From the human T2T-CHM13v2.0 reference genome, Homo sapiens: a stretch of 64,000 bases of DNA. The position numbers and the translations under genes are program-made. Below the pieces are notes generated by a model, which worked only from the letters and a program-made list of their open reading frames with translations, did not search any database and was not told the origin of the DNA. Positions within the stretch are counted from its first letter, which is position 1; each line of letters opens with the position of its first letter. Positions 1 to 64,000 of the stretch are shown here, piece by piece. The stretch is from contig CP086569.2 of the NCBI GenBank assembly GCA_009914755.4, positions 5,152,001 through 5,216,000 of the forward strand. The letters run 5' to 3'.

Positions 1-649
1 ACAAATTCATACTTCTAACTGTATCAGGGCTCTTGGCACCTCTGGGCAGTATTTTTTTTAATTAAATCTCTTATTATTTCTTAACACATTATCCGAAGAA
101 GCTGATTTATTTATTTATTTTATTCATTTGAAACTCTTAGTCCCATGCTACGTCACTCACAATTTGCCAGGTATTATCTCAATTACTGTTTATTTAGGAG
201 ATTAAGATAATTAAACCAGTTTTTTTCACCTTCTCGTCTATACTTTTCAGAATATTTCTGAATCTTTCCTTTCACTGTCTTTATTTTGGTTACTGTCTTT
301 GAGAAAGAAGTATATCTCTCCTTTCAATTCCCCCTGTTTGCATCTTTAAGTTATTTCTCTATTTGGTCTTCCTATATCTCTCCACATGATCAGGTCTTTA
401 TTATTTTAAAAGACAAATAATTCTAAACATCCTAAACCCTACTTTTGCTTCAGACATTTGCTGAAACTCTTCACTTCCTTTTCCCTCCAAACAATTTAAA
501 AGATAATTTTATAACTGCTGTCATAACACATCAGCTCTTTAACTTCTTGCAACTAAGAATTATCTTTTCCAATTTTATAACCTTAAAGAAAACCAATGAT
601 GACCAAACTCAGGTGACATTTCTCAGTCCATAGCTTTTTGAAAATCCCT

Positions 650-3240
650 GATTCATTAGATTTTTTTTACTATCCCCGTTTTACAAATGCTCTCTTCTCT
701 CTGATAACTTGTAATATGCCACTGTTAGCTTTTAAAAGATTTGTTGTGAAATACAGATAACATAAAACTTACCATTGTAGTAGTTTTTAAGTATACAGTT
801 CAATGGCATTAAGTACATCACATTGTTTTGCAGCCATCACCATCATCCATCTCCAGAGCTGTTTTCATGTTACAAAAGTGAAACTCTTTACCCATGAAAC
901 AGTGATGCCCCATTCCTCCTGGTACCCAAGCCACTGGCAAGCACCATTTTACTTTACGTTTGTATTAATTTGGCTATTCTTGTTACCGTGTATAAGTGGA
1001 CCCATGTACTATTTGTCTTTTTTTGGGTTATTTAACTTAGCATAATATTCTCAAGGTACACCCACATTGTAGCATCTGTCAAAAATACCTTCTGTTTTAA
1101 AGTGTATACCACATTTCATTTATCCACTTATCTGTCACTGGATATTTGGGTGGCTTTTACCTTTTGTCTACTCTGAAAATTTCTGCTATGAACAAGGGAG
1201 TACACTTGAATCTTAGAGACCCTGCTTCTGTGTGTTCATATCTAGACATAGAATTTCTGGATCATATGGTAATTCTACATTAAATTATGTGAGAAATCGC
1301 TACACTGTTTTCTATTGAGGCTGTACCATTTTATATTTCTACCAACAGTTTACAGGATTTCACTTTCTTCACATCCTCATCAACATTTGTTATTTTATGT
1401 TTTGATAGTAGCCATTCTAATGGGTGTGAAGTGATATCTCAATATAGTTTTGTTTTTCCCTAATTATTAGTTATGCTGAGTATCTTTTCGTGTGCATACT
1501 GGTCATATGTTCATCTTCCTTGGAAAATGGCTATTCAAGTCCTTTGCCCATTTTTTAAAGGAGTTATTTATTTACTTATTTATTATTTTTGATGTTGAGT
1601 TGTATGAGTTCTTTAGATGTTTTGGATATTAACCATATACCAGATGTAGGGTTTGAAAATATTTTTTCCACCCTGTAGGTTGCATTTTCATTCTGATGAT
1701 TGTGTTTTTTGACTCATGAAAGTTTTAAATTTTGTGTAGTCAAATGTATCTATTTTTTCTTTTATTTCTATATTTTTGTCGTTATTTCTAAGAACTCATT
1801 GCCAAACCCAATGTCATGAAGTTTTTTCTCTCTGTTTTCTTCTAATAATTTTATAGTTTTAGGTCCTACATTTATGTTATTGCATTTTGAGTTTTTCTGT
1901 ATGTGTTGTAAGGAAAGGGTCCACCTTCATTCATTTGCATGTGAGTATCAAGGTTTCCAATATCATTGGTTGAAAAGACTGTTCTTTTCTGATTAAATGG
2001 TTTTGGCATTCTTGATAAAAATCATTTGAGCCTTTGTTTTTAGGTTCCCTATCATGTGAACCTTTAATTTTAGGTTCTCTAATCTATTTTTTTTTGTCTA
2101 TTTATCTGTCTTTATTCTAGTACCATACCATTTTGATTATTGTAGATTTGTAGTAAGTTTACAAGTAACTTAAATGTGAGACTTTTTACTTTATTCTTCT
2201 TTTCAAGATTGTTTTCACTATTGCAGTTCTCTTGAAATTCCATATGTTTTTTGGATGGATTTTTCCATTTCTCTAAAAAACACCTTTTAGATTTTGATAG
2301 ATATTACACTAAATATGTAGATCTCTTTGGAAAGTGTTGAACCATGCACAATATTAAGTATTCTAATCCATGAACATAGAATAGCTTTCTACTTATTTGT
2401 GTCTTCTTTCATCTGTTTCAGCAAAATTTTGGAGTTTTCAGTGAATACCTTTCCCCTCTTTGGTTAGGTTTATACATACATATATTCTTGTTTTGATACT
2501 ATTGTAAACAGAAATGTTTTCCTAATTTTATTTTCATATTGTTCATTGTTAGTGTTTAGAAACCTAACTGATTTTTAGGTTCTGATTTTGTATCCTGCAA
2601 CTCTGCTGATCTTACTTATTAGTTCTAACAGGTTTTTTTTTTGAATAATCTTTAGGATTTTATACATCTAATATCATGCCATCTAAAAACAGAGATAAAC
2701 TTACTTCTTCTTTTCCAATTTAGATGACTTTCACTCTTTTTTCTTGCCTCATTGCTCTGGCTAGTACTTCCAGTAGTATATTGAATACAAGTGGTGGAAG
2801 CAGTTATCCTTATCTTATTCTTGATCTCAGAGGGAAATCTTACAGACAGTCACCATTGAATATGATATTAGCTGCAGGCTTTTCATATATGATATAATGT
2901 TAAAATAGTTTCCTTGTATTTGTACTTGGTTTAATGTGTTTTTTTTTAAATCATAAAAGAGCATTGAAATTCATCAAATGTTTTTCTTCATCCATTGATA
3001 TGATGAGGTATGTTTTTCCCTTCATTCTGTTAGGTGGTATAGTACAGTCATTGATTTTTGTATGTTAAACTGTCTTTGCATTTTCTTCTCAGAATAATTA
3101 CTACTCAGTCTCGGTGTGTAACCTTTTTAATATATTGTTGAATTCTGTTTTAAAGTATTTTGTTGTGGATTTTCATTAGAGATATTGGTGTGTAGTTTTC
3201 TTATAGTGTCTTAGTCTAGCTTTGGAATCATGGTAATGCT
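650..3240 (-). mobile_element. Ancient LINE-1 (L1M-like) remnant: 3'UTR plus C-terminal ORF2 region, sense strand is the minus strand
   Basis: The plus strand reads as the reverse complement of the L1 3'UTR/ORF2 consensus. Examples are gtacagttcaatggcattaagtacatcacattgtt..., ccatgaacatagaatagctttctac... and tcctgcaactctgctgatcttacttattagttctaac. It is heavily diverged and breaks off at 3240 inside ORF2. Confidence 0.7.
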
Positions 3241-3848
3241 TTCCTCATATAATAGTCATGTGCTACTTAACAATGGCAATATGTTCTGAGAAATGCCTTG
3301 TTAGGGGATTTTGTCACTGTGCAAACATCATAGAGTGTACTTACATGAACTTACACTCTATAGCCTATTACATACTTAGGCTATATGGCATAGCCTATTG
3401 TTCCTAGGCTACAAACCTGTACAGCATGTTACTGTACTGAATACTGTAGGCAATGGTAACACAAAGGTAAGTATTTGTGTATCTAAACATAGAAAAGGTA
3501 GAGTAAAAATAGTACAAAAAATAGAAAATGCTACATTTGTATAGGGCACTAAACATGAGTAGAGTTTGCAGGACTGGAAGTTGCTCTGGGTGAGTCAATG
3601 AATAAATGGTGAGTGAATGTGAAGTCCTAGGCCATTACTTTACACTACTGTGTACTTTATAAACATGTACCAGGCTAACACTAAATTTATGAAAGAATAT
3701 TTTTATTTCTTCAGTAATAAATGAACCTTAGCTTTCTATGACTCTTTTACCTCGTAAACTTTTATTTTTTTCTAACTTTTGACTCTGTTGTAATAGCACT
3801 TAGCTTAAGACAAAAACACATTTTATAGCTCAAATCGTTTTCTCTTTG

Positions 3849-4000
3849 CTGGGCACAGTGGTGGGCACCTGTAATTCCAGCTACTTGAGAGGCTGAGACG
3901 GGGATTCCTTGACTCCAGGCTGTAGTGCACTAAAAAGACTGCAAGATTGCACCTGTGAATAGACACTCCACTCCAGCCTGGGAAACATAAGAAGACCCTT

Positions 4001-4044
<44 letters not shown>
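3849..4044 (+). mobile_element. 5'-truncated Alu (right monomer only) with a roughly 38 nt poly-A tail
   Basis: gggcacagtggtgggcacctgtaattccagctacttgagaggctgag...cactccagcctggg is followed by A38. It is an old, diverged copy. Confidence 0.75.
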
Positions 4045-4049
<5 letters not shown>

Positions 4050-4486
4050 TTCTTTATATTCTTATGTTATGAGCTTTTTCTATTTTTTTCTATATTTTAA
4101 ACTTTTTAAATCTTTCTGTTAATAACTAATGCACAAACATTAGCATAGGCTTGCATAGGGTCAAAATAATCAATATCACTCTTTTCACCTCCACATCTTG
4201 TCCTTGTCCTACTGGGAGGTTTTCAGGGACAGTAACATGCACAGAGCTGTCTTCTCCTATGATAACAATGTCTTCTTTTGAAATACCTCCTGAAAGATCT
4301 GCTTGAGGCTGTTTTGTAGTTAACTTTTCTTTTTTCAATAAGTAGAAGGAATATACTCTAAAATAACAATTAAAGGTATAGTATAGAAAATATATAAACC
4401 AATAACATCGTTATTTATTATCATTATCAAGTATTATGTACTGTACATAATTGTATGTGTTATACTTTTATACCACTGGCAGTGCA

Positions 4487-4513
4487 GTAGGTTTTTGTTG
4501 TTGTTGTTGTTGT
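4487..4513. repeat. (GTT)n microsatellite
   Basis: gtttttgttgttgttgttgttgtattg. Confidence 0.8.
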
Positions 4514-4518
4514 ATTGT

Positions 4519-4648
4519 TTTTTTAAAAAGTAAAGACAGGGTCACACCATGTTGCCCTGGCTGGTCTGGAACTCCTGGACTCAAGCAATCATCCTTTCTC
4601 AGCCTTCCAAAGTGCTGGGATTACAGGTGTGAACCACCACACCTGGCC
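4519..4648 (-). mobile_element. Free left Alu monomer (FLAM-like) or truncated Alu
   Basis: The reverse complement reads ggccaggtgtggtggttcacacctgtaatcccagcactttggaaggctgagaaaggatgattgcttgagtccaggagttccagaccagcc... Confidence 0.65.
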
Positions 4649-4744
4649 AGTACGTTTGTTTATACCAGGATTGCCACAAACACATGAGTAATGCATTGTG
4701 CTATGATGTTACAATGGCTATATCATTAGGTTTTAGCTCTTATT

Positions 4745-6650
4745 ATTTTGAGATATGTTCAATCAATACCTAGTTTATTAAGAGTTTTTAGCATGAAAGG
4801 ATGTTGAATTTTATCAAAGACCTTTCTGCATCTATTGAGATAATCATGTGGTTTTTGTCATTGGTTCTGTTTATGTGATGGATTACATTTATTGATTTGC
4901 ATATGTTGAACCAGCCTTGCATCCCAGGGATGAAGCTGACTTGATCATGGTGGATAAGCTTTTTGATGTGTTGCTGGATTTGGTTTTCCAGTATTTTATT
5001 GAGGATTTTCGCATGGACGTTCATCAGGGTTACTGGCCTGACACTTTCTTTTTTTGTTGTGCCTCTGCCAGGTTTTGGTATCAGGATAATGCTGGTCTCA
5101 TAAAATGAGTTAGGGAGGAGTCCCTCTTTTACTATTGTTTGGAATAATTTCAGAAGGAATGGTAGTGGTTCCTTTTTGTACCTCTGGGAGAATTCGGCTA
5201 TGAATCCATCTGGTCCTGGGATTTTTGTTTTGGTTCATAGGCTATTAATTACTGCCTCAATTTCAGAGCTCGTTGTTGGTCTATTCAGGGATTCAACTTC
5301 TTCCTGGTTTAGTCTTGGGAGGGTGTATGTGGTCCAGTAATTTATCCATTTCTTCTAGATTTTCTAGTTTATTTGCATAGACATGTTTATAGTATTCTCT
5401 GATGGTAGTTTGTATTTCTGTGGGATCAGTGGTGCTATTCTCTTTATCATTTTTTATTATGTCTACCTGATTCTTCTCTCTTTTCTTCCTTACTAGTCTA
5501 GCTAGCAGTCTATCTGTTTTTAAAAAAAAACTTTTCATAAAACCGGTTCCTGGATTCACTGATTTTTTTGAAGGGTTTTTTATGTCTCTATCTCCTTCAG
5601 TTCTGGTCTGATCTTAGTTATTTCTTGTCTTCTACTAGCTTTTGAATTTGTTTGCTCTGGTTCTCTAGTTCTTTTAATTCTGATGTTCAGGTGTTGATTT
5701 CAGATCTTTCCAGCTCTCTGTTGTGGGCATTTAGTGCTATAAATTTCCCTTTTAACACTGCTTTAGCTGTGTCCCGGAGATTCTGGTATGTTGTCTCTTT
5801 GTTCTCATTGGTTTCAAAGAACTTATTTATTTCTGCCTTAATTTTGTTATTTACCCAATAATCATTCAGGAGCAGGTTGTTCAATTTCCATGTAGTGATG
5901 TGGTTTTGAGTGAGTTTCTTAATCCTGATTTCTAATTTGATTGCACTGTGGTCTGAGAGACTGTTTATTATGATTTCCACTCTTTTGCATTTGCTGGGGA
6001 GTTTTTTACTTCCAATTGTGTGGTCAGTTTTAGAATAAGTGCTATGTAGGTGCTGAGAAGAATGTATATTCTGTTGATTTAGGATGGGGAGTTCTGTAGA
6101 TGTCTATTAGGTCTGCTTGGTCCAGAGCCGAGTTCAAGTCCTGAATACTTTGTTAATTTTGTGTCTTGTTGATTTGTCTGATATTGACAGTGGGGTGTTA
6201 AAGTCTCCCACTATTATTGTATCGGAGTCTAAGTCTCTTTCTAAGTCTCTAAGAACTTGCTTTATGAATCTGGTTCTCCTGTATTGGGTGCATTTATATT
6301 TAGGGTAGTTAACTCTTCTTGTTGCATTGATCCCTTTACCATTATGTAATGCCCTTCTTTGTCTTTTCTTGACCTTTGTTGGTTTAAAGTCTGTTTTATC
6401 AGAGTCTAGAATTGCAACCCCTGCTTTTTTTCTTTTTTTTTTCTTTCTTTCCATTTGCTTGGTAAATCTTCTTCCATCTGTTTATTTTGAGCCTCTGGGT
6501 ATCTTTGCATGTGAGATGGGTCTCTTGAATACAGCACACCAATGGGTCTTGACTCTTAATCCAATTTGCCAGTCTGTGTCTTTTAATTGGGGCATTTAAC
6601 CCATTTACATTTAAGGTTAATGCTGTTATGTGTGAATTTGATCCTGTCAT
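4745..6650 (-). pseudogene. L1 ORF2 remnant (endonuclease plus first part of reverse transcriptase), disrupted
   Basis: Several short minus-strand ORFs are collinear with L1 ORF2, but in different frames and with stops between them. Confidence 0.75.
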
Positions 6651-6714
6651 TATGATCCTGGCAGGTTATTTTGCACAATAGTTGATGCAGTTTCTCCATA
6701 GTGTCATTGGTCTT

Positions 6715-7740
6715 TCTATTTTGGTGTGTTTTTGCAGTGGCTGGTACTGGTTTTTCCTTTCAATATTTAGTGCTTCCTTCAGGAGCTCTTGTAAGGCAGG
6801 CCTGGTGGTGACAAAATGCCTCAGCATTTGCCTGTCTGTAAAGGATTTCATTTCTCTTTCACTTTTGAAGCTTAGTTTGGCTGGATATGAAATTCTGCAT
6901 TAAAAATTCTTTTCTTTAAGAATGTTGAATATTGGCCCCCAGCCTCTTCTAGCTTGTAAGGTTTCTGCAGAGATCCACTGTTAGTCTGACGGACTTCCCT
7001 TTGTAGGTAACCTACCTTTCTCTCTGGTTGCTCTTAACATTTTTTCCTTCATTTCAGCCTTGGAGAATCTGATGATTATGTGTCTTGGGGTTGCTTTTCT
7101 CAAGAATTATCTTACTGGTGTTCTCTGTAGTTCCTGAATTTGAATGTTGGCCTGTCTTGCTAGGTTGGTGAAGTTCTCCTGGATAATATCCTGAAGTGTG
7201 TTTCCCAACTTGGTTCCATTTTCCCCATCACTTTCAGGTAAACCAATTAATCATAGGTTTGGTCTTTTCACATAGTCCTGTATTTCTTAGAGGCTTTGTT
7301 TGTTCCTTTTCATTCTTTTTTCTCTAATCTTGTCTTCACACTTTATTTCAGTAAGTTGATCTTTAATCTCAGATATCCGTTCTTCCACTTTATCGCTTGG
7401 CTATTGATACTTGTGTATGGTTCACAAAGTTCTCGTGCTGTGTTTTTCAGCTCCATAACGTCATTTATGTTTCTCTCTAAACTCGTTACTCTAGTTAGCA
7501 GTTCCTGTAACCTTTTATCAAGGCTCTTAGCTTCCTTGCATTGGGTTAAAACACACTCCTTTAACTCAGAGGAGTTTGCTGTTACCTACCTTCCGAAACC
7601 TACTTCTGTCAATTTGTCAGTCTCATTCTCCATCCAGTTTTGTGCCCTTGCTGAAGAGGAGTTGCGATCATTTGGAGGAGAAGAAGCATTCTGGTATTTG
7701 GAATTTTCAGCGTTTCTGTGCTGGTTTTTCCTCACCTTCA
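6715..7740 (-). pseudogene. L1 ORF1 remnant, disrupted
   Basis: The C-terminal ORF1 motif is at 6666-6851. No long intact minus-strand ORF is seen upstream. The extent is approximate. Confidence 0.5.
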
Positions 7741-9079
7741 TGGATTTATCTACCTTTGATCTTTCAGGCTGATGAACTTTGGATGGGGCTTTTGCGTGGG
7801 GGTCCTTTATGTTGATTTTGATGTTGTTGCTTTCCGTTTGTTAGTTTTTCTTCTAACAAGCAGGCCTGTCTGCTGCAGGTCTGCTGTAGTTTGCTGGAGG
7901 TCCACTCCAGACCCTGTTCGCCTGGGTATCACCAGTGGAGGCTGTAGAACAGCAAAGATTGTTGCCTGCTCCTTCCTCTGGAAGCTTCGTCCCAGAGGGG
8001 CACCAGCCTGATGCCAGCTGGAGATCTCCTGTATGAGATGTCTGTCAACCCCTATTGGGAGGTCTCTCCCAGTCAGGAGGCACTGGGGTCAGGGACCTAC
8101 TTGAGGAGGCCATCTGTCCCTTACCAGAGCTGGTGTGCTGTGCTGGGAGAATCCCTTTTTTTCAGGATCAGCTGCTCTCTTCAGAGCCAGCAGGCAGGAA
8201 TGATGATATCTGCTGAAGCTGCACCCACAGCCTCCCCTTCCCTCAGGTGCTCTGTCCCAGGGAAATGGGGGTTTTGTCTATAAGTTCCTGACTGGGGCTG
8301 TTGCCTTTCCTTCAGAGATGCCCTGCCCAGTGATGAGGAATCTAGAGAAGCAGTCTGGCCACAGCCGTTTTGCTGCACTGTGGTGAATTTGCCCAGTCCA
8401 CACCTCCCAGCCTCCTTAGCACTGTCAGGGGAAAATTGCCTTATAAAGCCTCAGTAATGGCGGATGCCCCTCTTCCCACCAAGCTCGATCATCTCAGGTC
8501 AACTTCAGACTGCTGTGCTGGCAGTGAGAATTTCAAGCCAGTGATTTTTAGCTTGCTGGGCTTCGTGGGAGTGGGATCTGCTGAGTGAGACCACTTAGCT
8601 CCCTGGCTTCAGCTCCCTTTCCAGGGGAGTGAATGGTTCTGTCTTGCTGGGGTTCCAGGTGCCACTGGGGTAGGAAAAAGACTCTTGCAGCTAGGTCGGT
8701 GCCTGCCCAAACAGCCACCCAATTTTTGGCTTGAAACCCAGGGCCCTGGTGGTATAGGCACAGGAGGGAATTTCCCAATCTGCAGATTGCAAAAACTATG
8801 GGAAAAGTGTAGTAACATGGCCATGTAGCACAGTCCCTCATGGCTTCCCTTGGCTAGGGGAGGAAGGTCCCCCAGCTTCATGAACTTCCCAGGTGAAGCG
8901 ATGCCCCACCCTGCTTCTGCTCACCCTCCGTGGGTTGGACCTACTGCCTAACCAGTTCCAATGAGATGAACTGGGTACCTCAGTTGGAAATGACAAAATC
9001 ACCTTCCTTCTGTGTTGGTCTCGCTGGGAGCTGTACACAGGAGCTGTGCCTATTCGGCCACCTTGGCCCCTCTCCTGTT

Positions 9080-10400
9080 TCTAGTTCTTGAAGGTGTAAA
9101 TTTTGGTTGTGAATTTTAGATCTTTAATCCAATCATTTACAAAAAATTGTTTCTTAGCACTGGTTTTCTTTATCTCATAATTTTTTTGCATTTTTTGCAT
9201 GTTGTGTTTTAATTTTCATTTTCTCAAGATATTTTCTAATGTGATTTTTCTTTCTAATATTTTATAATGTGATTTTTTTGACCCAGTAGTTGCTTAAAAG
9301 TGTTGTTTAATTTCCACATATTTCAGAATTATCAAGTTTTTTCTGCTTTAATATATAGTTTCATTCCATTGTGATTGCAAAAGATATTTGTATGATTTCA
9401 TTCTTATTAATTACTATTAGTTTTATGGCCATATATATTATCTATCCTGCAGATATTTCCATGTGTACTTTGGAAAAATGTGTACTCTTTTGATCTCGCG
9501 TGATATGTCATGTATATGTTTGTTAGATCCAATTGGTCTATAGTGTTGTTGAAGAGCCATTATGTTCTTTTTTCTTTTTTTTTTTTTTTTTTTTTGAGAC
9601 ACAGTCTCGCCTTGTTGCCCAGGCTGGAATGCAGTGGTGCGATCTTGGCTCACTGAAATCTCCACCTCCCGGGTTCAAGCGATTCTCCTGCCCCAGCCTC
9701 CCAAGTAGCTGGGATTACAGGCGTGTGCCACTATGCCCAGCTAATTTTTGTATTTTTAGTAGAGACTGGTTTCACTATGTTGGTCAGGCTGGTCTCGAAC
9801 TCTTGACCTCGTGATCCGCCCGCCTCAGCCTCCCAAAGTGCTGGGATTACAGGCGTGAGCCACTGCACCTAGCCAAAGATCTATATTTTCTTACTGATCA
9901 TCTTTCTGGTTCTAGCCACTATTGACAATGGAACATTGAAGTCTACTATTTTTGTAGTACTGTCTCCTTTCAATTCTGTTAATGTTGGCTTCATATATTT
10001 AGAAGCTCTGATATGTAGTGCATGTATGCTAATAATTATATATTTTTGGTGAATAGACATTTATCAATACATATTGTCCTTTTTTGTCTCTTGTAACATT
10101 TTTTGGTGTAAAATCTATTGCTTACTATTAGCATAGCTATGATTGCTTTCTTTTGGCCACTATTTGCATGGACTATCTGTTTTCACCTTTTATCCTTCAA
10201 CCTATTTGTGTTCTTACTTCTAACATGAGTCTATTGTAGACAGTACATATTTAGTTCCCGGTTATTCATTCACTATGCCAGTGTAATGTCTTATAATGTC
10301 TTATAATTAAGGTGTTTAATCCATTTAAATTTTAAGCAATTGCTCATAGTCAGGACTTACTATTACCACCATATTATATTTTTTAAAAACTCTCTTTCTT
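9080..10400 (-). mobile_element. Ancient L1M-like segment (ORF2/ORF1-proximal region), probably the same old element as 650-3240, split by later insertions
   Basis: The plus strand matches the L1 antisense consensus. Examples are ttctcaagatattttctaat...gttgtttaatttccacatatttc...tttcattccattgtgattgcaaaagata and ccatttaaattttaag...ggacttactattaccacc. An Alu lies nested at 9567-9874. Confidence 0.6.
9567..9874 (-). mobile_element. Alu (AluS-like) with the poly-T (reverse-complement poly-A) at its left end
   Basis: t29 then gagacacagtctcgccttgttgcccaggctggaatgcagtgg ... gcctcccaaagtgctgggattacaggcgtgagccactgcacctagcc. Confidence 0.9.
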
Positions 10401-10925
10401 CTCATATGCACCACGAATTGCGTCTGACCTTTTAGAGTATAGGTGACTTTTCTAATGAGATTCAGAAAATAATTTCCACTTGTCCATTTGGCATTTCTAC
10501 CTGTATGTTCATTACTCTTGAAGTGATTTAAGTAGGAAAAGAGGATGCTACCTTTTAAATTTGTTTCCATTATTTAACTAGAAGAGTTTGTTCATTAAAA
10601 CATTATACTCCTCAGACATGTCACTTAACTCAGGTATTATGGTACTCTCTTTTGCAAATGTGAGTCCTCGAAAATTCATTAGTGTACTTTTAATTCAACA
10701 GATATGTATTGACTTTTACCCATTACATTCTTGGTATTGTTCAAGGTACTGAGTATATCACAGTGAACAAGACAGAGGAAAGCTTCTGCTCTCATGGAGA
10801 TAGACAATAAGCATAATAAATCAGTAAGTGATATAGTGTATTAGAAGATGTTTATGTGCTGTGCATAAACTAGAGAAGTGTAGGTGGGAATAGCAGTGCC
10901 ACTTGGGGGTGGGTGATTTGATGGC

Positions 10926-10990
10926 TTTTGGGTAATAAGGGTTTAGGTACTTTTGGGTAATAAGGATTTAGGTACTTTTGGGTATATAAG
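10926..10990. repeat. Short tandem duplication, about 3 copies of a roughly 22 bp unit
   Basis: ttttgggtaataagggtttaggtac / ttttgggtaataaggatttaggtac / ttttgggtatataagg. Confidence 0.6.
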
Positions 10991-11488
10991 GAAGACAGAT
11001 TTGGATCATAGTGCCAACAGAGGAGCTATGAATGAAATTAGCATAATTATATTGTGATATACAGATGATATTTGAATTTTTTTTATAATGTAAGAAATAT
11101 ATTATATGTCTATTTTATTTATTTATTGAGTATGATTCCTAGCAACAGATAACTAGCTAAATAAACTGCCTTTCTCTTAAGCTCAATGCTAATTGAAAAA
11201 GAAATTAAAGCCAGAATCCATGTAGGACAGTGAGGAATTCATGGCTATCAATATCAGGATCTCCTTTCAGAGAGCATCACAAAAGTGTGCTGATAGACAT
11301 GATGAAGGAAAATAAGGAAAATAAAAGATTCTTAGGGGAGGGAATATGCTATTTTTTGTGATAAGCAACTCCTGTTACTTCTCTTTGATAGGTACAGGAT
11401 TATAAACTAACCCTCAATTTTACCCTGTTTTGAAGAATATGTTTTAAAGTGAGCTTAAATAATACAATATAAAAATTGACTTCTTCAA

Positions 11489-11775
11489 GTGGCGAGAGCA
11501 CTCAGAGACGCGACGTGGAGCTGGCGGGTACCGAGCGGGTGCCTCAGTCTCCTTCCCCTCCCCTCGCCTAGCCTTGCCGTCTTCTCCCCGCAGATGGACC
11601 GGAACTATGTGATCCCGGAAGTTCTAGGGCCTTTGCTGTGTGTGGGATAAACGGTCATGGCGGAGGCTCCAGCTCCCGTGACAACAGCCACAACATCAGG
11701 AGCAGGAGACGCAGCGGCAGCAGCCACAGCGGCCTCCCGCACCCCGATCCCCACAGTCACTGCCCCATCCCCAGT
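11489..11775 (+). promoter_or_regulatory. Isolated CpG-rich island, candidate promoter or first exon. It contains a short ORF (ATG 11594) and a second ATG at 11657 opening an Ala/Thr/Pro-rich frame
   Basis: About 18 CpG dinucleotides in roughly 290 bp, for example gacgcgacgtggagctggcgggtaccgagcgggtg and gacgcagcggcagcagccacagcggcctcccgcaccccgatcc. It is flanked on both sides by AT-rich sequence. It has no poly-A or TSD that would mark a retrocopy. Confidence 0.35.
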
Positions 11776-14247
11776 GTCTTATTTGTACAATGTATTTTAA
11801 ATGAGGTAGCAATGCATTATAAGTATTTAATAACTAGCTTATCAATTGTTACATTATATTTGTCTAAAGTTTGAAAACCACTAATTTTAAGCATGTATCA
11901 TTGATAGATCATCAAAAACTATATTATTAATAGAACATTTATTTTCAGCTAAATTGAAGAGACGTAGCAGGGTAATAAGGCCCAGCACTTAGATTTGATT
12001 ATACAATTAAAAATATTTTACACCATAAATGAGTATTCATTAACTAGATTGAATCATCTGACTCAAGTTGGTATGTCAATCAAATGAATTTTCAAATGTT
12101 TTAAAATAATCATATATTCATACGTTGATACTAGGAGATAAAAATATGTTTTAGAGACTGCTAAAAGGAAGGCAAACTTTTGCCCTTACTCTTAGGGTTT
12201 TTCTGCTGGATATGGGAATTAAACTGACACGAGACAGGTCAATAGAAGAAATGTATACATATTTATTCAATACAAGTTTTACATGGCATGGGAGTCTTCA
12301 TAAATAAGGAAATGAAGAACCAAAGTCGCAGTTGGAGTTGAAAACTTACATGCTGTATTGGACAAAATGTAGTAAATTGTGAAAATGTAGCAAGGCAAAG
12401 GGGTTTGGGCTACAGGAGTTAATTGGGTAGAGTTGTGACTAAGAAGATAAGGTTGGTTTAACAAAGTTTGTACAAATTTCCCTCAGTCTCAATTTTCTGT
12501 CCTCGAAGACAAGTTTTCTTGCCTTCCAGTACAAAAAGGATATCTTTCGCATGGGAATTTCGTCTCCTGCTGTTAAGAAACAGAATGAAGGTCAGAGTGA
12601 ACTTCTTGCACCTGCTGTTTTTCAAATGCCTTTAGCTCAAAATAATTCTTATGCCAAAGAGCATATTCTGGAATGATGTGTTTTAAAATCCTTCACTGCA
12701 TTAGATTTCAGAGTAAGAAAGGAGCAGAATATAACTCTTAAAAGGATGCTTCTGAATCTTAAAATCTCTGAGAAATTAGGAAGTAGGCTTTTCTTGAATG
12801 ACGCTGAGGTATTAACCACTTCGATTTTTTTAACAGCTCATTAATAATCAAGTAATTATATCAGAAAGATAATTAGATTTGATCCTTAGAAATGTGCCTA
12901 CATATTTTAGTGTAAAACTAAAGAGTAATGCTTTACTGAATTAACTAATTTTTAAACAGAAGACAGTGTTCAAACAAGTGAACTGTATTCATTTACTTTC
13001 ATTCATCTAAATGAAATTGTATCCTATTTTTCTAAGACTTCACGGCACTCATCCTTTTCTAATAACCAATTTTGCACCGCAATTCCTGTGGCAATTAAAA
13101 AAACAATAATTTACTTGCTTGTAGATGTTGCACTACAAAATGAGACATTTTAAAGACCAAGGATGCATGTTCCTATGAGATTGTTTTGAAGTTTTTATAT
13201 ATAATTATATTTAATGAAGTGACTGGTTATAATTTCCATGGTTTCATATAGTCTTTATGTTGTTTTTATTGCATTTTCAAAACCTCACTTTTATATTTGT
13301 CATTTTTTTCTTCAGAAATGAATCATGGAACTTTATATTTTCCTGGCCATTTCTCTTTTTATAATATGAATTTTAAAAATCAATAATGCAACCCTTTAAA
13401 AAACATTTACCAAATTTTAAATTTCTGAAGATTATTTTCAATTGAATTATGTGTAACTCACATTTTATCTTTTCCACCACAGAATACTGCTTCAAGTTGC
13501 CTCAGTACAAGTTTGTTATCTTAACATTTCTCTTTTATCCAAAGACGATTTATCCATTGTCTCCCAGAGAGTGCTCTTTGTCTCCAGATATTTGCACTTA
13601 GCATAGTAATAGTCAGGAAGACCTTTATCAATACTTTAGAATATCAATGAAAAGTCTTTTTTTTCCTCCTAACAAATGAATATTAGATGTGGAAGCTTCA
13701 CAATATGCTACATTTCTGGTATGATAATTGATTATATTTGTTTGAAGAATGATTCTTCTGCAACGTGAGCTTTTTGTTGGTTCAGTTGAAAATAATGGAA
13801 AGATCCTCTGGATCTGAGATGTGTTCAAGTGTAATAAGCAACATTTAACAAATGTTACACTGTTGCCATTTAACAAATGTCTTTGGAATTCAATTGAGCC
13901 AGGTTTTAAAGTGATAATCCATATCACCATGTGTGAAATGTAATTCAGATCTTGTTTATCCATATTTAAATTGTGTATAAAATTTATGAAAATGTCCAAA
14001 GGCTTATCAAATTGAATCATTAATTACTATCTTGAAATTATTGGTGTCAAATCAATGATTTTTGTTGATATTATATGAATATACGGATAAGCAAACTTAG
14101 ATGTGATTTCTTCATAATACATTGGCATGGCAAAATTTTTAAAATGTGCAGTTAATGAAAATTTATCCTAAATATTTGGGATTATTAAATATAAAATTAA
14201 ACATGCAGATTTTAAGGGTTTACCTCACTTACTTTTTAATCATTCCA

Positions 14248-14249
<2 letters not shown>

Positions 14250-14318
<69 letters not shown>
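14250..14318. repeat. (TA)n microsatellite, about 34 units with one CA interruption
   Basis: atatatat...atacacatatatat... directly abutting the poly-T of the next Alu. Confidence 0.9.
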
Positions 14319-14333
<15 letters not shown>

Positions 14334-14617
14334 GAGATGGAGTCTTGCTCAGTTGCCCAGGCTGGATTGCAGTGGCACGATCTCAGCTCACTGCAAGCTC
14401 TGCCTCCTGGGTTCATGCCATTCTCCTGCCTCAGCCTCCTGAGTAGCTAGGACTACAGGTACCCACCACCAAGCCTGGCTAATTTTTTTTTGTAGTTTTA
14501 GTAGAGACGGGGTTTCACCGTGTTAGCCAGGATGGTCTTGATCTCCTGACCTCATGATCCACCCTCCTCGGCCTCCCAAAGTGCTGGGATTACAGGTGTG
14601 AGCCACCGAACCTGGCC
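14319..14617 (-). mobile_element. Alu (AluS/Y-like)
   Basis: t15 then gagatggagtcttgctcagttgcccaggctggattgcagtggcacgatc ... ggcctcccaaagtgctgggattacaggtgtgagccaccgaacctggcc. Confidence 0.9.
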
Positions 14618-14753
14618 CATTCATTTATATTTTTAAGAATTAGTTTATGTTTATATGTATTTTCAATTATTACCTGAAAAATATTTGCTAGTAGTATCTA
14701 GTTAAAGATTATTGCATATTTAAAGTGTTTACCTGTTTACATGACTTTTAATA

Positions 14754-15062
14754 TTTTTTTTTGTTGTTTCTTTGTTTGTTTTTGAGATGGAGTCTTGCTC
14801 TGTCGCCCAGGCTGGAGTGCAGTGGCTCAATCTCGGCTCACTGCAATCTCCGCCTCCTGGGTTCAAGCAGTTCCCTGCCACAGCCTCCCAAGTAGCTGGG
14901 ATTACAGGCACCCGCCACCACACCCGGCTAATTTTTGTATTTTTAGTAGAGACAGGGTTTCACCATCTTGGCCAGGCTGGTCTTGAACTCCTGACCTTTT
15001 GATCCACCCTCCTCAGCCTCCCAAAGTGCTGGGATTATAGGCATGAGCCACCGTGCCCGGCC
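14754..15062 (-). mobile_element. Alu (AluS-like)
   Basis: T-rich leader then gagatggagtcttgctctgtcgcccaggctggagtgcagtggc ... cctcccaaagtgctgggattataggcatgagccaccgtgcccggcc. Confidence 0.9.
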
Positions 15063-18000
15063 TTGTTTTGTTTGTTAAAGGCAATTTTTTAAATAACCTG
15101 AGAAGGAAATTAAGAAATATTGATGTGCTTAGACTTTTGAAAAGCACTGTGCATATGTGAATGCATGTGCATGTGTGTGTGTATTCTTCCTACCATCAAG
15201 ATATCTTCTTTATGCCCTTCTTTCCCCTATTAGGTCTGAGCTCATATTTGTAAATGTATGTATCACAACATATTTTGCTGTTATTTGGATCAGAGAAAAA
15301 TCTGTTTTATAAAATGTACCACAAACTGACATGTCAAACTTGTTTTAAAAAATCAATTGCGGGGTGAGCAACTGTCTTTAATTTGAATTTATCCCATCTT
15401 TTATGACCAGTTTCCAACTTAGAGTTTACCCTCTTAACATCGAGTTACTTGTGTTATTTTCTCAAAGTGATGTGATTATTTTGCTTTTGCTTCATTACTG
15501 CAACAAAATTTAAATACCTTCATAAATAAGCAATTTTAGAGGAGCATGAAAACTAACAAAATGTAACAAACACACTGAAGAGATTTGATGATTTGCATTT
15601 TCATGAAGCTATTGAACAAAAAAAATATCCAGCAGCACTAATATACAGCAAATTCATCTTTCAACAATAGGGCTAACTTAATTCTTTGTGCCATATGTCT
15701 ATTAGGATTTTAAGCTGCTTGGTTGTCTGTGATCACTAAGTGAAGGTGAAGTCTAGATTAATAAAACATATTTCAAAGGCTGATGTCAAAACAGAAGCAA
15801 ATGTTCAGAGTGTGCTACTCTTTCTTTAGGTAAAATAAACAGCACCTGATTCTTCCTCTTTTCAGTATCACTTTTTGCAAAAATAAATAAATAAATAAAT
15901 CCTGTACTTATTTGTGACAATAACTTAATGTTCCATTATGTTTAATTTAACATTCTTTAAATTTAAACATTATTAGCTAATGGCAGTTTTCAAAGTACCA
16001 CCAGTTCTAACTCCTGACCCTTATGTCAGTTACTAATGAGACACTTGTGATTTACATTAACATTTGGAAACATGATCAAAATATTTTTTAAAAACAGATA
16101 ATTTTCCAGTAAGGAAATATTCTATATAATTGCCAGGTACAGTTTTATAGATTCTATGTGTTAATTACTTACTGAAGAATTGTCAAGGTGTAAGTGGAAA
16201 AGACAGAAAGGTATCATTTTGAAATTTAATAGGAACTTCAGAGAGCTAGAGACAACACTAGTCTTTTAAAATTGTAAAATGTGACCTACTGTATCTTGTA
16301 GGATGTAATCTTTTCAATTTGTATATCTTAAATAAACCATTGAATGCACTTCAGAAATCAGAACTTTTGGAAGGCTCATTGCATTTAACATTAGTTGAAC
16401 TCAGTATTGGACCTAGAGTCATTATACCTATTTGGGAATATTTTATTATGAATGAAGGTGCCCCAACACTACAGTTTATAGAGCTCTTAAGCACAAATCT
16501 CTTTTAGCAATATTTTTCCTTCAATGCCATGAGATTCATAGCTCTAATTTTAACAGTCCTATGATCCAACTTGTCTTCACTGTAAATAGAAGCAAAATTT
16601 TGTATTATGAAGGCTGTACCAAGCAATAATCAATTCTTATTAAATAGAAAATATGTGATTCCTTTATTCACACAAGCATATAATCAGAAAAAAATATTTT
16701 TACTGATTTTATTTTAATCCTTATAGTACCATGCAATTGTCTTAGTTTTTCTTCAGAACAGCATCACTCTAGTATGATCAAATTATCCACAGATAATTTC
16801 GTATCTGTGAAGCTCCCCCATCCCACGTTTTTTCATTATATTATACCATGGCCATCTCTGTGTTAATAATGTCATCACTAGATCATATGTATCATTTATC
16901 AAAAGTGAGCAGGAACACATCCTGAATGCAAAATCATTTTAGTAATAGCAACTAATTAAAGTGAATTAAAAGTGAACTGATTAAACTGTATAGTTAATGG
17001 ATGTAGTGGCTTGAAAATATAAAATTATATATATATATATCCAAAGACAATTCATCAATTTTGCCAAGTAAAATGAATATATTCTTGTTTCAGAATTAGT
17101 CTCTTATTTTTAAGATAATCCTATGACTTTTGAATGTTATAGAATTTAATTATTCAGCAGATAACAAATTGTAATCATGATTTCTCTGATCAATACAATG
17201 TATTTTTGATCTACAAAGAGGGTATATGAGCAATAAAAATCCCAGAAATGTTGCCCATAATGATTTCAAATGCCTTAGAATGATTAATATTATAAATTTA
17301 GAAAGATATTTTTGTGTAGATTTATTTTTGATTTTTACGAAAAATAATGATTTTTGAGAGTTTTTATTTCATAGTTTCACGGTAAGTTGTCTTGTTTAAT
17401 GGTCCTCTAATGAGAGTCAGGGTAAGAGATGTGATTAAATATAATATTGTGGCAAAAGGAGATGTCTATAGAATAAAAATTGTGAAATAATCATATTCTA
17501 AAATTGTTCTAATTAGGGTAGTCTGACATCATTAAAATTTCATTACTCTAATATGATCATATTAAAATGCCAAAAAAAGAGTCTATTATAAACATATTTA
17601 GAAAACTTAATCAGCATTCCCAGTTTTCTCTCATACACACATATAAATATATATGTTTCTGAAATTATCAAAGAACCATGTCTTAATCTGCTCAGGCTGC
17701 TAGAACAAAATGCTATTAACTAGGTGGCTTATAAACAACATAAATTTATTTCTCAGAGTTCTGGAGGCTAAGAAGTCCTAGATCAAATTGTTGGCAAATT
17801 CAGTGTCTGGTGAAGGCTCACTTCCTGGTTCATAGACAAGGAGGCATCTTTTCACCGTGTACTCACAGGGAAGAAAGGGTAAGAGATCTTTGAAGTCACT
17901 TATATAAGGGCACTAATCTGATTTATAAGGGATCTGCCCTCATGACCTAAGCACTTACCAAAGGCCAACTTCCAGATGCCATCACATTAGTGATTATGTT

Positions 18001-18109
18001 TTAACATATGAATTTTAGGGTGACACAAACATTCACTCTATGTTAGACCATGTGGCTTAAATAATCTGAATCTTACTTCGGACCTACTAAAACAGAACAG
18101 AATATTTGA

Positions 18110-19630
18110 ATTTTGAAACCCAGGAATTTGTGATGGCAGTGGCGGCTGTCTGGAGTGGCCACTGCCATGACACCAGCTGCAGTGGGGGAGGCTTGACCAG
18201 GGTTGCATGCTCCATGGAGCCTGTGGGAACCAGGAACAGGTGGGAGCCCCTCCTCCTTCTGAATTGGAGGGGTGACAGCCTCGCCTTCCCAGGTGCAGTT
18301 GCAGGGGCCCAGCTGGGACTGCTGCCCCAGGTATCCTGTGCTCTTGGGGATCCAGGAAGCCCTCCTGCCCCAGCAGGCTTGAAAGAGCCTGCACCTGCTG
18401 CTTGGCCTCTCAGCTCTCCAGCTGCCCACTCCAATTTTGGAGCAAAGTTGAGGCCAAGCCTGGGCACTGTGGCAACCTGGTGGGATGTGTGTGAGCTTTT
18501 GGCGGTCCTGACATGCCCATGGCTGCCTCAGCCCCCTCCAGACTTTGACCACCCACAAACAAGGGAGGGAAGCAGAGGGGGTGCTGAGGGCAGCTGGGCA
18601 TGGGCCTGAAGGTGTCCTTTGGCATGAACAGCCTGGGTGCCATAGATGTCATGATTGATAGTGGGTGCCATGGATGACATGATTGATAGCGTCAGGAGGC
18701 ATAGAGGCTTCTGCTCAGAAAAGGGCATGTCCCTGGTGAAGTCCCACCTTCCGGTCAGAGAAGGCCTGAAGCCTGGGGGCCCGTTGGCCAGTTCCTCAGA
18801 CCAGAGTGAGAATGCGTGCTTTTTCTGGCCTGCCTATGGCTGTCCATGGACCAATCAGCATGGACTTTCTCCCGTCTCAAGCCCATAAAAACTCCAGGAC
18901 TCAGTGAGAATTGGACAAACGACAGATGATCTAACTGCTGTTAGGAGCTACCCACTCCGTGTCTTCTGAGAGGTGCGCTTTCACTCAACAAAGCATCTCT
19001 TCACTTTGCTCACACTCCAATTGTCTGCATACCTCATTCTTCCTGGACACAGGACTCAGGACCCACCAAATGGCAGGGCTGAAAGAGCTGTAACACAAAC
19101 AGGGCTGAAACACCACCCCCCCACCCCAACTTGCCACGTTGGGGGTGATGAGGATAGAAGAGAGCATAAGAGAAGAGCTGTGCCCTTTGGGGAGCCTGGA
19201 CCTAGGAGCTCCCTGAGCCAGGGCTGTGACACCCTTTTTGGGGCTCTGTGGGTCCTGGCATCTCCAAGATTCCAGGTGCCACCATGTTCCCTGGTGCCCA
19301 ATTCACTTGCAGTACAGTTGGTTCAGCTGCAGCCTTGCAGGGATCCAGTGCCCACGCTGGCACCTGCAGCTGCCCACCTCACCACAGCCAGTGTACCTGG
19401 TTATGCGCAGTGGCCGGAACTTGTGCTTGCTCACTCACACACCCCTCTCCTCCCTGCATTTGACTTGCCTTTGGCAGGCATGGGTTCCGGGCTGGTAGTG
19501 AGACCTGAGTGCAGCCTGCCAAGCCGAGTGGGTGGAATAAGCCCAGTGGGCCCGAGCAAAACTCGAGCAAAGGCACCATCGGCCACAGAGGATTCTGTCT
19601 GGTGAAGCAATACCCCAAAGATCTTGTGAC
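18110..19630 (+). mobile_element. GC-rich, roughly 1.5 kb LTR-like block, probably a solitary ERV LTR; family unassigned
   Basis: The sequence shifts sharply to high GC. A CCAAT box (gaccaatcagcatgg, 18850) lies about 35 bp upstream of a TATA-like cataaaaa (18884), followed about 100 bp later by ctcaacaaagcatctcttcactttgctcac (18980-19010). This gives the U3-R-U5 layout typical of ERV LTRs. Overlapping ORFs on both strands are not credible genes. Confidence 0.4.
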
Positions 19631-20046
19631 ATATGCATGATTAACAAATTAACTAGGTGATTTCTACGTAGCTGATGTTTTGAAAACCACTTGATAGCTA
19701 CTGGTTGCTGTAGCTAGCTATCAATTTTATCCAAATTTTCAATCCCTTATCTAATTCCCAAATGTTATGAAAGGCAACAAAAGTAGTGTTACAAAAGGTC
19801 CAAATAATATATTGGGGGTAAATATATAAGATTGATTTATGGGTTTTAGAGTTGGAGACTATATCTTTCTACTAGTTTGTATTCCCATCCTCAATTTAGA
19901 AATAATTAAGAAGTATATTTTTATACCTTTTTAAGAAAAATGAAAAGGACAGTGCCATATCAATTTACTCCTGGGACCATAGCATAATGATCTTTTTTTT
20001 TTTAATTCTTTAACTTGTCAGTCACTTTGAGGTTATTTTTAATACC

Positions 20047-20090
20047 GTGTGTGTGTATGTGTGTATGTGCGTGTGGAGTATGTGGGTGTG
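20047..20090. repeat. Imperfect (TG)n
   Basis: gtgtgtgtgtatgtgtgtatgtgcgtgtggagtatgtgggtgtgg. Confidence 0.6.
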
Positions 20091-22091
20091 GTAGACAGTA
20101 TATAGAGATATTTTTGTTTGTATGGAAAATAAGTAGAGGGGAGTCTGCTTTTAGAAGAAATACACCTCTGTAGAGAGATCCACAAGTAAAAGACTACAGC
20201 AACACTACAGATATTAGTTGATTACAATTCCTCCCCACAACTCCACCCACAACTATATTTACCACAACGTTGCTTGCTACTATCTTCCACACTGGTGAAT
20301 ATTATTACTGGAAGATGCAACTATTTTAATTTATTATTTGATTATCTATGATGATTATAGAACTTCAATGTTTTTTAAATGTAAGAAAAGTTCAAAGGAA
20401 ACATTGGTCTATTCATCTCATATTAATTTCCAGGAAGTGACACATATTACAAAGCAGCAATTATTTTCCATGTGCTAATGAACACCAGGTAAAAAAGATG
20501 AAACAAACATGTTTCATATACACCAGAATGGGTCTAAACAAATATGTTACCACTATCCATAAACTCAACACACTAACGAAATTACTAGCATACTGGCCGA
20601 TGTGTGCATTCTCCAATTTTATTAGGAATACATTCTAATAATTATTATTTAAAAACTGATATTTATTCACCATCATAACTTTTTGTTGCATTTTTTACTA
20701 ACATTAAACAAGAAATATTTTGATCCAAGCGTTTATGCCATTAATGACAATGCCAGGTTTTTCCTCTTTCATTGTATGCTACAAAATTATTCCAACATCT
20801 AATCCAAGTCAGAAACCATCTGTTGCTTGAATGACATTTGGCTTGTTTAAAATGTATTAATTAAACAGACATGTTGTGTAACTATGGCAAAGGGAGAATT
20901 ATTTTGAAAATATAAAGGAGTGACACCAGAGATGAAGCAGTGTTCAAACCAAACTTGTGGCTTATTTTATGGAAACATATTTTCAAATAACAACTAGAAA
21001 AACTTAACTATTGACTAATATTCTTAAAAATAAAATGATTATTTGGATCATATGTGATCCATGGTTCCATCATCTCCCAAGTCTATTTCATCACTGACAA
21101 TGGAGTAAGTAGTTTAGGTTTGATCTTGTTAATTATGCTAGTAGACTACAGGGACAAAAATGAAAAGGGTTAATAGCATCATAAAAGTTCTGAAAACCAT
21201 AACAAATTAGGATGGGAATTATAGCCTGGAATAGGAAGACTTATACATGAGTCTTAACTATCTTCAAACACAGGAGGGCTTGTCACGTAGAAGAACAATC
21301 ACACATATTTTATGTAGCTAAAGGCATATCTAAAGAAAATTGGTGGGAACTTCTCCTTCTGTCAATGTTTTCATTTCTAGCAGCTACCAACCCTCCTAAT
21401 ACACACTGTGAGCTGGAGAAACAGATATCCAAGTTTGTTAAAATTAAAAATAAAAGCAGAGTATGGTAGATATGATTCTGAAAACAAACTTTGTGATAAA
21501 TACTTTAGGAATTTACATGCCTTTATTCCCCCACTTACTTCCTGATATGAGGTTCTTTTAGGATAGCTGAGGCTATCAGATAACTATTAGATAGTCAAGG
21601 TGCTTTGGTAATTCATAAGTTTAAATGTAAGTCACTAAATATGGATGTGGTTAGTACCAAAAACAATGTAGATATTTCTACTATTCTTTTTTTGACTGAT
21701 AATTAGGCTTTTCATTGAAACCATTGTCTATTTCAGTTTTAATATTTGGTTTTAGTATTACTTAATGGCTTTTTTGACACATGCCAGTTTCAAAGCGTAT
21801 TAAGTTTCAATTCTGTCATATTTTAAATGTTAGTCAAAGAATTGTAGTTTCTCAAACATTCACAATATTGCTATTTCATTTGCAAAGTTCACACAACTGC
21901 AGTAATAGCCAATTTAACAATTTATAAACAATAACATTACTGAAAGAAGAAGCTTCATCTTGCGTATCTACAAATAGATTATTTCCATTCTGATTGAGCT
22001 GAAATGAATTATGATTCAAGGAATGAAGGAAAGTTGCCTGCTTATAATGCCATGTAGTCTTCTAATCAGCAAAAAATATGTCTGACTGTGT

Positions 22092-22131
22092 CACACACAC
22101 ACAGACACACACACACACACACACACACACA
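22092..22131. repeat. (CA)n microsatellite, about 20 units
   Basis: cacacacacacagacacacacacacacacacacacacacaca. Confidence 0.85.
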
Positions 22132-22332
22132 AAACTTATATCATGAAAAATGTAATGGCAGAATAGTCAGAGCTAGGAGGTCACCTGATTCTCATACAAT
22201 GTAGCTTCATAAAAAGCCTCCAGCACAGGCTAGTGATGTATTATGGTACTTAAAAAAAAATAGCCATGAAGGGTAAAACCCCCAGAAACATGAGAAATGA
22301 GACTATTCAAATTTTATGAAATGGAGCAGTGA

Positions 22333-22738
<406 letters not shown>

Positions 22739-23856
22739 TTATGACTACAAATTTCAGGGCCAAGTAGTAAAGACCTGCTACAAAATAAAAAGGCCTGACA
22801 TGTCATCTGTGAGATTTACACTGGGAATTATGATCTTCACATGGGATGTGCATGCTGGCCATATAATGCACATGAAAATCTTTAGTTTCTAACCAGGCTA
22901 TTTGCACATTTTACTTTATGATATACTGAGTAATTATAAATCATTTGGCTAAGAGACAGTACCTATGGGAAAAAAAATGCAGAAATCCTCTGACATTCAG
23001 AATGAGGTTGTTTACTATTATAAAATGTGGGAACTTGGAATCCTAAAGTATTCTTAATAGTTTGAAATTCAAAATGTTTTTTACGTAAATCAAAAACAAA
23101 CTTGCATATGGTAATCCTTAGAAAGTAATGACCCTACATATGATTACTCTTTCTAATCAGAGTTACTGGTGATGACAGTGAATCTAAAGGAAGATTGGGT
23201 TAGAGTGTATTAGGTTTGAACTCATGGCATGTGCAAGGTTGTATAAGTAATTCTAATGAGCCTTCTCTAACATGATACTCAAGTATTCTATAATTAGAAT
23301 CACAGGGTCACCTATCTGCATGCAGCCTCTTTGGTGCCAGATTAACCTGTCCGAAATGCCACTTACATCATGTTATGAAATGTAAAAATATTTACCTGAT
23401 AATTACTATGAAATGATGCCTTCATGAGGTTTAATGGACACAAGAATGCTGGGGATTTGATATTTAGTCTGTAAATGATTTATGTGAATGACACCAATAT
23501 AATTTCTGGGTATTGTTGTGTCCTGGAATTTTGATTCATTTGAGCTAAAAATGAGGTGTGTAGATTTTAGGGAGAGGTATCCTGTGCTGTTTCTCTCTGC
23601 TACTGGCAGAAAATAAGTAGCTTTTCAGGGCAAATATTTATTCATGAAAACGCCAGGATTTATTTCCATCCCATAAAGTCACTATTCCAGTCAATAGATT
23701 TGTTTTAATTTCTGTGTCACAACTTCTCTGCAGGGCTACAGACAGAAATTTGTCATGAACAAATTATGACATGAATATTAATGTAGTAGCCCTTTTATAC
23801 TGCACAATAATTATCTTTAACCAGCTTTTCCATATTGAAAAATTAGCCTTCCAGAT

Positions 23857-24136
23857 CAGAGGTCTTCAAACAATGGCCTTTAGAGCCAAATGATGAAGAA
23901 GTTCAAGCAAAACATTATATTTAATAATACATAAAAGTACCTAAATTTTAAATTTTAATGTCCATAAGTACAGTTTTATTGGAACACAGGCAGGCCCATT
24001 CAGTTTCATATTGTCTATGGCTGTTTTTACACTTCAACATTAGGGTTAAGTAGTTGAGAAAGAGACTGTATCATATGGCCCACAAAGCCTAAAATATTTA
24101 CTATCTCATTCTTTACAGAAAAAGTTTGCTGAACCT
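23857..24136 (+). mobile_element. MER5-like (hAT-Charlie) non-autonomous DNA transposon
   Basis: cagaggtcttcaaacaatggcc...gttttattggaacacaggcaggcccattcagtttcatattgtctatggctgtttttacacttcaacatt...gtatcatatggcccacaaagcctaaaatatttactatct...tttacagaaaaagtttgctgaacc matches my memory of the MER5 consensus, with CpG decay. Confidence 0.5.
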
Positions 24137-24214
24137 TCAGTTTAATGGTTATAAGAGGGGTCCTAGAGGATGATTAGTTTATCATCCTTAAAACTGTAGA
24201 TAAATGTTGTGGTT

Positions 24215-25260
24215 TTTTTTTTTTAATTATACTTAAGTTTTGGGATACATGTGCAGAACGTGCAGGTTTTTTACATAAGTATACACATGCCATGGTGGTT
24301 TGCAGCATCCATCAACCCATCACCTACATTAGGTATTTCTCCTAATGCTATCTCTCCCCTAGCCCCACACCCTCCAACAGGCCCCAGTGTGTGATGTTTC
24401 CCTCCCTGTGTCCATATGTTCTTATTGTTCAACTCCCACTTAAGAGTGACAACATGCAGTGTTTGGTTTTCTGTTCCTGTGTTAGTTTGCTGAGAATGAT
24501 GGTTTCCAGCTTCATCCATGTCCCTGCAAAGGAAATGAACTCATCCTCTTTTATGGCTGCATAGTATTCCATGGAGTGTATGTGCTACATTTTCTTAATC
24601 CAGTCTATCATTGTTGGACATTTGGGTTGGTTCCAAGTCTTTGCTATTGTGAACAGTGCCGCAATAAACATACATGTGCATGAGTCTTTATAGTAGAATG
24701 ATTTATAATCCTTTGGGTATATACCCAGTAATGGGATGGCTGGGTCAAATGGTATTTCTGGTTCTAGACCCTTGAGGAATCGCCACACTGTCTTCCACAA
24801 TGGTTGAACTAATTTACACTCCCACCAACAGTGTAAAAGTGTTCCTATTTCTCCACATCCTCTCCAGCATCTGTTGTTTCCTGACATTTTAATGATCGCC
24901 ATTCTAATTGGTGTGAGATGATACCTCATTGTGGTTTTGATTTGCATTTCTCTAATGACCATTGATGATGAGCTTCTTTTCATGTTTGCTGGCTGCATAA
25001 ATGTCTTCTTTTGAGAAATGTCTCTTCATATCCTTTGCCCACTTTTTAATGGGGTTGTTTGTTTTTTTCTTGTAAATTTGTTTAAGTTCTTTGTAGATTC
25101 TGGGTATTAGTCCTTTGTCAGATGGATAGATTGCAAATATTTTCTCCCATTCTGTAGGTTGCCTGCTCACTCTGATGATAGTTTCTTTAAATGTTGTAAA
25201 TTTTTTATATATTATGAATTTCTACATAGATCCAACAAGCTATTGACAATGTTTTAGTTA
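24215..25260 (-). mobile_element. Young primate L1 (L1PA-like) 3' end: C-terminal ORF2 plus 3'UTR, 5'-truncated
   Basis: A poly-T at the left is followed by the reverse complement of the L1 3'UTR, ttaagttttgggatacatgtgcagaacgtgcaggtt. Minus-strand ORFs read [58 protein letters not shown] and [60 protein letters not shown]...FTIAKTWNQPKCPTMIDWIKKM. Confidence 0.85.
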
Positions 25261-26440
25261 GTTTATTTACAAGAATGCAAATGTAACCACCCAGTGGGTT
25301 CACCTTGCCCGCTGCCTAGAGAGAGCCAATTTATCAAGACAGGGGGATTTCAGTAGAGAAGGAGTAATTCACGCAGAGTTGGCTGTGTAGGAGTCCAGAG
25401 TTTTATTATTACTCAAATAAGTCTCCCTGAGCATTTGGGGAGAGAGTTTTTAAGGACAACTTGGTGGGTGAGGGGAAGCCAGTGAGCCAGGAGTGCTGAT
25501 TGGTCAGTGGTGAAATCGTAGAGATTCAAAGCTGTCTTCTTGGGCTGAGTTAGTTCCTGGGTGGGGGCCACAAGATCAGATGAGCCAGTTTATCGATCTG
25601 GGTGGTGCCAGCTGGTCCATCAAGTGCAGGATCTGCAAAATATCTCAAGCACTGATCTTAGGAGCAGTTTAGGGAGGGTCAGAATCTTGTAGCCTCCAGC
25701 TGCATGACTCCTAAACCATAATTACTAATCTTGTGGCTAATGTTAATCTTACAAAGGCAATCTAGTCCCCAGGCAAGAAAGAGGTCAGCTTTGGGAAAGG
25801 GCTGTTAGTGTATTTGTTTTAAACTATAAACTAAGTTTCTCCCAAAGTTAGTTCAGCCTATTCCCAGGAATGGACAAGGACAGCTTGGAGGTTAAGAAGC
25901 AAGACAGAGTTGGCTAGGTTAGATACCTTTCACTGTCTCAGTCATAATTTTGCAAAGGCGGTTTCACAAAGGCTTATTTAGTACTCTGAGACTTTAGAGT
26001 TGAAGCAGCTAAACTTTTTATAAACTTTTATGAAACTCTGCTTTTGAAGAATACAGTATTGATGATTATTTCAGTAGCTCCCTACTAAATATCTTTAGTA
26101 CTAATAAATGATAGATGACTGACAGGCTAGGTAATCCATGTATTTTAATGCCCTGTAATTCAGGTTAACATTCGGATTATGTCTGTGTAGAGGTGATCAG
26201 AAGACGACCTGAAGCTTTTATTTTCCTCTTTTCACTGTGGGTTCTAGATACAAAGACAAACAGAAAAAGGGATATTGACTAGGCAAAAGCATACAAAAAG
26301 GTATTTCAGTTACATTATTTCCCTGATAAATGCTTTAAATCTTAGAAAATACAGTGTGGTTTAATCAGATAATACAGTCAATCTCACTCTTCACAGCTTC
26401 CACACAACCTAACACTCATCCCCCAAAAAACTAAAACCAA

Positions 26441-26744
26441 GGCTGGGTGAGGTGGCTCATGCCTGTAATCCTAGCACTTTTGGAAGCCTAGGTGGGTGGA
26501 TTTCTTGAGCTCAAGGGTCGAGACCAGCCTGGGCAACATGGTGAAACCCCATCTCTACCAAAAATACAAAAAATTAGCTTGGTGTGGTGGTGCGCACCTA
26601 TGGTTCTAGTTACTTGGGAGGGTCGCTTGAGCCTGGGAGGTAGAGGTTGCAGTGAGCCAAGATTGTGCCATTGCATTCCAACCTAGATGACAGAATGAGA
26701 CCCTGTCTAAAACAAAACAAAACAAAACAAACAACAACAAAAAC
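26441..26744 (+). mobile_element. Older Alu (AluJ/S-like, many CpG to TpG changes) with a (CAAAA)n-type tail
   Basis: ggctgggtgaggtggctcatgcctgtaatcctagcacttttggaagcctaggtgggtggatttcttgagctcaagg ... aaacaaaacaaaacaaaacaaacaacaacaaaaac. Confidence 0.85.
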
Positions 26745-28622
26745 CCCTGCCTTCTGAACTCCTCAATATTACTTAGTTCCAGCAAGCTTTTCTTTTATTC
26801 AGTTTATTTTCTGCTCATACTAATTCTGCTAAGAGTTACCTTAACCAACACCACCCACTACTCCCTCTGAGAGGCCCAAAGGAATCCTGTCTGGCTGTTA
26901 CACTCACATGTAGAAAATCAGCAGACTATTTCTCATTAGAAGAAGTAATTTTATGTTCAGAAACATATTCCATAATATATATTACATATTACATGCATTA
27001 GTCATTTTCTCCTATTTTATTGAGACTTTAATATAAAAAATAATGGCTAAAAACTAAAGAAGATTCAAGTGAGCTACTTAAATATTTTATGCATCTATTA
27101 TATTTTCATATATCTTCCAATAAGTTTGAAGTATGATATTCAAATCTTTTCATAGCTCCATCTGAAGAAATGGCTGACTGTTAGACCTGAATTTGTGAAA
27201 ATATATGCATTCTGTTATGAAAATGCCTAGGATGTAAATTCTTCTCATCTTTGATATATGCAAATCTCTTAAATAAATTATACCTAATTTGAAGCTTTCA
27301 TGCTGCCAGTAGTTTAGTGCTTTGGTTGATCTATTGTTACATAGCAAACCATCAGTAATCTTTGGGGACATAAAAATCAATAGTCCTTCTTAATTTTTAG
27401 GTCAGGAATTTAGGTAGTGTACAGCAGATATAGCTATTTCTACTCCACAATGACTGCTGCCTTAAGTAGGGGGTGCTCAAATGTCTGAAGATAGTTAGGA
27501 TGACTCCAATAAGGCCACTAGCTGGAATGTTCATAATGGATTCTTCATGTACATATCCGGCACCTGAACTTGAGTGGCTGGAACAGCTGGGCCTCTCTCG
27601 GCATTGTAGTCTCTTTTTATACAGTCTTTCCACGAAGCTAGCTTGAGCTTCCCCACAGTATGGCATGCTCCCAGTACTCAAACTACTTTCAATGCAGCTG
27701 TAATTTTCCATGGTGAGTTTTCCAAGGGTGCAAAGCAGAAGCTACAGGGTTTGATTACAGAGTCTGTGCAGATTCAATGTGGTCTCAGGCTACTTGAAAG
27801 TCTGAATATCAAGAGGTGATGTCCATTGGGGAGCCTATTTTTGGAGACTACTACATATAGCATAGCAATGCTGCAAACAAAAATGCTGCTACAAGATCTG
27901 GTGAAGATGTTACAAACTTCTTCTTTCGGAAACCAAATGCTTCATCTTTATCTTTTTATTTGTATATATATTTTTATATTCTGCTAGGAATACCATTTAT
28001 GATGATAACTATAATTTGTTTTCATAATTACCATTAACTGTTATCCATATTATGTAATTACTTTTTTCTTAGAAAGTAAAATCAATTTAAATAAATTCCA
28101 ATTCAAAATTTTGTCTCTAAGATTCTTCTAAAGGATGATGTACTTTTAGTTTTCTAAGCCTACATGATTGAATAAATTTGTGTTATTATTCACAGTTTCA
28201 GCTCACTAGCAACTTACAGATACAGCAAAAAAGTATGGTTATATTTATCCACATTTATTACTCAAAAAATAAGTTATTGCCAAATAATACCTAAATAAAT
28301 ACATGTTAAAATTATGGTTGGAATTTCCAGTTTGCTCAAATGTGCTATAAAGCTGACTGTCTCTTGCTTTAGAACAAGTTGACTTTCATTCTGCATCTGG
28401 CTGTGCCTTGTTTTGAAATATAATGGAAGCAACACTGCCTTCAGGTGAAGAAGGTTTGAACACAGAATTGTGTTATTCACAAAAGCCTGAAATTGTTCAC
28501 AACTCAAGATAATGTTAATGTGTCTTCACCAGATAGCCGAAATAATGCATTTTCTAAATTGCAGCATTAAGCAATGATTCAGATCATATCTGAAACCCTG
28601 TAATTTTCATTCTCCCTTTCAG

Positions 28623-28821
28623 TCCCAGCGGCGTGTCACATTTCACCTGCCAGAAGGCTCTCAGGAAAGCAGCAGTGATGGTGGACTGGGAGACCATGAT
28701 GCAGGCAGCCTTACCAGCACATCCCATGGCCTGCCCCTTGGCTATCCTCAGGAGGAGTACTTTGATCGTGCTACACCCAGCAATCGCACTGAAGGGGATG
28801 GCAACTCCGATCCTGAATCTA
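28623..28821 (+). CDS. Internal protein-coding exon (199 nt) of an unidentified host gene. Frame 1 reads [66 protein letters not shown]
   Basis: The acceptor is taattttcattctccctttcag|TCC with a strong polypyrimidine tract. The donor is AATCTA|gtaagtgat, a perfect GTAAGT. Two frames are open across the exon and frame 1 gives a plausible acidic, Ser-rich, low-complexity sequence. CpGs are retained inside it (cagcggcgtgtc, gatcgtgc, aatcgcac, ctccgatcc). The surrounding intron is AT-rich. The exon length (3n+1) implies a phase change. Confidence 0.6.
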
Positions 28822-31251
28822 GTAAGTGATACCTCTCTGGTTCCTCAATATAAACGGGCTTACTGTGTTTGCAACTCAAGCTATCATAGCCATAATAACA
28901 TGGGCTAATTTATTATGTTATTGTGAATAGTGACACATTTTTGAAAGGTAAACATACAGAATTAGATGGATGGCAAGTATAAGGCAGTTTATAATATTTT
29001 AAATGTATGATCATAACTACGCTGAATGAAATTTATTATAGTGACTTTGTTAAGGCATAGATAGAATTTTCCATTTATGTACACCTGTAATTTATTTGTA
29101 TATAAACAGCCAATTTATTTTATTTTATTCATTTATTTGTGAAGGTATAAATTTTTTCTTATATATAAAAATATTTCCTAGATTTTATTTTTATTTTTAT
29201 TAGAGATAAAAACCATTGACAGTTATTTTCTTTCTGAGGAAATAAGAGATCCTGACTCCAATGTAGGAGAGGGCATCTGAGGTTTTCAGCAATATACTGA
29301 AATCACACACCTGTGCCATGTTACTGTTTAGAAAGGTATTCACATTTGGTCTTCAGACAGAAGGCACAAAATCTGTGTTTTGCAAATTCCAAAGATGTTG
29401 AACTCTTTAAAAGGATCATAGAGTTGATATTAAATAAAATTTCATTAAATGTATTATCTTGAACGTGTAGCGAACAACCTTGCTGATTTATAATTTCAGG
29501 AAATACAAAATTTGATAAGATATATATTTCTCGGAAGAGTCTTGAAATTGCAAGAAGCTACAATTTGCTCCATTTATGTTATGTACATAAAAGTATGTAG
29601 ATACAAAAAAGCATACAATATATGTGAGAAAAAAGTCATAGCCATAAACCAATATGAAAAAAAATGGGCCAAATACCTGGCAAAAACATAAATAAGGTAA
29701 TATAAACTAGACATTTTGAAAGGTTATTTTGAGCATTATGGATTGCAGGGATGTATAATTCAAATAAAGCTTCTAGGCTTTAGAACAAAATAGCTTCCCT
29801 ATCATTGTATTTTAATCCTCTATTTTTGAAACTTCAAAAAATAGGGAAATGGATTGGCTAAACATTATGATATAATCTAAGGCTAAACATATGGAACCAA
29901 TGACAACATAACATCAACTTTTTCTCTCTACAGATGTAGATGCTATATATTATAGGTATTTTTAATGTAAAAATATTAGAGACTTTTGAGTCAGCAAGTT
30001 CAGACAGTCCTAAAAATCTACTATCTCCATTTTCAATTTTATACTTGGAATAAATGATCAACATTTGTTCTGAAGATAAAAAATTCCCCTATACCTTGTG
30101 TCACTAAACTATCTTTAATTTACTTTGTTTAGCACAGCAAAATGACTCCTGGTAGAAATACATAGTTGTGATTATATTTACTTGTGTAATGAACTAAGAG
30201 TTAATCTCTAATAAGAATATGATCATAAGTAACAAATACACATTAAGCAAGGGTGCCACTGATCTTCTTTCCTCCATAAATCATTGTTTTAGTTGTAGGT
30301 CTATCATGCCCTGTTAAATAAGAATATAGAAATGGGATAAGTATCATTTTTATAAACTAGAAAGAGTTGATTCATTTGTACATGATGTGTTACTAAGCCT
30401 CTTTCATAGAGGATTGCATAGCAACAATTAAAGAGTAAACTCAGAGTAAGCATCCACAGTGCACATCTCACCCTGAAATAAAATTCCAACTGAATGAGAC
30501 TCAAATGGAATACTGTTGATAATAGTAGGAGAATTGGTATGTGTCAGAAATAGTAAAACATTTAACATTAAATATAGCTTTATTAATCCCAATTATATTT
30601 AGAAATAAGTAGTTGTTTTAAAAAGTATTCAAATGCATAGTTCTTAACAGAAGCTGGTCTTGTTTATAGTTAAGGATATAAGTGCTAGCATCAATGTATT
30701 AGCTGACATACTTAGGGGCTTTTTTTAAAAAAGGGTGCTTTCTGTTAGGAGCTAAACATTTCTCTCTTCTAATTATATTTACACTATTATCTTGAACATT
30801 AAATATCTTGTTCATATTTACTCTACAGGATGAAGGACTCACAAAATTTGCATTAAAAACTTTAGTTGCTCAATCGATTTTATTTTAAAATCTAGATGTC
30901 TGTGGGCAATGATAATAGTAAAACAAATTGTATATTTTGCTGCTTATTATTTTAATAAACTTATGCAAAGGGTAGATATAATTAAAAATGAATGCCCATT
31001 TTCTACAAGTCTAACAATATTGTTAAGCGAATGTTTAAATGTTATTTTTTTACTATGAATAATACTAACAAACTGCTCTCCTACTAAATGTGAAACCTCC
31101 CCCTAAATCATGTTCCAAGAAAATTTTTGTTAGGAGTTTTGTTTTGGGACAGTCAGAGACCTTACTAAAAGTGCAAGAAGCACAATAATTTACTTGAAAT
31201 GAAGCTCCATTGTCTTAATGTGTCACGGTAGTGAAATGTTTAACATAGTAC

Positions 31252-31286
31252 GTGTGTGTGTGTGTGTGTGTGAGTGTGTGTGTGTT
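31252..31286. repeat. (TG)n microsatellite
   Basis: gtgtgtgtgtgtgtgtgtgtgagtgtgtgtgtgtt. Confidence 0.85.
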
Positions 31287-34200
31287 GTTTTAATTAAAAA
31301 GAAAAAACATAGCTGGTTTAGAATTGGCCATAGCAAAGTAATCTCTTTAGGCTAATACTGATGATAAGGTATTTTGATTCTTCAAAAAGCAAAGCTATAG
31401 CTCTGAAATAGCACCCGATAATGGGTTTTATGATATGGAGCAGATGCCAATAAACTGTGCATTGTTTGTCAATAGCACCACTGATAGGAATGTAAAGTGT
31501 TAGAGGAAATAAATGCTGTCCTTAAGCAATGGAATTAATTTATGCAGTTCCCATTTCACATTTTGAAATGTATTACATCTTCAATCTGCTTTCTTTCTTG
31601 CTAGTGAATTGCCAAAATAGCACATAGTTCTGCAAATCCTTTGTAAATTCACAAAACAGGAATAAACATGACATTTATGAATAAGGGTATTCTGTAAAAT
31701 TTGCTAGAGGGATTTATTAATACTGCTTTAAAAATATAGTTCCCTGGTTGATAAAAATCTGCTGCTTAGGTGAAGAAATCACACAATTCATTCTCTTAAG
31801 TCTTTTGCCAAGACTATTAACTTTTCTTTTTAAAATAAAGAAAACAAACTCAAGCCAATTATTACTTTTTGAGGAGACAAAGTCAATAAAATATCCTGTC
31901 TCATTCCATCTGAAGACTTTGTAATTTTTAAATTTTATAATTGCAATCTCTTTACTGTGGCCATTGGACTAAGGGTCACTTAATGCCATTCTATACAGTT
32001 CTGTCTTCCTTGGATGACAGCTTATATTCTAGACCTTTCCTCCTACCATAGCCTCATCAGATTATTTACAATGAACCCTGCTCTTTGAAGCTAGTTAATT
32101 TGTTAAAAAGCAAAAACAAAATAGAAACCCAATTCAAAAACAGCACTATTGATTGCTGCTGGGTTACTGTGGATACTGGAACAGATAATGTCTGCATTTT
32201 CAAAGGATTTTCTTGAGACACATTCATGGAGACACATGTGGCCCTGGTAAAGAACAAGTTGTGAGTCTACTTTTGAGGATTTTACATATCCAGGTATAGT
32301 GTTAACTCAGAGATTTGAGGATAGTGAGATCCTCTTGGGACTACTGTAAACACATTAAACTATGTATGGCCCTATGCTCCTATCTACTTATTTTTAAGTA
32401 GTCTCAGGTAAAATATGATTTTTGAGGATATGATTTAAAAATGCTTTCCAATTTGTTTTCTAAATTTTTTTTCTGTTTTTATAATTCAGACTGAGTGCTG
32501 AGACATACAGAAATATTAGCAAATGTCTACACATTAAACTTCTGAGATTTTTTAATACTCTATGTTTATGAAGCCAGGGTTTTTATGTTTTGTCCTCAAA
32601 TAGAGAATGCATTGCTGCTATTTCACTACAGGTAAGTTGGATCTAAAAGGGTAACTACTAATATTTTTACATTTCTACTGATCTGCTGGCATATTATAAT
32701 TTTCCAGCTTCATTGGAAGAAATAAAATAGCCATAATTCTTTGGAAGATAAATGGTGAAATAGAGTATTGCTAAAGAGGCTCAAATCAGTCTTCAGCTTT
32801 CTAGTCATAAATCAGTACAATTGCAGAGAAAAATCCCCCTAAAATGAAGAGGAGAATGATTTAGTTTATATCAGTATTTTAATTTTCTTCAACTGAACAA
32901 GTTATGTCATCTGTATTTTTTAAAACCTCTTCATTGTATGTGATCATTTCACGCATGAAGTCACTCTATCTGAAAATGTTATAGCTGGTCTAGTGTCCAG
33001 CATTGAATCTTAAAGTAACAAAATACTTGAGTGAAATTTCTTCATCTTCCCCCAAAAAAGTTAATGCTTTTCCTCTTTTTGTATAACATAGTCATTTCTG
33101 TGATACAAAAGAAGAAAATATAGAGTTTCAAGAACATTTAGGGCTAAAAAATTATATGTTTAAAATAAAGATCAATATATGTTTTTATTAAAATGATGTC
33201 TGCTAGAGTTTATCTCATGTTAGCAAATCTGTTTGACATTCATTTTTATTTCAGTAGATCAGGTTTGCTTAGCACTCAAATACACTACTAATTAATTCAC
33301 AACAAGGAAGTAATTAATCTTTCCCTGGCAAGGCACTTTGATTGATCTTCTACCAGTAATCCAATAAATTGGTATAAAAAGTGGGAGACCAATTTGATTG
33401 ACTAGAATGAATTTCTACTCAGAGAAATGCCAGATTTTCTCCTGATCTGCTAAGAGTATTGACATGAATAACACTAGGGTAATTACTAGTAAGTGTTTGA
33501 ACATCTCATTATTTGAATATCTAATTCTAAACATAGACTACTGGTAAAATTAAAAAATCAAAACCAAAAACTGTGAAACGTTAAAAGAATAAGCTAGTAA
33601 TGGGTCATTAAAACTCAGCCTTTCATAATTAAAAACATTAGGAGTCAGTTGTCTAAAAGCAAAATAAAGCCATGGAAATATTTTTCCCTGGAAAATATTG
33701 ATATACTAGTACCTTGGGGAAAGCAGTGATCTAATTATTTATCTAAAAAATTCAAGGAGAAAATATGATTCAATTATAGAAAAAAGGAGTAGTATTGGTT
33801 AGTATATTTAAGAGAAGAGTAACACTTCTGATGTGGCAGAAAATCATCTGAGTCCACAGTTCAGCTAATATTACCCGTATAACTGTTAATTAAGTGTTTT
33901 TGTTTGCTGCTATATGCCCAGGAAAATTTGACTCCATAGGCTTTCTAATATTTCTTTAAAATGCATTTTTGACGAAAGTCACATATCAATTCATGTATTA
34001 CAATAAAAAGAAAAGTGAATGCATCATTTTGTTAATATTTTTACATGAAACAAATGGGAAATATATTCCACTTAACAAAAAGAAATTATGCTCCCTTTAA
34101 AGGTTAATTACATAGCAAGGCCAATTCTGACTCTGTAGGCTATGTATTTGTAAGATTATTTCTTAAAACTGTGCTCAGTAGCCTATATAATAGTGTCAGT

Positions 34201-36345
34201 CCATGGTAGAAAGGGGGGAGTAAAATAATTTAAATCAGCTCAGCAAGCTTAATGTCATGTGTTTTGAAAAATGAATCAATCAGTATTTCTAAGGAGTGAT
34301 GTTATCATTATCAATGATATCAGTTATGGTCTATTTCAAGAAAGAGGTTGAACTCCATGGCCCCGGGTTCTGGAAATATAGGACATATGCCTGCTCTATT
34401 TCATTGCCTTGCCAAGAGAAAACAATATATAGCTTTATGCTGCTACTGAAAATTTAAAAATTTCCTTAATATTTATTAATATTTTTAAGGTAACAATAAT
34501 ATCAAAGTCACTTTTATTCTTTTTCAAATGAAATATCATTGTAATAATTGATACTGTCAATGATTATTACCAGTTTATTTTAGTCCGTGATGTGTTATGT
34601 AAATAGTGTTAGAAAAGTATCTATATATAAATAGGTTATAAAGAATGGTTCCACCCAAGAGTTCAGCCATCTGCCATTGTTTTAGAGAGAATAAGGTATA
34701 CTTGGTAGTGACAGTAGTTTTTATAATAAATGTGCTTAGGCAGGTATAAACAGTGATCTGGTAGCAGATGCTCTGTGATGTATATTAATTTTACCATTTA
34801 AACTGACATGCTTTTCAAAAGTAAATCTTTCTCTATTGAAGCTTCTGAAAGTTTATAAATACATTATAATAAGAAAAATGGGTAAAACACGTCTTACGAT
34901 ACCATCCTATCATATTCAACTTCCCTATATAAGAGATGCAATCTCAATGTAGACCAATTGAAAAATGACTGCTAATTTGGAGTATATAGGCTTTGGGAAG
35001 GCAACAAAAGCTTTATGCTAGAGATAATCTTTAAACAATTATAGAGGTCATGAATTAAAATGAGAAGTATATCTTTAAAGTTGGAGACTTGAAGACATTT
35101 ACAGGATTTTATTTGGGTGACAGTCTCTAAGATGAGTGTATCTTTAATATCTTAAATATAATATGGATTAGATAGAGGTTGATCACTCAAAAGCAGGCCA
35201 CTATAAGTAAAGCAATCTCTTATCTTGTCTTTTCTGTTTGAAAGTGACAAGCACTAGGAGACTGGCACAAGCTGCCAGTTGAAAGCCAATGCCATAGGTC
35301 TGGAATGTCAATAAGCTTGAATAATCACCTAAAGTGGCAGAGAATAGGTGGCCTTCTCTTCACAATAAACCTTCTCTTGCTTCTAAATTTTATTAAGCTT
35401 CCTACACCAAATAATAAAGGTCATTTAACATTTGTGTTTCTATAATTTATGAGCCATGAGGCGATTCATTTTATGACAACATTCTTTCTTCTGCTTTTTA
35501 AAAAATCTTACTTCTCACTTTCCTTTGCCTATAAGACAGACTATTTGCCATTTGTTATTTTTTGTAGTTCTTTGAAAGTCAGTATAATCAGTCATTCAAG
35601 ATGTAGCATTTGGGTGACTTGGAATATTTAGTAGTGTTAGCCACACATCAACTTCTTATTTTAAAATGATTTATAAATTTTAATGAATGAGGAGTATTAT
35701 AGCAACATATTTTTAATCCCCATGACACTTTTAAAATTGGACAATAACTTGCAACTCTCATGATTGCTTTCATCAACAGAACATTCAACAACTGGTGAAT
35801 ATATCAAGGAATTCATTAAAAAATGAATAACTATAGACCATCTGTCTTACCATGATTTCTATGATTTTTTAATTTACATTTTATTGAATATTGAAGATGC
35901 CCAATAGAGAATAGAATAGAGATAACAGTGTTCGCTTAGCCAATTTTTTCTCTCTCTTAATCAATAATCTTAGAAATTGTTTTCCCAGTTCCACTAGGTA
36001 CATGGTCTTTATCTGGCATTAATCAATCTTATATTGGAAATGTTTGTATGTTATCTAAACAAACTTTTTCTGAATAGTGTATATGAAATAAGCCATTAAA
36101 AGTTTAGTTTTTTCTTAGAAAATTCTTCTCTTGCAATTTGTATAGACCTGAAAGGCTGGTAATTTTAAATATTATTTTGGGGTATCTAATTATACGATAA
36201 AAATATTTGAACATTGAATACAAATTTTTATTGCGGTAATTCTTTGTGTAATCACTATTCATGAAACCTTTTCAGCACAGACCATTGTAGATAATTTGTT
36301 TTAGGCAATCATCTTACGTATTACAGAACTCTAGTCCGTTTACTA

Positions 36346-36470
36346 CAATTAACTAGCTCTGTGAACTTGGATAGGTCTTTTAACTTCACTGTCTCTTTTT
36401 CTTAATTTATATAATGAAGGGATTATACGAATCTCTAGTGCCCCTTCTAGGGTCATAATTTTGTAACTAT
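36346..36470 (+). mobile_element. MIR SINE fragment
   Basis: tagctctgtgaacttggataggtcttttaacttcactgtctctttttcttaatttatataatgaagggatta resembles the MIR core tagctgtgtgaccttgggcaagtcacttaacctctctgagcctcagtttcctcatctgtaaaatgggg. Confidence 0.4.
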
Positions 36471-36539
36471 TAAAATCCCAGAATTTACATGTGCAGGTGT
36501 TGCCTTTTACATTGTCTTTAAATTCTAGAGCTCTCAGGG

Positions 36540-36640
36540 ACCTTGGGTGCTATTTAGTCCAGCTCCCTCATTATGCAAATGAGATAACTGAGATTTGGCC
36601 CTTTTAAGCAACAACTTAATGTTCTAAATTAAGATTTGAA
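36540..36640 (-). mobile_element. MIR SINE fragment in reverse orientation
   Basis: ctcattatgcaaatgagataactgagatttggcc resembles the reverse complement of the MIR core, cctcattttacagatgaggaaactgaggcccag. Confidence 0.35.
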
Positions 36641-37378
36641 GTGTATCGTTTATCGTGTTCTAAAATAAGAGTCACTAATGTTGGTAAGCAGCTACTTTTG
36701 AAATTTAAATGAAACAACTCATGAGAGAAAAGTAGTATAAAATTTAGCATTATCATCACTCAAGGGGACTGTTACAATATATCCAAATGGAGAACTTTTT
36801 TATATGTGATGAGGCCCTTTATTTTTTTAAAAAGGTTCCTGTTTTAAAAATGCCCTGAAAGAGCATTTGGAGCAATACAGACTGCCGATTTCTAAAATTA
36901 CTGTTTGTGCTAACCAGTGAAAGTACTGCAGAAAAAACTGTAAACATGCTGAATGATAATGATCTCTATGTCAGGAAAACTAGCCACTTTTCACTATGCT
37001 TATCTAATGTAGTTAAATTGTGTGTACGTGTGTGTATGATTACTTCCAGAACAACTTGGAATTAAAAAATGAATTTTAGAAGGTAAATTTCCTTTGAATA
37101 TGATGAAAAGTGCATAAACAGAATCTCCAGGAGGAGAAACGCAGAATATGTGAATATATCTTTTATGCATTCTGCTGTAAACTCAGCTCTTCCTCTATAT
37201 GAAATTCCTGTGTAACTCTATGCTACTTCTACTTTCCAGAAGAATGAAGTCTCAGTTAACAAGGAATTGATATTCATAGACTCAATCGACTGAGTTAATA
37301 GTGTGCCATATAGTCAAAATGTTTTGGGTAAACCCTATTATAATAGTCCTTTTTGGATAATGATTAGAACTTGAGATG

Positions 37379-37863
<485 letters not shown>

Positions 37864-38345
37864 AAGTTATATGAAGTTTGTCTTACATATAAAGTCTGTT
37901 AGCTTTTATTTATACTAATAGATGACATCATAGAAATTGATGCTCTGGATTAAGAAAGTCATGCAAAAATAAAAATATTTTGAGAAGAATACTTGATCAT
38001 CTTGAAAATAGCATTAGTTTTATAGGACAATATTATTGAAGCATGTAAAAAAAACAGTGAGTTTTAATTAACTTTTAGAAGATTCTACTCCTACTCCTTG
38101 GCTTATCAATAGTGCATTGCAAGGTTCACTTGGCTCACTATAATTTTTATTTTAATGATGTTGTTTTCCAGGGCTGAGTTTAGACTGTGATTTCCTTAGA
38201 TTTATGCATGTAACTTAATCTAAAACTGAACCTGACAATTTTTTCTAACTGATTGTTCCATTTAACTGTATTCTGTCTCTTTGGAAAGTGTGTGTCCTCA
38301 TATTGCAGAAATGCCTCTTAAATTTGATTTGAAGAAGGAGTCAAT

Positions 38346-38431
38346 TTTTTTTTTGGGGGGTGGGGGAACGGAATCTCACTGTCACCCAGGCTGGAGTGCA
38401 GTGGCGCGATCTCAGCTCACTGCAACCTGAG
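38346..38431 (-). mobile_element. Severely 5'-truncated Alu (last 70 bp or so) with TSD aggagtcaa
   Basis: t10 gggggg tgggggaacggaatctcactgtcacccaggctggagtgcagtggcgcgatctcagctcactgcaacc, flanked by aaggagtcaa and gaggagtcaa. Confidence 0.7.
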
Positions 38432-39584
38432 AGGAGTCAACTTTACAGAGGTACATACATGTCTTCTACATTCTTTTAAAGAATGTAGCTAATTAATCTG
38501 ATTTTTAAAGACTAAGTTAAATATTAACAAGGAATTCAGGGATCTTTGCCTCATTCAGACTGTAGTTACAAGGACAGAGTACTCATTAGAGATATTTTTG
38601 ATATATGAATGCACCAAAGGCATTCTCAGTTGTTGGATAAATCATGTATTTGATTCAGCTGTTTGTGTTTGTTTTCTTCGTTCAGATAATCTTCTATAAA
38701 AGCTACTTTTACTAGCTTAAATCCATTGCAAACTTTGCAGTAATAATGTTTTCTAATTTCTCTTCCCCCAGTTGATTATGAATTATACTGGACAGAAGAA
38801 CAGGATACATTGAAAAATTTCACACAAATATGTTTTTATTCAAGTAGAAAACTGGAGTTTTAGGATTTGACCCAAATTAAATCCAAATATTGAAATTTCA
38901 ATTCAAAGTGCCATAGTATTGAACTATTAAGTCTTCCCTTCTGAAATAACTAGCCATTACATTTTTGCAAAACAGCTTAACTTATGAAATATAATATCTG
39001 AAATCCAAATATCATGGCGAAAGATCTTAAACAAAGTGAGCCCAATTCAATACCCATGTAACTTTGGCAAATATCCCCTCAGGGTTTCAAAGGATATGAA
39101 CTGTGGCTAAGTAAAAAAACCTTTCATCTAGAAAGATCCCATAATGCCCAACAGTCTGAAGTGAATCTGTCTATGTGTTAGTACTCAATACAGGGTAAAA
39201 ACATACTGCTTTCAGGGCAGAGAATTGGAATTTCACTGCACAAGGGAAATTTATCATATGCTTGAAACTGAACTTTCAGAGCTGCTTTAGCAATACTATT
39301 TTTTGCAGAAAGAAAAAAAAAAGTTGACCTTCAGAGACCTTGTTTTCAAAAGACCATGAATTTCTTTGTCTACTCCCAAAAAGATTTTTTTTGAAATCAG
39401 AGAATTTTAATACCCGTAAGAGATGCAGATATGTTTAATTCTCTTATATTCTGTTTCTTTCTTAGTCTCTTATCTACAAAACACATTTTAGTGGTTATTA
39501 AAGTATATAAGACTAAATAACTCGTTATGAAGAGAAGCATTCTATTGGAGTGGGACCAGATTGCCTAGAAGAGAATATCAAGTC

Positions 39585-39725
39585 TGCTCCTTCCTAGTAG
39601 TATGACATTTGACAAGACATTTAGGCTTCCTGTGCCTCAGCTTTGTGCATCCTTAAAATGAGAATAATAAAAGCAGTTGCTTTGTAGCATTGTTGTATTA
39701 AATGAAAGTGCATGTATTTGTCTGC
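39585..39725 (+). mobile_element. MIR SINE fragment
   Basis: cctgtgcctcagctttgtgcatccttaaaatgagaataataaaagcagttgctttgtagcattgttgtattaaatgaaagtgcatgtatt resembles the MIR stretch cagtttcctcatctgtaaaatggg..aataatacctacctcatagggttgttgtgaggattaaatgag..atgcatgtaaagc. Confidence 0.45.
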
Positions 39726-39762
39726 ATATATACATATATTTACAGCATTTAAAAATATTTTA

Positions 39763-40078
<316 letters not shown>

Positions 40079-40465
40079 TCACACAGCACTTTTCAGTTTC
40101 AAATGCATACAGACCACCTAGAAATTTTGTTAAAATGCAAACTCAGCAGTTGGGTATAGGGACCAGAGAGTTTTCATTTCTAACAAGTCCCCAGGGTATG
40201 TGAATACTGTTGGTGTGGGGGCTACACTTTGGGTAGCAAAGTTCTAACAAATGTGCTTAGCAGCTGACCCAGGTAAAGATGAAGGAGAGCAGAGCAGCAA
40301 TTGGCCATGATAAACTGAGGCATTAAAATAACTCATGACAATCTGTCCTAAAGCCTCAGACACATTGTATTATATTTTAAGATACATAAAATTTTACCAT
40401 ACTGGAGTTTGTATTATAGAGACTTTGAGATAATTCTCATAGTAAAGTGCAGAAAAGCATTATAG

Positions 40466-40898
<433 letters not shown>

Positions 40899-53989: not shown

Positions 53990-56900
53990 AAATTTATTTT
54001 TAGGTAGAGAAAAAAGTAAGCATATTCATTCTAAGATAAGCAGCTAGAAGCTTCGTATGTACATGATCATATGTATATGTTAGGTGGTTCTCTGATGAAG
54101 ATAGGTCTATTTCTCCTAAGAAATTGCTTTGTCTTTTGTTTTTGACAGCATGTATAATTTATCTAATTATGTTGCTTTATTTGTCTTGTTTTCTGTGAAG
54201 CACAGAGCCAAAATTGTGGCCCAAATAAAGCAAGAAGATTTGCAGTGCAAGCTGCTTCTTTCAAAGGGTCTGTGAATTCTTTTGGTGTTCTGGTATGTTC
54301 CTGTGGTGGTTCTTGGAGCAAACGTTTATGATGTGAGTCTCCACATGCTGTTCTGTCCTTCCAAGTGGGAGCAGCACATGAGTCCACCATTTTGCTGGAT
54401 TATTTTTTCTATTCATTCTTTATTTATTATTTGCATTTCATTTTGGAAACCTTCTATTGACGAGTTTTGTCAATAGACATCAAGTCTTTGATTCTTTCCT
54501 CAGCTATCTCCAAGTTATTGATAAGGCCATCAAAGGCATTCTTCATTTCTGTTAAAAAGAATTTGGCAATCTTTAGATCTACATATATATATATTATTTT
54601 CTCAAGAGCTGAGCAAATTCTAATGGTATCTCTCTTTGAAAGGAATCAAATATTATTATTATTTGATGCACATATATTTCTCAAAAGGTCTTATTACCAT
54701 AGATTGGTGCTGTTAGGCTTAGGTATCCATGGCTCCTCAACTCATAGTCTCTCAATACTATGATAATGTCAACTGAAGAATGATGAGGTTCATAAATTTG
54801 GAAAGAAAATCTTTATTTCCATAAGGGATTGCAGCCTGCAGAGTGGCTGTTGTGACAGGCTGGGAAGGCTAACCTCCAATCAGAAGCCAGAAACAAATAC
54901 TTAAAGGGTCGGAAGAATAAGACATGGATTTGTGCTGAATGAAGTGGCCAAATATACATATTCAGTAAGCTATAGGAGGAGGCATGAATATTTATGAAAG
55001 AAGAAATATGTGTATGTACAACTGAGCTTTATGCCTCTCCATGGGATCCATGTTCAAAAAATGGCAGTGTTGGCATATGAGGGTGGAGTTTTTGGCCCTC
55101 TGACATTAAAAGATGAAGTAGAGGACACAAAAACCCTCACTGTGCATCCTCCGTAGACTGTCCAGAACCATCCCATAGCTGGCAGTCTATTATTAGGAAG
55201 AAGTGCTGGTCTGTTGTTTTGTTAAAACCTCAAAAAGAGGGAGCAATATCAGGTACTTGGTTAAAACTAGCAGTGCAGCAAGTCTCTTGAAAGGTTTGGT
55301 TTCTGTTTAATCCTTAGAGAAGAAAGCCTATTGGTGGTTAGTGAGGGAGTGAAGGATTATAATAAGGAATGACGCCTTCCCATTGAGTCATGGCCAGAAA
55401 CTCAGGTTCCAAGGTTTCTTTGGGGATCCCTTGGCCAATAGGAGAGGTCATTCAATTGAATTATGGGCTTTTTTATTTTTATTTCTCAGTAGAATGGATC
55501 AGGCAGTAATCATTGTGGAAAATGTAGAAACTATGTCAAACTAAATGTTTAAGTACTACTACTATTAAGTAATAATATCAAGGTCTTAAATCATGTGCTT
55601 ACCGTGTTCAAAGCACTAACATTTTATTCTCAAAACAAACATATGGGATAAACTTAACATCTCAAATTTAAGGGTTAGTAAACTGAAGCTTAAAGAGGTT
55701 AAGGAGGTTGTTCAATTTACACCATTAGGACATGATGGAACCAGTGGTACATGTGCCACCAATATCTGTCTTTAACTCTTATGTGATCCTGACACAAATA
55801 TGTTTGTTTACAGATTCACCACATTGACACATACACTTTCATTGTGAATGGAACAAGAGGAAATAGAATTAAGACATCACAGACTGTTTCATAGAATCAC
55901 TATTTAAAAAAAAAATTCTGTAGCGTTACAGCTTTCCAAGACAATCAGTCATTCTTAACCAAGAGTCACATGGCTGCACCAGTAACACTTCATATCTTGA
56001 GTCCTAGAATGCAATTCTTATCCAAAGGATGACATAAGAAATCAGAATGGAATTTCTATTCTCAGTCACATCCATTGGCCTATGAATTGAAAATTTCATT
56101 TTCAGAAGGTAATTATATTCTCTTCTCAGGATTTATCTTTGAGGACAGTGTATACTTCTTAATTTATTTTAGTACAGACTCTCATTTCTAATCAGTAATG
56201 CTAATTTGGAGAGAAAAGAAGGTTTTCTTTGCAAGCATGGGGATTTTGATAGAAACGTCATACTTTTTTAAACTTTCCTAGACAATTTCAGCTTTTGTTT
56301 TTTTCTCTGAAGCAGATGGTATTGAGTGAAAAGTTCTATAATGCATTCATCATTACCCATTCACTGCTCATTGAGATGAGAGAGTGATGTACTTCATCAG
56401 AGGAAAGTACTCTACTGTCTAACTTACACTACCACTTTCAGGAGAAACAGTTAACTTCCTAGAAGAGGTGGTTAACCATATATGGGTGAACATATGTGTG
56501 CCTATAATTTTCTCCTTTTAAAATAACTTTCAGACAATTGTGGACCTTTATTTCATGACATTAATGTACTTTTACATCATTGACTAACAAAGAATGTAAT
56601 TTACAATTTTTATGTGAATGAGAACTCTAGTCCATCAATGCAATTACAATGCATCAATTATCCTTCCTGAATGTTAAGTACATCTCGCAAAAAATAGTAT
56701 TTTTACTTTTACTCTGTATAAATGAAAAATTTTGAAACAGTCCAAAATATGTCAGTATTCATTTGCATTAAAATAAGAGGATACAGTGTAGGCAACTAGA
56801 AAATATTTCCGATAAAAATATTCTAGTGACTTTAAAGCTGAATTGCAGGGATTTTAAGAAAAGAAAAATAATAATTTGTTGTGTTTATAACTACAACAAG

Positions 56901-57236
56901 AGATATGTTTAACCTATTTAGTTACTTCACTAAATAGCAATCATGCAAATAAGAATTCGAGGACACAATTTAGACTGAATATATGTTTTAACTACCAGGT
57001 GAACTGGCACAAGTTGTGAATACCACAAATAAAATATTGGCATTCTATAATTCTTTTAAATTAATAGAAAAATACATTTTATCTTTGAAGATTTATATTA
57101 TTTGGAAATAAAATATTTATAGTTATTTTTCACTTTGTATAATTGGAAAAATTGCCTTAATATGTGCTTATTATATGAGAGTGAACACTTTTTATTTCTC
57201 ACTGTGCTGTACTGAAAGTCAAAGATTTGCTATTGT

Positions 57237-57272
57237 GTGTATATATGTGTGTGTGTTTGTGTGTCTGTATTT
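57237..57272. repeat. Imperfect (GT)n
   Basis: gtgtgtatatatgtgtgtgtgtttgtgtgtctgt. Confidence 0.6.
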
Positions 57273-57439
57273 TCTTAGGTCAAATTATTAATATTTAGTG
57301 TGCAAAAATTCCTGGATATAGAAAGCAGCAGAATGATTATCAGATCCTGGAAAGGGTAGTGGCGTGATTGAGGAAGTGGGAATGGTTAATGAGTACACAA
57401 AAATAGAAAGAATGAGTAAGACCTACTAATTGATAGAAC

Positions 57440-57955
57440 AATAGGGTGACTATAGTCAATAATAACTGTACATTTTGAAAAAAACTAAAAGAGTGTAATT
57501 GGATTATTTGTATCACAAAGGATAAATGCTTGAGAGGATGGATACCCCATTCTCCATGATGTAATTATTTCACATTGCATGCCTGTATCAAAACATCTCA
57601 TGTACCCCATAAATATATTACACCTCCTACATACTCACAAAATTTAAAAATGAAAATTGAAATAAAAATTCTACATATCCAATTCAAAAGAGAAACAATG
57701 GAAGGCACATGTTTATAAAAAAAAAATCTCGGATTGAGAATGGAAATTAGAAAGTGATTCCCAAATAACTAGAGAAGTGGAGTTAAAATATTCCTAACAC
57801 AAAGAAATGATAAATGTTTGAGGTGACTTTTACCCCATTACCCTAATTTGATCATTTCCCGTTCTATGCTTTTATCAAAGTATAACATGTACCTGATAAA
57901 TGTGTGCAATTATTATATGCACATAAAAATAAAGAATAAAAAAGGATTACCCCTT
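57440..57955 (+). mobile_element. Two short, consecutive L1 3'-terminal fragments (old L1P/L1M 3'UTR ends), each ending in an A-rich tail
   Basis: Copy 1 runs about 57440-57730 and reads gggtgactatagtcaataataactgtacattttgaaaaaaactaaaagagtgtaattgg...gataaatgcttgagaggatggataccccattctccatgatgtaattatttcacattgcatgcctgtatcaaaacatctcatgtaccccataaatatattacac. Copy 2 runs about 57790-57955 and reads ttcctaacacaaagaaatgataaatgtttgaggtgactttaccccattaccctaatttgatcatt...tatcaaagtataacatgtacctgataaatgtgtgcaattattatatgcacataaaaataaag. Both match the L1 3'UTR terminus. Confidence 0.55.
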
Positions 57956-59786
57956 TTTAAAAAAGTTAAATGTATAATATTTCTCTTTGAGTACATTAAA
58001 ACAAGTGCTTTTATTTATTCTGATAATTGAATATGTGTTAAATATGAATAAAAGTTGTACGTTATTTATTGTGTTTTCAGGATCCAAGCCACTTTGGTGG
58101 CATTTTTTTTTTAGTTTAACATTATCTCATAATTATAACTTTCATATACCGGACAATTACTTCATTGCATGTAAATATACCTCATTGATTTTAACAATGA
58201 CAGAGGTGGGTGGATGACTGTCAGAGTTGTTTTTCTTAAGCTATTGTGGTCCTCCCCTGAATGATGCTGTAACATGCATTATGCTTTGAATAAATGCCAT
58301 CTGTAAACAAATGAGTGATTTGTTAAAAGAAAGGTAGCAATAAATGAAAATTCCGGCAGAAGTTAATGAATATTGTTAGTTGAACTGTACAATGCAAGTA
58401 AATATTAGTTTTTACATTTTATATGAGTAGACATTTGCAAAGTGTCAATCACTTTCTTTTCATGTATATTTTTTTCACATACAGTGCTAATGACCTAGCA
58501 AGCCTATAGCTGCTAAATCAGTACTATTTTTTTTTATTTCTGTTTTTTATAAACGCAGTCAGTATTAGAACAAAAGCTACATACTCTGTCTTGGTCACAG
58601 TTGACATGGAAGCCAAATATGTCTGTAATTGAATTATGAATCTTCTATAATAACCTTCAAACAAATCTTTTTATTACTTACAATAGTGAAATAGAAAGTT
58701 TTTCTAATTTTATTTCATAAAAGACACTTAGAGACTACTCAATAAGGATTTGAAGAGTGTCTTTCAATGTTCAGGGAGTCCTAATACACATGTAATTTTT
58801 GTTAAACTATATTTCTGCTCCTTGCTCACTCTAAAGGTAAAAATGACTGGTGGAAAAGATTGTGAAACTGTTATAGGCTATGAATATTGCAGAGGCTTAG
58901 CTAGTTGCCTAATGTGTTTAATTAGTATTGAACAACTGCAAAATCACTTTGGTTTATAGCCATGGTCACACACTTTTGTTTTCTTCTTTTCTTCCATTTT
59001 TTTTTTTTTTTTTTGCCCCTTTCCTCTCTTATGCAAAAGCCTGCTCTGATTTCACAAACTAGAAGGTTAAGGCTCGCATAGCCGACTCCTAGCAGATTGG
59101 TTTAATACATAAGAAGTATTCAGTTTGCTCATTTTTAGTGTAGGCCTTTAACCTAAGTAGATAAAGCATTTTATATTTTCAATATGACGTTAAATAACAT
59201 TTGACTAATCTTTCACTGATATATATTGGTGTATACCTAAACTACTAATCACCATCAGATTTCCATCATGCTTCCATTGCCCCAAGCTAGGTCTCTTCTC
59301 TATCTACTAGTTATTCTATTTTTTTAGTTATTCAAATTTAACATCCTTACTATTACTAGTAGTTTCTACTAGTTTAGCAATGTGGAATAATTACTATTCA
59401 GTTTTGTTGCTTACTGAGACATAACTGTCAAATAAAGCAAATTTTTTTATTATCTGTAACAGCAGGTAATCATAAAATATAAACGGCCAGGTAATCACAA
59501 AAGTATGCATGCATTTCAAATGTATCATGCAGTCTTCTTCCTGGAGGCAACAGCAGATATTCTTGACTTTTTTTCCTAGATAGCATTTTAGTGAGAGTTT
59601 TGCTATGATTTACTTTGCCAGGAGGAAAAATGTTATTACAAATAAATGTCATATATACTAAATGCTTTGTATTGCCCCTTTTCATTATCTCCCACCTTGG
59701 ACCTTTCAAAGAACTAGATTTTGATTTCATATTGTTTTCATTATTTTTCTGTTTTAAATTTTATTGATTTATGTTTTTGTTTTAGA

Positions 59787-59932
59787 TAGACATGGTCTTG
59801 CTCAGTCACTCAGGCTGGAGTGTAGTGGTACGATCATAGTTTACTGTGACCTCAAACTCCTGGGCTCAAGTGGTCTTTTTCCTCAGCCTCTCGTGTAGCT
59901 AGGACTAAACACACACACCACTATGCCTGGTT
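59787..59932 (-). mobile_element. Alu right-monomer fragment (AluJ/FRAM-like)
   Basis: gagacatggtcttgctcagtcactcaggctggagtgtagtggtacgatcatagtttactgtgacctcaaactcctgggctcaagtggtc...cctcagcctctcgtgtagctaggactaaacacacacaccactatgcctgg. The motif cctcaaactcctgggctcaag is AluJ-type. Confidence 0.6.
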
Positions 59933-60436
59933 AATGACTTATTTTTCTTCTTCTTCTTTTTGCTTGCTTTGATTGTATTTGCTGTTCTTCAAGTTTCTTA
60001 AGGTGAAAATTTAGAACATGGAATGGAGAACTGTCTTCTTTTCTAGTTTGTAGTATTTAATGTAATGTTCCCTCTAACCAGTGCTTTCGTTGCATCTTAC
60101 AAATTGTGATATGCTTTATTTTGTTTTCATTCAACTGTGATTTCCTTTTGGCCTATGTACTGTGTAGAAATGTTTGTTTTCTCTCTCCAGTTGTATTGGG
60201 TTTTTTTTTTCATGTATTTCAAAGCTCTGTTTTAAGGTGTATATATATGTAGGATTGTTAATTCTTCTTGGTAAATTGATCCTTTTATAATTATAAAATT
60301 TCACTCCATATCCGTGTTTATATTCCTTGTTCTGATGTCTACTTCTGATATTAATATAGTCATTTCAACTTTTTTGCTCTTGGTTTGCATGGTATATCTT
60401 TTTCCATCTTTTAGCTTTTTTGTATGTCTGTTTTCT

Positions 60437-60600
60437 GTTTTTTTGTTCTTTTTTTTTTTTTTTTTTTGTCTTTTTTTTTCTTAGAGACAAGGTCTTGTTA
60501 CGTTGCCCCAGCTGGCTCAAACTCCAGGGTTCAAGAGATTCTCCTACCTCAGCTTCCCAAATAGCTGGGACTGCAGGTGTGCACTGCTGCACCTGGCTAG
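60437..60600 (-). mobile_element. Partial Alu (monomer-sized, internally deleted) with a long poly-T leader
   Basis: t-rich 60437-60482 then gagacaaggtcttgttacgttgccccagctgg...gggttcaagagattctcctacctcagcttcccaaatagctgggactgcaggtgtgcactgctgcacctggctag. Confidence 0.65.
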
Positions 60601-60796
60601 CTATCTTAACTTTTATCCTACCTAGGTCTTTCTAGCTAAAGCAGCTTTTTTGTTCACGGATATAGTTGGGCTTTGTTTTTTTTTGTTTCATTTTGTTTTT
60701 TTAATCCAACCTGAAAATCTTAAAATACATGTGCTATAACTATTTATTTTCATGTATTTATTGATGTTATTGGATTTAATTCTACCATTTTAATAG

Positions 60797-61150
<354 letters not shown>

Positions 61151-62296
61151 CTCTCTCTCCCCCTTTTCTTTTGAATTCCTTGGATTTGTTTTTCATATTC
61201 CACTTTAATATATCTGTTGACCTCTGACTATGTCTCCTGTATTATTTCTTAGTGCTTGCGCTAGGCCTGATAATATACATACCTAACCTTTCACAGTTTA
61301 CTCAGAGTTATATTTTACTACCACAGTAAAAATGTGGAAGTTTTACCATGGAGTTTATCTTTTCCCACAAACCTTTTTGTTATAGTTGTCATATGGGTTA
61401 CAACTATGTACTGATTGCAATGATCATACATAATTTAAAGAATTTAAGAAAAGAAAATTTAGTTTTATATTACCCATTTTTTATTATTCATCTTTCTCTT
61501 ACTTTATTCCTGAAATTTTTTCCTACAGGCCTTCAAATTAACTTTTTATTAGTTACAACAATGAAATTGAATATTTAATTTTTTCTCTTAAGAACGAGAT
61601 TTAATAAATTCAACTTCATGTAATTTTCCTTCAGCCTGAGATCTTTTGGCAGTGAGTTCTGTGAGTTTCCCTTCATCTACGAATGCCTTTCTTTATCCTT
61701 CATCCCAAGGAGGGTTTTTAATGGATATTTAATGGATATAAAGTTTTACATTAGGAGTTAGTTGCTTTCTTTCATCATTTTAAGATACCATCTCACTATT
61801 TTCTGGCCTTCATGGCTTTTAATGAGAGAACATTGGTAATTCAAATTATTGTTCCATTAATTATAATGAATTATTTTTCTCTAGCTACTTAACATTTTCT
61901 TTCTCTATTGTTAGAAGCTTGATTGTGGTGTATCTGGGCATTGATTTCTTTCAGTTTATCATGGTTGGGGGTTGCTGAGCTAATGAATATGTAATTTTGT
62001 TTCTCATCAAATCTGGAAGTTTTTGGTCCTAATTTCTTCACATTTTTTTTTATGGAGCAATCACTTTTTCTTCTTCCTGAGACGTCAAAGACATTTATTT
62101 TAAAACTTTTGAGATTTTCCCACTGTTTCCTGAAGCTCTTCTCCGTCTTTTTTCAATCTTTCTTCTCTCTCTGTTCTTCAGATTGGATAATTGTTATTGG
62201 TCTGTCTTCAAGTTCATTGACTCTTGCCTCTGTCATCTCCGTTCTGCTCTCAATCACATGATCATATTATGTGAATAGTTTATTTATCTGTGTTTT

Positions 62297-63080
62297 GTTT
62301 TTTAACTTTTAAGTTCAGGGGCACATGTTATACAGGTATATTGCATGCCATGGGGCCTTGGTATACAGATTATTTTGTCACCCAAGTAAAAGCATAGTAT
62401 CCAATAGGTAGTTTTTCTTTGTGTCCATATGTACTCAGTTTAGCTCCCACTTATAGTGAGAACATGTGGTATTTGGTTTTCTGTTTCTGTGTTAGTTTGC
62501 TTAAGATAATGGCCTCCAGCTTTATTTACATTTCTGCAAAGAACATGATCTCATTCTCTTTTTATTGCTACATAGTATTCCATTGTGTATAGGCACTACG
62601 TATTTTTATCTGGTGTTCCATTGATGGGCATTTACGTTGGTTCCATGTCTTTGCTATTGTGAATAATGCTGCAATGAACATACACTTGCATATGTCTTTA
62701 TGGCAGAACGATTTACATTCCTTTAGGTATATACCCAAGGATGAGACTGCTGGGTCAAACGGTAATTCTACTTTAAGTTATTTGAGAAGTCCCCACACTG
62801 CTTTCCACATGGCTGAACTAATTTATATTCCAACTAACAATATGTAACTCTTCCCTCTTCTCCACAACATTGTGAGTATCTCATTGCGGTTTTGATTTGC
62901 ATTTATCTAATGATCAGTGATGCTGAGCATTTTTCATACTGTGCTTGTAGGTCACACGTATGTCTTATTTTGAAAAGTATTTGTTCATGTACTTTGCCCA
63001 CTTTTTAATGGAGTTGTTTGTTTTTTGCTTGTTAATTTGTTTAAATTCCTTATAGATTCTGGATATTAGACCTTTGGAAT
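62297..63080 (-). mobile_element. L1 (older L1PA/L1PB-like) 3' end, 5'-truncated
   Basis: ttaacttttaagttcaggggcacatgttatacaggtatattgcatgccatggggcc...gctcccacttatagtgagaacatgtggtatttggttttctg...gtattccattgtgtataggcactacgtatttttatc...gctattgtgaataatgctgcaatgaacatacacttgcatatgtctttatggcagaacgatttacattcctttaggtatatacccaagg is the reverse complement of the L1 3' region. Confidence 0.8.
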
Positions 63081-63237
63081 TGTTTATTTTAGATATTGAA
63101 TTTTCAGTTCTAAAATTTTTATTTGATTATCTTATAGTTTCTACTTCTGTGAAAGAAATAGAATGTCTACTTATTAGACAGTGATTTTAAGCAGCTCTTA
63201 TATACCGGCTCAGTGAAATAAATGAACCCATAGAATT

Positions 63238-63910
63238 TCTTTTTTCTTTTTTTTTTTTTTTACATTTTATTTCCAGAGGTTTTTGGGGAACAGGTAGTTG
63301 TCAGTTACATGGATAAGTTTTTCAGTGATGATTTCTGAGATTTTGGTACACACATCACCCCAGCAGTGTACACTGTACCAAATTTGTAGTCTTTTATCCC
63401 TCACTCCCCTCCCACCCTTTCTCCTGAGTCCCCAGGGTCCATTGTATCATTCTTATGCCTTTTCATCCTCATAGCTTAGCTCCCAGTTATGAGTGAGAAA
63501 ATATGATATTTGGTTTTCTATTCCTGAGTTACTTAACTTAGAATAATGATCTCCAATTCCATCCTGGTTGCTGCAAATGTGATTATATCATTCCTTTTTA
63601 TGGCTGAATAGTATTCCATGGTATAAAACACAATTTATTTATTCACTGGTTGATTGATGGGCATTTGAGTTGGTTATATATTTTTGAAATCGCAAATTGT
63701 GTTGCTATGAACATGCATGTGCAAGTATTTTTTTCGTCTAATGACTTATTTTCCTCTGGGTAGATATTCGGTAGTGGGATTGCTGGATCAAGTGATATTT
63801 CTACTTTTAGTTTTTTAAGGAAACTGCACAATGTTTTCCATAGTGGTTGTACTAGTTTACACTCCCACCAACCATGTAAAAGTGTTCCCTTTTCACCACA
63901 TCCACGCCAA
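63238..63910 (-). mobile_element. Second, independent L1 (L1PB-like) 3' end, 5'-truncated
   Basis: poly-T then tacattttatttccagaggtttttggggaacaggtagttgtcagttacatggataagtttttcagtgatgatttctgagattttggtacacacatcaccccagcagtgtacactgtaccaaatttgtagtcttttatccctcactcccctcccaccc...gctcccagttatgagtgagaaaatatgatatttggttttc...ccaccaaccatgtaaaagtgttcccttttcaccacatccacgcc. Confidence 0.75.
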
Positions 63911-63913
63911 CGT

Positions 63914-64000
63914 CTATTTTTTTTATTTTTTATTTTATTTATTTCTTTATTTCTTTATTTTTTGAGACGGAGTCTCACTCTATTGCCCAGGCTGGAGTGC
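63914..64000 (-). mobile_element. Alu cut by the window end, with a T/A-rich (TTTA-like) leader
   Basis: ttttttattttttattttatttatttctttatttctttattttttgagacggagtctcactctattgcccaggctggagtgc. Confidence 0.8.

What the first reader, a model, noticed from the sequence alone, without database searches (positions are those of the whole stretch)
28623..28821. Single well-formed coding exon of an unidentified host gene, isolated in repeat-rich intron-like DNA
This is the only place in 64 kb with the full signature of a vertebrate coding exon. It has a long polypyrimidine tract plus AG acceptor (ttcattctccctttcag|), a textbook donor (|gtaagt), an uninterrupted reading frame and CpGs retained inside a CpG-poor neighbourhood. 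The favoured frame gives [66 protein letters not shown]. This reads as an acidic, Ser/Gly-rich, disordered linker with an RRxT motif that fits a basophilic-kinase site. A second frame is also open, so the frame choice is inferred from composition only. The exon is 199 nt (3n+1), so it changes phase and skipping it would frameshift the transcript. I could not match it to a known protein from memory. Nearby AT-rich megabase-scale neural genes would be typical hosts.
Basis: seen in the sequence. Interest (0 to 1): 0.6.

Follow-up and report, generated by a model that had tools for sequence, protein, structure and literature searches.

The report
Known PCDH11X/Y exon with PP1-docking motif
The flagged segment is a real but already well-known coding exon of the brain cell-adhesion gene protocadherin-11 (PCDH11X, or its human Y-linked copy PCDH11Y); it encodes the conserved RRVTF site thought to dock protein phosphatase 1, so the finding is correct but ordinary.

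Summary
Window 28623-28821 (+) is a 199-nt open segment between a pyrimidine tract plus AG and a GTAAGT donor. It is a genuine coding exon, and the host gene can now be named.

- **Identity.** The frame-1 peptide matches 66/66 to human PCDH11X, human PCDH11Y, and chimpanzee and bonobo PCDH11X. Orangutan matches 65/66, Old World monkeys 58-61/66 and PCDH9 about 69%.
- **Borders.** Homology stops exactly at both exon borders in fish, birds, reptiles and mammals. AG and GTAAGT are conserved from primate to alligator.
- **Frame.** dN/dS is 0.11-0.41 in frame 1 and 1.9-8 in the other open frame.
- **Isoform use.** 115 of 121 full-length PCDH11X protein models contain the exon with the same junctions.
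- **Function.** The exon encodes conserved motif 3 (CM3) of the delta1-protocadherins. Its RRVTF is an RVxF-type PP1-alpha docking motif, found in 83 of 83 distinct orthologous and paralogous peptides. It lies in a tail segment for which AlphaFold2 predicts no secondary structure.
A basophilic-kinase site at RRxT is at best a secondary layer, as a possible phospho-switch on the motif.
- **Context.** No other PCDH11 exon lies in the 64 kb. At least 13 Alu elements mark the window as primate.
- **Open point.** The X and Y copies cannot be told apart with these tools.

Already known; low interest.

The parts
28604..28622 (+). 3' splice site: pyrimidine tract ttttcattctccctttc followed by AG (28621-28622)
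   Evidence: Read directly. The cag|TC(C/A/T) acceptor is conserved in six orthologous loci, including alligator, and in turtle. Birds and fish have tag|.
28623..28821 (+). Coding exon of PCDH11X/PCDH11Y. It is 199 nt, starts in phase 0 and ends one base into the next codon. It encodes 66 aa, SQRRVTF...GNSDPES, followed by the first base (A) of a Thr codon.
   Evidence: - 66/66 identity to human PCDH11Y residues 1044-1109, human PCDH11X X1 residues 1049-1114 and Pan PCDH11X.
- Homology ends at both borders in all vertebrate hits.
- dN/dS is 0.11-0.41 in this frame.
- The exon is present with the same junctions in 115 of 121 full-length models.
28629..28643 (+). Codons for RRVTF: the CM3 core, an RVxF-type PP1 docking motif. 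It also fits the R-R-x-T basophilic-kinase consensus.
   Evidence: - Q2, R3, V5, T6 and F7 are invariant in 17 aligned sequences from fish to primate.
- [RK]x(0,1)[VIL]{P}[FW] matches in 83 of 83 distinct exon peptides.
- Literature on CM3 and PP1-alpha.
28785..28820 (+). Codons for [12 protein letters not shown]: a second near-invariant block at the C-terminal end of the exon, with no assigned function.
   Evidence: R55, T56, E57, D59, G60, N61, S62, D63, P64 and S66 are invariant. The block is at least 98% conserved over 83 distinct peptides.
28822..28827 (+). 5' splice site, GTAAGT
   Evidence: Read directly. gtaagt is identical in all six orthologous loci, including alligator. Alignable conservation with alligator stops about 9 nt into this intron.
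28368..28622 (+). Amniote-conserved non-coding intronic element that abuts the acceptor. It is as conserved as the exon (about 74% identity to alligator). Its role is not established; it may regulate splicing or act as an enhancer.
   Evidence: - blastn block 28367-28830 against alligator.
- Multi-species alignments with bear, an unidentified mammal, alligator, turtle and two birds.
- Stops in all three frames.
- Not alignable in fish PCDH11X or in bird PCDH9.
- No convincing conserved RNA structure.

Best explanation
Window 28623-28821 (+) is the cytoplasmic-tail exon of protocadherin-11 that carries conserved motif 3 (CM3) of the delta1-protocadherins. The gene is PCDH11X of Homo or Pan, or the human-specific Y copy PCDH11Y.

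**Splicing.** The exon is spliced into the long isoforms only. Upstream it joins one of three alternative exon ends: ...HPQPQ|, the 30-nt microexon ...KVAGK|, or ...VHTRP|. Downstream it joins the last large exon at |TFIPGLKK, or at an alternative acceptor |TAEIT. It starts in phase 0 and ends in phase 1.

**Encoded peptide.** It encodes 66 residues of acidic, Ser/Gly-rich tail. The N-terminal RRVTF is an RVxF short linear motif that docks the catalytic subunit of protein phosphatase 1 (PP1-alpha) at the adhesion molecule's cytoplasmic face.

**Consequence (inferred).** Including the exon, as in the long isoforms, gives the protein the PP1-docking motif. Short isoforms that end upstream lack the motif.

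**Possible switch (inferred).** The invariant Thr inside RVTF lies in an R-R-x-T context. Phosphorylation there could switch PP1 binding off.

**Shown here:** exon identity, borders, frame, purifying selection, motif invariance, and absence of predicted secondary structure.

**Taken from the literature or inferred:** PP1 binding, which was shown directly for the paralogue PCDH7c and is described as putative or reported for PCDH11X/Y; isoform-dependent PP1 recruitment; and the phospho-switch.
For: **Identity**
- The 66-aa peptide hits PCDH11X-named proteins at 85-91% identity and PCDH9 at about 69%.
- Exact 66/66 matches: Homo PCDH11Y (KAI3998550.1), Homo PCDH11X (XP_016884905.1), Pan troglodytes and Pan paniscus PCDH11X. 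Pongo is 65/66, siamang 63/66, Old World monkeys 58-61/66.
- The host protein has cadherin repeats plus the Pfam Protocadherin domain PF08374.

**Exon structure**
- Homology stops exactly at both borders.
- AG and GTAAGT are conserved in 7 loci.
- Junction census over 115 full-length models.
- The terminal A completes the Thr codon of ...DPES|T.

**Selection**
- dN/dS is 0.11-0.41 in frame 1, and 31 of 48 differences from alligator fall at third codon positions.

**Locus**
- Six collinear conserved blocks with the alligator PCDH11X locus.
- At least 13 Alu elements.

**Motif**
- RVxF regex matches 83 of 83 distinct peptides; the RRVTFHLP and [12 protein letters not shown] blocks are near-invariant.
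- AlphaFold2 gives no secondary structure and pTM 0.16, with the highest pLDDT over the motif.

**Function, from the literature**
- CM3 contains the PP1-alpha binding site and defines the delta1-protocadherins (PMC3698369; PMC7339444).
- Longer PCDH11X/Y variants interact with PP1-alpha via CM3 (PMC3752934).
- PCDH7c binds and inhibits PP1-alpha via RRVTF.
- RV[S/T]F is a basophilic-kinase target whose phosphorylation lowers PP1 affinity (PMC5874294).
Against: - No transcript data for this genome could be consulted. Use of the two junctions rests on orthologous and human protein models.
- Direct PP1 binding is documented for PCDH7c. For PCDH11X/Y the review literature calls the site 'putative'.
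- Two PCDH7 studies found that isoforms without RVTF still associate with PP1 or myosin phosphatase and still rescue phenotypes. The motif may therefore not be the only contact, or even the main one.
- An RVxF regex match alone is expected by chance in roughly one of seven 66-aa peptides (my estimate). The weight comes from conservation, not from the match.
- Pfam has no model for this segment, and no solved structure covers it.
Confidence: 0.9

Rival explanations
1. Same exon, but RRVT acts mainly as a basophilic-kinase phospho-acceptor (PKA, Aurora or similar), rather than as a PP1 dock.
For: - R-R-x-T is present.
- The Thr (T6) is invariant although the x position of RVxF tolerates any residue except Pro.
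- RV[S/T]F motifs are known Aurora B consensus sites (PMC5874294).
- RVTF-less PCDH7 isoforms still associate with PP1 complexes.
Against: - V5 and F7 are irrelevant to a basophilic-kinase consensus, yet they are just as invariant. That fits RVxF.
- The literature assigns CM3 to PP1-alpha binding.
- The two readings are compatible, as a phospho-switch on a docking motif, so this is more an addition than a rival.
Confidence: 0.2
2. Not a real exon: a chance open segment between splice-like signals in intronic DNA, or an exonised repeat.
For: Splice-signal strength alone is not unique. About 22 comparable AG...GT open segments exist in the window, several of them in Alu elements. A second frame is open.
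Against: - Protein homology at E = 1e-30 and lower, from fish to human.
- dN/dS well below 1 in one frame only.
- Borders shared by 115 full-length models.
- No Alu overlap and no second copy in the window.
Confidence: 0.01
3. An exon of a paralogue (PCDH9, PCDH7 or PCDH1), or a dead duplicated fragment, rather than functional PCDH11X/Y.
For: PCDH9 has a homologous exon with the same borders at 67-70% identity.
Against: - 66/66 to PCDH11X/Y, against about 69% to PCDH9.
- It carries the PCDH11-type residues [10 protein letters not shown], not the PCDH9-type EADGNSDPNS.
- The flanking intronic element and five downstream blocks are collinear with the alligator PCDH11X locus.
- The frame and both splice sites are intact.
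Confidence: 0.01

Closest known systems
Human PCDH11X / PCDH11Y long-isoform cytoplasmic exon carrying CM3 (Xq21.3 / Yp11.2)
   Same: - The 66-aa translation is identical to human PCDH11X and PCDH11Y, and to chimpanzee and bonobo PCDH11X.
- Same junctions to the neighbouring exons.
- Same kind of setting: a very large, AT-rich, repeat-filled intron.
   Different: Nothing detectable. The tools cannot say whether the window is the X copy, the human Y copy or a Pan X copy, because the exon's protein sequence is the same in all of them.
CM3 / RRVTF of PCDH7c (BH-protocadherin-c), the experimentally studied PP1-alpha binder
   Same: Same RRVTF motif, in the same kind of long-isoform-only cytoplasmic segment of a delta1-protocadherin.
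   Different: - It is a paralogue, not the same gene.
- Binding and inhibition of PP1-alpha were shown for PCDH7c, not tested here for PCDH11.
- Newer PCDH7 work shows RVTF-independent association as well.
PCDH9 CM3 exon
   Same: Homologous exon with the same start and end. It shares [13 protein letters not shown] and GNSDP.
   Different: - 67-70% identity.
- One extra residue (EPVGSG).
- EADGNSDPNS instead of [10 protein letters not shown].
- The upstream intronic element of PCDH11X is not alignable in bird PCDH9.
RV[S/T]F docking motifs of KNL1 and Repo-Man (phospho-regulated PP1 recruitment)
   Same: Basic residues, then V, then S/T, then F. This fits both the RVxF consensus and a basophilic-kinase consensus.
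   Different: Those are mitotic scaffold proteins regulated by Aurora B. No phosphorylation of the protocadherin motif is documented in what I read. This is a resemblance in mechanism, not family membership.

Membership tests
PCDH11X/PCDH11Y gene (orthology of this exon) | Translation identical or near-identical to named PCDH11X/Y proteins, and clearly closer to them than to paralogues | tested here: met
   66/66 to Homo PCDH11X, Homo PCDH11Y and Pan PCDH11X. Pongo is 65/66. PCDH9 is about 69%.
PCDH11X/PCDH11Y gene (orthology of this exon) | Exon borders coincide with the junctions used in annotated mRNA and protein models | tested here: met
   115 of 121 full-length models contain the segment. 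The upstream ends are ...HPQPQ|...AGK| or ...VHTRP|. The downstream starts are |TFIPG or |TAEIT.
PCDH11X/PCDH11Y gene (orthology of this exon) | Collinear non-coding conservation with PCDH11X loci of other species | tested here: met
   Six collinear blocks against the alligator locus, and collinear blocks against bear and fox around the exon.
PCDH11X/PCDH11Y gene (orthology of this exon) | Spliced transcripts of this very genome use both junctions; chromosomal assignment to X or Y | not testable with these tools
   No human or ape genome or RNA-seq resource is available here.
delta1-protocadherin conserved motif 3 (CM3) | Host protein has seven extracellular cadherin repeats, a transmembrane segment and a protocadherin-type cytoplasmic domain | tested here: met
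   For the vole orthologue P0048, Pfam finds Cadherin (6 stretches plus Cadherin_2) and Protocadherin PF08374. These parts lie outside the window.
delta1-protocadherin conserved motif 3 (CM3) | Conserved RRVTF-containing block in the distal cytoplasmic tail, shared among delta1 paralogues | tested here: met
   Invariant in PCDH11X and PCDH9 sequences from fish to primates. PCDH7 and PCDH1 sequences were not retrieved here; their RRVTF is taken.
RVxF-type PP1 docking motif | Sequence fits [RK]-x(0,1)-[VIL]-{P}-[FW] | tested here: met
   RRVTF, in 83 of 83 distinct homologous peptides. The consensus is as given in PMC5874294.
RVxF-type PP1 docking motif | Motif lies in an accessible, intrinsically disordered region | tested here: met
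   AlphaFold2 on the 17-sequence alignment gives no secondary structure, pTM 0.16 and mean pLDDT 62.5. This is prediction only.
RVxF-type PP1 docking motif | Physical binding of PP1 catalytic subunit that is lost on mutation of V and F | not testable with these tools
   Literature only. Binding was shown for PCDH7c. It is stated for the longer PCDH11X/Y variants in PMC3752934 and called 'putative' in PMC7339444.
Basophilic-kinase phosphosite (R-R-x-S/T) | Consensus present and the acceptor residue conserved | tested here: met
   R3-R4-V5-T6. T6 is invariant and R4 is at least 90% conserved.
Basophilic-kinase phosphosite (R-R-x-S/T) | Observed phosphorylation of the Thr | not tested
   No phosphoproteome resource was consulted. 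A full-text search for the peptide strings found nothing.

The most novel reading that the evidence does not exclude
The exon itself is known. The least-explained feature is the roughly 250-nt intronic element that abuts its acceptor (28368-28622).

- It is as conserved from primates to birds and alligator as the coding sequence.
- It is not alignable in fish PCDH11X or in bird PCDH9.
- It contains a 72-nt exon-like unit (28373-28444). This has a conserved TTTAG| acceptor and CAG|GTGAAG donor, and stops in all frames.

The element could be an amniote-specific regulator that decides whether the PP1-docking exon is included. It could act as an intronic splicing enhancer or silencer, or as a stop-carrying 'poison' cassette that yields CM3-less protein or transcripts degraded by nonsense-mediated decay.
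Probability: 0.25. Interest if true: 0.25.

Novelty: already known. Interest (0 to 1): 0.05.

Why it matters
As a discovery it does not matter: this exon is already in the annotated human PCDH11X and PCDH11Y protein models. The result has three practical uses.

- **Anchoring the window.** It places the window in the PCDH11X/Y locus, the Xq21.3/Yp11.2 hominin X-Y homology block. That explains the AT-rich, Alu- and L1-filled surroundings and the scattered deeply conserved non-coding blocks.
- **Correcting the motif.** It replaces the kinase-site reading with the RVxF/CM3 PP1-docking reading.
- **Validating the scan.** It shows that the first stage can pick a true isolated exon out of 64 kb of intron from sequence alone.

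Tried and rejected
- **Pfam on both open frames.** No family. The segment lies outside PF08374 in the full-length protein.
- **PDB sequence search.** Only a chance hit at E = 0.028.
- **Rfam over the whole window.** Nothing.
- **Other PCDH11 exons in the window.**
  - Exact peptide strings recalled from memory: none.
  - tblastn with full-length vole PCDH11X: only this exon.
  - The 30-nt microexon: found in bear 38 kb upstream of the exon, but not in the window.
  - Tails of the short isoforms (TDSRT..., VGIQVSNTTF): not in the window.
- **Frame 2 as the coding frame.** Rejected, with dN/dS 1.9-8.
- **Splice-signal uniqueness.** Rejected; many comparable sites exist.
- **The 72-nt upstream unit as a conserved terminating cassette.** Weak.
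  - The donor GT is AT in turtle.
  - No retrieved protein contains its translation.
  - Conservation continues at the same level past its 'donor'.
- **Conserved RNA structure in the upstream element.** RNAalifold gives -9.9 kcal/mol over 275 columns with an unfavourable covariation term.
- **Full-text search for the peptide strings.** No paper.
- **Pfam on six ORFs of at least 120 aa elsewhere in the window.** Nothing.
- **Look-ups that failed.**
  - P0005 is not on record.
  - P0027 returned no DNA because the gene range is too long.
- **X versus Y assignment.** Not possible. The exon peptide is identical in both, and the contig look-ups were exhausted before the human entries surfaced.

Full report
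**1. The observation**

The sequence at 28623-28821 is exactly as described.
- A 17-nt pyrimidine-rich tract ends in cag|.
- The open segment is 199 nt.
- The donor is |gtaagt.
- Frame 1 gives [66 protein letters not shown].
- Frame 2 is also open. Frame 3 has five stops.

The exon is an island of higher GC and CpG.
- GC is 0.56 and there are 5 CpGs, o/e 0.32.
- The flanks have GC about 0.3-0.37 and CpG o/e about 0.1.

The splice signals alone are not unique.
- The last exon base is A, not G.
- I scanned both strands with a rough matrix that I wrote from memory, used only to rank sites within this window.
- About 22 other open AG...GT segments score within 3 bits on both sites, several of them inside Alu elements.

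**2. What it is**

The frame-1 peptide has no Pfam family, but it finds clear homologues.
- 47 proteins in the 90%-clustered collection and 70 in the 50%-clustered one match, down to E = 1e-30 and lower.
- They are named protocadherin-11 X-linked at 85-91% identity, or protocadherin-9 at about 69%.

The one full-length representative is bank vole PCDH11X isoform X5 (P0048, 1340 aa).
- It has cadherin repeats and the Pfam Protocadherin domain.
- It aligns to the window peptide at residues 1040-1105 and continues ...DPES|TFIPGLKK. This matches the extra A at 28821 as the first base of a Thr codon.

Two further searches with full-length queries brought in the primate proteins. The window peptide compares as follows:

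| Protein | Identity |
|---|---|
| Human PCDH11Y (KAI3998550.1, residues 1044-1109) | 66/66 |
| Human PCDH11X (XP_016884905.1, residues 1049-1114) | 66/66 |
| Chimpanzee and bonobo PCDH11X | 66/66 |
| Orangutan | 65/66 |
| Siamang | 63/66 |
| Old World monkeys | 58-61/66 |

At least 13 full-length Alu elements confirm a primate genome. The window is therefore Homo or Pan PCDH11X, or human PCDH11Y. The exon cannot separate these.

**3. Evidence that it is a functional exon with these borders**

- In an alignment of 17 hits from fish to primate, similarity begins at S1 and ends at S66. Outside those limits the gene-caller translations diverge at once.
- In genomic DNA of bear, arctic fox, alligator and three unidentified mammals, the acceptor AG and the donor GTAAGT are conserved.
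- Nei-Gojobori estimates against four orthologues give dN/dS of 0.11-0.41 in frame 1, 1.9-8 in frame 2 and 0.6-1.5 in frame 3.
- Against alligator, 31 of 48 differences fall at third codon positions.
- Of 121 full-length PCDH11X models in hand, 115 contain the exon.
  - It is joined upstream to ...HPQPQ|, to a 30-nt microexon ...K(K/V)AGK|, or to ...VHTRP|.
  - It is joined downstream to |TFIPG... or to an alternative acceptor |TAEIT....
- Annotated short isoforms end before it (...VHTRPTDSRT......VGIQVSNTTF). Those tails are not encoded in the window.
- The segment is single-copy in the window. It overlaps no Alu.

**4. Surroundings**

- tblastn with the full-length protein finds no other PCDH11 exon in the 64 kb.
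- In bear, the preceding 27-codon exon lies 94 kb upstream and the microexon 38 kb upstream. An isolated exon in this window is therefore expected.
- The window is collinear with the alligator PCDH11X locus through six conserved blocks.
  - One block covers the exon plus about 256 nt of upstream intron.
  - The other five lie downstream, and the four of usable length (at least 167 nt) show no codon periodicity.

**5. How it most likely works**

The literature identifies the RRVTF block as conserved motif 3 (CM3).
- CM3 is the feature that distinguishes delta1- from delta2-protocadherins. It contains a PP1-alpha binding site (PMC3698369; PMC7339444).
- Longer PCDH11X/Y variants are stated to interact with PP1-alpha through CM3 (PMC3752934).
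- For the paralogue PCDH7c, binding and inhibition of PP1-alpha through RRVTF was shown by Yoshida et al. 1999. I cite this through bioRxiv 10.1101/2021.09.21.460794 and PMC7225324.

The data here fit that reading.
- RRVTF fits the RVxF consensus [K/R][K/R][V/I]{P}[F/W] (PMC5874294) in 83 of 83 distinct homologous peptides.
- AlphaFold2 predicts no secondary structure for the segment (pTM 0.16). Its highest confidence is over the motif, which is typical of a short linear motif in a disordered tail.
- The inferred mechanism is that isoforms including this exon can recruit or inhibit PP1 at sites of homophilic adhesion, while short isoforms cannot do so through this motif.
- Because the exon is 3n+1, simply skipping it would frameshift the last exon. 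That agrees with CM3-less isoforms being made by alternative terminal exons instead.

Two cautions apply.
- RVTF-less PCDH7 isoforms still associate with PP1 complexes.
- For PCDH11 the binding is partly extrapolated from paralogues.

**6.

- R-R-x-T is indeed a basophilic-kinase consensus. The Thr is invariant although RVxF does not require it.
- Phosphorylation of S/T at the x position by Aurora B weakens PP1 binding in KNL1 and Repo-Man.
- A phospho-switch on the dock is therefore a reasonable but untested addition. It does not replace the PP1-docking reading, because V5 and F7 are equally invariant.
- A second near-invariant block, [12 protein letters not shown] at the exon's end, has no assigned function.

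**7. Things outside the brief**

The 250 nt of intron immediately upstream of the acceptor are as conserved across amniotes as the exon itself.
- They are not alignable in fish PCDH11X or in bird PCDH9.
- They include a 72-nt exon-like unit with stops in all frames.
- I do not consider that unit established as an exon, for three reasons.
  - The donor is lost in turtle.
  - No known protein carries its translation.
  - Conservation runs on past the unit.
- No conserved RNA fold is evident either.

**8. Verdict**

The finding is correct and well observed. It describes a known, annotated exon of PCDH11X/Y, the CM3 or PP1-docking exon. Novelty: already known. Interest: low.

Noticed in passing
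window 28368-28622: The intron directly upstream of the exon is about as conserved as the coding sequence across amniotes: primate, bear, an unidentified mammal, alligator, turtle and birds, with about 74% identity to alligator. It has stops in all frames. It is not alignable in fish PCDH11X or in bird PCDH9. On the donor side, conservation stops after 9 nt.
   Followed up: partly
window 28373-28444: A 72-nt exon-like unit lies inside that element, between the acceptor ctgtctcttgctttag| and the donor CAG|GTGAAG.
- Both sites are conserved in primate, bear, an unidentified mammal, alligator and birds. The donor is AT in turtle.
- In phase 0 it reads NKLTFILHLAVPCFEI* (alligator HKVSFILHPGL*).
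- No retrieved protein contains this tail.
- It could be a terminating or 'poison' cassette, or nothing.
   Followed up: partly
window 31427-31610, 33281-33365, 34577-34861, 35010-35589, 42540-42706: Five further blocks are 73-78% identical to, and collinear with, the alligator PCDH11X intron. The largest is 580 nt. They are AT-rich, with no long ORFs, and the four of usable length show no codon periodicity. They look like deeply conserved non-coding elements of the kind found around neurodevelopmental genes.
   Followed up: partly
window 52755-53279: A long (GGA)n purine-rich microsatellite of about 176 units at 77% matches, followed by a short (CAG)-type repeat at 53309-53348. It causes the strong GC skew of the 52-54 kb bin and the spurious long poly-Pro, poly-Gly and poly-Glu ORFs there.
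   Followed up: no
window ~18100-19600: A GC-rich (0.5-0.63) but CpG-depleted (o/e 0.17) block of 1.5 kb sits in an otherwise 30% GC intron.
- It has ORFs of 126-210 aa on both strands without Pfam hits.
- It has no collinear counterpart in bear or fox.
- By eye it looks like an old LTR or retroelement fragment.
- A 12-nt direct repeat, ATTAACTAGGTG, lies at 17715 and 19648.
   Followed up: partly
The ORF at 24585-24998 looks, from memory, like the C-terminal part of L1 ORF2, but Pfam gave no hit. Several Alu copies supply the best-scoring decoy 'exons' in the splice-signal scan.
   Followed up: partly
L010:30355-30549 (arctic fox) and L001:104412-104606 (black bear): The arctic fox copy of this exon is unusually diverged: 67% identity, RRVTF changed to RHVTF, and many replacements in the middle. 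Bear is 85% identical. Both carnivores lack one codon, and both end the exon in T instead of A. This may reflect relaxed constraint in canids, or it may be an assembly or paralogy issue.
   Followed up: no
proteins P0010-P0012 (birds): Several bird entries named 'PCDH9 protein, partial' or 'Protocadherin-9' score with the PCDH11X group (72-75% identity to the window peptide, against 67-70% for mammalian PCDH9). The one placed in the alignment, P0011, carries the PCDH11-type signature [10 protein letters not shown] without the extra Val. They look mis-named. True bird PCDH9 (P0029, L014) has EADGNSDPNS.
   Followed up: no
L001:66220-66249 (bear); not in the window: A 30-nt microexon, WKSEGKKAEK in bear, is flanked by cag| and |gtaaga. 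It corresponds to RKSEGKVAGK in human and Pan models and WRSEGRKTGK in vole. It is inserted immediately before this exon in a subset of isoforms.
   Followed up: yes
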